Part shown: positions 1 through 61,312 of the stretch, in pieces
Position numbering within the stretch: position 1 is the stretch's first letter
Layout: each line of letters starts with the position of its first letter
Virus record (IMG/VR): IMGVR_UViG_3300017727_000008
Coordinates: 1 to 61,312 of that record
Length of the DNA stretch: 61,312 bases
Strand: one strand, 5' to 3'
Source: a virus
Lineage: Duplodnaviria; Caudoviricetes
Notes under the pieces: generated by a model
What the model was told of the DNA's origin: nothing
Databases searched by the model: none
Seen by the model: only the letters and a program-made list of their open reading frames with translations
Translations under genes and position numbers: made by a program

Positions 1-588
1 AACATATTCAACAGATTAGAACTACAGGCATTCCGTGCTGGTGTAACACCCCGTACCGAAGAATCGCGTGAATGGTTCAGAAAGAAAGCATCCAACATGC
101 GTTCCATCAACCGACAAGAGTTGATGAAAGAGGAACCACTAAAGACCAGAGCCCAACGAGGTGTTATTGGTACGATGCAGATGTTCTTCTATGATCCCAA
201 AGGCAAAGACACACTACCATACTATGATACATTTCCGTTGGTGGTAGTTGTGGGCCCCGCAGAGGGTGGGTTCTATGGTCTCAACCTACACTATCTACCA
301 CCCTTGTTACGAGCAAAGATGTTGGATTCGTTGATGGAGGTTGCGTCTAGCAAGACCAGTGATGATGCGAAGTTCAACATCACATACAAACGACTACAGA
401 GTATCTCCAAGTTACGATACTACAAACCATGCTTCAAGCACTACTTGACCAAGCATGTACAGAGTAAGTTTGCAGAAGTACCCGCGCCTGAGTGGGAGAT
501 TGCTACATTCCTACCAACCGCAAGTTGGAGAAAGTCCAACTCTCAGAAGGTGTTCTACGATTCAAGACAGATGATAGGTAAAGACTAA
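1..588 (+). CDS. gp2: DNA end protector protein (T4 gp2-like), 5' truncated by window
   Basis: Frame is open from base 1 (NIFNRLELQAFRAGVTPRTEESREWF...). Motifs FFYDPKGKDTLPYYDTFPLV, GLNLHYLPP and PCFKHYL are typical of gp2. Confidence 0.85.
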   Translation, partial: NIFNRLELQAFRAGVTPRTEESREWFRKKASNMRSINRQELMKEEPLKTRAQRGVIGTMQMFFYDPKGKDTLPYYDTFPLVVVVGPAEGGFYGLNLHYLPPLLRAKMLDSLMEVASSKTSDDAKFNITYKRLQSISKLRYYKPCFKHYLTKHVQSKFAEVPAPEWEIATFLPTASWRKSNSQKVFYDSRQMIGKD

Positions 589-1289
589 TGGCATTTCGTA
601 TTGATGATTTCAAGTCCCAAGTGGGTGCGGGTGGTGGGTTCGCCATGGGAAATCTGTACAAGATTTTCCTGCCACCTATCAACGGTGATGCAAGAGAGAT
701 GAACCTATTGTGCAAGGCAGCATCATTGCCTGGCCGTCAGATCTTATCCACCGAGAACCAGATTGGTCTAACGACCACTAAACAGGCATACGGATATGCG
801 GTAGGTGATATCAGCCTGACCTTTATCTGTATGAATGACATGAAGGTACGAACCTACTTTGAACAGTGGCAGAACCTCGCAGTAAACCAAGAGACATTAG
901 AAGTTGGATACTACAATGACTATACCCATCCGGTCATTATTCAACACATCAAGAAAGGTACATCGTTTCCTCTTTATAAGAAAGAGATATTTGATTCGGG
1001 TAAGATCCCATCATCTATCAGGGGACGATTACCAAGACTAGGGCCATTAGATCTTGCACAGGGTGAGATTGATTTGAATGCAGTATTTGGTGATGATATC
1101 ACCTATACTTTAGTCCTAGATAAAGCATACCCAACTACACTAAACGAAATACCGTTGGGTGACGATGGGCAGTTGATGGAAGTAACCGTACAATTGTCTT
1201 ACAAGAATTGGTCAAGTAAAAGTGGTGACGCTGGTGGCGGTGGTTTCATTGAAGGAATTGCAGGCGAATTGATCAGGAAGTTTTTATAA
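588..1289 (+). CDS. tail tube / baseplate-tail tube initiator (gp19/gp54 family)
   Basis: LLCKAASLPG, FEQWQ, AYPT and EVTVQLSY motifs of the gp19 fold; lies between gp2 and gp26. Confidence 0.7.
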   Translation: MAFRIDDFKSQVGAGGGFAMGNLYKIFLPPINGDAREMNLLCKAASLPGRQILSTENQIGLTTTKQAYGYAVGDISLTFICMNDMKVRTYFEQWQNLAVNQETLEVGYYNDYTHPVIIQHIKKGTSFPLYKKEIFDSGKIPSSIRGRLPRLGPLDLAQGEIDLNAVFGDDITYTLVLDKAYPTTLNEIPLGDDGQLMEVTVQLSYKNWSSKSGDAGGGGFIEGIAGELIRKFL

Positions 1290-1304
1290 TATTTGGAGCA
1301 TATT

Positions 1305-2015
1305 ATGGCATTACCTAAGTTAAATGATACCTTGAAGTATGAGATGACGATTCCGTCATCGGACAGGCAGATTACATACAGACCCTACTTGGTCAAGGAA
1401 GAGAAGATTCTACTCTCTGCGTTTGAGTCTCAGGATGAGAAACAGGCAATGAGAGCAATGATGGACACGGTAGTCGCATGTGTCTACGAGGATATTGTAT
1501 CCTCTGAACTAGCCACATTTGATGTGGAGTATATGTTCACCCAGATTCGTAGTAAGTCTGTGGGTGAGTCATCTAACCTGACGGTGAGGTGTCAACAAGA
1601 AGAGTGTGACGGCACGACTGAAGTGAGTGTCGATCTATCAACGGTAGAGGTATTCAAGACTGATGTTGATAATGTAATTCAACTCACTGATGATATCTCT
1701 ATTGAGATGCGATACCCGACATACGACTCGTTTGTGAGACATTATAAGGATGGTATGACGGAGGCAGACTTTGGGTTTGCTATGTTAGAGGATTGTGTTG
1801 TATCCATAATGACAGAGGATGAACAGTTCCTCGCGAGTGATGTAAGCAGAAAGGAGTTGAGTGGGTTTATCGACTCAATGACGAATAAACAGTTTGAACA
1901 GGTAGGTGAATTCTTGAAGACTGTACCTGCCATGAAAAAGGATATAGAGTTCACGTGTTCCAAGTGTGGAGAAGATAGCACGATTACTCTGGAGGGTATC
2001 CAAGATTTTTTTTAG
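1305..2015 (+). CDS. gp26: baseplate hub assembly protein gp26-like
   Basis: MALPKL...YRPYLVKEEKILL, IRSKSVGE, Cys-pair Zn motifs, ends LEGIQDFF. ATG at 1305 follows a GGAG RBS. Confidence 0.85.
   Translation: MALPKLNDTLKYEMTIPSSDRQITYRPYLVKEEKILLSAFESQDEKQAMRAMMDTVVACVYEDIVSSELATFDVEYMFTQIRSKSVGESSNLTVRCQQEECDGTTEVSVDLSTVEVFKTDVDNVIQLTDDISIEMRYPTYDSFVRHYKDGMTEADFGFAMLEDCVVSIMTEDEQFLASDVSRKELSGFIDSMTNKQFEQVGEFLKTVPAMKKDIEFTCSKCGEDSTITLEGIQDFF
1991..2015 (+). promoter_or_regulatory. putative programmed -1 ribosomal frameshift signal (internal SD plus T-TTT-TTT slippery site)
   Basis: GGAGG at 1991-1995 and a T8 run at 2006-2013 running into the gp26 stop; the -1 frame continues into gp51. 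Confidence 0.6.
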
Positions 2016-2200
2016 TGTGCCTCTCACACGATACTTTGGTCAATCATTTTAAGACCAACTTCGCGTTGATGCAGCACTTTCAGTATTCACTACAAGACAT
2101 CGAACATATGATGCCTTGGGAGAGAGAGGTCTATCTCGTGTTACTTGAGGAACACTTGAAAGAACGAGAAGAACAGATGAAAGAACAACAAAGGCGTTGA
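2015..2200 (+). CDS. gp51: baseplate hub assembly catalyst gp51-like (possibly made as a -1 frameshift extension of gp26)
   Basis: NFALMQHFQYSL..IE.MMPWEREVY motif; weak GTG start with no well-spaced RBS. Confidence 0.8.
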   Translation: MCLSHDTLVNHFKTNFALMQHFQYSLQDIEHMMPWEREVYLVLLEEHLKEREEQMKEQQRR

Positions 2201-2206
2201 TAACAA

Positions 2207-3976
2207 ATGGCAACACTTGATAAGGTAACAGGAGAACTGCGTCTAAATAACGCTGCGTCTGAACAACGAGACAAAGAACAGTTAGGGCAACTTGTCACTC
2301 TCAACAAACAGTTTGAGAAGTACTTCAAGTCTATGTCTGCTAGTAAGGGTGACGATCTAGAGAAAGAGCGAGAGAAGAAGGAAGAGAAGGCTCCTGCTGG
2401 TCGTGGTGATCTCGTTGCGGGTGGCGCTGCCGTTAAAGGGTCTAGTCTGGGTGTTATTGGAGCAGCACTTGTTGCGGCTGGTGCCGCAGTAGTCGGTGCT
2501 GTTGCTGGTATTTTCCGTGGTTTCGTTGATAGTCTGGATCTCTTTACCAAAGGGTTCTTCAGTAAACAAATCAAACGTATTACAGATGGTATCACAGATT
2601 TTTTCAAGCGTTTCGGTGGTGGTGTAAAAACTGAAGTATCATTTCTCGATAAGGGTCTTGAAGGGTTCAGGAGAGGCGTATTCAACTTCGTAAATGCATT
2701 CAAAAAGGTGGGGACTACAGTTGGGGCTGTTGGAAAAGAGGTTACTATAGTAGCAAGTGACTTCAAAAGTTTCCCTGCTAGACTGGGTGCTGCGTTTGCC
2801 GTATTCCGTCCAGCCTTCAATAACCTACAACTATTGTTTAACGATATCAAGGGTGTGTTCTCCAAGATAGGTACGGTTGCAGATACAGCAAAGGATGCTG
2901 GTGGGTTTATTTCTAAGATCGCAGAAGTAGCCAAACCTTTCTTTAGTGTATTTCAACGACTAGGTAGGTTCCTTGGCGGGCCTATCACCGCATTCATCTT
3001 TGGTGTCATCGATGCATTCAGTGGTGCTATGACAGGATTCGAGGAAACCGAAGGTAGTCTGGGAGAGAAGATCTTTGGTGGTATCATGGGTGCGATAGCT
3101 GGATTCGTCTCAGGATTCATCGGTGGTATCCTTGACCTTGGTAAGATGCTTGTTGGTTTCGTTGCAGGTCTGTTCGGGTTTGAGGATTTCAAAGAAAAAC
3201 TTGCTTCCATCTCTATCACTGATTTTATCTTTGATTCCCTAATGAAGTTAAAGGATATGGTATTAGACTTCGTTAGAAGTCCCTTGGATAGTGTGAAGAG
3301 TATCTTTGGTTTCGGTGATGACGAAGAAGACGCTCCTCCTGAAGTGAAAGAAGGTAACAAAGGTCTACAACGTGCGTTACGAAAACAAGAACAAGCACGA
3401 CGATCCGCTAGTGGTCAAGGGCCGCAGGTAACTGTCACGGAACCACCACCTCAAACAGTCCTAAAGACACAAGAAGCAACTGCGCCTGGGCTCAAGACCA
3501 AACCCATGAATGATGCGACAAAGGAGTTCACTGCCTATGCCGATTCAGAAGAAGGTAAAGCAGAGTTTGCTAGGAATGCTGCGGAACGTGAGGCAAAAAA
3601 GGCAGCGATGCTTGCAAGGGCAGAGGCAGCAAAAGAAAGACGAGCAGCGAGACTCGCGAATCCAGAGGTAAGGGCATCAGAAATTGAAAGACGTAGGTCT
3701 CAGTTAGCAAGAAACGAGGGACGTTTCGCTGGCATGTCTGCCGAAGAACGAAATACGAATGCTGGTGCTATAACGGAGAGACGTATTAGCGAACTACAGG
3801 ATCAGATCAAGTTCCTTGAGTCACAAGGTGCTGGTGGTGGTGCTACGGTCATTGCTCCACAGACTACTACCAATAACAACCAGAGTAGTTCTGCGATGTA
3901 TGGTGACCCATCACCCGCGACAGATGACCTTGATAGAGCCGCTGATAATTTCCACAATGTCAGTTGGGTAAACTAG
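2207..3976 (+). CDS. tail tape measure / baseplate hub protein (gp29-like)
   Basis: 589 aa, Gly/Ala/Phe-rich amphipathic helical repeats, N-terminal coiled coil, directly after gp26/gp51. Confidence 0.65.
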   Translation: MATLDKVTGELRLNNAASEQRDKEQLGQLVTLNKQFEKYFKSMSASKGDDLEKEREKKEEKAPAGRGDLVAGGAAVKGSSLGVIGAALVAAGAAVVGAVAGIFRGFVDSLDLFTKGFFSKQIKRITDGITDFFKRFGGGVKTEVSFLDKGLEGFRRGVFNFVNAFKKVGTTVGAVGKEVTIVASDFKSFPARLGAAFAVFRPAFNNLQLLFNDIKGVFSKIGTVADTAKDAGGFISKIAEVAKPFFSVFQRLGRFLGGPITAFIFGVIDAFSGAMTGFEETEGSLGEKIFGGIMGAIAGFVSGFIGGILDLGKMLVGFVAGLFGFEDFKEKLASISITDFIFDSLMKLKDMVLDFVRSPLDSVKSIFGFGDDEEDAPPEVKEGNKGLQRALRKQEQARRSASGQGPQVTVTEPPPQTVLKTQEATAPGLKTKPMNDATKEFTAYADSEEGKAEFARNAAEREAKKAAMLARAEAAKERRAARLANPEVRASEIERRRSQLARNEGRFAGMSAEERNTNAGAITERRISELQDQIKFLESQGAGGGATVIAPQTTTNNNQSSSAMYGDPSPATDDLDRAADNFHNVSWVN

Positions 3977-3979
3977 CAT

Positions 3980-4005
3980 AAAAAAAGGGGCACCGAAGTG
4001 CCCCT
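3980..4005 (-). terminator. Rho-independent terminator with UUCG tetraloop
   Basis: Minus strand reads AGGGGCAC-TTCG-GTGCCCCT-TTTTTT, downstream of gp32 at the convergent junction. Confidence 0.85.
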
Positions 4006-4021
4006 CAAAGGATAGAAGAGT

Positions 4022-4945
4022 TTAGTCTTCTGCTGCAAGTTTAGCAAAGTAACTTAGAGTATCATCCTCGTCTGCTGCTGCCGTGATATTCGGTTCAGGA
4101 GCAGAGGCGATAACCTGTGGTTCTTGTTCACGTGCAGATACTACTTCCGCAGTCTCGGTCAGTGAGTCATTCTTGATGGTTGCACCAGCACCCGTTGATT
4201 GACCCAGTACAACTTCCAAACGACCTTTCAGTTCGTCATAGGCCTTGTACGAAGACGGAGCAGTAAACTCTGACATGTCGTGCAACTGATTATAAGTTGC
4301 TTCGAGTCGCGTCTCATCTGCTTCCAGTAACGGTGCAGGAGCCTTGAACTCAGACTTATCATAGTTACGATATCCCGCAACATTACGAATCTTCAGTTGG
4401 AAGTCAGCACCAGTCCAGAAGTCAAACGGATTGATCGGTTCTTCGCCTGGAAATTCTGGTTGCATCTTATCCATGATCTTATCAAAGATCTTCTTGCCGA
4501 AGTCGTACATGAATACTTTACCTTCGTTGGCAGGATTGGCAGGATCGTTCATAACCATGATGTTCGCAACATAGTGAAGTCTACGCTTCTGTTTACGTGC
4601 GATTTCTTTGTCCTCTTCAATACCAGAGTTCCATAGTCGTGAGTTGTATTCACTCACTGGGTCATTGTTACCCAGAGTCGTGAGAGACTTCTCAACATAC
4701 CATTGACCCGTAGGCCCTTTGAAGAAGTGATCGAAGTAACGTACCCAAGGGAGTTCTTGACCTTCTGCCGCAGGGAGGAAACGAACAACGGCATAACCGT
4801 TACCTGATTCATCTACCGTAGGTTTCCAGAAGCGCAAGTCTTCGTACTTGTTGTTACCTTGCTTGGCACCGCCTCCCATCGCCTGTGCGGCTGCTGCCAA
4901 CTGGGTGATGTCGGTACGGTTATTTTTTAGATTTGCAAAAGACAT
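4022..4945 (-). CDS. gp32: single-stranded DNA-binding protein
   Basis: FWKPTVDESGNGYAVVRFLPA, GKKIFDKI, GYRNYDKSEF and acidic tail DDTLSYFAKLAAED. Confidence 0.95.
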   Translation of the reverse strand: MSFANLKNNRTDITQLAAAAQAMGGGAKQGNNKYEDLRFWKPTVDESGNGYAVVRFLPAAEGQELPWVRYFDHFFKGPTGQWYVEKSLTTLGNNDPVSEYNSRLWNSGIEEDKEIARKQKRRLHYVANIMVMNDPANPANEGKVFMYDFGKKIFDKIMDKMQPEFPGEEPINPFDFWTGADFQLKIRNVAGYRNYDKSEFKAPAPLLEADETRLEATYNQLHDMSEFTAPSSYKAYDELKGRLEVVLGQSTGAGATIKNDSLTETAEVVSAREQEPQVIASAPEPNITAAADEDDTLSYFAKLAAED

Positions 4946-4978
4946 ATTTTTGTATTTTCCTTGTATGATTGTGTGTCC

Positions 4979-5007
4979 ACTATACCATAATGTAATCGTT
5001 TTGTCAA
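4979..5007 (-). promoter_or_regulatory. sigma70-type promoter for gp32
   Basis: TTGACA-17 bp-TATAGT with extended TG. Confidence 0.7.
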
Positions 5008-5010
5008 CCT

Positions 5011-5280
5011 TTATTTTAAGGGTAAGGCCTCACCCTTTTCGAGAAAGTTAAGGTTCATTGCTTCAACCTCAATCTTCTCTTTGATAGATGTCGCGATATA
5101 TTTCTTGACATCCTCAATCTCTAGGTTATTCTCTTCACAGAGATAAACCACTGCGTCCATATAGGACATTGATTTTTGTCTGACCGCATCTTCGGTCATC
5201 TTGGTGAACTTCTTCTTGTTCATGAAGTTGGACTCTTCCGAAGAAGAATCCACTCCACCCATTTGGAAATCAACTTTCAT
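5011..5280 (-). CDS. gp33: late transcription co-activator gp33
   Basis: SYMDAVVYLCEENNLEIEDV...KEKIEVEAMNLNFL; adjacent to gp32. Confidence 0.85.
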   Translation of the reverse strand: MKVDFQMGGVDSSSEESNFMNKKKFTKMTEDAVRQKSMSYMDAVVYLCEENNLEIEDVKKYIATSIKEKIEVEAMNLNFLEKGEALPLK

Positions 5281-5904
5281 CTATTCCTCCTCATCACTAT
5301 TTATAATAGTAGAAGAACTGTGAAATTGCTTGGCATATTCCTTATCATTGTCAAACTCTTCCATCAGTTCGGGTGTCCAAGTCTGTCGGATATCGGGATA
5401 CCACCATCCCATTGTACGCTTGGGTGTACCGTCAGCATGGTAGGCCATTGCCTCAACCTTGTACTGTATACGACCTTCGCGTTGTTCACCATACCGATAA
5501 TCTAACCAGACACCATTCGCAAGGTACTTCTTTAGATTATCGACATAGTTCTCCAGAGCAATGTATTCTGATCTCTCCTTAGAGGCCTTCGAGTTCTTAT
5601 AACTACGCATTGCCTTCAGTTCGTCTTGATTAGACTTCAACCATTGCTTGACCTTCTTCCAATGCAAAAAGTGATCTTCTGGTAGATCTCGTATGTCTTC
5701 ACAGACAGACTTACTACCATCGGCACCACGTGCTTCCCGTGCCTTTGCGAGACGCTCTACCGCTGCCTTCTTCTGCTCCGCAGTCATAGGTTTGCGTTTA
5801 CGTTTCACTTTGCCACGTTCAAATCCAAGTTCTTCTAGGGCACGTTTGTTCTTCGCTTCCCTAGTCTTCCTTGCTTTCTGTGCTGCTGTAAGTTTTTTTG
5901 CCAT
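5281..5904 (-). CDS. hypothetical protein (basic N-terminus)
   Basis: 207-aa ORF in the operon; RKPMTAEQKKAAVERLAKAR motif seen in T4-like marine phage proteins. Confidence 0.6.
   Translation of the reverse strand: MAKKLTAAQKARKTREAKNKRALEELGFERGKVKRKRKPMTAEQKKAAVERLAKAREARGADGSKSVCEDIRDLPEDHFLHWKKVKQWLKSNQDELKAMRSYKNSKASKERSEYIALENYVDNLKKYLANGVWLDYRYGEQREGRIQYKVEAMAYHADGTPKRTMGWWYPDIRQTWTPELMEEFDNDKEYAKQFHSSSTIINSDEEE
5298..5305 (-). promoter_or_regulatory. T4-type late promoter TATAAATA upstream of gp33
   Basis: Exact consensus 18 bp before the start codon. Confidence 0.55.
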
Positions 5905-5916
5905 AAGGTATATAGT

Positions 5917-6222
5917 CTATGCGCCAGTTATGAGGTCATGAGTTGATGGGTACGGACTCTCCATGTTGAATGACAACAAAGAGTCTACACGAAACGAACG
6001 CCAGTCAGCCAAGTCCAAGTCAAACACACGCACCGCAAGTTGATTCTTCTCAGTGTTTGCATTCGCATCAGTCTTGGGCATCTTATCTGCTGGTATCAAA
6101 TCTGATACTAGAGTTGCCTTCATTTCACGTATAGCACCATCCTTCACTTTTGTGAATGATAAGTCTACCACACCTTGACGTAAGGTGTCAACGATTTCTT
6201 GATAATTCAAGTCTTTCTCCAT
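5917..6222 (-). CDS. SH3-fold/WYL-like (DUF2693-type) protein
   Basis: FTKVKDGAIREMKATL...VFDLDLADWRSFRVD; ATG at 6222 after a GGTGG RBS. Confidence 0.6.
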   Translation of the reverse strand: MEKDLNYQEIVDTLRQGVVDLSFTKVKDGAIREMKATLVSDLIPADKMPKTDANANTEKNQLAVRVFDLDLADWRSFRVDSLLSFNMESPYPSTHDLITGA

Positions 6223-6223
6223 A

Positions 6224-6778
6224 TTAAAAACCACCGACTGCTTGTTGGTACCAATCTGGCATTGCACGGTTTGTCCAATTAGCAAATCGCTTCTTCTCGT
6301 TAATGTAGTAGAAACGATATGCTTCTACAGGATCTTCACGCTTGCAATACTCAGGCATTGCTTGCGCGAATTCCGTCAACCCACCATCAGGTATGTTTTC
6401 AGGAATGTAGGAGAGTATACCAGATAACTTCCTTTCTGTCAAGTGTTTTTTTCCATATCGGTAGGTATACTCTTTGCAAAGTTCTTCCCACATCTGGTGT
6501 AGGTATAGATAGTTTGCAGATGTCTTGCGAGTCCATATTCCACTAGGGTGATTCACATGGGACGCTTTGTAGAGAGTGTTCTCTAGATTAGAGTTCGGAT
6601 GTTTCCAACGTTTGATCTTACGACCAATCGCAGTCTTATCATAGTACTCTTCACCATCAAGAACACGATGTGCCGTGCTCATGAGCTGGGCATATTCGAT
6701 GATCATCTTGACCACGTGTTTATCCAAGTGCATACGCGCAGCCTTCACTGGATTAACAGATAGGTGAAAGACATTCAT
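6224..6778 (-). CDS. pyrimidine dimer DNA glycosylase-like protein
   Basis: MNVFHL...DKHVVKMIIEYAQLMSTAH, HVNHP..W, EYTYRYGKKH, QAMP, AYRFYY. Confidence 0.7.
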   Translation of the reverse strand: MNVFHLSVNPVKAARMHLDKHVVKMIIEYAQLMSTAHRVLDGEEYYDKTAIGRKIKRWKHPNSNLENTLYKASHVNHPSGIWTRKTSANYLYLHQMWEELCKEYTYRYGKKHLTERKLSGILSYIPENIPDGGLTEFAQAMPEYCKREDPVEAYRFYYINEKKRFANWTNRAMPDWYQQAVGGF

Positions 6779-7047
6779 TACCCTTCACCCTGTGCTACAT
6801 AGTAACCCTCTGCACGAACTTTCATGTCACCAAAGTTAGGTTCATTAACCTGCTTGACAACATACAGTTGAGATCCGGTCATGAACTCGACGGCATCACG
6901 ATAGTCATCAAGTTCACGGATTGGGACAACACCCACGATGGGCATCTTCCAATCGTCCATGCCCTCAGTGAGAACATCAAACTTTTCACGCAGTAACTGG
7001 TACCGACTCTCTTCAACAAATGTCATAGGCATTACTTCTTTCTCCAT
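6778..7047 (-). CDS. hypothetical protein
   Basis: ORF tightly packed in the early operon. Confidence 0.55.
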   Translation of the reverse strand: MEKEVMPMTFVEESRYQLLREKFDVLTEGMDDWKMPIVGVVPIRELDDYRDAVEFMTGSQLYVVKQVNEPNFGDMKVRAEGYYVAQGEG

Positions 7048-7343
7048 TCACGTAACCATTTAGAACCATCGCGTTCAGCATCCGTAAAGACTGCATTAGT
7101 AAACGCTATCGGTATAACTACACCCAAGTGAATAAATATACTGGTTAAGGTACTGTAGTCTACCCAGCCTAGGTGATCACTTGCCACAAAACCGAAGTAT
7201 GCACTCCACATTGTAAACAATGCCAAGGTGAAATACATTTGTAGACTAGGATCTTTGACATATCTCAATGGATTATATCTCACATCCATTACAAGTCTCC
7301 AACTATCGACCACAAATATGATCGCTCTTTTTAGGTGTTTCAT
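7032..7343 (-). CDS. hypothetical membrane protein
   Basis: Two hydrophobic segments; overlaps its neighbours. Confidence 0.55.
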   Translation of the reverse strand: MKHLKRAIIFVVDSWRLVMDVRYNPLRYVKDPSLQMYFTLALFTMWSAYFGFVASDHLGWVDYSTLTSIFIHLGVVIPIAFTNAVFTDAERDGSKWLREWRKK

Positions 7344-7540
7344 ACACGCTCCTCAGTATTATAAACGGTTTTTGTACCATCATTAGTAACAACAACTACT
7401 GTTGCTTCAGTGATTTCGGGAAACTGTGCGCTGAATACAGCGGAGTTGGCGTATGAAACCGCCGACTCGTAAGAAGTGATTGGGGCATAGAGACCCGCAA
7501 AGACCTCACCAGTTTGTGACTTAACAATGTATTTTTCCAT
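7340..7540 (-). CDS. hypothetical protein
   Basis: GGAG RBS; operon packing. Confidence 0.55.
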   Translation of the reverse strand: MEKYIVKSQTGEVFAGLYAPITSYESAVSYANSAVFSAQFPEITEATVVVVTNDGTKTVYNTEERV

Positions 7541-7541
7541 A

Positions 7542-7733
7542 CTATACTCCGTAAAAGGCTCGTTCTAGTTTCTCGGTAGCGATGTCAATCAACTCGACTC
7601 GCTTCTGGGCAGTAGGAGTCATATCCTGTGCCATCACGTTTGCAGTTCGCATCGCTGCCATTCGCAAGACATGAAGTTCTTTCTTGGTCAAGACAACAGT
7701 GATTTCTTCAGCAGCTTCACATTCGTGGTACAT
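7542..7733 (-). CDS. hypothetical early protein
   Basis: First gene behind promoter cassette 7741-7794. Confidence 0.6.
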   Translation of the reverse strand: MYHECEAAEEITVVLTKKELHVLRMAAMRTANVMAQDMTPTAQKRVELIDIATEKLERAFYGV

Positions 7734-7740
7734 TCTTCAG

Positions 7741-7794
7741 TTCCTTTCTCATTCTCAATACAAGTATTATAAGCGATGCAGCAACTTTTGTCAA
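7741..7794 (-). promoter_or_regulatory. early promoter/RBS cassette, copy 1
   Basis: TTGACA-17-TATAAT-ACTTGTATTGAGAATGAGAAAGGAA. Confidence 0.85.
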
Positions 7795-7807
7795 CACTTT
7801 TTTTCAA

Positions 7808-8083
7808 TTAACGCCCACTTTTTTGATATTCATCAATCAGTGCTTGTCCTGTCAACTTGGTTCCCATGATGACCACTTCACCAGACTCGTTCAGAGTTCG
7901 TTGGATGTGACCATCGTTGTACTGGACATCTGTCACGGTCTTACCATCAGAGGTGTCCTCTGGACGATCATCGTACCACATGGACGATAATCCGTGAACA
8001 TGGACATTGTTCACACCCTTAGCCCACTTCTCTGCTGCGATACGAGTACGCTGCTCTTCAACTGATTGACGATACTGTGTCAT
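7808..8083 (-). CDS. hypothetical protein
   Basis: GGAG RBS; ATGA overlap with the upstream gene. Confidence 0.55.
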   Translation of the reverse strand: MTQYRQSVEEQRTRIAAEKWAKGVNNVHVHGLSSMWYDDRPEDTSDGKTVTDVQYNDGHIQRTLNESGEVVIMGTKLTGQALIDEYQKSGR

Positions 8084-8613
8084 GCGGTCTCCCTCTTTTT
8101 TGCATAGAATTCTTCGATGAGTTCGAGAACCTCGTTCTCTTTGGCAATACGCTCCTCACCATCGACACGGACTACATAGTCCTTTGTGTAGGTGCCGAAT
8201 TCCTTCTCGGCATCAGAGAACATGAGCCACGACTCAGTGTAACTACGAATGACAGGAACTAGGTTACGGTACTCGTCATTCACGGTAGTACGAGTTGCTC
8301 TCCAGCGCCCACGCTCAAGAGTGATAAAGATAGGAGCTTCCCAAGATTCACCGACCTTAGCGTCATCCTCGACAATATCCCAACTAATGACATACTCACG
8401 AGCAACATCATTGTTGTAAGACACGAGATCCTGAATCACAGGCATGAAGGTGCCGTGAGCAATCTCGTTGAGATCCCTAGAAGAGAGATTCTCCATGACA
8501 TAGGTGGTGCCACCCTTTGGTTTGAAGTAGGCATCGGGTTCCGTTGAAGGATACCCGTCTACATCAAACGAGTAGTTTTCCATGTATTGTGTGGTGATTA
8601 CTAACTTAGACAT
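8080..8613 (-). CDS. hypothetical protein
   Basis: 177-aa ORF, AAGGA RBS; KLVITTQYMENY...YFKPKGG. Confidence 0.6.
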   Translation of the reverse strand: MSKLVITTQYMENYSFDVDGYPSTEPDAYFKPKGGTTYVMENLSSRDLNEIAHGTFMPVIQDLVSYNNDVAREYVISWDIVEDDAKVGESWEAPIFITLERGRWRATRTTVNDEYRNLVPVIRSYTESWLMFSDAEKEFGTYTKDYVVRVDGEERIAKENEVLELIEEFYAKKRETA

Positions 8614-8622
8614 AACAGTTCC

Positions 8623-8910
8623 TTACTTACCTTTGTAACCGAGTTTTTCCATTGCGGGTCTAGGATAGATTTCCTCCGCAAGTTCCAAATATTCCTCAAC
8701 AGACACATTCTTCACAAGGAAGTTGACCCATGCTTTCCATGGCTTACGACCATACTTGAATCGAGCGATAAACTCAGGTTTTGGTTTACCGACCCAAGAA
8801 GGATGACAGTCAGGTCTCGCGACTTCGTAGTTCACACTCTTGGTGTGACGCCCACGATACATAAGATACATACCGTCCCAAACAAACTCTTCTTTAACAA
8901 ATGGGGTCAT
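8623..8910 (-). CDS. hypothetical early protein
   Basis: True start is ATG 8910, behind promoter cassette copy 2. Confidence 0.6.
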   Translation of the reverse strand: MTPFVKEEFVWDGMYLMYRGRHTKSVNYEVARPDCHPSWVGKPKPEFIARFKYGRKPWKAWVNFLVKNVSVEEYLELAEEIYPRPAMEKLGYKGK

Positions 8911-8915
8911 CTCTT

Positions 8916-8969
8916 TTCCTTTCTCATTTTCAATACAAGTATTATAGGCGATATCACAGGGAAAGTCAA
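8916..8969 (-). promoter_or_regulatory. early promoter/RBS cassette, copy 2
   Basis: TTGACT-17-TATAAT-ACTTGTATTGAAAATGAGAAAGGAA. Confidence 0.85.
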
Positions 8970-8989
8970 ACACTTTCTTAGATCAATAT

Positions 8990-9286
8990 CTACTTACCAA
9001 TGTGTTTTATATCACTTTTTGGAATAACCTGATAAGCACCCTTATTGTACGCAGGAGCAACAGTAAAGTTCTTGGACTCTTCCAACTGGAAGGTAATGTC
9101 CCTATCAGGGGTATAGGCAGTAAGAGGCACAGACTTAGTCTCAGTCTCGGTTCTCCACGCAGGGCCCACACTGTAGGACTTCATCGTCTTGAACTCAGGT
9201 TTGTACTTCTTGGTTTTTGACCATGCTTTGGTCTTGCGTTTACGACCAGACTGATCGTATTTCATAGATCCGTGGAATGATTGCAT
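8990..9286 (-). CDS. conserved hypothetical phage protein
   Basis: ATG 9286 after GAGG; C-terminal TVAPAYNKGAYQVI...IG motif common in T4-like phages. Confidence 0.6.
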   Translation of the reverse strand: MQSFHGSMKYDQSGRKRKTKAWSKTKKYKPEFKTMKSYSVGPAWRTETETKSVPLTAYTPDRDITFQLEESKNFTVAPAYNKGAYQVIPKSDIKHIGK

Positions 9287-9311
9287 AGGTACCTCTCGAA
9301 TATATATTAAC

Positions 9312-9340
9312 ATCATACAGACAAAAACATATTTTGTCAA
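9312..9340 (-). promoter_or_regulatory. sigma70-type promoter
   Basis: TTGACA-17-TATGAT. Confidence 0.65.
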
Positions 9341-9351
9341 GTCTTTTTTTG

Positions 9352-9359
9352 TATAAATA
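9352..9359 (+). promoter_or_regulatory. T4-type late promoter TATAAATA
   Basis: Exact consensus 5 bp upstream of ATG 9365, heading the + strand operon. Confidence 0.7.
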
Positions 9360-9364
9360 AACAC

Positions 9365-9631
9365 ATGACTAAAGAACTATTCGATTTCGGGTTTACCCTA
9401 GTAGACGAAGACGAACTGGAGGCAGTGCAGCAAGCACAGTCTAAGGTTGCGTCCGTGTCCGACTCTGTGTCAGAAACCCAAGAAAAACTGGACAGTCTGT
9501 TCAATGCGATCCAACCATTGCTGAACAACCTGAAACAAAACCCTCAGAAAGAGTATATCCTCTGGCCCAATCGACTTGAGAAGATTGAGCAGTTCGAGGA
9601 CTATATACAGAATATCTACAAGGGTCAGTAA
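9365..9631 (+). CDS. conserved hypothetical protein
   Basis: FDFGFTLVDEDEL...PLLNNLKQNPQKEYILWPNR. Confidence 0.65.
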   Translation: MTKELFDFGFTLVDEDELEAVQQAQSKVASVSDSVSETQEKLDSLFNAIQPLLNNLKQNPQKEYILWPNRLEKIEQFEDYIQNIYKGQ

Positions 9632-10440
9632 TGCTACTATACAGATGTCACCCAATCAGTCAGAACCAGAACGCTATCGTAAACCTTAATAGAAAGGAAG
9701 AACTGTTCAAGGCTGTCTCGGAAGCACTTCCCAAGTATAAAGGGAAGACATTGCATCCGAATGATCATATTGGGTTGGTAACTGACGCATCTGTCCTTTC
9801 AGGATTGTTGACTCTATCTGGATACAAAAATGTCCTTGTGGTGACTTCGTTTGCAGATAAAGATTATGATACCGTAGTTAAGGGTCACCAAGCACACAAG
9901 AGTGCGGGAGATCATCTGGTACCAATAGTCCATGAGGCAGCGGGAACCACGATGAACATGTATGTAACCAAGGTAAAGTCTGGTGATTGGTTCACCCCAT
10001 TCTATGAGTCATATGGTGTCAAGACATTAGATGTTGATTCACCTTTTGCACTAGATAGTACATTCAAAATTAAACCTCCGGCTGATGTCAAGTTTGATGC
10101 TGTTGTTCTACTGGGTTGTGATGCATACTCAAAAGGGAAGTTTAACGTAAAGGATATCAAGGAAACATTTACCAGATATTGCACACCAGAGTTTGATCTT
10201 ATTGATGTGTATCGTCATGAGAACGACACAAGAAGTATCGTGGGCAGTACTCCGAAACAAAATACAGTTATTGCCCAGACAATGTTTCAGGCAGTCAACA
10301 CTCCGAAGAAACTTATAGATAAGACCAATGGCGCTTTTGTTAATCGTGAACTTGAGATGCCCAATATGAGAAGTGTGATCTTATACAGTAGACTTGCATC
10401 CAACATTATCAATGTTGATAAATGGTATAAGGTTTACTAA
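9631..10440 (+). CDS. hypothetical protein, paralogue of 10440..11285
   Basis: Shares VKFDxVxLxG, DIKxxFxxYCTPxFDL and terminal YKVY with the next ORF. Confidence 0.65.
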   Translation: MLLYRCHPISQNQNAIVNLNRKEELFKAVSEALPKYKGKTLHPNDHIGLVTDASVLSGLLTLSGYKNVLVVTSFADKDYDTVVKGHQAHKSAGDHLVPIVHEAAGTTMNMYVTKVKSGDWFTPFYESYGVKTLDVDSPFALDSTFKIKPPADVKFDAVVLLGCDAYSKGKFNVKDIKETFTRYCTPEFDLIDVYRHENDTRSIVGSTPKQNTVIAQTMFQAVNTPKKLIDKTNGAFVNRELEMPNMRSVILYSRLASNIINVDKWYKVY

Positions 10441-11285
10441 TGTACGATACAATGTATAACATAGTCACTGGAGTGAACGACGATAGAAGCTATCGGGTCT
10501 CACTGATCCCAGAATTGAACGATTATAAATTCAGGAATCTAGTACGAGAAAGAATCAAGGGATACACATCTACCCTGTTGACAGACAAGATTCTTGGTAC
10601 AGAACGACATATTCCACAGTCACTATTACTTAACAACATTCTGAGTGCGAAACAGTACCAGAATGTTCTGTTCGTTCCTTCGTTTAGAAACACTCTATAT
10701 CCTAGAATGATGGACGAATCCTACATTCTAAATGTACCTAATATAAATTATCATATGATGCCGTGCACTAACAAGTACTACGAACTGCCATCAAATATGT
10801 ATGTTGCATATCCAGAAGGTCACACAAGTGTGTACCACGATTTGATGGACGGATTTGGTGTAACTTTTTGCAGGTCTAATGGAATGTACACGATGGGAGA
10901 CTCAGCATATGAAGTGTCACCACCCGAAGGTGTAAAGTTTGACTGCGTCTTTCTGGCAGGACATCCCATGCCATCGGAAGACATATATTTTAATGCCGAA
11001 GACATTAAGAATGACTTCGCTTCATACTGCACACCAGACTTTGATCTACATGATGTGCGTAGGCGTTCATTATATAAAGAAGAATATCTGAGAGGAAATC
11101 CTCATCTCAACAATGTTGAAGCGCCACCTCGACTAGTGGGCGAGACAAAGGACATGACTGATGTGTTTACGTATGTATTAGAAAATTCATACAGACCCGA
11201 TTTTCACGGTGACGAACTCCTGACTGACATGTTTACTGGATATAAAATGTTACCCCACTTCCAAAAATCATACAAGGTATATTAA
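10440..11285 (+). CDS. hypothetical protein, paralogue of 9631..10440
   Basis: Same shared motifs; TAATG coupling. Confidence 0.65.
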   Translation: MYDTMYNIVTGVNDDRSYRVSLIPELNDYKFRNLVRERIKGYTSTLLTDKILGTERHIPQSLLLNNILSAKQYQNVLFVPSFRNTLYPRMMDESYILNVPNINYHMMPCTNKYYELPSNMYVAYPEGHTSVYHDLMDGFGVTFCRSNGMYTMGDSAYEVSPPEGVKFDCVFLAGHPMPSEDIYFNAEDIKNDFASYCTPDFDLHDVRRRSLYKEEYLRGNPHLNNVEAPPRLVGETKDMTDVFTYVLENSYRPDFHGDELLTDMFTGYKMLPHFQKSYKVY

Positions 11286-11286
11286 A

Positions 11287-11970
11287 ATGATTAAGTTCAA
11301 GAAATTCATGGTCGAGGGTGTAGATGACCCCGCAATCTTCAAGGCAGTATTCCTTGCGGGTGGGCCTGGATCTGGCAAATCTTTCATTGCTGGTAAGACG
11401 GGTCTTACTTCTCTTGGATTAAAATTAGTAAACTCAGATGATGCCTTTGAGCGAATGCTCAAGAAAGCAGGCATGGAGCCCACACCTAAAAACATGTTTT
11501 CTCCCAAGGGACAGGAGATTCGCCAAAAAGCGAAGACTGTCACTGGCATGAGACAGAAAGGTTACATTGGTGGAAGGTTAGGTCTTGTCATCGATGGCAC
11601 CGGCAAAGATTTCGGTAAGATTCAAAAGCAAGCCACTGCTCTAAAGAAATTAGGGTACGATGTGGCTATGATCTTTGTTAACACTGACTTAGAGACTGCA
11701 CAAAGACGCAATAAAATGCGGGCCCGTTCACTGCCTACCGCTGCGGTAACTGGTATGTGGAAAGATGTGCAGAATAATCTCGGTAAGTTTCAGAACTTTT
11801 TTAACCGTGGCTCTGAAATGATCATTGTCGATAACTCAGAAGAATCTGATTCTGAAGGAGCAATCTTAGGTGCATATCGAAAAATGAGTGCATGGGTAAA
11901 GCGACCTCCCACTTCGCCTGCTGCAAAGCAATGGATCAAGAAGGAAAGAGAAGCAAAGAGGAGAGATTAA
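11287..11970 (+). CDS. P-loop kinase, zeta-toxin/AAA_33-like, with capsid-targeting-like N-terminus
   Basis: Walker A GGPGSGKS, VNSDD, LVIDGTG, RNKMRARS; starts MIKFKKFMVE. Confidence 0.75.
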   Translation: MIKFKKFMVEGVDDPAIFKAVFLAGGPGSGKSFIAGKTGLTSLGLKLVNSDDAFERMLKKAGMEPTPKNMFSPKGQEIRQKAKTVTGMRQKGYIGGRLGLVIDGTGKDFGKIQKQATALKKLGYDVAMIFVNTDLETAQRRNKMRARSLPTAAVTGMWKDVQNNLGKFQNFFNRGSEMIIVDNSEESDSEGAILGAYRKMSAWVKRPPTSPAAKQWIKKEREAKRRD

Positions 11971-12182
11971 CCCCAACGATCCCAGAAGTCCACATTGTTG
12001 GCCACCTCGTTCCAAGTAAGAGCAAACAGAATAAAACCTGCGGCAAAACTAAGGGGTTGACTCTGCGTCAGCCCGATTAGAACTTGAAATACTCCGATGA
12101 TAAGACCCAGTTTATACTTCACCCTGTCCCAGACATCCACTACACGATCCCATATCACCTGAAGTTTTAGTTTCCAGTCCAT
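11967..12182 (-). CDS. small membrane protein
   Basis: Two hydrophobic helices; GAGG RBS. Confidence 0.5.
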   Translation of the reverse strand: MDWKLKLQVIWDRVVDVWDRVKYKLGLIIGVFQVLIGLTQSQPLSFAAGFILFALTWNEVANNVDFWDRWG

Positions 12183-12185
12183 ACT

Positions 12186-12368
12186 TTACTCCTCTGCGTA
12201 AACGAATTGATTGTCATCATCAACAATTACAAGTTTCTGCCCGACACCACATACTTCATCACGGTAGTTAGAAAGTTCAACATCAGACACCATATTCAAA
12301 TCAAACCCCTTGTCCATACGAACAAGTACATGATTCTCGCATCGTGCGAGATTTAACCCATCAATCAT
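12186..12368 (-). CDS. hypothetical protein
   Basis: Overlap-coupled small ORF. Confidence 0.45.
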   Translation of the reverse strand: MIDGLNLARCENHVLVRMDKGFDLNMVSDVELSNYRDEVCGVGQKLVIVDDDNQFVYAEE

Positions 12369-13011
12369 TATTTATCACCTTACCTTTATTATTTACCACT
12401 TTTATTTCGACATTATCTCCCACAGGAATCTTGATATTCGGGTGAACATGATACAATACAAACTTAGTATCAGGAAACTCCTTGAACATCTCAACCCATA
12501 TGGGTCTCCAGTTATCAGCAAGTCTAACTGTGTTTGCTGTGCCACGATCACTTTCCAACAATAGGTCAGTGAAACTATCAAGATTCATATCAAAGATACT
12601 ATCGAATCCATATATATGTACTTCATCAGCCTGCATTTTATTACACGCATAATGGACTGCCATATGACCGCAATTAAAGTTAGTTGCAGCATATCTAACA
12701 TCACCGTTCACCGCCGCATACTTGGGCACATGTCCATAGAATCCTTTGATTAGATGTGAGTACTTCATATAGAAAGTTCCAGAATTTTCCATCCAAATCT
12801 TTGGTCTAGTACCCAGAACCCAATCATACATATCCAATTGAATATGTCCTTCCTGTAGTGCCTTCATCATCTTGAAGTCTACCATACAGGTTGCCCACAC
12901 CTCTTGCCTTGGAATAGCAAAGGGTGGCATGTTACATACCAATAGTTTTCCAGGCGTACCCCGTTGGAAAAGTCCAGCGTTATCACCATTACCCAGAACA
13001 TTCACTCTCAT
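12361..13011 (-). CDS. putative glycosyltransferase-like protein (GT29/MAF-like Rossmann)
   Basis: VNVLGNG...CN and NCGHMAV...IYGFDS motifs. Confidence 0.45.
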   Translation of the reverse strand: MRVNVLGNGDNAGLFQRGTPGKLLVCNMPPFAIPRQEVWATCMVDFKMMKALQEGHIQLDMYDWVLGTRPKIWMENSGTFYMKYSHLIKGFYGHVPKYAAVNGDVRYAATNFNCGHMAVHYACNKMQADEVHIYGFDSIFDMNLDSFTDLLLESDRGTANTVRLADNWRPIWVEMFKEFPDTKFVLYHVHPNIKIPVGDNVEIKVVNNKGKVINND

Positions 13012-13418
13012 AATATAACAAACTTCCTATTCTCAATGTGAGCTTCTTCAATATCTTCTTTAGACTGACCCATGTAACGCACCGCATGATGTTTCTCAAT
13101 CATGTACTCGTTGACTGACTTATCAGAATAAGTAGAGGTTCTCCACAGTTCACCAAGGATACGACCATACTTACCCTTACCATCCTTATGAGTCCTCAGT
13201 GTAACACCTTTAGGATCATCAAGTAGACCGTACAAGAAGTCTTTGGCAGCAAGACCATACTTCTTCTCTTCGAGGTCACGGGTACGTGATTCAGGTGTAT
13301 CAATACCATACATCCGAATACGTTGTTTACGCATCCACACACCAAACCCCAAGTCAATGTCTACATCAACGGTATCACCATCAACGACTCTTACGACATT
13401 ACATCTATATTCAAACAT
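13008..13418 (-). CDS. thermonuclease (SNase-like)
   Basis: RVVDGDTVD, RIRMYGIDTPE, GKYGRILG. Confidence 0.85.
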   Translation of the reverse strand: MFEYRCNVVRVVDGDTVDVDIDLGFGVWMRKQRIRMYGIDTPESRTRDLEEKKYGLAAKDFLYGLLDDPKGVTLRTHKDGKGKYGRILGELWRTSTYSDKSVNEYMIEKHHAVRYMGQSKEDIEEAHIENRKFVIL

Positions 13419-13608
13419 TTAAGTACCTTATCACTTCAAGTTTATCTTCGGCTTCTGCGATTTTAGCAATCTCCTTTTCAATAGTTTCCACTATATCCGA
13501 ATGTTCTCCGATACCGGCGGCATTCTGAATATAGACTTGTATATTCGCCTTTGCCACCGCAACCTCACCTTCAAGTTTCTTTTCAAGAGCTTCTATTAAA
13601 AAATTCAT
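13411..13608 (-). CDS. conserved hypothetical coiled-coil protein
   Basis: AKANIQVY..NAAGIGEHSDI motif. Confidence 0.6.
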   Translation of the reverse strand: MNFLIEALEKKLEGEVAVAKANIQVYIQNAAGIGEHSDIVETIEKEIAKIAEAEDKLEVIRYLNV

Positions 13609-14264
13609 ATCATTTGTTCCCGTATTATTTCTTTACCCTTCGCCCCAGTGTGATGTATAATCTTAGGATTTTTTACATCGACACCATCTATGTAGTCTAA
13701 TCTTAACGTATTGTATGTATGTGGTAGAGGATTGATGCATGTCAACTTTTTCAACTCATCACCACCCATCATCAAATATAGTACTTCTTGATCACCTTGA
13801 ACTGGATCTTGAATACATTGGTCTGCCCACGCCAGTAGTATGTTTGGAGTTCCTTCTACCAAGACCACCCCTGAGTTATACCAATCACCCAACTCGTTCC
13901 TGCGACTAGACCACGGCCTGTCCTTGATCATACCCAATCTACCCTGTTCAGACAGATTAAATATCCCTGAGATATCAGATGTTACCTCACAGTCAGTATC
14001 CATCCAACATGTCTTACTCACACCGTTTAGTCTAGTCGCATCAATAATCGCACGGGGTTTCTTAAACCACCCTCTTGCATTACTCTTGATTTCAATCACT
14101 AGATCGAAGTTGTTCTGAGCAAACTCAAGTCCCTCATTACTCATACCAAAGTCAGCGCACACTATGGGAGTATCATTGTGGTTCTTGTACTTGTTTATGA
14201 ACCAAGATAACTGCCACTCAGTGTTGATGTCACACCCTGTTAAAAATATGTTCAAATTAGACAT
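13605..14264 (-). CDS. GT-A glycosyltransferase (GT8/nucleotide-diphospho-sugar transferase-like)
   Basis: WMDTD (DxD), YNSGVV, GDQEVL, IIHHTG. Confidence 0.7.
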   Translation of the reverse strand: MSNLNIFLTGCDINTEWQLSWFINKYKNHNDTPIVCADFGMSNEGLEFAQNNFDLVIEIKSNARGWFKKPRAIIDATRLNGVSKTCWMDTDCEVTSDISGIFNLSEQGRLGMIKDRPWSSRRNELGDWYNSGVVLVEGTPNILLAWADQCIQDPVQGDQEVLYLMMGGDELKKLTCINPLPHTYNTLRLDYIDGVDVKNPKIIHHTGAKGKEIIREQMI

Positions 14265-14904
14265 TAATTATTTCATACTTATCGTCGTAGTTGTGTTTTG
14301 CAAGACAACCACGTTCTACTTGTATTGTAGTAAAACTATCGTCAGCGTGAGCGACAAAAGGATAGTGTTCCTGTAACCAAGGGAACACGCCAAGATGCAT
14401 ATAAACATCAGTCGGTTTTGCGTATGTAGGGGCATTCTCTACCAATAGTCTTGCACCCGCCGGAGTCACCATGTACGCATGAGCGCCCGGAAAATAACTT
14501 TTGGTTGTCAAACGGTTCACCCCAATTTGTTGAGGAGTGTTCCATTTACCATAGGATGGCGCACCAATATTCATCACATAACTGAAAGGTGTTGTAGGAA
14601 TAGGAGTATCCAAGACAGCATCATGCTCAAAGATAGCAAAGGGTTCTGTTCCAGATCCACACCGTTTCCACAGAGTGTGGTGTGAGAGGAATGCGGCCAT
14701 GCAGTTCAGGTTGCGGGAGTATACTTCATCAAACCGTTCAGGATCAATACCCTCCTTCTCAAGCATCGATACGGGATCGTCCTTGGGTGTGATAGCATTG
14801 AACATTTTGATATCAACGCCATGACGATCACCACTCCAGATACATCGTTCTGCGGATCTTAATGATTTCTCATTATCTGCTATACCAATTACGAACGCTT
14901 TCAT
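14257..14904 (-). CDS. glycosyltransferase family 25-like
   Basis: FNAITP, FLSHHTLW, IFEHDA, GAHAYMVTP. Confidence 0.75.
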   Translation of the reverse strand: MKAFVIGIADNEKSLRSAERCIWSGDRHGVDIKMFNAITPKDDPVSMLEKEGIDPERFDEVYSRNLNCMAAFLSHHTLWKRCGSGTEPFAIFEHDAVLDTPIPTTPFSYVMNIGAPSYGKWNTPQQIGVNRLTTKSYFPGAHAYMVTPAGARLLVENAPTYAKPTDVYMHLGVFPWLQEHYPFVAHADDSFTTIQVERGCLAKHNYDDKYEIINV

Positions 14905-15101
14905 ACTAAAAAGTTTATCTGACTTGAGTTGGTTGAGGTAGTAAGTTTCCCGTTATAATCATATGTAGTCACAATATAAGTCGTTTGCTGGATCTTGTGT
15001 TGTCCATCAGGAGCACGGTTTACTCGTTCAACTGTATATGTCTGATCCGACATTCGGGGTAGATATGATACCGGAGGTATTGCGTTATTATTTTCTATCA
15101 T
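14901..15101 (-). CDS. hypothetical protein
   Basis: Fills the gap between GT25 genes with ATGA overlaps. Confidence 0.45.
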   Translation of the reverse strand: MIENNNAIPPVSYLPRMSDQTYTVERVNRAPDGQHKIQQTTYIVTTYDYNGKLTTSTNSSQINFLV

Positions 15102-15817
15102 TTCGTTGTGGTTGATTTCAACCCTCTTTGTATGGTGGTGTAATATGGATAAACTACTCGTAACCAAGGAAACAGTTGTTTACACATCAACGCATCGTTT
15201 GGCCACATTCCAATCTCTTCCACTTTATTTAGTAATTTCTTTGCTGCCTTTGGTGATATCAGATATGCAGAGTTACCTGCCAATCCTTGGGGAACCTCCG
15301 AAGTATCAACATTTGGTACAGATTGAACTCCCATTTGGGAACTCACCGCATTATGAAATATATCTGATCTTCGAGTTGCACCCCGTGGATCATTGAGGCC
15401 TATTATACCACCCTTCCACTGTTCTGTCAAGTCACTTGTCGCAAACTTTCTAGTGAATAGTGCATCATGTTCTAGGACAACAATTGGATCACTACCTTCA
15501 GCACACATCTTCCAACACCTCATGTGGGAGATCATACATGCTACACGGTTGGCGTGATTCTTGGTTTCATAATGACGAAGATATAATCCCGTTTTGAAAT
15601 CAAGACCATCATCTTCTGGTTTGACTGGATATGTCCACTTTGCCCCAGACATCTCTAGACACTTCAGACCCTCGTCAATAGTCGATGGTGTTGTCGCGGG
15701 TAGTATTATGGGTTCTAGTTCAGACTCAGTTTTCTTTATGGATTCAATGACCAACCGTGTGGCCACGGTTGCCTCATGATTATTTACTAGACTGATTATG
15801 AAGGCTTTCGTCAACAT
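15098..15817 (-). CDS. glycosyltransferase family 25-like
   Basis: ACMISHMRCW, VLEHDA, GNSAYLISPKAAKKLL. Confidence 0.75.
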   Translation of the reverse strand: MLTKAFIISLVNNHEATVATRLVIESIKKTESELEPIILPATTPSTIDEGLKCLEMSGAKWTYPVKPEDDGLDFKTGLYLRHYETKNHANRVACMISHMRCWKMCAEGSDPIVVLEHDALFTRKFATSDLTEQWKGGIIGLNDPRGATRRSDIFHNAVSSQMGVQSVPNVDTSEVPQGLAGNSAYLISPKAAKKLLNKVEEIGMWPNDALMCKQLFPWLRVVYPYYTTIQRGLKSTTTK

Positions 15818-16613
15818 CTTTTACATATTCCCAACGGGCAGATAGATAACAACCACCATGATAACTCTTATGATAATATCCAAAGGGTTCAGATAGTATT
15901 TGATACCACCCCTCTTCTGCGCTTTTTAGTTCTTTGTTCTTATATAGAGAATCCACTAAATCGATGTCCCAGCAATCTCTGGGGTGGATGATCAGGGCAT
16001 CGTTGATGTAGTAGGTGGTTTCCTTACCCATCGGTTTTAGTTCATTGAACTTGTGGGTGCCATAGTAGTTCATACAGTTGAATCCGATAGGCATATCTTT
16101 ATCGTATGACTCTTGGATCAGTTCTCCCCACGGAATCTGATCAGACACAACAACATCAAAACGACTACGCACGATCATATCATACTCATCAGGTATTGAT
16201 TTCATCATCTCGTTGTGAATCAAAAGTTGTTTGTGCCAGTTCGCACATGCGTGTGCGTGTACCAGTTGACTGTTGGTATAGATGGTATCATCCAGTCCAA
16301 CCGCATACCGCATCTTAGATACCCTCTCCCTCTCCAACATATGAGGAAAAATATCTCGTCGTAACTCACTAGCAGAATCGGGATAGGCCTCAGTATCAAA
16401 GACAGGATGATACTCATTCTTAGGTTCATCAAAGTAGAAGTCGGGTGAGAACCCAACCTGTTTCATGTGCACCTCACCATAGAGACCATATATCTGGTTA
16501 CTCCACGTTCCGGTATAGACTTTGTCGTGAGGGACATGTTGCTTGGTTCTTTCTATCCACTTAGGGTCACAGTGTTGATTCCACCTACCGGATAAACATA
16601 ATGCAGTCTTCAT
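15780..16613 (-). CDS. putative glycan-modifying protein
   Basis: MKTALCLSG...YDMIVRSRFD motif, as in phage glycosyltransferase-like proteins; similar to 23576..24439. Confidence 0.5.
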   Translation of the reverse strand: MKTALCLSGRWNQHCDPKWIERTKQHVPHDKVYTGTWSNQIYGLYGEVHMKQVGFSPDFYFDEPKNEYHPVFDTEAYPDSASELRRDIFPHMLERERVSKMRYAVGLDDTIYTNSQLVHAHACANWHKQLLIHNEMMKSIPDEYDMIVRSRFDVVVSDQIPWGELIQESYDKDMPIGFNCMNYYGTHKFNELKPMGKETTYYINDALIIHPRDCWDIDLVDSLYKNKELKSAEEGWYQILSEPFGYYHKSYHGGCYLSARWEYVKDVDESLHNQSSK

Positions 16614-16614
16614 A

Positions 16615-17955
16615 CTATCTAATGGAGAATAGGTAACTTTCCAGATCTTCAGGAGTACCCAGACCAGCCATACCGTCTGCCTCGTAGGATAGGATCTTCT
16701 TACCGCCTAGGATTGCCTGATTGAATACAGGACAGACATAGTACTCACCGTTGACCTTCTTCCGAGATGCAATCATATCTTTTGTATATTCAACGTAATC
16801 TTCACCACGTTTCCAGTAGTAGAATCCCACTGTTGCATTATCACTGATAGGGTTCTTCTCTGCCACCTCAGTAACCAAACCTTCAGGACTCACCTTTGCA
16901 TACGACCACTTAGGATGTGTTGCTTTGAAAGTAACAATACCACCATCCGCATCATGTTCATTCATCTTGTACATGAAGTCTAGTGAACTCCAATCTACAT
17001 GTTGATCTGAGTTAGCAATGAATAACGGGTTCTCGTTGTCAATGTATTCCTCTGCGAGTAGAGTCGTACATGCAGCACCCTCTGTCACCCCATCAACCTC
17101 TACTATCTTACAGTTTGGTGCGATCAGATTTAACATGGTGTCTAGGTTATACTTCTCGCGATGATCCTTCTGTACCACGAAGATATAGTTGGCCTCCATA
17201 CCAATGTTATCAACCACATGTTGAATCATCGGTTTGCCATTGACATCTATCAGAGGTTTGGGGAAAGTGTATCCAGCATCAGCAAACCGACTACCCGCAC
17301 CCGCCATGGGTATCAATACATTCAGTTTCTCATCTTTCCACACAGGAGTAATAATTTTCTCTGACTTGATCTTATTAATCAAGTATATATCGACCTCTTC
17401 AGGAGATGATACCCTAATAACATTCGCACCGGACAAATACGCAGACTCAAGTCCAGCCGGTGAGTCTTCTACGATCACCGTCTCTTCAGGTAGAACTCCA
17501 ACCTCGGTCATTGCTTTCCAGTAGATCTCTGGGTGGGGTTTAGGATTCGACACATCACTACTAGTCAATCTCACACTTAGATACGGAGACAATAACATCT
17601 GATCTAATATATTATCAACGGTTTTTTCAATGGCATTTGAGCACACACCAATCGCATATCCCTCTTGCCGTAACTGTTCAAACAGGTCTAGGATGTCATG
17701 ATTACGCGCAACTGTGCGTAGTGCCATAAAGGTATATTTTTGTTTTGAATTGAAGATTCTGTCTTGAAAGTCATCTGATACGTTCATCATATCTAACTTT
17801 CGTTTTGTAGTCAGACCATCATACTTTATCGTATGGTTATGTTCCTCTATTGGAGAGTATCCATTCTCAACAAGTGCTCTATTGAGTGCTTCAAAGTGAA
17901 TCTTCTTGGTGTCAACAAGGACACCATCCAAGTCAAATAGTACAAGTTTTATCAT
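16615..17955 (-). CDS. HAD phosphatase / sugar-nucleotidyltransferase fusion
   Basis: N-terminal FDLDGVLVDT, KPHPEIY, VEDS; C-terminal IPMAGAGSRF..PKPLI, LGTPEDL. ATG at 17955. Confidence 0.85.
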   Translation of the reverse strand: MIKLVLFDLDGVLVDTKKIHFEALNRALVENGYSPIEEHNHTIKYDGLTTKRKLDMMNVSDDFQDRIFNSKQKYTFMALRTVARNHDILDLFEQLRQEGYAIGVCSNAIEKTVDNILDQMLLSPYLSVRLTSSDVSNPKPHPEIYWKAMTEVGVLPEETVIVEDSPAGLESAYLSGANVIRVSSPEEVDIYLINKIKSEKIITPVWKDEKLNVLIPMAGAGSRFADAGYTFPKPLIDVNGKPMIQHVVDNIGMEANYIFVVQKDHREKYNLDTMLNLIAPNCKIVEVDGVTEGAACTTLLAEEYIDNENPLFIANSDQHVDWSSLDFMYKMNEHDADGGIVTFKATHPKWSYAKVSPEGLVTEVAEKNPISDNATVGFYYWKRGEDYVEYTKDMIASRKKVNGEYYVCPVFNQAILGGKKILSYEADGMAGLGTPEDLESYLFSIR

Positions 17956-18533
17956 TTCATCCTCTGAATTACAGTGTAACCAACATTGGCGGTTCCACGT
18001 TCTACTATTTCCCACTGGTTAATTTCTTTACAAAAAGTCTCAATTACTGGATATAGGCCTGGCGCGTCCGGTATTGTCGTATCATGAAAGACGATATAAT
18101 CACTCACCCACGATTCATGTAATCTCAACTCATGATCTAAATACCGAGGTCTATGTACCGAGTCAATCAACAGCACTTCAGTTCGACTCAATGATTCAAG
18201 CGCGTGACTACTAGACTCTTTCACTATCAAATCAATATTATGTTCGTCACAGTAAGACTCAAAGAGATGTTTACTTTTATTATACTTCTCAAGATTGATA
18301 TCAACAAGTTGAACTTTACTAGGTTTACTCATCAACGCACATGCGGCAGTGGCCCCTTGGTGCGTACCAAGTTCTTTGTAGGTGTTGCACTTCTCTAGGA
18401 GTCGTGTTATAACATCATGTTGATCACAATAGTTATCTCCGTGATATTCTTCCTGTTGACTTCGGATGGATTTATAAAACTCTTCCAGTGTCTTACAGTG
18501 GTCTACTTCGGCGGTGATCATGTTTGTTTCCAA
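17952..18533 (-). CDS. class I SAM methyltransferase (Methyltransf_24-like)
   Basis: ELGTHQG, LLIDSVH, IVFHDT. Confidence 0.65.
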   Translation of the reverse strand: METNMITAEVDHCKTLEEFYKSIRSQQEEYHGDNYCDQHDVITRLLEKCNTYKELGTHQGATAACALMSKPSKVQLVDINLEKYNKSKHLFESYCDEHNIDLIVKESSSHALESLSRTEVLLIDSVHRPRYLDHELRLHESWVSDYIVFHDTTIPDAPGLYPVIETFCKEINQWEIVERGTANVGYTVIQRMK

Positions 18534-19210
18534 TAATTCTTTTTTGCTGCACTATCAAAGTCAAATCCCCAATGATCAATGTCTTTCTGATACCAGTCTG
18601 CCACAATTTGAATCGTCTGTTTGTTATAGTATTCCTTATATGTAGACTGCCAATAACCTGTCACATTTCTGGCCTCTGGATCAAAGGAAACGTTCATATA
18701 CTTTTTGATATCATCACCATATTTTTCAAATCGAAGAATGTCACACCGTACATTACCGTTCTCATCAGAAACATAATCAAAGGCAGGATACCATCCACGG
18801 ATTGCGCGATGCCAAAAGAACTCCTTATTACCCCACTCATTTCGAGTTTCAAGAAAGGCTTCAAAACTAGAACAATCGACATACTCTTCTTTCCCGTAGT
18901 GACCAGAGTCTTTTTCTTGATAGATTACCTTCCTCGCAAACTCATACCGAGACACCACCCGACTCCAAGGATTACGGACAAAAGCAAACGCTGTGTGGTT
19001 TTCACGAATAGTCTCTTTCCAATCTCTCCACCTTGCATGTTCATTACCCTCGTGGTCATCATTATATTTCATCGTCTCGTGTAACTCTTTAGTATAACGA
19101 GAACTAATATGATTTTCGGACGTAGCGATCAAACACAATGGTCTGAGTTTAGGGTTCTGTCTGATAGTCATACCACCGTTCTTGGGGATGTGTATAAACA
19201 TCTTTCTCAT
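18518..19210 (-). CDS. sulfotransferase family 2 protein
   Basis: FIHIPKNGG (5'-PSB), FVRNPWSRVVSRY (3'-PB), RFE, Y.KDI..WGF. Confidence 0.8.
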   Translation of the reverse strand: MRKMFIHIPKNGGMTIRQNPKLRPLCLIATSENHISSRYTKELHETMKYNDDHEGNEHARWRDWKETIRENHTAFAFVRNPWSRVVSRYEFARKVIYQEKDSGHYGKEEYVDCSSFEAFLETRNEWGNKEFFWHRAIRGWYPAFDYVSDENGNVRCDILRFEKYGDDIKKYMNVSFDPEARNVTGYWQSTYKEYYNKQTIQIVADWYQKDIDHWGFDFDSAAKKNYWKQT

Positions 19211-19749
19211 TCTCTTTCCCACTTCGCATATAGTCGGTTACGATCTGGCATGAACTCGGTCACCTCGTACCCAAATAGATCGGCAAAATATACATGATGT
19301 ATTAGTTTCCATTCAAAGAAAGGAACCTTGCCAACATTATTATTTCCATGATCCCTATGGCCCGGATTGCATCTCCAGTAGATCCGAGACTTCGGTTTGA
19401 GGGCATTGACCATAGACTTGATTTGTGTCTCTATCAGTTTGTCATCACCAAAGTTCAGTGACCCCAGTGCCAGTGCGACATCATACTTCTCTTCTGTCTT
19501 GAAATCCTCAATAGCAACCTGTTCATCACATCCTATGTCTGTAATGTCAATACCATGTAAATTAGGTATATGTCTCTTCAGTGGGTTGATCCCACATCCA
19601 ACATCAAGTACCGTCTCACCCTCTTGAATCTCTTCGATCAGTCTGAACCCAGTCCAGTGATATCGATCAAACCCTGCTGTTCTGGACGAGGGCCAGTCGT
19701 AGGTAAAGTAGTCATGCAACCACTCTCTATCATATGTAGACATATACAC
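19207..19749 (-). CDS. class I SAM methyltransferase
   Basis: VLDVGCG motif I, YDVALALGSLNF. Confidence 0.75.
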   Translation of the reverse strand: MYMSTYDREWLHDYFTYDWPSSRTAGFDRYHWTGFRLIEEIQEGETVLDVGCGINPLKRHIPNLHGIDITDIGCDEQVAIEDFKTEEKYDVALALGSLNFGDDKLIETQIKSMVNALKPKSRIYWRCNPGHRDHGNNNVGKVPFFEWKLIHHVYFADLFGYEVTEFMPDRNRLYAKWERE

Positions 19750-20305
19750 TCACATCCTTACTGGCATAATCATCAAAGGCAACCGATGTATCTAGTTCTA
19801 GTAACTCAAGCACATAGAGATTATCCGCACATCTAGTGACCCTATCCTTGTTCTTATATATGAAGGTCATTATGTCCTGATTCTGCCGTTGAATCTGTAG
19901 AAACATATTGTTTTGATTCTTGTACCAGTCATACTTCGGATAGGGTATATCAAACCCACCACACTCGTTCCACCACTCTAAGCACTCATAGTCATTACGA
20001 TAGACCATAATGATAGGATACTTCTTGTAGTTATCTAACTGGGTTGCCAGAGTATGTGACTTGATCAGACGAACACCTTGGGGCGCATTCTGGTCAAATG
20101 GTTTATCCCAGTTCGCAACTTCAAACTCAAACTCCATCATGGGATCAAAGTAGGCTCCACTGTGTAACCTGCTCTTGTTATGAGAGTAAGTCCTTTCAGG
20201 AGAATAGTCTGATTGGTCTATGTCAGAGGATTTCCATATATTGTTCGCAACACCAGACCAACGAGAGCCTGGCGCACCTGTCATGAGTAGATAGTTACCT
20301 TTCAT
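19730..20305 (-). CDS. P-loop/sulfotransferase-like protein
   Basis: MTGAPGSRWS, IKSH, MVYR. Confidence 0.5.
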   Translation of the reverse strand: MKGNYLLMTGAPGSRWSGVANNIWKSSDIDQSDYSPERTYSHNKSRLHSGAYFDPMMEFEFEVANWDKPFDQNAPQGVRLIKSHTLATQLDNYKKYPIIMVYRNDYECLEWWNECGGFDIPYPKYDWYKNQNNMFLQIQRQNQDIMTFIYKNKDRVTRCADNLYVLELLELDTSVAFDDYASKDVSVYVYI

Positions 20306-20942
20306 GCTTAGGTCTCAGTCCGTTCCATACATGTTGATCTAACCAGTGTTGATCTACATGTTTTACATACTTCGCATTCTGATTATCGTTCAAGTCTCTC
20401 TCCACTCGGATATCGTCATACGCAATAGGGAAACCTATCTTGTCCGATAACCACTTCAGATACATACCCTTATACAGATACAGAGATTCATGCGAGACAA
20501 ACTCTAACTTCCACGGGAAACCACGGGCCCATCTCGGTTTAAGATTCTGGTAGTAGTTGACTGCAATCGGGAGAGTCATCTCCATTCGTACTCGTTTCTG
20601 TTGTTCTACATTGATGTTCTCTTCACGTACCACAACACAGACGGTCACTTGATAACCAGCATCCTGTGCCTCATAGATCACTTCCTGTATCTTGGGCACT
20701 TGCTTGACACCGTCATACACAAACGGAACACTGACATTTGCTACCATAAATTTCTTGGTCAACATCTCAGATGTCTTCTCAGGTCTCACCCAGCATTCGG
20801 CAAAAGGTTCTTCGTCACTGGGTATCCAGTACTTCTCACCAAAGTCCCATCCATGTACATCTGGATGGTATCCAAAGATCTTACTGAATAGATGGTTGCC
20901 AGACCCCTGCGGGCCTGTCAATATTACTAACTGCTTAGGCAT
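20295..20942 (-). CDS. P-loop/sulfotransferase-like protein
   Basis: ILTGPQGSGNHLFSKI...HP, VSHESL. Confidence 0.5.
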   Translation of the reverse strand: MPKQLVILTGPQGSGNHLFSKIFGYHPDVHGWDFGEKYWIPSDEEPFAECWVRPEKTSEMLTKKFMVANVSVPFVYDGVKQVPKIQEVIYEAQDAGYQVTVCVVVREENINVEQQKRVRMEMTLPIAVNYYQNLKPRWARGFPWKLEFVSHESLYLYKGMYLKWLSDKIGFPIAYDDIRVERDLNDNQNAKYVKHVDQHWLDQHVWNGLRPKHER

Positions 20943-21484
20943 ATCGCCTCCATAATTTCACTTGGTATATAAGGTGACAGCATCCGCTCTGGATGCCACA
21001 CGATGGCACAGATGTTACCCTTATGCCACGATTCAATATCACCATCTAAGTCTGTACATAATACTACACTATTTGGGGGTGGTTTGTCAATAGAAATATT
21101 GTGAAAACTATTCACCGTCCACGGCACACCGTTGTTATACACGAGGTGTTCTGTATCATAGTGATCGGTTTTACCTTCCTTAGTACTACCACCAAGGATT
21201 TCTGTGAGGAGGAATGCCCCGTGACATACACCAAGAATGGGTTTACCCAACTTGACCATTTCTGTAGCAAGGGATATTTCTGTTGTGACACGAACTTCCT
21301 CGTTCCCACCACCCGTGAGGATGAGGAGATCTAAGGATTCTGCGAGGGGTTCATAATCTAAGTCTTCACGATTTGGGACAGGAACGAGTTCATGACTCCG
21401 TAGCAACCGATACCAGTTGTGTTCTAGGGAGTCATGAACTACTCTGTTGTGCGTGAGGACTCTTTGAGTGAGTCCTATCTTCAT
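20927..21484 (-). CDS. class I glutamine amidotransferase (peptidase C26 / gamma-glutamyl hydrolase-like)
   Basis: LILTGG, PILGVCHG (Cys nucleophile), VNSFH, WHPE triad. Confidence 0.85.
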   Translation of the reverse strand: MKIGLTQRVLTHNRVVHDSLEHNWYRLLRSHELVPVPNREDLDYEPLAESLDLLILTGGGNEEVRVTTEISLATEMVKLGKPILGVCHGAFLLTEILGGSTKEGKTDHYDTEHLVYNNGVPWTVNSFHNISIDKPPPNSVVLCTDLDGDIESWHKGNICAIVWHPERMLSPYIPSEIMEAICLSS

Positions 21485-22183
21485 TTACCAGCCGTATGCC
21501 TCTTGCACGAGTTGTCGTGCAGCAGGAGTATCTTTGGTATTACGACAGTTGATCTCAAACATATCGTATCGAATCTTCTCAACAAGACTACTGATACGAT
21601 CCTGTACTTCTTGAGTTGTTGCCAACTGTAGAAGTTTCCAACGACCAATCGAAGAATGGAATCCTTCATCTCGTGCGATCTTACGATAACGAGTAGAGAT
21701 AAACTCATCTTCAATAGTGTCTGCCATCTGATCCCATACAGCCTCAGCACGACCTTCCGCAACCAGTTGGTATGCTGCAAGTGATGCTTCGTCTTCTGCA
21801 CAGTTCAGTTCTTCTAATAGTACAGCACCCTTGGCGGTGTTCATCTGACGTTCACGAGCAAGTTCTGCCTGTACATCAACGGGTTCACCTGAGATGTGTT
21901 CAATGACTTCCTTCACCATACGGAAGTGTCTTGCCTCATCATTTGCTTGACGAGTCAATAACTGAAGTTCCTTGGGTTCCATGTCATCAGGGGCATTGGC
22001 GACACGTTGTGCGATCTCACTCATGTTCATACGTTCATTGACCATACGACCAACAAAGTGATCTACCATCTCTTGATCAGAGAGATTGCCTTCAAAGTAT
22101 TCCTTGACATTCATCTTGGATGCTTCAAACATGGCTTGATTTTCTTCGTGGATGTTATCCACAAACTCTTTTGGGTTTAACAT
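21485..22183 (-). CDS. ferritin-like diiron protein
   Basis: E...DEARH and E...DEGFH paired ExxH motifs; ATG 22183 after AGGAG. Confidence 0.75.
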   Translation of the reverse strand: MLNPKEFVDNIHEENQAMFEASKMNVKEYFEGNLSDQEMVDHFVGRMVNERMNMSEIAQRVANAPDDMEPKELQLLTRQANDEARHFRMVKEVIEHISGEPVDVQAELARERQMNTAKGAVLLEELNCAEDEASLAAYQLVAEGRAEAVWDQMADTIEDEFISTRYRKIARDEGFHSSIGRWKLLQLATTQEVQDRISSLVEKIRYDMFEINCRNTKDTPAARQLVQEAYGW

Positions 22184-22221
22184 AGGTTTCTCCTGTTTCA
22201 CTCTATTAATATAACCAAATG

Positions 22222-22229
22222 TATTTATA
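22222..22229 (-). promoter_or_regulatory. late promoter TATAAATA heading the ferritin-like operon
   Basis: Exact consensus in the intergenic gap. Confidence 0.6.
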
Positions 22230-22230
22230 A

Positions 22231-22794
22231 CTATAAACTGTATTCCATGTTGATTTTTGAATGTTTTTCCTCATCGGCACGAACCTTTTTGATTAAGTCT
22301 GATAACTTAGCAGACTTTCTCATATCATAGTATTCGATTGCAAGTTGTGGTGCCGGTAAATTTTCTACCTCACCTCTCTCAACCATACCGAGATAATCTG
22401 TGTATGACCTCACTGCTTCTTCTTCAAAGTAATGTATCATTCTATGAGCAGTTTTGAAATCTATAACATACACCACAAAATAGAAGGTCATAAAAAGCAT
22501 TTGAGCAAATAGTACCAACAACCTCTCAAACCAATTAGGTTGTGCTATCTCTATAAAGAACATGAGATGCATTCTTTCATTCTCTGCTTCTGCTAACATC
22601 TCTCGTATAGCAGGGCCATATCCAGTCCTCATCTTTCTAAGACTCTTCAGATGCAATAAAGAACCCGCAACCCAGCCTGGCACTCCTGCCACGGTTTCTA
22701 ATACAACTGCTCTGTGTCCGTATCGTTTGGCAAAGAATGTATCTGCCATAAAACGGAAGAACTTGGTCATTGATTTTGCGAATATATCCTTCAT
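22231..22794 (-). CDS. aox: alternative oxidase (AOX)
   Basis: LETVAGVPG, EAENERMHL, EEEAVRSY, RADEEKH: the complete diiron ligand set. Confidence 0.92.
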   Translation of the reverse strand: MKDIFAKSMTKFFRFMADTFFAKRYGHRAVVLETVAGVPGWVAGSLLHLKSLRKMRTGYGPAIREMLAEAENERMHLMFFIEIAQPNWFERLLVLFAQMLFMTFYFVVYVIDFKTAHRMIHYFEEEAVRSYTDYLGMVERGEVENLPAPQLAIEYYDMRKSAKLSDLIKKVRADEEKHSKINMEYSL

Positions 22795-23579
22795 ATTTGT
22801 TTCATCAACATCTCGACATTCTCTCCTTTTTCTGGGAGTTTGTCCTTCAGAAAGAAGTGTACAAAGTTACAGTCCTTGAGATTCTTTACTGCACTGAACA
22901 GACCATTCCATCTGTTGTCCATGTGTTTAGTCGGAACCTTATATTTCTTCAGAAAGTAGTTCAAAAGAGTCTGATCGGTGCTCCACTTGTAAGTACCAAC
23001 ACCATCAACAAAATCCTTGAACTCCATTCGCATCAGAAACTCATATGGTGTCTGACCCTTGAGGTATGGTTTGAATAACTTGCTATTTAGTAGCATCATC
23101 CCCATATTGAAAAACTCATACCCATGAGTGCCACTTACTTTGAAATCAAGACCGGACATATGTAAAGCCTGATACTGCATACGAGAGTAATCCATTATCT
23201 TACTCACATACCAGTCTTCACAATCCATCTCTCGTTCTGCTACAGCACCAAATGCGTGGTCAGTACCAAAATCATCAAATATGTTTGCTGCATCAGGTCT
23301 GATGTATATATCGGCATCGATAATCGCAATTTGATCAAATCTATCAAGATAGTCAAAAGCATTCTCCTTTTCAAATATAGGAAGGTATCCACCATACTTC
23401 ATGTAGGACTCTTCACTGCGGCCACTACTAAAGATGTCTGGTTTGATTCTTAGTTTGGGTTGTCTTAATACAATGTGTTTGATATCATGATTCGCACAAT
23501 AATGTGCGACTGAATCAATACAGTGTTCGTATAGTTTGGACGGTTTACCCACCGCCACTTGGAATATCATTCTTTTCAT
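22791..23579 (-). CDS. GT-A glycosyltransferase (GT8-like)
   Basis: IIDADI, FFNMGMM, TDQTLLN, WN, FVHF. Confidence 0.75.
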   Translation of the reverse strand: MKRMIFQVAVGKPSKLYEHCIDSVAHYCANHDIKHIVLRQPKLRIKPDIFSSGRSEESYMKYGGYLPIFEKENAFDYLDRFDQIAIIDADIYIRPDAANIFDDFGTDHAFGAVAEREMDCEDWYVSKIMDYSRMQYQALHMSGLDFKVSGTHGYEFFNMGMMLLNSKLFKPYLKGQTPYEFLMRMEFKDFVDGVGTYKWSTDQTLLNYFLKKYKVPTKHMDNRWNGLFSAVKNLKDCNFVHFFLKDKLPEKGENVEMLMKQI

Positions 23580-24439
23580 TGTTTCACTATGTTTTGAAAT
23601 GTATGTAGTGATGGATCTACAATACGCATAATGGCTGCAAGACCATTGACGTTTATATGTTTTCTTTTACCTGTCATTAGTTGATGCCACCCCCATTCAG
23701 CAGGGTACAACTTCTTTTCGTCAGATAGATTATGAGCATTACCCATGTAATCTCCTTGCTTGAATCCTATACAGAAGTCTGATAAGAAATTGTTGTATCG
23801 TTGACCTTCTCGTTCCTCTTTTATTATAGTATGGTCACCCGACTCAATAAAGTCTCGTGTGATCTCTCTCATCCTACGAGTACGATCATATCTATTCCTC
23901 CATATACCCACTTGACCGTTATACATAGAATCACCTTCCAAGTTTACCCCATATCCTACCACACCTTGATCCACTAAGTCAAGGGCTTTCTTCAGGTCAA
24001 ACTTCTTACTAAACCAAGTATCCCAACGAGTACGGAAGTAGTAGTCATAGTCTTCGGTCAGATACTGCCAGAGATTCTGGAATCCCAAGTGTTGTGCGGT
24101 TCTATTATCATAGGTCTGTTTATGATATTCTAACATGGATGAACTTTTGTCGTTTACTTGTGATAAATACTTCTTCTTGAAATTTTCAGGAAGAGTGTCA
24201 TCAGCAATTGCCAAATCGTATGGTTTGTACAGTATATTTGGTTGTACAGTCCAGACGATATTATCGGAAAGGGGGAATCCTGATTTTTTGATTATGTGTC
24301 GGTTCTCTTTTGTATCCCACATCTGATAGTATAAATCGCACCCAGCAAAGGTGGCTTGTCTTCTGTCATGACATTCCATCAACAGGTGTCTAGGTAGAAT
24401 ATTAGGATAGACACCATTAACAAGCACCGCAATACGCAT
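23576..24439 (-). CDS. putative glycan-modifying protein
   Basis: MRIAVLVNG...YDYYFRTRWD, AEWGWHQ (cf. AEEGWYQ in 15780..16613). Confidence 0.5.
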   Translation of the reverse strand: MRIAVLVNGVYPNILPRHLLMECHDRRQATFAGCDLYYQMWDTKENRHIIKKSGFPLSDNIVWTVQPNILYKPYDLAIADDTLPENFKKKYLSQVNDKSSSMLEYHKQTYDNRTAQHLGFQNLWQYLTEDYDYYFRTRWDTWFSKKFDLKKALDLVDQGVVGYGVNLEGDSMYNGQVGIWRNRYDRTRRMREITRDFIESGDHTIIKEEREGQRYNNFLSDFCIGFKQGDYMGNAHNLSDEKKLYPAEWGWHQLMTGKRKHINVNGLAAIMRIVDPSLHTFQNIVKQ

Positions 24440-25044
24440 CAGTGGCCTACCGTACCGCCAATGGTTTGATCGTATACTGGTCTACAGTATTTAGTAATAA
24501 GACTCAAATCTCTATCCAACTTGTCAAACATAATATCATCAATATATCTAGTATGAACTTCAGTGACACATTCTAGGAGTAACTCCTCTGCCACATCGGG
24601 TTCAATATAGTATGCCGATGTTATTGGACATAGTTTCAGGTGCCACCAGTATGGATGACCCTTGAACCTGTCACAATAGTTATGAAACTCATCGTCGTTC
24701 TGAAACTGACAGATAGAGAAGTATGGGGCGATGATAGGCATCTCGGAGGTCAGGCACTCGGTGTCATGTTCTATCACCGTGATAGGCCTGTCTTCCTCGA
24801 CGCACTTCTCCCAAAGAAGATAATGACTATACCAACAACCCATCTCAGAAGGAGTGTAGGGTCGTTTCCCATGATACTGATCGATTCGTATATCGTTGTA
24901 CATATGTAGGGTCGATGGTGTTACCGCATCAAACATATTCACATGAAACCCATGTGATTCCCAACTTGGTAGTACCTGTTTTACATAGTGTTGAGATACC
25001 TGATTGTCAGGCATCTGAATCATCCATATGTTATCGGTAATCAT
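24439..25044 (-). CDS. glycosyltransferase family 25-like
   Basis: FDAVTP, EMGCWYSHYLLW, VIEHD. Confidence 0.7.
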   Translation of the reverse strand: MITDNIWMIQMPDNQVSQHYVKQVLPSWESHGFHVNMFDAVTPSTLHMYNDIRIDQYHGKRPYTPSEMGCWYSHYLLWEKCVEEDRPITVIEHDTECLTSEMPIIAPYFSICQFQNDDEFHNYCDRFKGHPYWWHLKLCPITSAYYIEPDVAEELLLECVTEVHTRYIDDIMFDKLDRDLSLITKYCRPVYDQTIGGTVGH

Positions 25045-25993
25045 TGAGATCAAACTCTGTACCATGCATTTTCATCAAATCACGCTCGTGATTGGTATAT
25101 ACAAGGACTTCTGGGTCATCAAGAAGAAAATCGCAACTGCGGCAATAATCAGGGTAGTTTCCGTTAGTATGATCTTCACGGAGTTTAGTATATGCTGGCC
25201 CGTACCATATTTCTTCGATGGTGTTCTCAGAGGTGTGTCCCAAAACGGCCTTTTCGTCTTGTCCGAGTACTTGGCAACATGGTGCAACACCACCTCTTTT
25301 ATTATCACTACCGCCAGCACGAATAACGACATCGGGACTAAAAGGTCTACCACAAGTTTTTACCTCTCCACTTCGAGTATTTTGTTTAGGATCATATACA
25401 CCAGACCAGTTATGCATTTTCCATATTTCAGTCTTCACCCCTAGATTATCTACCAGACTCTTGTATTGTTCTAGTTCATTATTTAGGTTGTTGTTATCAG
25501 TAATCAAGTGATAAGTTGCAACAACACAATCACTCTCAGTCTTATCAACATACGCCTTCATTTGTTGTATGTTATCTACAATGTTATTGAAGTTTCCTCC
25601 AATAGTATTGTTCATCCACTCGTCATACTTTGCAGGGTTATATCCAATGAACGAGAATCTATAGAAGTCAAGTCCCGCATCCACGCAGTCAGCCATGAAC
25701 TGTCCACGCATACGAAACCCATTAGAGAACATGAATGCCTTGGCACCATACTTCTTTACAACCTTGATATATTCAGGTAGGTTCCTATTTAGTGTGGGTT
25801 CTCCACTACCTTCTAGGTTGACTACCCTCAGACCGTGTTGTGCACAGTCTGCTACATTCTTCTCAAACTCATCCAAAGACATCTTCTTGAGAAAGTCTTT
25901 ATGTCTACCACCAGTACGGACATCCTGTGGACACATAGTACATGAATAGTTGCAACCACCGTTTATCTCAATGACTGCCCTATCTATTTTCAT
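25031..25993 (-). CDS. radical SAM / SPASM-domain protein
   Basis: CNYSCTMC (CxxxCxxC), GSGEPTL, C-terminal C..PF, PCC, CRSC. Confidence 0.9.
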   Translation of the reverse strand: MKIDRAVIEINGGCNYSCTMCPQDVRTGGRHKDFLKKMSLDEFEKNVADCAQHGLRVVNLEGSGEPTLNRNLPEYIKVVKKYGAKAFMFSNGFRMRGQFMADCVDAGLDFYRFSFIGYNPAKYDEWMNNTIGGNFNNIVDNIQQMKAYVDKTESDCVVATYHLITDNNNLNNELEQYKSLVDNLGVKTEIWKMHNWSGVYDPKQNTRSGEVKTCGRPFSPDVVIRAGGSDNKRGGVAPCCQVLGQDEKAVLGHTSENTIEEIWYGPAYTKLREDHTNGNYPDYCRSCDFLLDDPEVLVYTNHERDLMKMHGTEFDLNDYR

Positions 25994-26106
25994 ATAAACT
26001 TACCAATCAACATCATGGTTAATGCCATAGTACCAAGTGCACCAGCCTGAACTACGCATCCAATTACTACCCATTCCATGACTGTAATATCCTCTATGTT
26101 TTTCAC
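25990..26106 (-). CDS. small single-TM protein (38 aa, not in ORF track)
   Basis: VKNIEDITVMEWVVIGCVVQAGALGTMALTMMLIGKFI; overlaps both neighbours and fills the gap exactly. Confidence 0.45.
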   Translation of the reverse strand: MKNIEDITVMEWVVIGCVVQAGALGTMALTMMLIGKFI

Positions 26107-26903
26107 TACCAATACCTTGCTTTAAGTATGTCTATATATTGTTTTGCTTTGACTTTCATTTCAGTTAGATTAGGTGTGAACCCTTCTCCTCCATCAGAAA
26201 AGAATTCCATAGTCTGATGACGATTGGGTTTCCTTATAACCTGTGGTGTATTGTATGAGGTAATGCCTTCCCATGAAGGAATAAATAATGGTTTACCAAA
26301 GTTCCTTACAATGTAATGCCACATACCATCATAACAGACCACGAAATCTGCTTCTTGTATCTGTTTGAAAGCATCTCTAACCGGAGTTCTATAGGTCAGT
26401 TCAACTAGTATCCAACCCTCCCAAGTTAGCAGCTTGATTATATCATGCCAATCATCATTTGTCAAGAACCTTTTCCATAATCTTGGCGGTTCACTGTTGT
26501 AGGTGGGAGTCCATATTACGATCTTCTTTCGTTTTGGAACGAAGACTTCTGGTTTGAATATCCAGTCATTGTTGACAGTACCTGTGGGATCGTATGCCTC
26601 AGAATCAAAGTAGAATCGGGCCTTCTTCTTATTCGGATTGACATTACCATGTTCAAACAGATCAGATTCATAGACATGGGTAAGTAAGACATCATCCTGA
26701 AGATGATACTGATCATGCAACCACTCCATTCGCTGAATGATTGTTTCTGGATCATCTGGGTGGTGAAGAAAGTCCTCACCATGTTCCCAGTGCATTTCTA
26801 GATTTACTCTTTTCTTGTTCTCAAAAGAATAGTTGTGACAAGCATTAAGGGCGCACATGGCATCACCTACACCCCATGTTCCTCGCCACCGTATCTTTTC
26901 CAT
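26106..26903 (-). CDS. GT-B glycosyltransferase (GT9-like)
   Basis: GVGDAMC N-terminal motif; IQEADFVVCYDGMWHY. Confidence 0.55.
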   Translation of the reverse strand: MEKIRWRGTWGVGDAMCALNACHNYSFENKKRVNLEMHWEHGEDFLHHPDDPETIIQRMEWLHDQYHLQDDVLLTHVYESDLFEHGNVNPNKKKARFYFDSEAYDPTGTVNNDWIFKPEVFVPKRKKIVIWTPTYNSEPPRLWKRFLTNDDWHDIIKLLTWEGWILVELTYRTPVRDAFKQIQEADFVVCYDGMWHYIVRNFGKPLFIPSWEGITSYNTPQVIRKPNRHQTMEFFSDGGEGFTPNLTEMKVKAKQYIDILKARYW

Positions 26904-27230
26904 TTACTTCTTCAAGTTAAATGCCTGTGCACCAAAGAAGGCTGCGACGATGGCGGCCACTGATACAAAATAGACACTAGCGATATCACCGATGATCTCC
27001 GCCGCCTTATCTAGTCCAAAAAGAACTGTTACAAATACACCCATAGGGTAGAACAACATACCAATCAATGAGAACCATGCCATCCTACGCTGTGCGTCTC
27101 TCATTAGATCTGCATCTTCAAGTTCTTTACGTTTGAACTCAAGGTACAGAGACTGTTCATCTTCTGTTACTTTGCCATCCCCATTTGTGTCAGCGGGATG
27201 GTGTCCTGCTTTTTCGATATCTTCGCCCAT
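26904..27230 (-). CDS. membrane protein with EF-hand-like loop
   Basis: DTNGDGKVT..E followed by two TM helices. Confidence 0.6.
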   Translation of the reverse strand: MGEDIEKAGHHPADTNGDGKVTEDEQSLYLEFKRKELEDADLMRDAQRRMAWFSLIGMLFYPMGVFVTVLFGLDKAAEIIGDIASVYFVSVAAIVAAFFGAQAFNLKK

Positions 27231-27231
27231 C

Positions 27232-27750
27232 TTATTCTCCCGGCGCGTTTAGTGTACTTCCTGCCATATCAATATTTAACCCTATCACCAGTTTACGTCC
27301 CCTGTGAACAGGTCTTCCTCTGTGGGGCAACATAGCAGGAAAAACTATAAGATCCCCTTCTCCCATCTTGCGGTTAAACCCAAGTAACTCCGTAGCATAT
27401 TCTTCTTCACATACTATATGTAGGACAGCAGATAAGTTACATCCTTCATGTGTATGCCATCCAAAGTCGGCTCCGTTGAAATACTCAGCGAACCACATAC
27501 GTTTTATATCCAAGAGTTCGCAATGGTACTGCCGCATATAGTTTTCTAGAGCCGGTCTTACCATCTTCCTTACGATAGGGTCATAAGTGTCGAGACTGAC
27601 ATCCCTATGCAACTTATAATCAGAACTAGACATCTTTGCAAACTTAGTGTCATTATTATTCTTGATGTCTGCTACATGGTTGAGGATCTTTGCCCGATCT
27701 TCTTCAAAAGAACCACCACTTAAATCGTATGTCTTTACCCACTCCATCAA
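27232..27750 (-). CDS. 2OG-Fe(II) oxygenase-like protein
   Basis: WF..Y, WHTH, LSAV, GDLIVFPAMLPH, R/K-x-V-I-x-x-N. Confidence 0.7.
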   Translation of the reverse strand: MMEWVKTYDLSGGSFEEDRAKILNHVADIKNNNDTKFAKMSSSDYKLHRDVSLDTYDPIVRKMVRPALENYMRQYHCELLDIKRMWFAEYFNGADFGWHTHEGCNLSAVLHIVCEEEYATELLGFNRKMGEGDLIVFPAMLPHRGRPVHRGRKLVIGLNIDMAGSTLNAPGE

Positions 27751-29264
27751 AATACTTTTACATTGTATTTACTTTCCCATTCTTCCGCATCTTCTATGGT
27801 GTTCACCATCGGTCTGTTGCGTATGTTCAAAGATGTATTTAGTAACATAGGAACACCCGTCAACTCGTAATACTCCTCTAGAATCGGACGTAGGACAGAC
27901 TCACAGTCAGGTTTGACCAGTTGTACCCTTGCTGTACCATCTACATGGGTGACCGATGAGTAGTCATGCTTTGCCTTTGCGGTGTACTGCATATACTCGT
28001 TCATAGGCCCTTCAAAATACTCGTCAGCGTACTCAGAAAGGATAGCGGGTGCAAAGGGTCTAAACTTATGTCTACGTTTGATTGTATTCACAGTATCCTT
28101 TACATCATATCGCACATCTGCCAACAGAGAACGATTACCCAGTGCACGAGGGCCATACTCTGCACGACCATTCGCAACACCACATATCTTGATGTCAACG
28201 AGGTACTGAGCGACCATCTTAGGGTCTATGGGACGATCAATGTTGTGACCAAGGTAAGGACTACACTTTACGTTGTCTCCACCCGTGGCCTTGTGCCACG
28301 AGTACAGGGCACACCCCAGTGCATTACCAGCATCATTGGGCGCAAGAGCAATATGCATGTCATCGAACAATTCGTGGATCTTAGAGTTGGCAGTTACATT
28401 CTGTGCACACCCACCACTGTAGACAAGTTTAGAACCATACTTACGTGCTTCAGTCATCACCTTGAGTACTTCGTCCTCAAAGAACTTCTGTATAGTTGCA
28501 CTGGCATCTTCTTCTGATATGCCCTTCACTCGCTTTAGAACTTTATGTTCATATTGAACATACTTTGCAGACAAGGCACTCTCTGCAACACAAGTCCCCT
28601 CAAAGTCTACTATCTGCCTTACATTACAACCATCCTCACTTTCAAACCAATAGTACATATTGTAAAGGATATCATAGAGAGTCTTATCTACCTTACCGTA
28701 TGAGGCCAGTCCCATGACGATATATTCGTCCCTCAACATTTTGAATCCAAGGGCAGATGTTACTGTCCCGTAGATAGATCCCAAGGACTGGGGCCACAGT
28801 ATTTGTTTGATTGTCTTGAAGTTGTGGTCTTTGATGACCAGAGACTCAAGTTCACCAGAACCATCTACCGACACCATGACGGTGTCTTCTTTTGATTCCC
28901 ACGGACGAGTCAGAAATGCGAGAGCACAATGACTCTCGTGATGTTCGTTGAAGGTGTCAAAGGTAAGAGAGTTCCGCATGGGGTATGCGGTATCAATCCA
29001 ACCTCGTTTTGCCTTTCTAGCAACATCTGGATTATTTTGGAAGGTACGCATACCACCCATCTTCTCCCTACGAAGATCTGCGTCTTCATAGTAAGTGACA
29101 TGATCGTCTTTATTTACAAACGACCACATCTCTGGGGGTATCAAGTGATCCATCTTTAGACCACTATACCGTTCTGCTTGGGACGCAAATGCTACCGAAC
29201 CGTCTTGGTTGACGATGGCAAGACCGGCGTCATGAAAAAACTCTGAAAAACCTACATATCTCAT
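27747..29264 (-). CDS. carbamoyltransferase (NodU/CmcH family)
   Basis: FHDAG, HHESH, VDGSGE, MGLASYG, SGGCAQN, GPRALGNRS, FRPFAP, HVDGTARVQ, LLNTSLN. Confidence 0.92.
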   Translation of the reverse strand: MRYVGFSEFFHDAGLAIVNQDGSVAFASQAERYSGLKMDHLIPPEMWSFVNKDDHVTYYEDADLRREKMGGMRTFQNNPDVARKAKRGWIDTAYPMRNSLTFDTFNEHHESHCALAFLTRPWESKEDTVMVSVDGSGELESLVIKDHNFKTIKQILWPQSLGSIYGTVTSALGFKMLRDEYIVMGLASYGKVDKTLYDILYNMYYWFESEDGCNVRQIVDFEGTCVAESALSAKYVQYEHKVLKRVKGISEEDASATIQKFFEDEVLKVMTEARKYGSKLVYSGGCAQNVTANSKIHELFDDMHIALAPNDAGNALGCALYSWHKATGGDNVKCSPYLGHNIDRPIDPKMVAQYLVDIKICGVANGRAEYGPRALGNRSLLADVRYDVKDTVNTIKRRHKFRPFAPAILSEYADEYFEGPMNEYMQYTAKAKHDYSSVTHVDGTARVQLVKPDCESVLRPILEEYYELTGVPMLLNTSLNIRNRPMVNTIEDAEEWESKYNVKVF

Positions 29265-29279
29265 GTAGTTATATATACA

Positions 29280-29864
29280 TCAACCAACTAGGTATTCGTA
29301 TACATTTTTCCAACCCTTCATTAGAGGGTACTTCTCAGATTTCATGTTGTAACCGTGTTCCATGACAATAGAGTCCAGACCGAACTGGTCTCCAGCGTCT
29401 GCGTTCTCAACCTTGTCTTCGACCCAAGTGTATCCGGTACCTTCGTATTCCTTCAGGACTTCATCCTTGTCTGCCCCAGTGTCAAGGTAAATGAACTTCT
29501 CAAACGCAGTCTCACCAAATAACTTTCTGATGTTCATGGTTCGTAACTTCTGTGCGTTCTCGTTCTTACTTAGACTTGTGATCAGGTGAAAGACATAACC
29601 ATGTTCTTCGTGAAGTTTCCTCACATATTGGATCGCGTCTCGTAGGGGTGGGATAAAACCGACAGCCGCACTCTCGTTGAACTCTCGAACTAGTTTCTTA
29701 GACTCTGGTTTAGTAAGTCCCGCATAGATTTCGTGGATGCTGTAGGCATTCTTGTTAATAACCTCATATCCCTTCTCAGTCATCCAGACATCGAATGCGT
29801 ATCCCCAGTTCAACAGGACACCGTCAGCATCGGTCAGTATGACTTTGTGGTATTGATCGAGCAC
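29280..29864 (-). CDS. HAD-family 5'(3')-deoxyribonucleotidase-like
   Basis: ILTDADGVLLNW, WVEDK, HGYN. Confidence 0.75.
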   Translation of the reverse strand: MLDQYHKVILTDADGVLLNWGYAFDVWMTEKGYEVINKNAYSIHEIYAGLTKPESKKLVREFNESAAVGFIPPLRDAIQYVRKLHEEHGYVFHLITSLSKNENAQKLRTMNIRKLFGETAFEKFIYLDTGADKDEVLKEYEGTGYTWVEDKVENADAGDQFGLDSIVMEHGYNMKSEKYPLMKGWKNVYEYLVG

Positions 29865-29894
29865 TTTTACTCCTTACTTCTCGATTATGTTGCT

Positions 29895-29923
29895 ATTATA
29901 ACAACATGTGTAGGATTTGTCAA
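29895..29923 (-). promoter_or_regulatory. sigma70-type promoter
   Basis: TTGACA-17-TATAAT. Confidence 0.8.
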
Positions 29924-29926
29924 GTG

Positions 29927-30796
29927 CTAAATGTACTTAAATAGATCCATTTTGTGATGTTTCAACATCTCTACTTTGTTGCCACCACCTGTATAGTGGA
30001 GGAAGTTTTGGTCTCTCCACTTGTCGTAGGCACTCATAGCACCATCACCATAGTCTCCATGCCAGTCGCGATAGTGAGTAGGGGTATCATTCCATGTCTG
30101 ATCAAGACCCAGAACCGAGAATCCATGTTTGACTAACTGGCCTGAGATCCAAGGTTGATCGTTGTTTAACCAGTACGGAGTATTGTGTTCAATACCATCC
30201 TGTACATAGTCATACCAAGGATCGAATACTTCCCTTGCTTTGTGACGAGCCTCTCTAGACCATATTAAGACACCAGTATTAAGTGTAGCGATACATGAAG
30301 GTCTCTGTGGAGGACTTGTGGGTACTACTGGTATATTGTTACGAGCATACTTCTCTTCGATCAGGATTCGTTGCTTATCGTCATAATCCCAAGTATTGTA
30401 TCCACCTGACTGATCCGTGCGTATGTCCGATTCATAGACACCACAGACATCATAATCGCCAGCGAGGTCAAAGATATTCTCTTCAGTGTTACATATGATA
30501 TCAGCGTCAACAAACAACACTTGATCAAAATTATCGTAGAGAGGATCATAAATCACACGTAGGCATTCAAAGAGCAACACCGAGTTACCCGATTTATCAG
30601 CGGTATAGACTTGTTTCTTAGAATAGTGATGGACAGCATCTATTTTTTCAGCATAGATTGAAAAAGATTCCGCAGATAGATCTGCTGTCTTTCTGTACAA
30701 ATCACTCCTATTACCATCACGGCCATATTCAGGGACTTTACCACGAGCCTCGGTGTCCTCGTTGGTAACCATATATTGGAAAATTGCGTTTTTCAC
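29927..30796 (-). CDS. GT-A glycosyltransferase (GT8-like)
   Basis: FVDADI, LNTGVL, NDQPWI, WN, FLHYTG; resembles 22791..23579. Confidence 0.7.
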   Translation of the reverse strand: MKNAIFQYMVTNEDTEARGKVPEYGRDGNRSDLYRKTADLSAESFSIYAEKIDAVHHYSKKQVYTADKSGNSVLLFECLRVIYDPLYDNFDQVLFVDADIICNTEENIFDLAGDYDVCGVYESDIRTDQSGGYNTWDYDDKQRILIEEKYARNNIPVVPTSPPQRPSCIATLNTGVLIWSREARHKAREVFDPWYDYVQDGIEHNTPYWLNNDQPWISGQLVKHGFSVLGLDQTWNDTPTHYRDWHGDYGDGAMSAYDKWRDQNFLHYTGGGNKVEMLKHHKMDLFKYI

Positions 30797-31254
30797 TCAG
30801 GCAAACCAGTGGTATATCGGGTTGCGCCTTCATGACGGGTAGCAGTCAGACATTGGTTCCGGTTATCATCACCAGCCCAACTGACATGTATCCAACCAGA
30901 TGATGGATCACCTTCCTCGTAGAACTCAGAGATCAACTGATCAAACTCTAGGTTATCTCTGATCCACTGTGCGACCACAAGGTTATCAGACCCATCACAC
31001 TCAAAGTCTACTGCTTGTCCCTTGGAGTGTTGAGATCTGGGTGACCCTCCGATTGCTTCGTTGAGTGCAGGAGAACGATATCCAGATGTGATACGAGTCA
31101 CCCCGAACTCTTCCCGCACTGCCTGTACGACATTCTCGAACAGTGCCTTGGCACTCTCTAGATGATCACCTTCAGGGGTGTTATTGATACCCAGACGAGT
31201 TGCCGTCTGAGACTTGGTATATTCTTTTAACGAAAAGTTTTTACTTAGGTTCAT
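30793..31254 (-). CDS. peptidase M15A endolysin
   Basis: LSKNFSL.E, ITSGYRS, SQHSKGQAVD, WIHVS. Confidence 0.88.
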   Translation of the reverse strand: MNLSKNFSLKEYTKSQTATRLGINNTPEGDHLESAKALFENVVQAVREEFGVTRITSGYRSPALNEAIGGSPRSQHSKGQAVDFECDGSDNLVVAQWIRDNLEFDQLISEFYEEGDPSSGWIHVSWAGDDNRNQCLTATRHEGATRYTTGLPE

Positions 31255-31940
31255 TTGATCTTACCTCTCTCTACCATTTCCTTAGTCATTATATAGTCTC
31301 GCACGAAGTCTGACCTTACAATGTCGGGCCATCCGAACTCAACGGTGGTAAAGTTATTCATGACTTCCATGATGTTCATGAAGTGTAGTATGCCGTTCTT
31401 ATCGGTTTCTTTACCTAGATCTGACTGATAGTAATCACCACTAAAGATGATACGACTGTTACGTCCCACTCGTGTAATTATAGAGTCCAACTCGTGGAAG
31501 GTCAGGTTCTGCATCTCGTCCACAATGATAATAGTATCATCCAAAGTGACACCCCGTATGAACGAGGTTGACATAAAGTTGATGACACCTTGTTTCTCTA
31601 GGTTTTCGTATGCACCGCTCTCATTGAACAGTTCAGTACAGACCGCACGATAGGGTGAGGTATAGGCATCAACCTTCTCTTCAATAGAGCCAGGCAGATA
31701 ACCCATCTCTCTGGTGGGGACTACACTTCTTACGATAACAAGTTTGTCTTGGGAATAGGACTTATCAAGAACATCCTGTAGTGCGAGATACATTCCTATG
31801 AAGGTCTTACCTGTGCCAGCGGAACCACATAAAACGAGATGATCTTGTTCGTTCCATGCGTCATACGCAGTTTTTTGATTTGCCGTTATGGGATCGTATT
31901 TCAAAAGATGTTCAATACGAAGGCGTCTCATTTGACTCAT
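31251..31940 (-). CDS. phoH: PhoH-like ATPase
   Basis: GSAGTGKT, GYLPG, RGVTL, DEMQN, GDYYQSD, DIVRS. Confidence 0.93.
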   Translation of the reverse strand: MSQMRRLRIEHLLKYDPITANQKTAYDAWNEQDHLVLCGSAGTGKTFIGMYLALQDVLDKSYSQDKLVIVRSVVPTREMGYLPGSIEEKVDAYTSPYRAVCTELFNESGAYENLEKQGVINFMSTSFIRGVTLDDTIIIVDEMQNLTFHELDSIITRVGRNSRIIFSGDYYQSDLGKETDKNGILHFMNIMEVMNNFTTVEFGWPDIVRSDFVRDYIMTKEMVERGKIK

Positions 31941-32173
31941 TGTTTAATGTTACTTCCTCGACCAGAACCTTTTTCGATGTTACTCATTAGGTTTTTCCAG
32001 TCTCCCGATGTTTTATTGATTATATTACCTGTGTGGGTAACAAGGGCGGGTGCACCAATGCGTTGTTGCCAGTCAGGGCCCAACTCATCTAGACGTTTTT
32101 TTAGACGGGAGTAGGAACACATACATTCCTCCATCTCACCAGTTTCTTTGTTTACAATTGTGTAAAACGGCAT
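31937..32173 (-). CDS. FmdB-like small protein
   Basis: MPFYTIVNKETGE...; usual position upstream of phoH in T4-like phages. Confidence 0.55.
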   Translation of the reverse strand: MPFYTIVNKETGEMEECMCSYSRLKKRLDELGPDWQQRIGAPALVTHTGNIINKTSGDWKNLMSNIEKGSGRGSNIKQ

Positions 32174-32238
32174 ATTTTCATTCTCCAAAGTGACGAGGGG
32201 GCGATGAACGCCCCCACGAGATAAATCACCTACCTTAT

Positions 32239-32406
32239 CTATGCTAAGATTGTTTCTTCGTAATCGGCAATAGTTTGACTAAGGAACGCCTTTTTCATCG
32301 ATAACTTGTGAGCAAGATTGTCTCTGCCTTTTTTCTTGAGACGGTGAATGTAATTATCAAGTTCACGGCTGTCGTTCTTTAATCGCTCTATTTGGTTTGT
32401 CGGCAT
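32239..32406 (-). CDS. hypothetical protein (55 aa, not in ORF track)
   Basis: MPTNQIERLKNDSRELDNYIHRLKKKG...; AGGAG RBS. Confidence 0.6.
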   Translation of the reverse strand: MPTNQIERLKNDSRELDNYIHRLKKKGRDNLAHKLSMKKAFLSQTIADYEETILA

Positions 32407-32444
32407 AAATGCGCTCCTGTTATTATTGAAATAACATAACGAAG

Positions 32445-32867
32445 TTAAGATAATAGGGTGGGAAATGCCTCCTCAACTATCTTTTTAGTCAATCCTTTGA
32501 CCGGAGGTTTCTTATCCTTCATTGCAAGAACGATCAGTGCGTCCTCTGCATGGATACTCTCCAATAATTGTATGAATTTGGTTTCTGTTTTAATTTTACC
32601 CAGTTCTGAATTTCTCGCACCTTCCACAAAATCACCGAACTGTCGGTGAAGTTTAAGTAGGGTGCTGGGAGTAGATTCAGGACGGTTGGGGGTATACGGT
32701 GGTTTGCCTTCAGGTAAAGCAAACTTTAGTCGCTCGTCAAAACAACCCCGAACAACGTCTTTGACGGCTGGAATGGAATCTCCCATCTCTTTGAGAAAGG
32801 TGATCTTGTCTTTCCGGTTGGTTAATTTTGTGAAATCTTCAAAGATCTCAAACACTTCTTTCTGCAT
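32445..32867 (-). CDS. conserved T4-like phage protein (DUF6433-like)
   Basis: LPEGKPPY, ETKFIQLLESIH.EDA, KGLTKK.V.EAFP. Confidence 0.6.
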   Translation of the reverse strand: MQKEVFEIFEDFTKLTNRKDKITFLKEMGDSIPAVKDVVRGCFDERLKFALPEGKPPYTPNRPESTPSTLLKLHRQFGDFVEGARNSELGKIKTETKFIQLLESIHAEDALIVLAMKDKKPPVKGLTKKIVEEAFPTLLS

Positions 32868-32907
32868 AAGGTTCCTCTTATGATATTATATATACGCAGA
32901 AGGATCT

Positions 32908-33090
32908 CTAAACACCAAAATATTCGCGAAATTCTTGGACTTCTTGTTCCCATTCCACGACTTCAAACGTCCAATGTGCGACACCTTCTGCGTTTTCGCA
33001 CTCTTCTGCTATCTCCAACTGCTTCTTTGCTTCATTCAGGATTGTCCCAAGACCTTCCAAACGTTCAGCAATTTCTTCGGTTGTCATCAT
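32908..33090 (-). CDS. hypothetical protein
   Basis: Coiled-coil ORF after an AAGGA RBS. Confidence 0.5.
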   Translation of the reverse strand: MMTTEEIAERLEGLGTILNEAKKQLEIAEECENAEGVAHWTFEVVEWEQEVQEFREYFGV

Positions 33091-33097
33091 TATATAG

Positions 33098-33268
33098 TCA
33101 TTCCTTACGCTCCATCCATGCCTTAAAGACAGCACGAGCTTTGTTTTTTTCCAGACCGAACTCTTCGGTCAAGTAACGAGGGGCACCAAACATATTCATC
33201 TGACCCGACTCACGCAGAGCGTCCAGAATACCGAAGAAGAACTCGTCCATGCTTATTTCTTTTGTCAT
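33098..33268 (-). CDS. hypothetical protein (LRESG.MNMFGA family)
   Basis: LDALRESGQMNMFGAPRYL motif; TAATG coupling at 33268. Confidence 0.6.
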   Translation of the reverse strand: MTKEISMDEFFFGILDALRESGQMNMFGAPRYLTEEFGLEKNKARAVFKAWMERKE

Positions 33269-33357
33269 TAGATTATCCCATTGATGTAAAGTATTGACAG
33301 GGGGGCTACTATCCATAACCCCGCGATTAACCATTCCAATCGACCCCACTCTCTCAT
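33268..33357 (-). CDS. small single-TM protein (29 aa, not in ORF track)
   Basis: MREWGRLEWLIAGLWIVAPLSILYINGII; ATGA and TAATG overlaps at the two ends. Confidence 0.5.
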   Translation of the reverse strand: MREWGRLEWLIAGLWIVAPLSILYINGII

Positions 33358-33740
33358 GCGTACACCTTTATGTAAGTGTAGTGACTTCTGTGGAAGTAGT
33401 CGGTCATTATGTCATCTTTACAGAAGTACTTGGGGCCTTTCATGGCCTCGACCAACTCGTTGAAGAACCCTTCATACTTGCCGTAACGTTCAGTCCAATA
33501 TTCGTTGACATCCAATCCCCATCGGGCGGCATCTTCCTTGATCTCTTTAGCACGACCAGCAGGGTTTTTCAAACCCGTAGTCCTGACATACTCTTCAACG
33601 ATCTCAGTACCACCCTTGATCTTTACGACCAAACCGCTGTGGTGTTGAACACCGATAGTACCTTTGAACCCGTACTTCTTCAACACTGCTTTGATCGCAG
33701 GAGCAAGTTCTTTCTTCATTTCTTGACTAACGTAGGCCAT
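33354..33740 (-). CDS. hypothetical early protein
   Basis: MAYVSQEMKKELAPAIKAVLKKYG...DIMTDYFH; behind cassette copy 3. Confidence 0.65.
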   Translation of the reverse strand: MAYVSQEMKKELAPAIKAVLKKYGFKGTIGVQHHSGLVVKIKGGTEIVEEYVRTTGLKNPAGRAKEIKEDAARWGLDVNEYWTERYGKYEGFFNELVEAMKGPKYFCKDDIMTDYFHRSHYTYIKVYA

Positions 33741-33747
33741 TTCTCAG

Positions 33748-33801
33748 TTCCTTTCTCAGTTTCAATACAAGTATTATACACCCTGTATCAGAGATTGTCA
33801 A
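33748..33801 (-). promoter_or_regulatory. early promoter/RBS cassette, copy 3
   Basis: TTGACA-17-TATAAT-ACTTGTATTGAAACTGAGAAAGGAA. Confidence 0.85.
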
Positions 33802-34775
33802 GGGCTTTTTTGAATTTTTTTCATTATTTCTTCAAAACCTTCAAACATTCTGTTGCCAAAGAACTTCATATTCAGATCCTCTTCCCATGAGGTGTGCGTA
33901 TCAGTGTGCCATTTTCCCTCATGAGGGAAGATAGACAGAGTTTCTGAGAAGTATTGACCCCACTCCATCATACAGTCTACTATCATCTCCATCGTATCGT
34001 CCTCAAACGCATATATGGAGTCTAACTTCATCAGTCGAGGTAGATATCGTTTGACGGACAACCGTGATATCTCAGGGCCAAACAAAGACGGTGATGCAAA
34101 TGTCAATGAGTTCAGAGACTTGGCAGACATTAGTGCTGGTAGGATATTCCGTTCAAAGGCACCCTTGTGGTGGTATGACAGAGGGTATCCTGTCCTTCTA
34201 TTGCGATAATAAGGAATGAACTCCTCAACGTTCTCTAGGCACTGCTTGTGAGTTACCCTCATACCTTCAAATGGATTCTCTTCTCGTTTCCAGAACTTGT
34301 CACTACGGATAAACGCATAATCATCTTCAGTCACTTCCCACGGTTGGATATCATCTGTATCAGGTGGCAGTTGTGTTGCGTCTATGATATTGCGGATACT
34401 AGTAGATCCATTCAGATAGATCTCATACGCAGGATTGTGTTCAAAGTACTTCTCGTGAAACCTTCGCGAAGCCTCATCAAAGTATTCTATCCTATTTACA
34501 GGTAACCTGTCAAGGTCTTTTTCGTCCAAACCTTGAGTTCTGCCTTCCCACATAGTATCAGGAATGATCCATAAAGGAACTCCTAACTCAAGACACGCGA
34601 ACATGGCTGCCAGTTGAACCACCCCGTTCTTAGGTATGATGATGGTGGTGACCTGACCCTTTGATACACCATTCTGTATCAGAAGATGTTTGAACTGATT
34701 AATGATTTCACAAAACTCATCTTTAGAACTTCCATCTATAAGAATGGCGTCATTTATAACATTACGATTGATCAT
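33798..34775 (-). CDS. degenerate ANL/AMP-binding-like protein
   Basis: N-terminus parallels 35585..36826 (GVSKGQVTTI, AMFACLELG); the P-loop signature is missing. Confidence 0.5.
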   Translation of the reverse strand: MINRNVINDAILIDGSSKDEFCEIINQFKHLLIQNGVSKGQVTTIIIPKNGVVQLAAMFACLELGVPLWIIPDTMWEGRTQGLDEKDLDRLPVNRIEYFDEASRRFHEKYFEHNPAYEIYLNGSTSIRNIIDATQLPPDTDDIQPWEVTEDDYAFIRSDKFWKREENPFEGMRVTHKQCLENVEEFIPYYRNRRTGYPLSYHHKGAFERNILPALMSAKSLNSLTFASPSLFGPEISRLSVKRYLPRLMKLDSIYAFEDDTMEMIVDCMMEWGQYFSETLSIFPHEGKWHTDTHTSWEEDLNMKFFGNRMFEGFEEIMKKIQKSP

Positions 34776-35607
34776 CTTTTTTTATTTTACCGCAGATGTA
34801 ATAAAGATATTCCGCAAATTCAGTATGCGCCTGTTCGTCGGGGTGACCGCCCGGATACCAGTCTCTAGGTTCTTGGAATTCTTTGAGTGTCATGTCATAG
34901 TCACCAAGACCAATCCGATTTTCTTGACGCAGGAGGTTCAGTGATTCTGATGTCCAATCGCGCCACTGGTGGACTTGTTTACTTGTCCTTTGACCTGCAT
35001 TTTTGACCCTAGTGCTTATCTTCATATATTCCGATCTAATATGAGAATGGAATACACCTTGCATGATCGTAATGCCCATACCATCACATAAAGCTTGGAG
35101 TGCTACCATATTACTCAGTAGATGGGTATACCCAGTAGCAAAGGCAGATCTTATCGCAGTGATAGTTCTTGCTTGTCTGCCAAATGTATTGTGATAATTG
35201 TATATAGCATCATTACAATGTATTAGAGATAACTCCTTGCTCATAGATAATGTAACATCATTTTGTCTGCGTTCATGCCACTGGGTCATGGATATATGGG
35301 GGAAAACTTCTGCCGCATCAACATCACGATCCTTGATCTCAAGCATTGTTTCTTTTCTTAGTGGATCAGACCATAAAACCATTACATTAGTTACGTTACG
35401 AGTCTTAGAATGTTTTACCAGATAGTCTACGGTATCACGAAAAATCTTTTCATTACCGCTACCGCAGTTGGCAATGTTGTCATAGTCTAACCCCAGTTTA
35501 CCTGCTAGTTGGTCAGCCCAAGTAAGATGCCAGTGAGTCATCGGTAACTCATAACACCCCTCCAATTCATCACCAAAAGTGAAACTACATCCGTTTACTA
35601 ATAACAC
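34762..35607 (-). CDS. SGNH/GDSL hydrolase-like protein
   Basis: VNGCSFTFG block I, GSGNEKIFR, GHPDEQAH block V. Confidence 0.7.
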   Translation of the reverse strand: MLLVNGCSFTFGDELEGCYELPMTHWHLTWADQLAGKLGLDYDNIANCGSGNEKIFRDTVDYLVKHSKTRNVTNVMVLWSDPLRKETMLEIKDRDVDAAEVFPHISMTQWHERRQNDVTLSMSKELSLIHCNDAIYNYHNTFGRQARTITAIRSAFATGYTHLLSNMVALQALCDGMGITIMQGVFHSHIRSEYMKISTRVKNAGQRTSKQVHQWRDWTSESLNLLRQENRIGLGDYDMTLKEFQEPRDWYPGGHPDEQAHTEFAEYLYYICGKIKKDDQS

Positions 35608-36826
35608 TTAAATGTCCCCTTAACTGCTCATGATTGATCTTTGTATCCTGAAAGAATGGTGTTATATCAAAACCATCGGGGATATCGATCTGTGTATCTC
35701 TTTCTCTATTTAGTATGTAACGACCTTCTAGAAATGAAATATCGTCATCAATATACCGAGGTTTATCCCACCACTCATGCTCTATCTGTAAAAAAGATCT
35801 TCGAGTATTAGGATGATTTCTTATACTAACCTCATAAAAGTCATCCGGTAACACACCAAGACTATTGGGAAACATCTCAGTATCAGCTTTCACAAGGTTT
35901 ACTAATAGTGGAATGGCGGTATCAATACTACCGTAATGTGACTGAAAACAAACATTATGTTTCTTTGCTAGTTCAACAAACTCCTCATCCAATACAAACC
36001 CAGACATATTGATATTCAGTCTGCTTCGGAAAGGCAAAGGGAATGAGTCGAGGAAGTCGTATAGTGTACTCTTGTTTGGTATCATAATATGAGTAGCACC
36101 AAATTCATATATCCCTTGCAACCCTCTTAGGTAGGATGTTGATTCTTCATGAGAATCATCGTGACCAATTGAAAAGGTTTTGTGCATATCACTACCGAAA
36201 CCACGATGCATGGCCATAAGACTAGGTAGTAGTGAGGTGAGCATGGCAGAGGCGTGGTGTAGATTTCTAGAGTGAATCACTCGCGAATGTCGGGTGAATC
36301 CAAATATCTTTATATTTCTTTTGGCAATAGCCACTACCTCTTTATGAGAGAATGTGACTGGTTTGGATGGCCCAGTCGTTCCTGATGTGGAACTGACCAG
36401 AAAGGGATCATCCTCATACACGGGTGCTGCCTGAAAGAACTTATATTGAGTCGGAGACTCCGCATCAATACCAACTCCACCATACAGTCTCATCATCTCA
36501 TCATGTAGACCATTATAGATGGTAGTAGTATCCTCGGCAGAACTGTAGATGTAGTAATCGGACGGGCCGTGGAGTGCAAGTTTAGTAAACGGTAACGACT
36601 CTTTAGTTGCAGGACTATCCAGTATGAATACTCTCAGTCCCATCTCAGCACATGCAAATATTGCACCCACATGATTGACATCAACTTTCATCATCGATAT
36701 CGTAACAAGATCACCCTTCTTTGCGCCAGCATCAAACAATCGCCATTTCATCTGATTTATATGCGGGTCGATTTCGTTGTTATCAAACTCATCGCATATG
36801 AGGTTACGATCTAATATGCTTTGCAT
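35585..36826 (-). CDS. ANL-superfamily adenylate-forming (AMP-binding) protein, C-terminally short
   Basis: STSGTTGPSKPV (A3 motif), LHH, HYGSID (YGxTE-like). Confidence 0.7.
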   Translation of the reverse strand: MQSILDRNLICDEFDNNEIDPHINQMKWRLFDAGAKKGDLVTISMMKVDVNHVGAIFACAEMGLRVFILDSPATKESLPFTKLALHGPSDYYIYSSAEDTTTIYNGLHDEMMRLYGGVGIDAESPTQYKFFQAAPVYEDDPFLVSSTSGTTGPSKPVTFSHKEVVAIAKRNIKIFGFTRHSRVIHSRNLHHASAMLTSLLPSLMAMHRGFGSDMHKTFSIGHDDSHEESTSYLRGLQGIYEFGATHIMIPNKSTLYDFLDSFPLPFRSRLNINMSGFVLDEEFVELAKKHNVCFQSHYGSIDTAIPLLVNLVKADTEMFPNSLGVLPDDFYEVSIRNHPNTRRSFLQIEHEWWDKPRYIDDDISFLEGRYILNRERDTQIDIPDGFDITPFFQDTKINHEQLRGHLSVISKRM

Positions 36827-37208
36827 GAATTTTGCATCCTATAAACTCATTGTAGTATTCATCACTCAATAGAACATCGTATTGGAATTGTAGTTTTGCT
36901 TCGTAGTACGAACACTCACCTTTGGTACGACACAGTCTTAGAACCTCTCTACGGAACTCCTGACCCCCTTCTACGAGGGTTTTTACCTGTTCTGACGAAC
37001 CATAGTAGTCACGCCAGTCCGATTGGACTCGTGTTCTTTTGCGTCTTTTTCTTGTTTTCGTAACAGGGAGTATCTTGGGTTTCCAGAAGAACTTCTTACC
37101 AATATACTTTTTACCAGTGTTTAACTCAGTCAAGCAGTAGACGAATCCTTGGTAGGGTTCCAAGAACTCGTCTTCTGGCTCAAACTCTTTACCTTCGTAC
37201 ATCCACAT
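36804..37208 (-). CDS. GIY-YIG nuclease-family protein
   Basis: GFVYCLT...KKYIGKK, WRDYYGSS, YYE, YYN. Confidence 0.75.
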   Translation of the reverse strand: MWMYEGKEFEPEDEFLEPYQGFVYCLTELNTGKKYIGKKFFWKPKILPVTKTRKRRKRTRVQSDWRDYYGSSEQVKTLVEGGQEFRREVLRLCRTKGECSYYEAKLQFQYDVLLSDEYYNEFIGCKIHAKHIRS

Positions 37209-37222
37209 GAAGGTATATATGC

Positions 37223-37354
37223 TTAGTCTATAGTGACTCCACACATAGGACAGTATTGGGGTTCCTCCTCACTGTCCTTTACTATAACCTCCACTTCAGT
37301 CTCACAGAGATTACACTCTAGTACAAAGATTGGGAGTTCATCATCCTCTATCAT
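37223..37354 (-). CDS. small zinc-ribbon protein (43 aa, not in ORF track)
   Basis: CNLC...YCPMCG; ATGA overlap with the nrdB stop. Confidence 0.6.
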   Translation of the reverse strand: MIEDDELPIFVLECNLCETEVEVIVKDSEEEPQYCPMCGVTID

Positions 37355-38328
37355 GCGGCGTTTGCTTCTGGAGCATCGTCCTCCCAACCCCAATCACCTT
37401 CCATACCGTTAACGGAATACTCAGTGACTCGTTTCTCAAAGAAGTTATCATGGGACGCACCATTCAATACCCAGTCCAACCACGGTAGTGGATTGTCCTT
37501 GACACCGAACTTAGGCTTCATACCTAGTTGCAGTAGTCTACGATCTGCAATGTGACGGATGTATTGCTTGACATCTGCCTCGGACAGACCTTCGATATCT
37601 CCAGACTTATATGCCAATGTGATGAATCGGTCTTCTAACTTCACGGCATTCCTAGCCATCTGGTAGATCTTAGACTTTAACTCATCGTTGACGATACGTG
37701 GATGTTCTTCACAGAACTCACGGAACAGTTTAGCGTTCCCCTGTACGTGCAGTGTCTCATCACGGATAGACCACTCTACAATCGTACCCATACCCTTCAT
37801 CTTACCGAACCTCTGGAAGTTCAGCAACATCACAAAGGATGCGAACAGGGACATACCCTCATTGAATACAGACTGTGCAAGTACCAAGGCAAGACCGTTC
37901 AGAGAATGAATATCACCCTCTTTCATGAAGTCAATCTTGTCTGCCATCTCCTTATATTCCATAAATGCAGAGTGTTCTTCATCTGGTAAACCTAGAGTGT
38001 CATTCAACAATGCATAAGCACGTTGGTGTACACCTTCACGGTTTGCAAATGAGGACAACATGTTACGGACTTCGTTGTTTTTGAAACGAGGTATCAACAA
38101 CTCATGATAGTTCTCACCGACCTGTACATCAGACTGGGTGAACAGCCTCAGTACTTGGGTGATAAACTCTTTCTCGTCTTCGTTTAGTTTTGTTCTCCAG
38201 TCTTGGATATCCTCAGACAGTTCTGCCTCATCCTCAACCCAGTGAACCTCTTCGTGTTTCTTTACAAGTTCAACCGCCCAAGGATATTGGAACGGTTTAT
38301 ACGTTTTACTAAATTCTAGTAGTGCCAT
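37351..38328 (-). CDS. nrdB: ribonucleotide reductase class Ia beta subunit
   Basis: FTQSD, REGVHQRAY (radical Tyr), EGMSLFASF, RDETLH, NFFEKRVTEY. Confidence 0.97.
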   Translation of the reverse strand: MALLEFSKTYKPFQYPWAVELVKKHEEVHWVEDEAELSEDIQDWRTKLNEDEKEFITQVLRLFTQSDVQVGENYHELLIPRFKNNEVRNMLSSFANREGVHQRAYALLNDTLGLPDEEHSAFMEYKEMADKIDFMKEGDIHSLNGLALVLAQSVFNEGMSLFASFVMLLNFQRFGKMKGMGTIVEWSIRDETLHVQGNAKLFREFCEEHPRIVNDELKSKIYQMARNAVKLEDRFITLAYKSGDIEGLSEADVKQYIRHIADRRLLQLGMKPKFGVKDNPLPWLDWVLNGASHDNFFEKRVTEYSVNGMEGDWGWEDDAPEANAA

Positions 38329-38336
38329 CTATTTTT

Positions 38337-40322
38337 TTATCCTTCACAGGCAATGCATTCATCACCCTCTTGAGTTTCATGGTTCTCGTTCAAATGCGCC
38401 ATCAAATCATCCCAACCACCAACATACTCACCTTCTAGGTAGATTTGTGGTACGGTCTTGACTTTACGACCTGTGACTTCGGCAGCAGACTTTCCGATTT
38501 CTTTTAGGTCAATATAGTCAAAGGGGATTCCTCTCAATGTCAACTCTTCTTTTGCCATAGCGCAGTATGGACAATCGTCTTTTCCGTATACTATAGTACG
38601 CATATCACCCGCAAGTGCAATACGTTCTACCTTCTCGGATACATTCTCTGCTCTTTGTTTTGCTTCTGTACGCAAGTAATACAGACCTTTGAGTCCGTCC
38701 TTCCATGCTCTCAGATGCACTTGGTTTACATAAGACTTCTCGGCTCCAGCAGGGAAAAATAGATTCACCGACTGACCTTGACAGATAAATGGTTGACGTT
38801 CTGCTGCGTGTGTAACCACCCAGTTTTGGTCAAGTTCATCTGCTGTCTTAAAGATTGCCTTCTCTCCTTCAGTAAAGAAGGGAAGGTGTTGTACCGAACC
38901 TTTCTTGGTAATGATTGATGTCCAAGTAGATTCGTTGTTTTCACCCTTCTCATTTAAGAGTTGAGTAAGGTATTTATTCTTTACGAGGAACGAACCAGCG
39001 CGTGTCCTATGTGTGTACGCATTTGCCTTCAAAGGTTCGATAGATGGACTCGTTGATAGGATTACACCACTTGAGGCATTTGGCGCAATCGCAAGAAGAT
39101 GGGAGTTCCTTCGTCCATATCCCTCTCCATCTGGATACTCTCCTCTTTCCAAGGCAAGCAAGATGGTCTCGTCTTCTGCTTCGGATTTGATTCGTTCAAA
39201 GACTGTTCTGTTGATTTCTCTTGCTGCTTCGGATTCCCACGCAACACCGTGCTTTTGCAATAGGGAATGAAATCCCATGGCTCCAAGACCAATGCTTCGT
39301 TCACGTTCAGCAGAGTACTTGGCTCTGGTAATAGTGTTGGGTGCTTCATCGATGAAGAACTGCAAGACATTGTCAAGCATACGAACAAGGTCACGGATAA
39401 TAGTAGTATCTTTCCATTCATCATAATATTCCAAGTTTAGGGAGGATAGACAGCACACTGCCGTTCTATCCTCGGAGGTTGGTAGGTGTATTTCGTTACA
39501 TAGATTAGATCCGTGGATCTTCAGTCCACGATCTTTCAATGGTGTTGGTAGGTCTGCGTTTGCGGTATCAATAAAGTTCAGGTATGGTTCACCTGTACGG
39601 AATCGGATCTCAAGGATACGCTCCCATAGTTTACGTGCATTGATAGTTTCTTTTACCGAATCATCTTTTGGATCGCGTAATCCAAACTCGGCATTCGCAT
39701 GAACCGCCTCCATGAACTCATCGGTGATATTGATTGCGTTATGTAGGTTCAATGCCTTGCGTTGTACATCACCCGTAGGGATACGCATATTCATAAACTC
39801 AACGATGTCAGGGTGGTGGATATCCATGTACGCAGCGTAGGAACCCTTACGAGTCTTACCCTGACGATACGCAATCATGTCTGCGTCTACTGTGTGTAGG
39901 AAGGGCATAGGGCCAGGCGCGATATCTGATACCGTTCTTACATCAGACCAATGACCACCGACACCACCACCATACACAGACAACCATCTGAGTTCTGATG
40001 AGTGTCCGATTAGACCTTCGAGGGTGTCAGGTACATAGGTGAGGAAGCAAGAGATGGGCATCCCTTTGTCTGCTTTGGTACCATTGGGTGCATTAGAAAG
40101 AACCGGACTCGCGAACATGAACCACTTATTGGACACATAGTCATAGAGACGTTGTGCCAATTCATCATCCATCTCGTTTCGATACTTAGACCATGCTTCT
40201 GATGCCCGTTTGAAACCCTCTTGGGGACTCTTCTCATAATCACGCAAATAAAAGTCTTTTAACATTCCCACTGCGTATTCAGCGAGGAGACTATCTTTCT
40301 TCTTATCAATTTTTACGGGCAT
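38337..40322 (-). CDS. nrdA: ribonucleotide reductase class Ia alpha subunit with embedded glutaredoxin domain
   Basis: ISCF, SNLCNEI, CCLSSLN, IAPNASS, KGLYYLR, then CPYC...TVPQI..GG and terminal CIACEG; no ATP cone. Confidence 0.97.
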   Translation of the reverse strand: MPVKIDKKKDSLLAEYAVGMLKDFYLRDYEKSPQEGFKRASEAWSKYRNEMDDELAQRLYDYVSNKWFMFASPVLSNAPNGTKADKGMPISCFLTYVPDTLEGLIGHSSELRWLSVYGGGVGGHWSDVRTVSDIAPGPMPFLHTVDADMIAYRQGKTRKGSYAAYMDIHHPDIVEFMNMRIPTGDVQRKALNLHNAINITDEFMEAVHANAEFGLRDPKDDSVKETINARKLWERILEIRFRTGEPYLNFIDTANADLPTPLKDRGLKIHGSNLCNEIHLPTSEDRTAVCCLSSLNLEYYDEWKDTTIIRDLVRMLDNVLQFFIDEAPNTITRAKYSAERERSIGLGAMGFHSLLQKHGVAWESEAAREINRTVFERIKSEAEDETILLALERGEYPDGEGYGRRNSHLLAIAPNASSGVILSTSPSIEPLKANAYTHRTRAGSFLVKNKYLTQLLNEKGENNESTWTSIITKKGSVQHLPFFTEGEKAIFKTADELDQNWVVTHAAERQPFICQGQSVNLFFPAGAEKSYVNQVHLRAWKDGLKGLYYLRTEAKQRAENVSEKVERIALAGDMRTIVYGKDDCPYCAMAKEELTLRGIPFDYIDLKEIGKSAAEVTGRKVKTVPQIYLEGEYVGGWDDLMAHLNENHETQEGDECIACEG

Positions 40323-40394
40323 TCTTTCTTTTCCATGCGTATAGTTTTTTTAGGGGTAATAGTATATATCACCCCCATAATTTTGAGATCAGGT

Positions 40395-40423
40395 ATTATA
40401 CGCTATATGGGAAAGAAAGTCAA
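40395..40423 (-). promoter_or_regulatory. sigma70-type promoter for nrdAB
   Basis: TTGACT-17-TATAAT. Confidence 0.75.
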
Positions 40424-40815
40424 TCTTTTATTTCAGTTTCTTCCTCTTGAGGTTTTCTCTCAATCGCACCCTCGTAGTAGGCTATGATTGCCTTCTGTTG
40501 CTCCATATATCGTCGGATCTCTCCGATGTTCAGAGCGAGGGTTTCGTATGATCTTACACTGAAGGCGTAGAATACCCACTCTTGACCATTGTCTTTTTTG
40601 TAGGTTTCTATAAATTCGTCCCAGTTCTCCTCGGTCACCACATAGATTTTGGGGTGGTTGAGACTTACTGGTTTAGGTGCGACCTGTAGAGGAATCTTGT
40701 TCTCAACAAACTTGGTCTGGATAACAACCTCTGGTTCAGGAGGTTGTCTGTTTAGGAGTGAGCAGCCGCTAATTACTGGTAGTAGAAGCAGCGCCGCTAA
40801 TAGTCTCAATTTCAT
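40420..40815 (-). CDS. o-spanin-like lipoprotein
   Basis: Signal peptide with lipobox ISG-C and Pro-rich linker; overlaps the 3' end of the i-spanin. Confidence 0.7.
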   Translation of the reverse strand: MKLRLLAALLLLPVISGCSLLNRQPPEPEVVIQTKFVENKIPLQVAPKPVSLNHPKIYVVTEENWDEFIETYKKDNGQEWVFYAFSVRSYETLALNIGEIRRYMEQQKAIIAYYEGAIERKPQEEETEIKD

Positions 40816-41164
40816 TCCACACCTTCTTGGTAGCATTATTGACTCTCGTTTCAATCATTCCCGGCTTCTTCAGACTAAGCAAGGTGAGGTCATGTCTTTG
40901 TAGTTTACCCCGCAGTTTGTCTGTGTAGACTTCTGCCTCCTGTAAACCTACTTGTAGTTCTTGGTTGCGTTCATTCATCTCTGTCGCAAATTCTTGCGCT
41001 TGTTCTAACGCCTTCTGATTCTCTTCTGCGACAATCTTTAACTTCACATTGTTTTCGCGTAGAGTTTCGATACGATCTTTCATATCGTTGTACTCACGAT
41101 ACACACCAAACACTACTGTACTCAGTAGACCAAATATAGCAATGAACACATAGACCTTAATCAT
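40769..41164 (-). CDS. i-spanin-like protein
   Basis: N-terminal TM followed by a long coiled coil. Confidence 0.65.
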   Translation of the reverse strand: MIKVYVFIAIFGLLSTVVFGVYREYNDMKDRIETLRENNVKLKIVAEENQKALEQAQEFATEMNERNQELQVGLQEAEVYTDKLRGKLQRHDLTLLSLKKPGMIETRVNNATKKVWNEIETISGAASTTSN

Positions 41165-41325
41165 TAGTCTTCTTTCTTGTAGATAGTCCAACCACCATAT
41201 GCGATAGCAGCATAGGCGGCAATAGAAGCGAAAGGTTTGAACACTAGGAAGATAACTCCCGCAGCGATAAGAACCACACCATCAAGTGAAGTTCGTTCTT
41301 TGAGTCTTGCTTTGATAAAGTCCAT
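41164..41325 (-). CDS. small two-TM protein, holin candidate (53 aa, not in ORF track)
   Basis: MDFIKARLKERTSLDGVVLIAAGVIFLVFKPFASIAAYAAIAYGGWTIYKKED; TAATG coupling on both sides. Confidence 0.6.
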   Translation of the reverse strand: MDFIKARLKERTSLDGVVLIAAGVIFLVFKPFASIAAYAAIAYGGWTIYKKED

Positions 41326-41636
41326 TAGAAGGTATACCTTATTTCAGTTTCTAGTTTTGATTTTGGCACCGAACCATCAGCATCCTTGGTTTCAAGTTTG
41401 CCTTTGAAAGTAAACTTATCTTTCTTAAACTTGTATCCACTCTCCCAACTGTACCCATCGGTCATAGGGCCCGCTTCAAGATATAAGTTATTGTCGGCCT
41501 TATACCCAAAACGAAGATGCTGCGTGTTTTTATCAAACTTCCAGTCTTTGTGTTGATGTTCATGCTTGTACTCTATGTACGGGTTTGCATGAGACATCAT
41601 GGGTGCAAGTATAATCAATCCTAATAGTTTTTTCAA
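41325..41636 (-). CDS. secreted small beta-barrel / outer-membrane-like protein
   Basis: Signal peptide ending SHA, alternating beta strands, C-terminal IRYTF; TTG start after an AGG RBS. Confidence 0.55.
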   Translation of the reverse strand: MKKLLGLIILAPMMSHANPYIEYKHEHQHKDWKFDKNTQHLRFGYKADNNLYLEAGPMTDGYSWESGYKFKKDKFTFKGKLETKDADGSVPKSKLETEIRYTF

Positions 41637-42217
41637 AGTGCCTTTGCTCCCACTTTTCTGTGTCCATTCCATGCAACAAACCCACCGATGCGTAGTGCCC
41701 AGTATGCCAGTTTGTTCAGGAAGTGAAATCCATTCTGCTCAATACCGATGTCACGGAACAGTGCATCCGCCTCTTTCTGTGTCATGGGGTCTGTTGTACT
41801 CTTCTTACCCTTCTTGAGTAGGACAGTGTACTTGTAGACATAGTCATGAACCAGACCACCTACGAGTAGTACACCAGTCGGTGATAACCATGAAGCAAGG
41901 AACTTAGGAACAGAGGCACCGTCAAAGACGAACCCCTTGGGGATGACATACTTCTCACCGTCTAGAGAGAAGTTCCAGTCTTTGGCAATCTCCCATGTGC
42001 GTACACCCAGAAGCCACATCTTAATCGCACCCCAGAACCCTTTACCTGCCGTTTCGATTGTAATGGGTCTCATGTGAGGCATCTCATTAAACTCTAGACC
42101 AACTAGTGGTTCATCCTGATCAACACCGAATAGGTTGATGATCCACCCTATGATGATCAACACACCCGCGAGGGTGAACTGCCACCATGTCATCAATTGG
42201 TCTATAATGAATTCCAT
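41633..42217 (-). CDS. DUF1353-family protein
   Basis: IPKGFVFDGASVP, LVHDYVY, EADALF; N-terminal TM. Confidence 0.75.
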   Translation of the reverse strand: MEFIIDQLMTWWQFTLAGVLIIIGWIINLFGVDQDEPLVGLEFNEMPHMRPITIETAGKGFWGAIKMWLLGVRTWEIAKDWNFSLDGEKYVIPKGFVFDGASVPKFLASWLSPTGVLLVGGLVHDYVYKYTVLLKKGKKSTTDPMTQKEADALFRDIGIEQNGFHFLNKLAYWALRIGGFVAWNGHRKVGAKAL

Positions 42218-42403
42218 CTACTTACTCCAGTATTTCCTTGATTCTTCTTGTTTACTTATAAAACGTTTCAAGACATCTGGTCTATTGTCACGTTTCTTTT
42301 TCTTCTTGCCAAGATATACTGGTACGGTTTCACTATCGTCTCCTGCCCCAGCGACTGCACCTGTGGCAGTCATTTCTTCAGTGAATTGCTTGAATCCCTT
42401 CAT
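42218..42403 (-). CDS. small putative internal virion protein
   Basis: Starts MKGFKQFTEE; AGGAG RBS. Confidence 0.55.
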   Translation of the reverse strand: MKGFKQFTEEMTATGAVAGAGDDSETVPVYLGKKKKKRDNRPDVLKRFISKQEESRKYWSK

Positions 42404-42999
42404 CGCGTAATCTCTCCTGATGAGAAGTAAACCCACTGCTTAGAGTTTAGGTGCATTCCCTTGTATATATCGATACCTAAAACTTCATGAACTGGACTTG
42501 AGTCACTTTCAAAAACTCGTACCCTGTCATCTTTCTTCACTATGTCTTCACAGTCTATAGTGATGGTATCGTGTTTGAATCGATAGACGCCTGGCCCTAG
42601 TTGTTTGTCTTCCAACATAAACCATTGAGAGTCTTCTGCGAGTACATCAAGGATGTCTATGCCTGTCTCTTTGTGGATCTGCATGAGTTTAGAATTTGAT
42701 AGTTGACCATTCTCTTTGATCAGTGCGAGTGCTGCACCATACCTAGCGACTACGGACTGTCCGCCAGGCACCTTTGCCATGAGTCGTTTGAGGTTGAATA
42801 CCAGACGGTGGAATGGGGTATAATGGCTGCGATATGCATCACGGTCATCAGTACTATTCGTATTGAAGTCCTTGCGTTTCTTCCCGTCTTCATCTACAAT
42901 ACCGGCCTTGTATGCTTCAGTGTCCGTAAACGGAGTCACTAACAGTTTCAAGAACCGGATTGTATAGACGAGGTCTGCTGCTGATTTGAGTAATCCCAT
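42400..42999 (-). CDS. conserved hypothetical late protein
   Basis: RFLKLLVTPF..TEAYKAGIVD, YTPFHRLVFNLKRL. Confidence 0.65.
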   Translation of the reverse strand: MGLLKSAADLVYTIRFLKLLVTPFTDTEAYKAGIVDEDGKKRKDFNTNSTDDRDAYRSHYTPFHRLVFNLKRLMAKVPGGQSVVARYGAALALIKENGQLSNSKLMQIHKETGIDILDVLAEDSQWFMLEDKQLGPGVYRFKHDTITIDCEDIVKKDDRVRVFESDSSPVHEVLGIDIYKGMHLNSKQWVYFSSGEITR

Positions 43000-43004
43000 A
43001 AGTC

Positions 43005-43012
43005 TATTTATA
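43005..43012 (-). promoter_or_regulatory. late promoter TATAAATA
   Basis: Exact consensus just before ATG 42999. Confidence 0.65.
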
Positions 43013-43376
43013 CATTTTTTATTTCACGCAAGCGTTCAACTACCAAACTATCCATCTCAATATTGGTATATTCGGTGTTCTTGATTGCGTTAAGGAATAT
43101 TAGAAAGGGTTTCAATGTGCCCCAGTGTTCAAGTTCGATCTTGAGTTCAAGGATGTTTAGTCCTGCCTCGTAACCGAACACATTAAATATTACGATAAGA
43201 TGATTAAGAATAAGACGGTCTGATAGTACACCAGTATCTCTGTAACGATTAAATAACCTCTTTATGTACTTAAATTTCTTCAGATCTTCATAAAACTCTT
43301 CACTATCAATACATCTAGGATTATGATAGTTTTGAGCGGCATATACCGTTACATTATCTTTGGTGAGTTTCATCAT
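43008..43376 (-). CDS. conserved hypothetical T4-like protein
   Basis: EEFYEDLKKFKYIKRL, LILNHLIVIFNVFG, LKPFLIFL. Confidence 0.65.
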   Translation of the reverse strand: MMKLTKDNVTVYAAQNYHNPRCIDSEEFYEDLKKFKYIKRLFNRYRDTGVLSDRLILNHLIVIFNVFGYEAGLNILELKIELEHWGTLKPFLIFLNAIKNTEYTNIEMDSLVVERLREIKNV

Positions 43377-43420
43377 ATAACTACTTATATGATTTTATGC
43401 CCTCTCACGAGGGCAAAAGG

Positions 43421-43729
43421 TTAACTCAATCCAATGATTGTCTTAGTTTTTTCTACGAGAGTCTGTTTACTTTCACGACGATCTAGTTCAACACCGTGTT
43501 GGCGACCAAGTGCTTCAAGTTCTGTCTTCGTCATCTCATCAAGTGACTTGTTACCCACGGGGGCTTCGGTCAACATCTGAGGAGCAGGCGCAGGGGCACT
43601 TCCGTGGAACTCTGCAATTTGGTCTGGAGTGAATCCACCAGACTTGTATAATTCACCAGTCTGTGGGTCTTCCCAACCATTTGCAGTTGGAACTGCGTTT
43701 TCGCACCATGCGGGAGCTTTAATTGTCAT
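43421..43729 (-). CDS. hypothetical protein with C-terminal HeH/Rho-N-like motif
   Basis: MTKTELEALGRQHGVELDRRESKQTLV. Confidence 0.55.
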   Translation of the reverse strand: MTIKAPAWCENAVPTANGWEDPQTGELYKSGGFTPDQIAEFHGSAPAPAPQMLTEAPVGNKSLDEMTKTELEALGRQHGVELDRRESKQTLVEKTKTIIGLS

Positions 43730-43744
43730 AACATTTACCTTCTA

Positions 43745-44005
43745 TTAATATGAGAATCCGACTGCAACACCAAGTACACCAGCGTTTGCAGCGAATATTT
43801 TATCGGTAGGTGATTTCTTTACTACCTCTGATGCACCCGCAGCCAAAGTGAAAGTACCTATATCAGTACCTCCAGCTTCTTCTAGGGTCACTAAGTGAGC
43901 GGATGTGTGAGTATTAATCAACCTAACTGCCGAGGCTGCACCAAAAGTGGATGCAGCACCGCTAGTAGTACCACACGCTGCCTGTGTTCCTTCAAGTATG
44001 ATCAT
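43745..44005 (-). CDS. small beta-rich putative virion protein
   Basis: Gly/Ala/Thr-rich; GAGGAG RBS. Confidence 0.55.
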   Translation of the reverse strand: MIILEGTQAACGTTSGAASTFGAASAVRLINTHTSAHLVTLEEAGGTDIGTFTLAAGASEVVKKSPTDKIFAANAGVLGVAVGFSY

Positions 44006-44985
44006 TAACAATCTCCTCGACGTTTTGCCATTCTTTCTAAGAATGCCTTTGCTTCTCTGGTACGAGCATCATATGCTTTCTTTTCTTTCTCGGTGTCACG
44101 CTTCATATCACCAGCAAGTTGAGCACGTGCCATATCAACAAGAGATACAGAACCACTCTGAGTTGCAGGGTCTACTACCATTGCTTTCTCTTCAATGGTC
44201 TCAACATCACACTCACCGCAGCAATCTTCGGTACCACAATTCTCGTGATCTTCCTTTACAGGTGCTTCTGTTGATTTGACAACATTAGTGTCACCCGCAG
44301 CATTGTCCTGTGGACGCTTACCAGACTTTGCCTTAGTTGCTTGTCCAGCCTTGGTTGCAGTCTCAGGATTTTTTGTACCATCTTCGGTCTCAGACTTATG
44401 CTTGTCGGCAAACTCTTTAGACTTAGGAGATTCCTTGTCCATGATACCTTCAGGTTTGGTAGCACCTTTAGTCTCTTTGCGTTCACCCAGAATGTTCTCA
44501 AACATATTCAGAAGTTCTTCGGTTGCTTCACCGATCTTAGAAATCTCTGCGGTCTTGGCATTAGATGCAACTTTCTTCTTGTCATCCTTCTTACCAGCAA
44601 CCTTGGGGGCTTCTTCTTCTTCGCCACCCTCGTCCTCTTCTTCTTCTTTCACAGAGTACTTCTTACCAGCAACTACGAACTCGTCTTCACCCTTTTCTTT
44701 AGCAGCATTGAGTGCTTTAGTGAATGCGTTACCTTCTTCTTTTTCTTTATTCTTTGCGGGTTTCTTACCACCATCGATGGCATCATCGGTAGCAGCACGG
44801 CGCTTGTGTAAATACTCGTCCGAGGAATCTACATCGCCGTCATTGTCGATGTCCTTGTCCTTACGATCTTTGAACTTCTTGTCGTTCGCTTTATCGTCAA
44901 CAGGATCTAGTTTTTTCTCACTAAGATTAGCATTCACCACGGAGGCCCATGCAGCACCTAGTTTTTGGATATCAGATGTTTTCAT
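44005..44985 (-). CDS. highly charged putative internal/core protein
   Basis: Lys/Glu-rich; DKDIDNDGDVDSSDEYL loop; CGTEDCCGEC cluster. Confidence 0.6.
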   Translation of the reverse strand: MKTSDIQKLGAAWASVVNANLSEKKLDPVDDKANDKKFKDRKDKDIDNDGDVDSSDEYLHKRRAATDDAIDGGKKPAKNKEKEEGNAFTKALNAAKEKGEDEFVVAGKKYSVKEEEEDEGGEEEEAPKVAGKKDDKKKVASNAKTAEISKIGEATEELLNMFENILGERKETKGATKPEGIMDKESPKSKEFADKHKSETEDGTKNPETATKAGQATKAKSGKRPQDNAAGDTNVVKSTEAPVKEDHENCGTEDCCGECDVETIEEKAMVVDPATQSGSVSLVDMARAQLAGDMKRDTEKEKKAYDARTREAKAFLERMAKRRGDC

Positions 44986-44996
44986 TTTGTCTCCGT

Positions 44997-45281
44997 TCAC
45001 ATCCAGAAGTATTTGACTATACCAGCAATAACTGCTACAGATATAGCGTATACTACTTTATTAATGATGGCAACCGTTCTCGCGTTGTCATCTACCTTTT
45101 TCTCTATGTCATCCAACTTGGCGGAGAACTTATTCATCCGATCAAAGTTATTGTGGTTATTCTTTTCTATGGCAATCAACTTTTCTTCTGCACGAGCAAG
45201 ACTAATCATTGCTTCAGATAGTCTATCTATCTTCTCTTCAATACGATCTAGTCGTTGCGTCTGTGTACCTGATTCAGCCAT
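44997..45281 (-). CDS. coiled-coil protein with C-terminal TM
   Basis: RLDRIEEKIDRL heptads, hydrophobic C-terminus. Confidence 0.6.
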   Translation of the reverse strand: MAESGTQTQRLDRIEEKIDRLSEAMISLARAEEKLIAIEKNNHNNFDRMNKFSAKLDDIEKKVDDNARTVAIINKVVYAISVAVIAGIVKYFWM

Positions 45282-45321
45282 AAAAATTTCCCATTTACAT
45301 ATAGAGTATTACTCGTTTCTC

Positions 45322-45369
45322 TCAGTCGCAACACTTACAGTTGCAACATTCGCAGCATGAACATCTCAT
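45322..45369 (-). CDS. 15-aa Cys-rich micropeptide MRCSCCECCNCKCCD (not in ORF track)
   Basis: AAGGAG 8 nt upstream, ATGA overlap, late promoter at 45401-45408; 8 of 15 residues are Cys. Confidence 0.6.
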   Translation of the reverse strand: MRCSCCECCNCKCCD

Positions 45370-46070
45370 CGATAGTTCTCCTTTGAAACAGCGTTATGTT
45401 TATTTATAAGATTCCGATTTTCTAATCTGTAACTACAGATCTTATATTCCCAATATTTCGGGATTCTTACTCCTAAATACTCACCTATACGAGTGAGTTC
45501 GTTTGTTGTCCCCGTCGAATCAAATAATAATTCATACGGATCGACCAATAAAAAATCATGGTCTTCTGGGATTGTCTCCATGTACACATTAAAGTAATGT
45601 GCCATAGACTCCCAAGGTCTGTTCCAAAACTGTTCAGTGTCCAATATACCATCATCAATCATGGCCTGACCTTGTGCATGGTCAGATGGTTTCACTAGTT
45701 TCAGTCTTGCCAGTTGTTCTGTGTACTCAAGACTCTTTTTATTTCTAGGCATAAAAATAATAGTCTTGGTCTCACCCCAATCATTCCAAAGATAGTTAGA
45801 CCAGAACTCTTGGTGTAGAACAAACCCGTAACCGTGGTCAAGTCTAACATTCCAGAGTTCTTTATTCCACTCAGGTTTCTGTACCTGAAAAGGATTACCT
45901 CTAGTCACCTCTATTTCGTGTGACTGGTAATCCTCTCGCTTCAAAAACCATCGCGAAGTCTCTTTGTCTTGTTGTAGTGGTTTTTCAGCAACACCTTCTA
46001 GTTGCTGTAACAAACCACCAAAAAACTCACCACCAGCACCACCACGGTACAGTAGATTTATAATTTTCAT
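45366..46070 (-). CDS. hypothetical protein (sulfotransferase/P-loop-like N-terminus)
   Basis: INLLYRGGAGGEFF. Confidence 0.5.
   Translation of the reverse strand: MKIINLLYRGGAGGEFFGGLLQQLEGVAEKPLQQDKETSRWFLKREDYQSHEIEVTRGNPFQVQKPEWNKELWNVRLDHGYGFVLHQEFWSNYLWNDWGETKTIIFMPRNKKSLEYTEQLARLKLVKPSDHAQGQAMIDDGILDTEQFWNRPWESMAHYFNVYMETIPEDHDFLLVDPYELLFDSTGTTNELTRIGEYLGVRIPKYWEYKICSYRLENRNLINKHNAVSKENYR
45401..45408 (-). promoter_or_regulatory. late promoter TATAAATA
   Basis: Exact consensus inside the 3' end of the upstream CDS. Confidence 0.6.
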
Positions 46071-46075
46071 TTCAT

Positions 46076-46426
46076 CTAATTATCAACTTTAGAACTTGCT
46101 CTCCATTGATAGCAACTCCAATATCTTGCTTTCCACTTAGGGCCTGGGTCAGCACAATTATGCCTTGCTCTAAATGATGCCCTCTTCTTCGGATCGTCCC
46201 TATTGATTCCCATGTTGGGATCACCAAATCTTACGACAACGACCTTACCTTTCTCATTCTTAACATACACCTTGAACTTCTTATTAGGGTTCTCAGATGT
46301 ACGAATCGGATCATTTAGTTTAACCTTCTTCCCTTGATACTCAGACTCAGTAATTTCCAAGTGTTCAAATAGATCATTGCATTCACAATGTTCATCTATA
46401 CTGTGGTATTCGTTAAACTTTTTCAT
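46076..46426 (-). CDS. putative internal virion protein
   Basis: MKKFNEY..; KKFKVYV, VRFGDP, RASFRARHNC, ARYWSC..W. Confidence 0.65.
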   Translation of the reverse strand: MKKFNEYHSIDEHCECNDLFEHLEITESEYQGKKVKLNDPIRTSENPNKKFKVYVKNEKGKVVVVRFGDPNMGINRDDPKKRASFRARHNCADPGPKWKARYWSCYQWRASSKVDN

Positions 46427-46710
46427 GTGATATATGTATTGAGTTCGTACCGCTTGTTGTCTAGATTGGTTACCTGTACGGCAAGCATCTTACGCTTCTC
46501 ACCATCCAACCCAAGAGTAAAACTATTGGTCTTACCGTTGGAGGGTTTCTTTGGCCCCATTGCAACTTTACTATCGATGTCATCAGTAGACACCGTGAAA
46601 CCTTTTTTCTTTGCAAATGCATATGCGGCACCCATTGCACCGGAATATGTTTTATGATATAGAGGATAATCATGACTTTTCTCATACATCATGTGTTTGA
46701 ATGATTTCAT
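46423..46710 (-). CDS. putative internal virion protein
   Basis: Starts MKSFKHMMYE; ends YELNTY. Confidence 0.6.
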   Translation of the reverse strand: MKSFKHMMYEKSHDYPLYHKTYSGAMGAAYAFAKKKGFTVSTDDIDSKVAMGPKKPSNGKTNSFTLGLDGEKRKMLAVQVTNLDNKRYELNTYIT

Positions 46711-47894
46711 CGCACTCTCTTTAATAATGCTTTGATTGATCTGAGATCTTTAGAGACCACTTTCTGGAACTTCTCTTTGTCCGCTGGTCTCTTCAAAGTG
46801 TTGAACATATTGGCAAGTTTCTTGGCATCGTCCTGAGACAGTTTACCTTTCTTACCATCCTCAAACTCAATCTCGGAACCTTTCTCTAAGTCTGCTGCTT
46901 TTCGTATTTGCATAACAACATTCTTAGAGGCAGCCTTGCGGTCATCATCAGTCGCGTCATTATCTACATCGGCAGGGTCAATCTTTCTTTCTTTGATTTC
47001 TGGTTTCTCGTGGGTGTAACCCATCTTCTTCATGCGTTCATGATCTTCGGGTTTCTCTGCTTTGTAGGCCTTACCCGTCTTAGGATCATACATCATGTGA
47101 GGTTCAAAGTCATCCTCTTTCATCTTCTCTTTCTTAGAGATAGCAATTGCCGCCTGTTGTGCTGGAGAGACTGCTTCTTTCACCAATAGTTTAGCATCAA
47201 CAGACTTATCATTATTACCACCAAAGTTTACTTTGACATCACCATCACCGTAGTCCTTCACAACCTTGCCAGACTTCCTTATTGCGTCTCCATAACTTCT
47301 AGCAGTCTTTGGGTCGATGCCTTTCTTGAACTTGACCTTATCCCCAACCTTTACTGCTTCTTGGACATCTTCCATGTAGTCCTTTGCTTTTAACTTGACA
47401 CCCTTTGCAGCGAGTTCCCTTGCAGCAATCTGAGATACAAACTTGACCTTCGCACGAGCAACCTTCTCAAGCATCTTTGCGTCCATGCTTGCGATCAGTT
47501 TCTTCAACTTCTTATAGGTAGGTGAAGCAACATTGATCTTTTCTAGGTTTTGATATGCCTTCTTGAGTTGTGCCAGTTGAGCATCCGAGAACTCAGTGAT
47601 CTCTTCTACTGACTCCTGCATCAAACGACCATTCTTGAACATACCACCTTTCTTCAAGATCTGTAACACACCATCACGAGGATCAGAGTCCATATCACCG
47701 ATGAACTTCTTCATCGCCGTGAATGCTTTGTTCTGTACCATAGTAGATGAGTTCTTACCGATCTCACGCACATATGCGGCAACCTTCTGGAAGTCTTCCT
47801 TATCAACACCACCAGACTTCTTGGCGTAATCTTCTAAAGATTTAGACACCTTCATAAAGTTGATGGCTTCAGTTATTTGAGTCAGTTTTTTCAT
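46707..47894 (-). CDS. modular Lys-rich putative internal virion protein
   Basis: Modules separated by xxE sites (ITE, MQE, VQE, VKE, IKE). Confidence 0.6.
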   Translation of the reverse strand: MKKLTQITEAINFMKVSKSLEDYAKKSGGVDKEDFQKVAAYVREIGKNSSTMVQNKAFTAMKKFIGDMDSDPRDGVLQILKKGGMFKNGRLMQESVEEITEFSDAQLAQLKKAYQNLEKINVASPTYKKLKKLIASMDAKMLEKVARAKVKFVSQIAARELAAKGVKLKAKDYMEDVQEAVKVGDKVKFKKGIDPKTARSYGDAIRKSGKVVKDYGDGDVKVNFGGNNDKSVDAKLLVKEAVSPAQQAAIAISKKEKMKEDDFEPHMMYDPKTGKAYKAEKPEDHERMKKMGYTHEKPEIKERKIDPADVDNDATDDDRKAASKNVVMQIRKAADLEKGSEIEFEDGKKGKLSQDDAKKLANMFNTLKRPADKEKFQKVVSKDLRSIKALLKRVR

Positions 47895-48109
47895 GCGAGA
47901 TCCTTATCGTGGTTTAGACCACCTTTTTTCTTTTTAACTATAAATGCATTGACACGTGCATACCCCCACTGTTGAGGAGTAGTGCCTGGCCTATGACCAG
48001 TCTTCCATGCGGCAACACCACGATTGTAAACTTTCTTGAGAGTCCCATAAGAAATACCAGACTTATCCGATTTCTTCTTCAGGGCTTCATCAGCTTCGTA
48101 TAAATTCAT
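47891..48109 (-). CDS. small basic protein (DUF5824-like)
   Basis: SGISYGTLKKVYNRG.AAW..GHRPG.TPQQWG.ARVN.F. Confidence 0.6.
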   Translation of the reverse strand: MNLYEADEALKKKSDKSGISYGTLKKVYNRGVAAWKTGHRPGTTPQQWGYARVNAFIVKKKKGGLNHDKDLA

Positions 48110-49755
48110 TCGGTTTCTCTATTTTTTGCTTTTGCACGAGCAAGCCTAGCACGATCTAGAATACGATCATGCTTTGCCTTATCTTGTTCTTTCTCGCGGG
48201 AGATAGAATCCTTTGCCTGTTGGACTGCGTCTTCCCCAAATGCCTTGTCTCTCCAGTCAAGGTGTTTAGGTAGGGCACCCTTATCCAAGAGTTTGAAGAA
48301 TACATCCTGAGTCTGTTTCGCAGGGACACCATATTGACGAGCAATCTTGACCAACAATGATTGACCCTGTTTAGGATTCTTACGTCTTGCATCTAGATAC
48401 TTACGGATCACTTTCTTGTAGAGATCACCGTTAACTAGTTTGTCTAGTATATCACCAAATACAGGGTTTGTAAAGTCAATAAACTTTCTTTCTTCTAGAG
48501 GAGTATCTTTCTTGTACTTCTTCAGTAACTTATCCGTACCCTCTTCACCAGCATTTTCTGATGCATCAATACTAATACCATCACGTTGCTTCTTCAGGTA
48601 GGCTGCTCTGGAGATTTTAGGGCCTCCATACTCACTTACTGGTACACAATTGGGAACACTCTTATCCCCTTTCTTCTTCATACCAACTTGTTTATACCCA
48701 TCCCAGCAGTCTTCGTCATACATGTCTTTGAATGCTTTGGTGTACTTGGATGGTTTGGTCTTTGCACCCTTATCGCCAGGCGCAGGTTTATATGCAGAGT
48801 CATCATCGTCTGCCTTCTTACCGTGCTTCTTGAAGTGTGCGTCTCTCCTGTCCTTGGTTCCTTTCTTCAGACCCGCATAGTACTTCTTGGGTTGCGTCCC
48901 TTCCTTGTCCTTGATATCAGGATCTTGGGTGGCCTTCTTCTCAACCAGTTCTACCGCATCCAACCACTTACGCATCTTGCGTTCACCGCACTCTACGATA
49001 ACATAGTTGGCACCGAGATAGGATACGATACCGACATCTTCACTTTCTTTGATAACAACAGTGTCACCCAGTTCAAAGAGTTCACCCTTGACGAACTGCT
49101 CTCTTGTTTCGGAAACGGTAGGCATCTCAATGTGACGCTTGAAGGAGACCTCTTCCTTGAGACCCATACCTTTACGCACATCATTGAACAACCTACGAGT
49201 GTCTTTCTCGGACATGCCTTTAGGAACACCCTGAGTGAATGATTGGTAATCGTTCTCTTTGGCATTGGCACGTTGCTTGGACGCAGACATACCCTCAACA
49301 CCTTCGGCATCAGGATCTCTACGACCCGCAGACACGACATTAATGGACTCGAAGTTGTAGAATCCGTGTCGTGCTTTCTTACCGTTGTACTTGTTCAGCA
49401 GGACTTCAAACTCACGTAGACGGTCTTCCCCGACCACCATAGTGATTCGTTTGTATCCTTGATCGTATAACTTGGCAGAAATATCAAATACATTCTTGAC
49501 ACCCTTGTCCACCATGATATTACGACCATACTTGGGGAACATCTTGCGTAGGTGTTTAATCTTGTCAGAGTATGATAGAGGATCTTTAGGCCCAACTGAT
49601 TGTGACGCATAGACCTTCCAGTCAGCACCACCAGCCTTCTTTGCGATAGTCTCTAATACTTTTCCATGTCCAATCGTAGGCGGGTTCATTCTACCAAATG
49701 TAAAATAAACTTCCTTTGCCTCTTCGACCAGATAGGATTTGAAATTTTTAATCAC
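48106..49755 (-). CDS. cytidylyltransferase-like (HIGH) nucleotidyltransferase with modular tail
   Basis: FTFGRMNPPTIGH, VVGEDR, MSASK; GTG start at 49755 gives VIKNFKSYLVEE. Confidence 0.8.
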   Translation of the reverse strand: MIKNFKSYLVEEAKEVYFTFGRMNPPTIGHGKVLETIAKKAGGADWKVYASQSVGPKDPLSYSDKIKHLRKMFPKYGRNIMVDKGVKNVFDISAKLYDQGYKRITMVVGEDRLREFEVLLNKYNGKKARHGFYNFESINVVSAGRRDPDAEGVEGMSASKQRANAKENDYQSFTQGVPKGMSEKDTRRLFNDVRKGMGLKEEVSFKRHIEMPTVSETREQFVKGELFELGDTVVIKESEDVGIVSYLGANYVIVECGERKMRKWLDAVELVEKKATQDPDIKDKEGTQPKKYYAGLKKGTKDRRDAHFKKHGKKADDDDSAYKPAPGDKGAKTKPSKYTKAFKDMYDEDCWDGYKQVGMKKKGDKSVPNCVPVSEYGGPKISRAAYLKKQRDGISIDASENAGEEGTDKLLKKYKKDTPLEERKFIDFTNPVFGDILDKLVNGDLYKKVIRKYLDARRKNPKQGQSLLVKIARQYGVPAKQTQDVFFKLLDKGALPKHLDWRDKAFGEDAVQQAKDSISREKEQDKAKHDRILDRARLARAKAKNRETE

Positions 49756-50131
49756 TCTTTTGTCCGCCTCGTTTCTTTTCAAGTTCACCCTTACGAACTT
49801 GAGGAAGAAGTTTCCGTGCAAGTTTATCAATCTTAGGTTTCATCTTATCTAGACGTTTTTCAATACCCTGTCTGCGACCTAAAGATAACTCGTCCTTGGG
49901 TACGTCTTTGGTGATCTTCTTGAGGAACTGATTACGTGCTTGTTTCTGTGCACGTTTCTTTAGAGTGTCAACATTAGCAACTTTACGGGCAGCACGTTTG
50001 CGGCCCATAGCAATCTTTGCTTTGTTCTTTTTGAGGGAACGAGACAACTTCATACGCTGTTGTACGTTGAGTGCCTCATCAGGATTCTCCATGACGGAGA
50101 TGTATTCTTTTAGTCCTATTGGTTTGGACAT
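49748..50131 (-). CDS. basic hypothetical protein
   Basis: EALNVQQRMK...KRAQKQAR; GAGG RBS. Confidence 0.6.
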   Translation of the reverse strand: MSKPIGLKEYISVMENPDEALNVQQRMKLSRSLKKNKAKIAMGRKRAARKVANVDTLKKRAQKQARNQFLKKITKDVPKDELSLGRRQGIEKRLDKMKPKIDKLARKLLPQVRKGELEKKRGGQKSD

Positions 50132-50133
50132 TG

Positions 50134-51354
50134 TTACCTCTTTGGTTTATCCCATCCCTTCAGTATATCTGGACTGAAGTTATTATACGAAAATTCTAGA
50201 CGGTCAACCAACTTGACCGCATCACCACCTAATTTGTCAATAGCAACGAATCCTTCTGCTCCTGTCTTGACCTTATAACCCGTCTTGGTTTGAACGAATG
50301 TGTCATATGAGGATATGCTATTAAGTTTATTTATAAGTTTTAATTTCGCAAGAACAATCTTTTTTTGCAACTCGAACATAAGAACCAGATTAGATTTATT
50401 CTTCGGAGAGAAGAACTTCATGAGTGCGTCCAGTTTATCCTGCTGAACCTTCTTACCCTTATCGGTGCTTCTCTTATCTTTCTCTTTCTGAAACTTATCG
50501 TTCAACCATTTGAGTAGTCCGGTCACATGTTTACGACTATCGGGGATAACCGTCTGAGCCCGCACAAAAGTGTTATTATACTGTTCAATCAGTTTGGATA
50601 GTTCATCGTTTCCTTCCAACTCACGCAGTGTCGTACCGGAGATCTTATTGAAGATCTTACCCGCATCGGACAGATGCTTCGTCACTTCGGCAGTCTCTCT
50701 CTTATTCATGGTCGCACCAGACACATCACGCAACATTGCATCCTGTGACCAGATGTTAGACGAGTTCTTGAACTTGGATACATCAACACCATAGGATGCT
50801 TTCAGTGTATCAAACGAACTACCCATGTAGGTGGTGTGCCATACGATACCGATCTTAGCCTTACGGACTGCATCGGCTTGGTCATAGGGTACTGCATAGA
50901 TAATCGTGTTAGGGTGGAAGGTCACATACTTCTGACCCTCAATAGTCTCGGTGCTGAGATCTGGTTTTGAGAACAAGAAGTCACCCTGAATTATACCCTT
51001 TATACCAAGTTCTGGCAAGTGTTTTAATGCGAGTTTCATCTTGTCTGCAAGGTCACCAGACATGTCACCATCAATCTCTGCCGCAGTCTTATAGACCTTG
51101 GGGTTCTTTGCGAACACACCCTTCTTGGCAACAAAGAACTCACCATCGGTAGGATCTTGACCACAGAAGATTGCGGGAGCACCATCCCACTTGGTAGATA
51201 GTTTGGAACTAGTCTGACCCGCCAACATGTCACGCAACTCACGTAACGCATTGATGGCCTGTCGCGTACCACTCACACCACCGTAGAGAACCTTGTCCTC
51301 AATGTGGGTCATGTGGGTGTTCTTTTGTTCTGTTATGAAATCGGTAAAGTTCAT
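50134..51354 (-). CDS. DUF6267-like protein (ATP-dependent ligase-like motifs)
   Basis: NTHMTHIED, KWDGAPAIFCG, QGDFLF, EGFVA, KLVDRLEFS..NF. Confidence 0.65.
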   Translation of the reverse strand: MNFTDFITEQKNTHMTHIEDKVLYGGVSGTRQAINALRELRDMLAGQTSSKLSTKWDGAPAIFCGQDPTDGEFFVAKKGVFAKNPKVYKTAAEIDGDMSGDLADKMKLALKHLPELGIKGIIQGDFLFSKPDLSTETIEGQKYVTFHPNTIIYAVPYDQADAVRKAKIGIVWHTTYMGSSFDTLKASYGVDVSKFKNSSNIWSQDAMLRDVSGATMNKRETAEVTKHLSDAGKIFNKISGTTLRELEGNDELSKLIEQYNNTFVRAQTVIPDSRKHVTGLLKWLNDKFQKEKDKRSTDKGKKVQQDKLDALMKFFSPKNKSNLVLMFELQKKIVLAKLKLINKLNSISSYDTFVQTKTGYKVKTGAEGFVAIDKLGGDAVKLVDRLEFSYNNFSPDILKGWDKPKR

Positions 51355-52715
51355 TTCTTGAATATCTTTTTGAAGTCTGCGGTTGCCATTGCTTGGAACT
51401 GCGGGTTTGCTGAGTAACTACCTTTGTATCTTACTTCAATATCAAGGATAGGGGAACCATCGGAGTATATTGTTAGGAACACTTTTGCTGCACCCGCATT
51501 TTTCTCCCACGCACCTACCTTGCCAGAAGTCTTTCTCACTTCGAGTTTACTATTATACAGATCTTGAAGTGCGGTTACAATATTACTTAATTCTTGTGCA
51601 TCTGCTTTTTCAACTTCAACCTTACCACGAACAAATCTACCAATACCCGTCAATAGAGTGAATTGAAACTCTGCTGCGTTTAAGGTGTCATCCAGTTTTG
51701 TTCTGAATACAAGTTCAAGGAACTTTTCAACGAAGTCTTTATCATGAGACTTGATGACATTGAATACCTTTTTGAAGAAAATGTTTGTAGGTTTCTTGAG
51801 CTCTACACCCCATGTTTCGACAGGAATCTTATTGATTGCCTTGGTGTAGTCTCTAGGTTTCATCTTACGAATGTCTTGTTTCGATAACTTTAACTTATCC
51901 ATAAGGACACGTTCAAAGAATATCCTTTTGGCATTCTCAATTAGGATTGTATCGGCACCCACAATATCCTGTAATACACTTTCTTTACCCGTGATAGGTT
52001 TGTTGATGAGTGTGGGGTCAGGGGATTTAACGGAACCCTTCTTCTTGAGAGAGTATCCATAGAACTTACCCGAACTTGATTTGACCACGATGTCAGATGA
52101 GTTGTAGTCTTTAATGCGGCCTAGTTTGGGATTGAACTTCTGAATATCTTTATGCCAACCCTTACCCGTCCAATAGATTTTGGACGCAGTTCCTACTTCA
52201 TTAAGGATATAGTTTGCAGCAGATATTGCGGTTCCAAGGTCATTGAAGTTGCCTTGAAAGAAATCTAGAAAGTCGGGCCTTCGGTCTGCACCATCAACCT
52301 TCGAGTAAATCTCTTTAGACTTTTCGATGAGTTCAATTGCCTCTTCTTCAGTGATTGAAGAACCACCCTTGTATTTCAAGAGAACCAGACATGCGGTCAT
52401 CATTTCTTGTACTTCGCCTGGGACTTTCTTACCACCTTCCCCAACCGAACCATTTCCAAACTTAGAAGGTGCGAAGGGTATAGAAAGATTATTATCCTTT
52501 ACAAAGTTTTCTATATCGCCCTTGTAACTGACGAAGTCCCTCTTGATTTTATACGTGGGTTTATCGCCACCCTTGGCGACCATTACTATTTCTTTAGATT
52601 TTCCTGTACTCAGTCCCTGAAGATAAGAAACCAGTTTTTGAATATCAGCATCGTCGGAAGAATTTATTCCGACATTAAACGCCTCGGTTAAATAGAATCC
52701 CTTAAAACTCTTCAT
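51351..52715 (-). CDS. putative PD-(D/E)xK restriction-endonuclease-like protein
   Basis: QE..T, SSDIVV...GYSLKK; starts MKSFKGFYLTE. Confidence 0.5.
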   Translation of the reverse strand: MKSFKGFYLTEAFNVGINSSDDADIQKLVSYLQGLSTGKSKEIVMVAKGGDKPTYKIKRDFVSYKGDIENFVKDNNLSIPFAPSKFGNGSVGEGGKKVPGEVQEMMTACLVLLKYKGGSSITEEEAIELIEKSKEIYSKVDGADRRPDFLDFFQGNFNDLGTAISAANYILNEVGTASKIYWTGKGWHKDIQKFNPKLGRIKDYNSSDIVVKSSSGKFYGYSLKKKGSVKSPDPTLINKPITGKESVLQDIVGADTILIENAKRIFFERVLMDKLKLSKQDIRKMKPRDYTKAINKIPVETWGVELKKPTNIFFKKVFNVIKSHDKDFVEKFLELVFRTKLDDTLNAAEFQFTLLTGIGRFVRGKVEVEKADAQELSNIVTALQDLYNSKLEVRKTSGKVGAWEKNAGAAKVFLTIYSDGSPILDIEVRYKGSYSANPQFQAMATADFKKIFKK

Positions 52716-52750
52716 CGATTTCCCATTGTTACAAAAGTGTATTATACCAC

Positions 52751-52758
52751 TATTTATA
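52751..52758 (-). promoter_or_regulatory. late promoter TATAAATA heading the internal-protein cluster
   Basis: Exact consensus upstream of ATG 52715. Confidence 0.65.
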
Positions 52759-53434
52759 ACAAAATGGAAGTCGAATTTTGTTCCTCATTGTATTTTTCTA
52801 TGGTATTTCGCAAAGTATTTACCCAGTTATCACGGTGTTCAATAAACACTTGAGGTTCATTGTTATCAACCGATATGATCGTGACCAACTGAGTAATCGG
52901 CATACCTGTACGTTCTTCCCACATTACAGCATAACCGGCTTCTTGCATGAAGTAGTTCTTGACCCATTCCAACCTTTTCGGTTTCATAGATGTCTTGTAA
53001 TCGATGATGGATAGTTTGCCATCAAAGATACCCACACAGTCAACACGACCCGCACAACCCAGATGGGTAGAGTAGAGGGGTGCTTCTTGTGCATAGACCT
53101 TAGTCAGACGCTCATCCAGAATCGGTTTCAACTGGTTGAAGGATTGGATGATGTCAGGAGTATAACCGTCCTTGTAGTTAGGATCGTTGTCAACATACTT
53201 CTCACAGATTTCGTGTACACGAGTACCACGACCAGACGCACGAGTAGAGACGCGATTGGCCTCTGCCTCACCTACACGTTTGCGCCACTTGGCAATGGAG
53301 TCACGGGATAAGATAGACAACACTGTTGTGATGGATGGGAGATCGATACCTTCAGGTGTTTTGTATTTACGCCCTTCATCGGTAGTGACCGCATCCATCT
53401 CAGTCAGTGTCACTTGTTCATGGATAAATGTCAT
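52754..53434 (-). CDS. PD-(D/E)xK exonuclease (lambda-exo/Cas4-like)
   Basis: PSITTVL, RGTRVH, AGRVDC, IIDYKTS, YFMQ..Y. Confidence 0.85.
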   Translation of the reverse strand: MTFIHEQVTLTEMDAVTTDEGRKYKTPEGIDLPSITTVLSILSRDSIAKWRKRVGEAEANRVSTRASGRGTRVHEICEKYVDNDPNYKDGYTPDIIQSFNQLKPILDERLTKVYAQEAPLYSTHLGCAGRVDCVGIFDGKLSIIDYKTSMKPKRLEWVKNYFMQEAGYAVMWEERTGMPITQLVTIISVDNNEPQVFIEHRDNWVNTLRNTIEKYNEEQNSTSILL

Positions 53435-54570
53435 GTTAAGATTTCAACTATTCTATTTGCGATTCTATTAAAGTCCTGTTTGTCATTACCACGAGTAGTC
53501 TCGGCAGCAGTACCCAATCGGATACCACTAGTCTCAACAAAAGAACGCTTGTCATTTGGTACACCGTTTTTGTTTACGGTGATCCCATTGACCTCCAGTA
53601 GATCCGCTGCTTGCCGACCACTTAGGTGGTGGTCACTCAGATCTAGTAGTATTATATGCGAATCGGTGCCATCTGTCAAGCACTTATAGCCATTTTCTTT
53701 GAACACAAATGCCATCTCTTTGGCATTGTCAATGATCGCGGAAGCATACCGTTCAAAGTTGTCGGTATTTGCTTCAATGAAACACTGCGCCTTGGCAGCA
53801 ACCTGATTCATCAGAGGGCCACCCTGAGAGCCAGGAAACACCGCACTGTTGATTCGTTTCGTATAGTCAGGGTTGTTCCATAGGATGATACCACCACGAG
53901 GCCCTCGGAGAGTCTTATGGGTGGTGGATGTGACAACATCTGCCCACGGTACCGGATTCGGATACGCACCACCCGCAATCAATCCACTGTAGTGCGCCAT
54001 ATCGACCAGTAGGTATGCACCCACTTCATCGGCGATATCACGGAATGTTGTCCAGTCGATACGACGAGGATATGCACTAGCACCCGCAACAATCATCTGA
54101 GGTTTGACCTCTATTGCCTGTTGAAGTATCGCTGAGTAATCTAGAAAACCATCCTCATCAACTCCATAAGAGAATGAGTTATAGACCTTGCCAGAGAGAT
54201 TCACCTTCGCACCATGCGATAGATGTCCTCCACTGGCAAGATCCATACCCAAAATCGTATCGCCTGGCTTCAGGAATGCGAGGTAGACCGCAGTATTAGC
54301 ATTAGCACCGCAATGGGGTTGGACATTGGCAAACTTACAACCGTAGAGTAGTTTGACCTGTTCAATGGCAAGATCTTCGATCTCATCCATATGATCACAC
54401 CCATTGTAGTATCGTTTACCGGAATACCCTTCGGCATACTTGTTGGTAAAGACACTACCGGACAATCCCATTACAGCGTCCGATGCGAAGTTCTCACTCG
54501 CAATCAGTTCAATAGTATTGTCCTGTCTCTCAACCTCGCGGTCAAGAATGTTTGCGATCCTATTATCCAT
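53431..54570 (-). CDS. glyA: serine hydroxymethyltransferase
   Basis: LIASENF, NKYAEGY, GGHLSHG, DMAH, TTHKTLRGPRGG, SGIRLGT. Confidence 0.97.
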   Translation of the reverse strand: MDNRIANILDREVERQDNTIELIASENFASDAVMGLSGSVFTNKYAEGYSGKRYYNGCDHMDEIEDLAIEQVKLLYGCKFANVQPHCGANANTAVYLAFLKPGDTILGMDLASGGHLSHGAKVNLSGKVYNSFSYGVDEDGFLDYSAILQQAIEVKPQMIVAGASAYPRRIDWTTFRDIADEVGAYLLVDMAHYSGLIAGGAYPNPVPWADVVTSTTHKTLRGPRGGIILWNNPDYTKRINSAVFPGSQGGPLMNQVAAKAQCFIEANTDNFERYASAIIDNAKEMAFVFKENGYKCLTDGTDSHIILLDLSDHHLSGRQAADLLEVNGITVNKNGVPNDKRSFVETSGIRLGTAAETTRGNDKQDFNRIANRIVEILT

Positions 54571-55001
54571 TAAATAACCTTTTCCCAGATTTCCATTGCT
54601 AGTTTATCCTGAAGGCGATACGCCTCCTTCTCCCATGGCTGATCCATGTATTCAACATCGGTGCAGTTACGACCTTTCCACAACTGCTTACCTTCCTTCT
54701 CAACCAGTTCACGCTTCACATACTGCTTCACGTGAACCATTTCGTGACACATCGCAGTGATGAACTCACGCAGACCGTGTTTGGTCATGATCTCTTTATC
54801 GACACCAATCTCATAACAACGGTCATCGCAATCCATCGCGTATGCCATCATATCTTCGTTCTCTTCGAGACCCTTCTGGAACTCAACAGAGACGAAGATG
54901 TTTCGGTGACGAGGCATCAAGGCCTTCGCCATGTAGTAGCAGACTTTCTCTGCCAACTCACGTTCCAACTTCCGACCACCACGGGTAACAACAAGAACCA
55001 T
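54570..55001 (-). CDS. zinc metallopeptidase-like protein
   Basis: CHEMVHVKQ (HExxH), PWEKEAY. Confidence 0.75.
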   Translation of the reverse strand: MVLVVTRGGRKLERELAEKVCYYMAKALMPRHRNIFVSVEFQKGLEENEDMMAYAMDCDDRCYEIGVDKEIMTKHGLREFITAMCHEMVHVKQYVKRELVEKEGKQLWKGRNCTDVEYMDQPWEKEAYRLQDKLAMEIWEKVI

Positions 55002-55032
55002 AGAAACCTCTCATCACTCAAAATACACATAT

Positions 55033-55061
55033 ATTATAGGCGACTCAGCAACAAATGTCAA
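55033..55061 (-). promoter_or_regulatory. sigma70-type early promoter
   Basis: TTGACA-17-TATAAT; 17 bp are identical to cassette copy 4. Confidence 0.8.
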
Positions 55062-55102
55062 GAACTTTTTTCAATAACAAGTCATTGATTTATAAGGACT
55101 TT

Positions 55103-55726
55103 TCAAAAAAGTTTCCAATCCAGCATGATATGTATCCGCTCAACCTCAGTCGGATTGTCCACCGAATGCAGTTTTGAGTGATCCACAAGGTATGCCTTAC
55201 CGACCTCCATATTCACTTCATCACCATTGTTCCTAAACATGATGTCAGGGTGGGTGATGATAGGAATATGTATGCGTTTATTACTGCCAACCCTTTCATC
55301 GGCATGTTCCCCAATCTGCGAGTGAGGGTTCATCAGGTTGAACATAAACATGATACATTCACCCTTCCCAATCGTCTCAGTAAGTAGTTGATTGATACTG
55401 GTAAAGAAGGCCTCGTGGTAATACTTACCGTACAACTCACCTTGCAGTATCGCACTTTGCTTATAGTCATCACTGTTCATATACTTGATCAGGTCAGCGA
55501 TGTCCCACTCACTCGCAGATTCTTCAATCGTTTTACCCTGTTGATTCTCCGGTACGGGATACAATAGGGGTAGTCTATCCAAGTCTTGAAAGAATGGGAT
55601 GTACCTTTTACTGAATTTAGAAAAGGCACCCATCCAATCGGCATCATCGATGTCCGAGAAGAGATCAATGTAATGACTCACATCGATCTCACCCAGAACC
55701 TTGATCGTGTTAAGAGGCGAGGGCAT
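55103..55726 (-). CDS. aspartyl/asparaginyl beta-hydroxylase-like 2OG-Fe(II) oxygenase
   Basis: IGEHAD, RIHIPIIT, HSVDN, RIH. Confidence 0.75.
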   Translation of the reverse strand: MPSPLNTIKVLGEIDVSHYIDLFSDIDDADWMGAFSKFSKRYIPFFQDLDRLPLLYPVPENQQGKTIEESASEWDIADLIKYMNSDDYKQSAILQGELYGKYYHEAFFTSINQLLTETIGKGECIMFMFNLMNPHSQIGEHADERVGSNKRIHIPIITHPDIMFRNNGDEVNMEVGKAYLVDHSKLHSVDNPTEVERIHIMLDWKLF

Positions 55727-56678
55727 ATTCCACTGCTTTCTCAACTGCCTTGACTTTGCGAGTCTGGTTCTGACCAAACCATGCAGAAGTCAAACGAGTA
55801 TCAACCTCACGACCCATCTTGTGGTCAGTCAAGTAGGTCACACTGTTTAGTGCAGACCACCATGAACCAGCACCGAACTCAGCACCAGGCTGGGTCTCCA
55901 AGAAGGAGTGTGCAAGTTGACCGTTGCTGGTCAGATCTTTGAAATCTTCCACAGTGACAGGCTTCTTACCAACATAGGTTCGCGGGAACACTTCGTTGTA
56001 GTAGTTGATCAGAGACTTCATATCGTATCGCTTAGATGCGAGGAACTCAGCAGTCTCTTTGTACTTCGCAAACTTCTCGGATGCGATGCCTAGTGCTACC
56101 TTCACCTTGTTAGGGTTGAACTGAGAGCGGTGGTTGATCTTGCAAGAGTTCGCAACCTTCTGTCCCAGAGATAGGGTCAGGGTGTTGTTGCAGACCACGC
56201 GAATCGGAGTAAATCGAACATCGACTGACTTACCGTACATGTGTGGGTTTGAAAACAACAGGTACGAATCGACTTGGTCGCCACCAAGAATGTCAAACGA
56301 CTCCTTGACTTTTGCAAGACCCCAGACCATCTGACCACCTTTGAGTGAACCAGCAGTGTGCATTTCCATGTCACCCGCAGCGCAGTACTCAGAGAAGAAC
56401 TCAAACGCCTCTTCGTTCTGAACAGGTTCCCAGTTCTCACCGACGATGTCTAGAACCTTGTTGTCAGATGTACGCACGAGCGCCTTCTGAGACTCAAGTT
56501 CAACACCTGATGCGGTAGTCAGAACTTCTTTCTGTACCGTCCAATCCAGACCAGCCTGTTGCATAATCTGTTGGGGTGATAGGTCTGCCGCGACCTTGGT
56601 ACCCAGACCGTGCCACGGGACATCACCCGCATATGCCATCTGCGCTTGACCGTCTATCATTTCAATTTCATGACTCAT
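55710..56678 (-). CDS. DUF932/DUF945-family protein
   Basis: PWHGLG, AGLDWTV, TAGSLKGG, TPIRVVCNNT, WFG. Confidence 0.85.
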   Translation of the reverse strand: MSHEIEMIDGQAQMAYAGDVPWHGLGTKVAADLSPQQIMQQAGLDWTVQKEVLTTASGVELESQKALVRTSDNKVLDIVGENWEPVQNEEAFEFFSEYCAAGDMEMHTAGSLKGGQMVWGLAKVKESFDILGGDQVDSYLLFSNPHMYGKSVDVRFTPIRVVCNNTLTLSLGQKVANSCKINHRSQFNPNKVKVALGIASEKFAKYKETAEFLASKRYDMKSLINYYNEVFPRTYVGKKPVTVEDFKDLTSNGQLAHSFLETQPGAEFGAGSWWSALNSVTYLTDHKMGREVDTRLTSAWFGQNQTRKVKAVEKAVEYALAS

Positions 56679-56687
56679 TTTCTTCTC

Positions 56688-56912
56688 CTAGTGAAAAACT
56701 TTCTCGACACCGTTTACCACGATGTAATTCAAATCCATTGCACCTTTGATCTGGCGACCAGTGCGTTCCAAAACGGCATCGCACATGAGTTCCCAACTTT
56801 CGTTGACAGTCTCACTTTGATCCAAAACAAGTTGCATCTCTTTATAGTTGAGAGCGATCTCAACCCGTAGTCCGGTGCTGAGATCAACACCCTTCAATCC
56901 ATTAACTAACAT
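56688..56912 (-). CDS. hypothetical protein
   Basis: GGAGG RBS; packed ORF. Confidence 0.55.
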   Translation of the reverse strand: MLVNGLKGVDLSTGLRVEIALNYKEMQLVLDQSETVNESWELMCDAVLERTGRQIKGAMDLNYIVVNGVEKVFH

Positions 56913-57242
56913 CTAACCCTCCACTCGGTCATGAATTGCGACAGCACCGTAGAAGGCACTACCAAGTAACTTTTCGCACAGTTGCGAGAATCGTGAATCC
57001 GAAGTCGAACCGTAGTTGCCTCCGAACATAGTTCCCTTGCCTTCCGCGCACTCAGGGATCAACCGGAGAATCTTACGACCACCGATAGGTTCTGCCATCA
57101 CGAGTTTAACCGCAGGGGAACCCTCACTAGGCTCAAAGGGGCCTTCACAGTTGGTGACACACAGTGTACGCGAGTAAGATGATACACCACCGTTGGTACC
57201 GTCACCGAGATCACTCCGAAAAATTCTAATTGTCATTCCCAT
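56913..57242 (-). CDS. hypothetical early protein
   Basis: TNGGVSS, MFGGN..TSDSRF, IHDR; behind cassette copy 4. Confidence 0.65.
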   Translation of the reverse strand: MGMTIRIFRSDLGDGTNGGVSSYSRTLCVTNCEGPFEPSEGSPAVKLVMAEPIGGRKILRLIPECAEGKGTMFGGNYGSTSDSRFSQLCEKLLGSAFYGAVAIHDRVEG

Positions 57243-57250
57243 ATCTATAC

Positions 57251-57304
57251 TTCCTTTCTCATTATCAATACAAGTATTTTACACTAGTCAGCAACAAATG
57301 TCAA
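57251..57304 (-). promoter_or_regulatory. early promoter/RBS cassette, copy 4
   Basis: TTGACA-17-TAAAAT-ACTTGTATTGATAATGAGAAAGGAA. Confidence 0.8.
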
Positions 57305-57308
57305 CAGC

Positions 57309-57581
57309 CTAGTAGAAATATTTCTCATTTTTTTTCAAAGACCACTTCTCTTCGACGGGAGCGCCGTGTTCGTCTTCATCGACCACGATGTACGCCACGG
57401 TCTTCTTGACGTTAGCATAACGATAACCTTGCCCAGGCCCTCCAACCCATACGATGTGAGGATACTCAGCGAACACCTCGTCGGCATTCAAAGAGTACTC
57501 GAAGTAGTTACCCACCTCTTTTTCAGTGAAACACCCAATCGGTCTTCGCAACTTCATTGCTTCATAACTATAGTATGCCAT
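57309..57581 (-). CDS. hypothetical protein
   Basis: TAATG-coupled; RYANVKKTVAYIVVDED. Confidence 0.6.
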   Translation of the reverse strand: MAYYSYEAMKLRRPIGCFTEKEVGNYFEYSLNADEVFAEYPHIVWVGGPGQGYRYANVKKTVAYIVVDEDEHGAPVEEKWSLKKNEKYFY

Positions 57582-57769
57582 TACTTTACTCTCACCATGT
57601 AGGCTGGTTTTGCAGGGTTTAAGATCAACTCAGGGTTGGTGACGGGCAGACGGCGTTCCATCTTGATCTTGAATATCTTGCCTTCAAGTTGACGGATACG
57701 CATCGGACAAACTTCAACAGCCAGTTTGGACTCTAAGTACTCAAGGAACTCTTTCTCGGTAAATCTCAT
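57581..57769 (-). CDS. hypothetical early protein
   Basis: Behind the promoter at 57798-57826. Confidence 0.5.
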   Translation of the reverse strand: MRFTEKEFLEYLESKLAVEVCPMRIRQLEGKIFKIKMERRLPVTNPELILNPAKPAYMVRVK

Positions 57770-57797
57770 AACTTAACTCTCTCAATTTCAAAACACT

Positions 57798-57826
57798 ATT
57801 ATATGATGTTTTGACAATAAGTGCAA
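57798..57826 (-). promoter_or_regulatory. sigma70-type promoter
   Basis: TTGCAC-17-TATAAT. Confidence 0.6.
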
Positions 57827-57855
57827 GCACTTTATTAGATCATTTTGTTATATGC

Positions 57856-58356
57856 TTATAACTTTTTCGTATTAGTTCCGAAAAATGTGAGGGAGATACG
57901 GTCTGCGCCACCGAAGTGTGGATTGTGGAGGGTCTGGGCATCAAAGGCAATGGCACGATTCTCTACCCACTCAACATACTCATCCTTCACGGTAGTCCCT
58001 TGTCCCTCTGCACCAAGCATGTAGAGTACGCCAGACCTCTCGAAGTTACGATCAATGTGTTGTGGGATATTCGCACCACGGCCCTCTAGGGTAGGAAAGG
58101 TCTCAAAGGGGTGTCGGAAAAATGTCATCAACTGGACTTTGACACCTAGCACCTCATTGATTTGTGTCGAGATATCGTCAAACGCATATCTGAGGTTATC
58201 GCTACGGTAACAATCTATCCAGTCTGCTACCGCATAGTATGCACCACCTCGTCTCTCACCATAGTCGTAGGCACTATACATGCGACACTCATGATATGCC
58301 TGTACCAGTTCATCAAAGGCATCAAGTTCCAGAAAGTTATCAACTACCTGTATCAT
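57856..58356 (-). CDS. 2OG-Fe(II) oxygenase
   Basis: VVDNFL, HID, GVLYM, NRA..FD, H, R.SLTFF. Confidence 0.7.
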   Translation of the reverse strand: MIQVVDNFLELDAFDELVQAYHECRMYSAYDYGERRGGAYYAVADWIDCYRSDNLRYAFDDISTQINEVLGVKVQLMTFFRHPFETFPTLEGRGANIPQHIDRNFERSGVLYMLGAEGQGTTVKDEYVEWVENRAIAFDAQTLHNPHFGGADRISLTFFGTNTKKL

Positions 58357-60166
58357 GAGTATATATGTCTATCATCTCTTCCTTACCCTTGACCTTGATC
58401 TGGCCTATCGATTTGGACTTGATGTCTATGAGTTGATCTTTGGTAAAACTGGAATAGATGGTCTTATTGTCGATGTATTCTCCGCGAGCTGCTGTTGCTT
58501 CAAGGCGGGCGGCAAGGTTGACAGAGTCTCCGATAACACTGTAGTCAAAGCGAGATTCACTACCCATATTACCAACAATGCAATCACCTGTATTGACACC
58601 AGTACCGACATTGATGGGGGGTAGACCTTCGTCAAGAAATCGTTGTCTAAGTACATTAGTCTTCTCTTCTATCTCTATTGCAGATTTGACTGCCATCTCT
58701 GCGTGGTTGTTACAAGGTAGTGGTGCGTTCCAAAATGCCATGATACAATCGCCCATGTATTTATCAATAGTTCCACCATTTTTCAAAATAATATTTGTCA
58801 TTTCATTGAGATAGTTGTTGATCAATGTGACCAGTCCTTCAGGATCGTCATTGTTCTTATAGTGTTCAGAGATGGGTGTGAACCCCACGATGTCCATGAA
58901 GAGAAATGACATCTCCTTCTTCTCTCCACCTAGTTTCATCAGACTAGGATCTTCTGCAAGCATATTCACCATATCAGGAGATAGGTATGTGCCAAACTGT
59001 CCCTTGATCATCTGCTTTGCTTTGAACTGAGTGTAGAACTGTACAAAGGAGCCGTGTGCGAATACTATGATCATGGTCAGAATAGGGAATACCGGATCGA
59101 CTAGATAAAAGAAAGTAGAGAATGTGTCTGTTGCAAAGTAGTAAGAACCTGCAATGAAGACAGCAAAACACATACCGGATACTGGTATAGTACTCGCCTT
59201 GAGCAGAGCTAAGAGTATAACACATAAAACCAAAGTTGTCAAGAGCTCATACAAAATAAATTCATCGGGTCTCTTGATGACCACTCCATCGATCATAGTC
59301 TTGATTAGGTTTGCCTGAATGTCATGGGGGTACATAGATCCCATCGGTGTAGAGACCACATTAGATCCTTCAAAGGTAGCACCTAATATTGCGATTGACC
59401 CGTCTGGTATCTGATCCATATCAACCAATGAGTATCTCTTGAACTTGTTCCAGTATGCGATATTGACATTACCAGTACTGTCCGTCACAACCGACTTGAA
59501 GGCCGGGATACGCACAAACTCAATGCCATAGTCATCCGTGGATATCTGGTAGGATATGTCTCCTGCCGCGACCCTGAGTATGTCTAATGCAAAGGCAGGG
59601 TACAGTCGGTCATCAAAGTTTACCAGTAAAGGTTGTCTCCGAACAATACCGTCGATGTCTTGTGCCGAAGATATTGTCCCATAACCCCACGCAGCACTAT
59701 GGATTTTCTCTTGTGCAAATAACATACCAGCGGAAGGAAAGAGGAAAGATTCTACCGCTTTGTCACCAAAAGCGGCAACTCCTATCCGTGGTGGTCTGTA
59801 GTCAGTTTTCGTCCGATTAGATGGTGTGATCGCAACAACAGACTGTTTGAATGACAATATATCAGCAAAGTCATCGTCACCACCCCACCTGTCTTCCTCC
59901 GAAAACAAGATGTTGATACCGATCAGACTCTCACCCATCTTGTCGATTTCCTGACCAAGCGTCTCACGGGGTATGGGATACTGCCCCAGCTTGTCTAGGG
60001 CCTTCTCATCTATATCTACCAGTACAATCTGTTCTGATACGGACACCTCCTGTGACCGTTGCATAGAGTCAAAGAAAGAGAGTCTTGCACTCTCCAGTAG
60101 AAAGGGGTCTAATAACCTTATTGTCACCATGACAATAAGAGTAACAAGTACATGCCATGTCTTCAT
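58340..60166 (-). CDS. CHASE2-domain membrane class III adenylate cyclase
   Basis: N-terminal TM, IVLVDIDE and DIDGIVR (CHASE2), three TMs, FMDIVGFT, DKYMGDCIMAFW, DYSVIGDSVNLAARLE. Confidence 0.92.
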   Translation of the reverse strand: MKTWHVLVTLIVMVTIRLLDPFLLESARLSFFDSMQRSQEVSVSEQIVLVDIDEKALDKLGQYPIPRETLGQEIDKMGESLIGINILFSEEDRWGGDDDFADILSFKQSVVAITPSNRTKTDYRPPRIGVAAFGDKAVESFLFPSAGMLFAQEKIHSAAWGYGTISSAQDIDGIVRRQPLLVNFDDRLYPAFALDILRVAAGDISYQISTDDYGIEFVRIPAFKSVVTDSTGNVNIAYWNKFKRYSLVDMDQIPDGSIAILGATFEGSNVVSTPMGSMYPHDIQANLIKTMIDGVVIKRPDEFILYELLTTLVLCVILLALLKASTIPVSGMCFAVFIAGSYYFATDTFSTFFYLVDPVFPILTMIIVFAHGSFVQFYTQFKAKQMIKGQFGTYLSPDMVNMLAEDPSLMKLGGEKKEMSFLFMDIVGFTPISEHYKNNDDPEGLVTLINNYLNEMTNIILKNGGTIDKYMGDCIMAFWNAPLPCNNHAEMAVKSAIEIEEKTNVLRQRFLDEGLPPINVGTGVNTGDCIVGNMGSESRFDYSVIGDSVNLAARLEATAARGEYIDNKTIYSSFTKDQLIDIKSKSIGQIKVKGKEEMIDIYTHDTGS

Positions 60167-61248
60167 TGTATTATGTTTATCACTGTGTCTTGTCCATTTA
60201 TCTTGACTGGGTCAAGTTGCTTACCGTCTTGTGACATATTTATAAGGGTGGATGCACCCTTGTCTACTCGGATCTCTGCGATGTCATTGACCGCTCGTCC
60301 CACCGTGACCTTGTCACCCTCTACTATGGTAGCAAACTGAGTAACAGTATCAAAGCCCTCCTCTGTGCCCTCTAGAGACAGTTCTCCGGTGCTTTGTCGT
60401 TCCTGTAGTAGTTCCTCATCAAGACTATTATAAGCATCAAGTAAATCTTCCAGTAGTTCAACATCAAGGAAGTTGATATCCAACTCAGTGAACTCCAGAT
60501 AGTCTCGTTCCAAATCTTCGTTTGCTAACAAGTCTTGATCAAGGAAGTCTATGTCAAGGGGGTTGATGTTTCGACTTGCGTTGGTCGATAGTAATAACTC
60601 TTCCTCAGTTTCTTTCTTCTTGGGTGGGTTGATGATCATGATGTTGTTCAACATGTCCAGAGTCAGATCTAGGATGGCAGGATTACTTGGTGGTTCCTCG
60701 GCAACATAAGTGTTGGTTGCTTGGAAGGGTTCGTTTAAGACAACCTCACCAGCCATAGTAGATACAATGATCTCACCAGACGAAACTCCGTTGATATCTG
60801 GTAATAGGACTACGAGGGTCTGTCCTAGTTCATCTACGGTTACTGTGAAGTCTGTTCCCCGAATACCGATGGATGCGGTAGGGGTTCGTAGGCGTACATT
60901 CTCTTTATTGACCTTACCCAGTTCACCGGATATGAACCTTGCTGTACCCTGTGCAAAGGTCATGGCAAGGTCTGATTTACTGGGATCATCATCAAATACC
61001 ACATTATCTATCACGATACGGGTATGTTCAGTCATTCTTAACTTAGAATCATCAACAAAACGTACCTGAAGGCGACCTTCACCCGTGCGAAGGTCATCCT
61101 TAGACACTACATCCTGACCCGTGGTAGGACGAATAGAGGCCTCATCTCTGAGTATCTCTCTCCATCCTACCGCACGATCTACGTTTCCTACATCACTCGC
61201 ATGTAGTGTTGAGACCGGAATCAGACTGGCTGATACAAATAGTAGCAT
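60163..61248 (-). CDS. secreted FecR-domain protein with acidic C-terminal region
   Basis: Signal peptide, D.LRTG, F.DDS.L, TPTASIGIRGTDF; the start could be as far upstream as 61275. Confidence 0.85.
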   Translation of the reverse strand: MLLFVSASLIPVSTLHASDVGNVDRAVGWREILRDEASIRPTTGQDVVSKDDLRTGEGRLQVRFVDDSKLRMTEHTRIVIDNVVFDDDPSKSDLAMTFAQGTARFISGELGKVNKENVRLRTPTASIGIRGTDFTVTVDELGQTLVVLLPDINGVSSGEIIVSTMAGEVVLNEPFQATNTYVAEEPPSNPAILDLTLDMLNNIMIINPPKKKETEEELLLSTNASRNINPLDIDFLDQDLLANEDLERDYLEFTELDINFLDVELLEDLLDAYNSLDEELLQERQSTGELSLEGTEEGFDTVTQFATIVEGDKVTVGRAVNDIAEIRVDKGASTLINMSQDGKQLDPVKINGQDTVINIIQ

Positions 61249-61312
61249 CAGTTGTGCTTGTTCCCGAACCATCAAAATCTATCTCCAGTGTGTCCGTCTG
61301 TAAGGTAGATTC
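61193..61312 (-). CDS. 3' end of an upstream curlin-like/beta-solenoid secreted protein (truncated by window)
   Basis: Open frame ESTLQTDTLEIDFDGSGTSTTDATICISQSDSGLNTTCE*; Thr/Ser/Asp-rich with two terminal Cys. Confidence 0.5.
   Translation of the reverse strand, partial: ESTLQTDTLEIDFDGSGTSTTDATICISQSDSGLNTTCE

Follow-up and report, generated by a model that had tools for sequence, protein, structure and literature searches.

Among the shortest metallothioneins are the fungal Cu-thioneins, of about 25 amino acids, and CC-x-CC is a motif of the vertebrate metallothionein alpha domain. Mycobacterial MymT is under the control of the CsoR-like repressor RicR. We know of no metallothionein as short as 13–18 amino acids. 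Very short Cys-rich reading frames have also been described in a regulatory role: according to one report, polycysteine leaderless short ORFs (sORFs) of mycobacteria, which hold consecutive Cys runs and stand ahead of cysteine-metabolism operons, are Cys-responsive attenuators, and their mechanism needs an RNA duplex that pairs the Cys codons with the downstream Shine-Dalgarno (SD) sequence (bioRxiv 10.1101/834739).

Here we analyze a stretch of marine phage DNA of 61,312 nt (hereafter the window), which is a 61-kb IMG/VR record estimated to be ~37% complete, and in which one minus-strand reading frame of 15 codons specifies eight Cys. Its recurrence in other genomes indicates that this ORF is a genuine protein-coding micro-gene, belonging to a family that has so far gone unannotated.

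Results

An eight-cysteine micro-ORF

The micro-ORF consists of 15 codons and a TGA stop on the minus strand (45322–45369; ATG at 45369–45367, TGA at 45324–45322) and, read directly from the sequence, gives the peptide MRCSCCECCNCKCCD, with 8 Cys in 15 aa and the motif C-x-CC-E-CC-x-C-x-CC. Within the arrangement C-S-CC-E-CC-N-C-K-CC, which is preceded by Met-Arg and followed by Asp and the stop codon, the spacers S, E, N and K are all polar, and apart from the initiator Met the peptide is free of aromatic and hydrophobic residues. The SD word AAAGGAG (45378–45384, minus strand) is separated from the start codon by 8 nt, and the ATG overlaps the TGA of an upstream 234-aa ORF as ATGA. From stop to stop the frame spans 23 codons, with only one start codon. 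An earlier, sequence-only reading of this DNA had reported the minus-strand letters, AAAGGAG, the ATG and a 15-aa peptide with eight Cys, all of which were borne out by direct reading. It had also described the Cys codons as alternating between TGT and TGC; the mixture of both codons stands, at four of each, while the order (TGT, TGC, TGC, TGT, TGC, TGT, TGT, TGC) departs from strict alternation.

The same reading took the Cys tract to be something other than a simple repeat, and this agrees with our tests. No tandem repeat was detected at the micro-ORF by TRF, and 8 Cys in 14 codons was reached in none of 100 mononucleotide shuffles, the maximum being 7, once. The Cys-codon motif TGYTGYNNNTGYTGYNNNTGY is present once in the window compared to 0.01 occurrences expected (100 shuffles). 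The micro-ORF exceeds chance expectation and is not a chance ORF. We rejected a frameshift joining the upstream ORF with the Cys tail, as no slippery heptamer was seen at the ATGA overlap; such a fusion is also disfavored by the other members of the family described below, in which the upstream gene stops well before the micro-ORF.

Insertion into the leader of a putative late gene

The window phage is an HTVC008M-like myovirus. Among cultured phages its nearest relatives, both in Kyanoviridae, are the Methylophilales Melnitz phages and Pelagibacter phage HTVC008M, the latter at 45.6% aa identity over 608 aa of one protein. The micro-ORF lies between two genes on the same strand. Upstream is the 234-aa ORF (45366–46070, minus strand), whose stop overlaps the micro-ORF start and which had no match in Pfam or PHROG. 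Downstream is a 94-aa gene (44997–45281, minus strand) that is XhlA-like (phrog_937 ‘hemolysin’, E = 9e-07), with a coiled coil and a C-terminal hydrophobic segment. About 32 nt before the micro-ORF stands TATAAATA (45401–45408, minus strand), a late-promoter-like motif that we take to be the T4 late promoter consensus and that is found 8 times in the window versus 2.3 expected. As had been noticed from the letters, this motif and the ribosome-binding site (RBS) of the micro-ORF are both placed inside the 3′ end of the upstream gene.

We aligned the window with five related loci (L011, L013, L012, L019 and L016) and found an insertion of ~83 nt in the window (45307–45389, minus strand, with boundaries accurate to ± ~12 nt) alongside an invariant block, CTTATAAATA. 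The insertion holds the SD and the micro-ORF, adds ~8 codons to the upstream ORF, and is located between TATAAATA and the conserved leader of the 94-aa gene. Of nine IMG/VR loci related to the 234-aa ORF, eight are non-identical, and all eight are without the C-terminal extension. The alignments indicate that in the window phage an SD-plus-ORF piece was slotted between a pre-existing TATAAATA and the 94-aa gene.

The sequence-only reading had credited the micro-ORF with its own late promoter, which these comparisons contradict. Among the best 80 of 110 IMG/VR relatives of the 94-aa protein, those closest by protein identity (L011, 95%; L012, 88%; L013, 83%) have an upstream gene that ends in LINK/S, followed by the same CTTATAAATA and, ~35–45 nt further on, by the ATG of the 94-aa gene. 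Because TATAAATA is conserved ahead of the 94-aa gene in relatives without the micro-ORF, the promoter pre-dates the insertion and belongs to the 94-aa gene. The RBS of the micro-ORF, unlike the promoter, came with the insertion.

Synteny was assessed on the best 80 of the 110 relatives by scanning 400 nt upstream of the 94-aa gene for ORFs of 6–60 aa that contain 4 or more Cys and have a Cys share of 25% or higher, with less than 200 nt of upstream sequence available at 5 of the 80 loci. Only one locus had a Cys-rich ORF (L010, an 8-kb contig identical to the window), and a Cys-rich short ORF was found in 0 of the 79 other loci. Relatives of this locus had been expected to share such an ORF if it were real, and the expectation fails in 79 of 79 cases among these 80 relatives; the check is misleading here because the micro-gene appears to be a mobile insertion rather than one that is vertically kept. 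Among the eight neighboring ORFs scanned in the window, we found no metal-related family and no maturase of ribosomally synthesized peptides (radical SAM, cyclodehydratase, lanthipeptide synthetase and the like), and no such maturase was found among the 8 + 10 representative neighbor proteins scanned near other members.

The micro-ORF is covered with 0 differences by contigs X15 (45220–45370) and X18 (45293–45443), from two RNA libraries of two studies; these are Logan contigs, possibly DNA-derived, which speak to presence in the libraries rather than to transcription, strand or level, and the parts that they leave uncovered are uninformative. Complete copies of the insertion-bearing sequence also occur in 14 DNA runs from 8 studies, the source sample perhaps among them.

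A recurrent micro-ORF family in marine phage contigs

Pattern searches were run at three levels of stringency. With the loose pattern CCxCCxCxCC, allowing any spacer, in IMG/VR and metagenome contigs, poly-Cys microsatellite frames dominated the matches listed, among which were also look-alikes with an SD (MQNKCKCCECCTCSCCE, MKTKCNCCKCCNCTCC). A second pattern, which permitted no Cys codon at the spacers, gave at least 116 stretches in IMG/VR. Among the matches listed for it were 15 short ATG-led ORFs, and all 15 had an extra Cys two residues upstream and a central K or E, neither of which the second pattern demanded. The strict pattern, TGY NNN TGY TGY RAR TGY TGY RNN TGY RNN TGY TGY (C-x-CC-[KE]-CC-x-C-x-CC), matched 59 stretches in IMG/VR in a full listing, compared to 0 for the reversed pattern.

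The strict matches were uniform in design. In 58 of the 59 the stretch was an ORF of 13–18 codons, whose ATG precedes the first Cys by 0–5 codons and whose stop follows the last CC by 0–2 codons; one of the 59 stretches was truncated by a contig end and one was the twin of the window (L090). The lone non-member, from a giant-virus bin, was a long repeat of Cys and Glu. Phage members represent 36 unique sequences at the DNA level and 32 at the peptide level, the commonest peptide being MCKCCKCCNCTCC. An SD-like word was present at −17 to −4 in 33 of the 36 unique sequences, the next ATG lay no more than 10 nt past the stop in 27 of 36, and the stop often fell within the next RBS (TAGGAG, TAAGGAG). 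Across 46 unique phage and cellular ORFs, 137 of 138 residues at spacers x0, x2 and x3 were K, N, S, T, D, E, R or Q, although under the strict pattern two of these spacers could also have been I, M, V, A or G and one could have been any residue. Both TGT and TGC were used at each Cys position across the family.

Conservation of the Cys themselves is not independent evidence, because their positions were fixed by the search pattern. We regard the start, stop, SD, extra Cys, K/E and polar spacers as the independent evidence, which argues for a selected peptide. The form recovered is M-x(0-5)-C-x-CC-[K/E]-CC-x-C-x-CC-x(0-2), of 13–18 aa. By these pattern matches it is distributed over contigs of marine phages and a small number of marine bacteria. 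The window peptide fits this family by Cys spacing, length, its own SD and polar spacers.

Cultured phages provided no further members. The strict pattern had 0 matches in the two cultured relatives examined, HTVC008M and Melnitz, and neither megablast of the 3-kb locus nor tblastn of the 234-aa protein matched a cultured phage. The low-complexity filter of BLAST limits two further negatives against cultured phages, tblastn of a 32-aa member (no match) and blastn of an 81-nt member (matches at E = 2–8 only). The best blastn match of the latter, Vibrio phage helene, was rejected as a non-member on reading its sequence. Two stop-to-stop translations had no match in NCBIfam, and the 32-aa member from Porticoccaceae was absent from a collection of 15 billion proteins. 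The family is absent from protein databases because gene finders cannot see genes of 13–18 codons. Full-text literature searches brought up no account of peptides of this kind from phages or SAR86.

Gain and loss among phage loci

Genes following the phage copies were highly varied, falling into 22 similarity clusters among the 54 loci with a called downstream ORF. DUF5824 proteins were downstream at 19 of the 54 loci and a PD-(D/E)XK nuclease behind PhoH at 6, with cytidylyltransferase-like and primase-like genes at others. The micro-ORF directly precedes IscU at L382 (PF01592, 1.3e-37) and IscA/HesB at L479 (PF01521, 2e-11), the latter context being repeated at L477. Most of the phage contexts (DUF5824, cytidylyltransferase-like, PhoH/nuclease, primase) are silent on metal, and Fe-S neighbors make up two independent contexts of the 22.

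We also ascertained 80 loci through the flanking DUF5824 protein rather than through the motif. The micro-ORF was present in 9 of the 80, in each case as an intact family member, and no decayed copy was found among these 80 loci. Orthologous loci at 76–94% protein identity (L509–L512) are without the micro-ORF, and the alignment of orthologues shows a clean indel of ~47 nt, with its own downstream RBS. Comparison of the window insertion with other members identified no donor; likeness was confined to the ORF core, with none in the flanks. Because likeness between members stops short of the flanks, common descent and convergence are not separable. The micro-gene behaves, on these alignments, as an SD-plus-ORF cassette that is often gained and lost and is intact wherever it is present.

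Cellular copies and their neighborhood

The strict pattern was run on one genome each of 185,579 species and matched 15 stretches, 9 of which were the same type of micro-ORF (for example MCKCCKCCKCSCCAK). These nine belong to SAR86 (4), Porticoccaceae (2), Woeseiaceae (2) and a bin of the archaeal Woesearchaeota (1). The other six stretches were Cys/Asp-rich tails of long actinobacterial proteins (2) or other frames (4). No match to the strict pattern was found in Pelagibacterales, with one genome per species. Within the SAR86 order, 5 of 266 genomes matched a version of the pattern without the first-Cys requirement. All five of these copies have a TATAAT-like hexamer followed by exactly 6 nt and then the ATG, and an SD-like word is missing in 4 of the 4 with upstream sequence scored, such that the SAR86 copies look leaderless, in DNA that is AT-rich.

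One SAR86 copy (L484) is followed after 103 nt by a MerC gene (PF03203, 1.1e-22). Three genes are divergent from this copy: one for a CsoR/RcnR-type metal repressor (PF02583, 6.3e-27) bearing C...H-x3-C, the Cu(I)-sensor fingerprint, one for an HMA protein that has M-x-C-x-x-C and an N-terminus rich in His, and one for a MerT-like protein, the last by a weak match. MerC was found within 2.5 kb at 4 of the 5 SAR86 loci, which is close to one observation because the genomes are related, and no MerC was found within 10 kb of the remaining locus (L585).

Discussion

Taken as a whole, the evidence is best explained, at about even odds, by a reading in which the micro-ORF is a mobile gene for a mini-metallothionein-like peptide that is expressed late. 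Under this reading, the micro-ORF would be transcribed late from TATAAATA on the leader of the 94-aa gene mRNA. Its translation would start from its own SD and might also be coupled to the upstream gene by way of the ATGA overlap. The eight thiolates of the free peptide would wrap a soft metal, such as Cu(I), Zn(II), Cd(II), Hg(II) or an Fe-S type cluster, with the polar residues holding them apart in the CC / C-x-C spacing of a minimal metallothionein, and the peptide would buffer or seize metal in the infected cell. A peptide of such shortness may be unstable. Metal binding is suggested by analogy with metallothionein motifs and RicR-MymT, and by the neighborhood of L484. The sequence-only reading had proposed a real Cys micro-gene for a minimal metallothionein-like chelator, and this is partly supported: the micro-gene is favored by a family that recurs with start, stop and SD intact, and a cellular homolog in a metal-homeostasis island of MerC, CsoR-type and HMA genes makes the chelator plausible.

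Alternatively, the peptide could be functional with a thiol role other than metal chelation, as a redox or thiol buffer, as an Fe-S carrier with IscU/IscA, or as a small inhibitor or partner of a protein of host or phage, possibly a membrane protein. The two independent phage contexts directly before IscU or IscA are consistent with this, as is the membrane or hydrophobic protein encoded next in the window, at L189 and at SAR86 loci L583 and L586, but no general partner emerges, since 19 of 54 downstream genes encode DUF5824 proteins and the rest are varied, and we consider this alternative unlikely.

Regulation by the ORF rather than by its product, with a shortage of Cys-tRNA making ribosomes pause at the eight Cys codons and thereby altering translation of the next, XhlA-like gene, appears somewhat more doubtful still. 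The late transcript of the 94-aa gene has the micro-ORF in its 5′ leader, and the mycobacterial polycysteine sORFs offer a precedent, which the leaderless-looking SAR86 copies resemble (bioRxiv 10.1101/834739). In most phage members the next ATG follows within 10 nt of the stop, so that stalling at the final Cys codons would place the ribosome over the next RBS; because of this geometry we retain some small weight on the leader. However, the window leader (45396–45262) folds no better than shuffled sequences (z = 0.00), and its minimum-energy fold leaves the micro-ORF unpaired with the downstream RBS. No terminator was found downstream on the minus strand, and none of the 22 unrelated downstream families reads as Cys biosynthesis. 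Stalling would also leave unexplained the fixed C-x-CC-x-CC-x-C-x-CC spacing, fixed length and polar spacers that are shared among phages, Gammaproteobacteria and an archaeon. A cysteine-sensing leader for the downstream late genes had been the second suggestion of the sequence-only reading, and the fold, the missing terminator and the unrelated downstream families all count against it. A bolder version, in which the ORF is a portable plug-in sulfur sensor that gauges the cysteine supply of the host, and ribosomes stalled on or beside the next RBS retune late-gene output in phages of sulfur-starved ocean bacteria, seems to us improbable; if true, the cassette could be inserted before any gene, such as IscU or IscA in other phages and, in this one, the gene for the XhlA-like membrane protein.

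That the ORF is a non-functional by-product, which a young lineage-specific insertion happens to hold, would fit its absence from the 79 other syntenic loci among the best 80 of 110 relatives and the lack of homologous flanks elsewhere, but is very improbable. A further 57 phage ORFs and 9–10 cellular ones share the architecture and are all intact, compared to 0 matches for the reversed pattern; 160 flank-ascertained loci gave no decayed copies; and the complete insertion-bearing sequence is present in 14 DNA runs, perhaps including that of the source.

If the mini-metallothionein-like peptide does bind metal, members of this family would be the shortest gene-encoded metallothionein-like molecules known to us. 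A mobile metallothionein-like gene would then be common to abundant ocean phages (HTVC008M-like myoviruses and others), SAR86, Porticoccaceae and Woeseiaceae, and trace-metal/thiol handling would join the host functions that marine phages alter late in infection. Synthesis and testing of a 15-residue peptide are trivial. Independently of function, the clean SD-plus-ORF indels show how a micro-gene can be inserted between a promoter and its gene with neither disturbed. As far as the literature shows, a family with 8 Cys in 13–18 aa was previously undescribed, and its tie to metallothioneins is one of composition and, for one bacterial copy, of gene neighborhood.

The mycobacterial attenuators, like the present ORFs, are rich in Cys, a few codons long, unannotated and located at the 5′ end of a transcript, and the SAR86 copies look leaderless as they do. 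In contrast, the window copy is SD-led ~32 nt after TATAAATA, has fixed spacing and has no predicted duplex, and the genes downstream of the family are unrelated to Cys metabolism, the one in the window being the XhlA-like 94-aa gene (bioRxiv 10.1101/834739).

With the small gene cassettes of T4-like phages (morons and shuffled small-ORF modules), the micro-gene shares clean indels at gene junctions and its own RBS, whereas no flanking repeat or promoter-stem-loop was seen here and likeness between copies stops at the ORF. With metallothioneins it shares a Cys content above 50%, arranged as CC and C-x-C, and, across the family, polar spacers only, free of aromatic and hydrophobic residues. The family peptides differ from metallothioneins in being only 13–18 aa long and carried by phages as an SD-plus-ORF cassette, and they are likened to them by composition, there being no sequence homology to test. 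The cellular copy L484, finally, resembles the RicR-MymT system in standing beside a CsoR-type repressor and metal transport genes.

Upstream signals and genomic setting of the SAR86 copies

We found that in all five SAR86 copies of the eight-Cys micro-ORF (L583-L587, carried by genomes G001, G002, G003, G004 and G248), a TATAAT-like hexamer is followed by exactly 6 nt and then the ATG, and that an SD-like word is absent from the four copies whose upstream sequence was scored. The predicted architecture of the SAR86 copies is that of a leaderless mRNA. All five are housed in a variable region, within a few kb of putative atp-operon genes (atpG/D/C-like) and of glmU- and glmS-like genes, as judged from N-terminal sequences.

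Cassette turnover and gene neighbourhood in phages

Comparison of the IMG/VR contigs L503 (1450-1491) and L509-L512 showed that presence or absence of the micro-ORF amounts to a clean indel of ~47 nt between orthologous genes. The same RBS serves the micro-ORF in one phage and the downstream gene in the other, and a second RBS is supplied by the micro-ORF cassette itself.

On two further IMG/VR contigs, the gene directly 3' of a family micro-ORF belongs to Fe-S assembly, namely a phage-borne IscU (NifU_N) gene (L382:3630-4058) and a phage-borne gene of the IscA/HesB type (L479:3207-3521); a class-3 lipase gene lies upstream in the L477/L479 pair of contigs. Lys/Asp/Glu-rich proteins with a DKDIDNDGDVD motif also adjoin micro-ORF loci repeatedly, across different contigs. 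One is encoded in the window at 44005-45000 (-), and it shares the fuller motif ...DKDIDNDGDVD.SD..LHK.R.A... with the product of the upstream ORF of L465; the phrogs concerned are phrog_22379 and phrog_4359.

Elsewhere in the window, the ribonucleotide reductase large subunit (38337-40322, minus strand) has a thioredoxin-like C-terminal domain (phrog_22, residues 559-649). A 608-aa protein (58340-60166, minus strand; phrog_35576) is 45.6% identical to a protein of Pelagibacter phage HTVC008M annotated as adenylate/guanylyl cyclase, and is also conserved in the Methylophilales phages Melnitz.

Cys-rich sequences of other architecture

Among the 59 strict-pattern matches in IMG/VR, the sole non-micro-ORF was on L337, a contig of a giant-virus bin, where a 48-codon stop-to-stop frame of CCECC/CCDCC repeats without an ATG occurs around 2496-2531. 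The family's Cys spacing also recurs in Actinoallomurus and Streptomyces genomes (L482 and L485), within the long C-terminal tails, rich in Cys, Asp and Glu (CDCCDCC...), of two proteins 519 and 458 aa in length; these proteins are either relatives in fused and much longer form or look-alikes. The minus strand of another viral contig, L139, contains a 38-aa ORF (962-1090, numbered along the reverse complement) beginning MSWLM, in which an N-terminal hydrophobic segment precedes CCDCCKCCCC and an acidic tail; its predicted product looks like a Cys-rich micro-protein with a membrane anchor, and its Cys spacing differs from that of the eight-Cys micro-ORF family.
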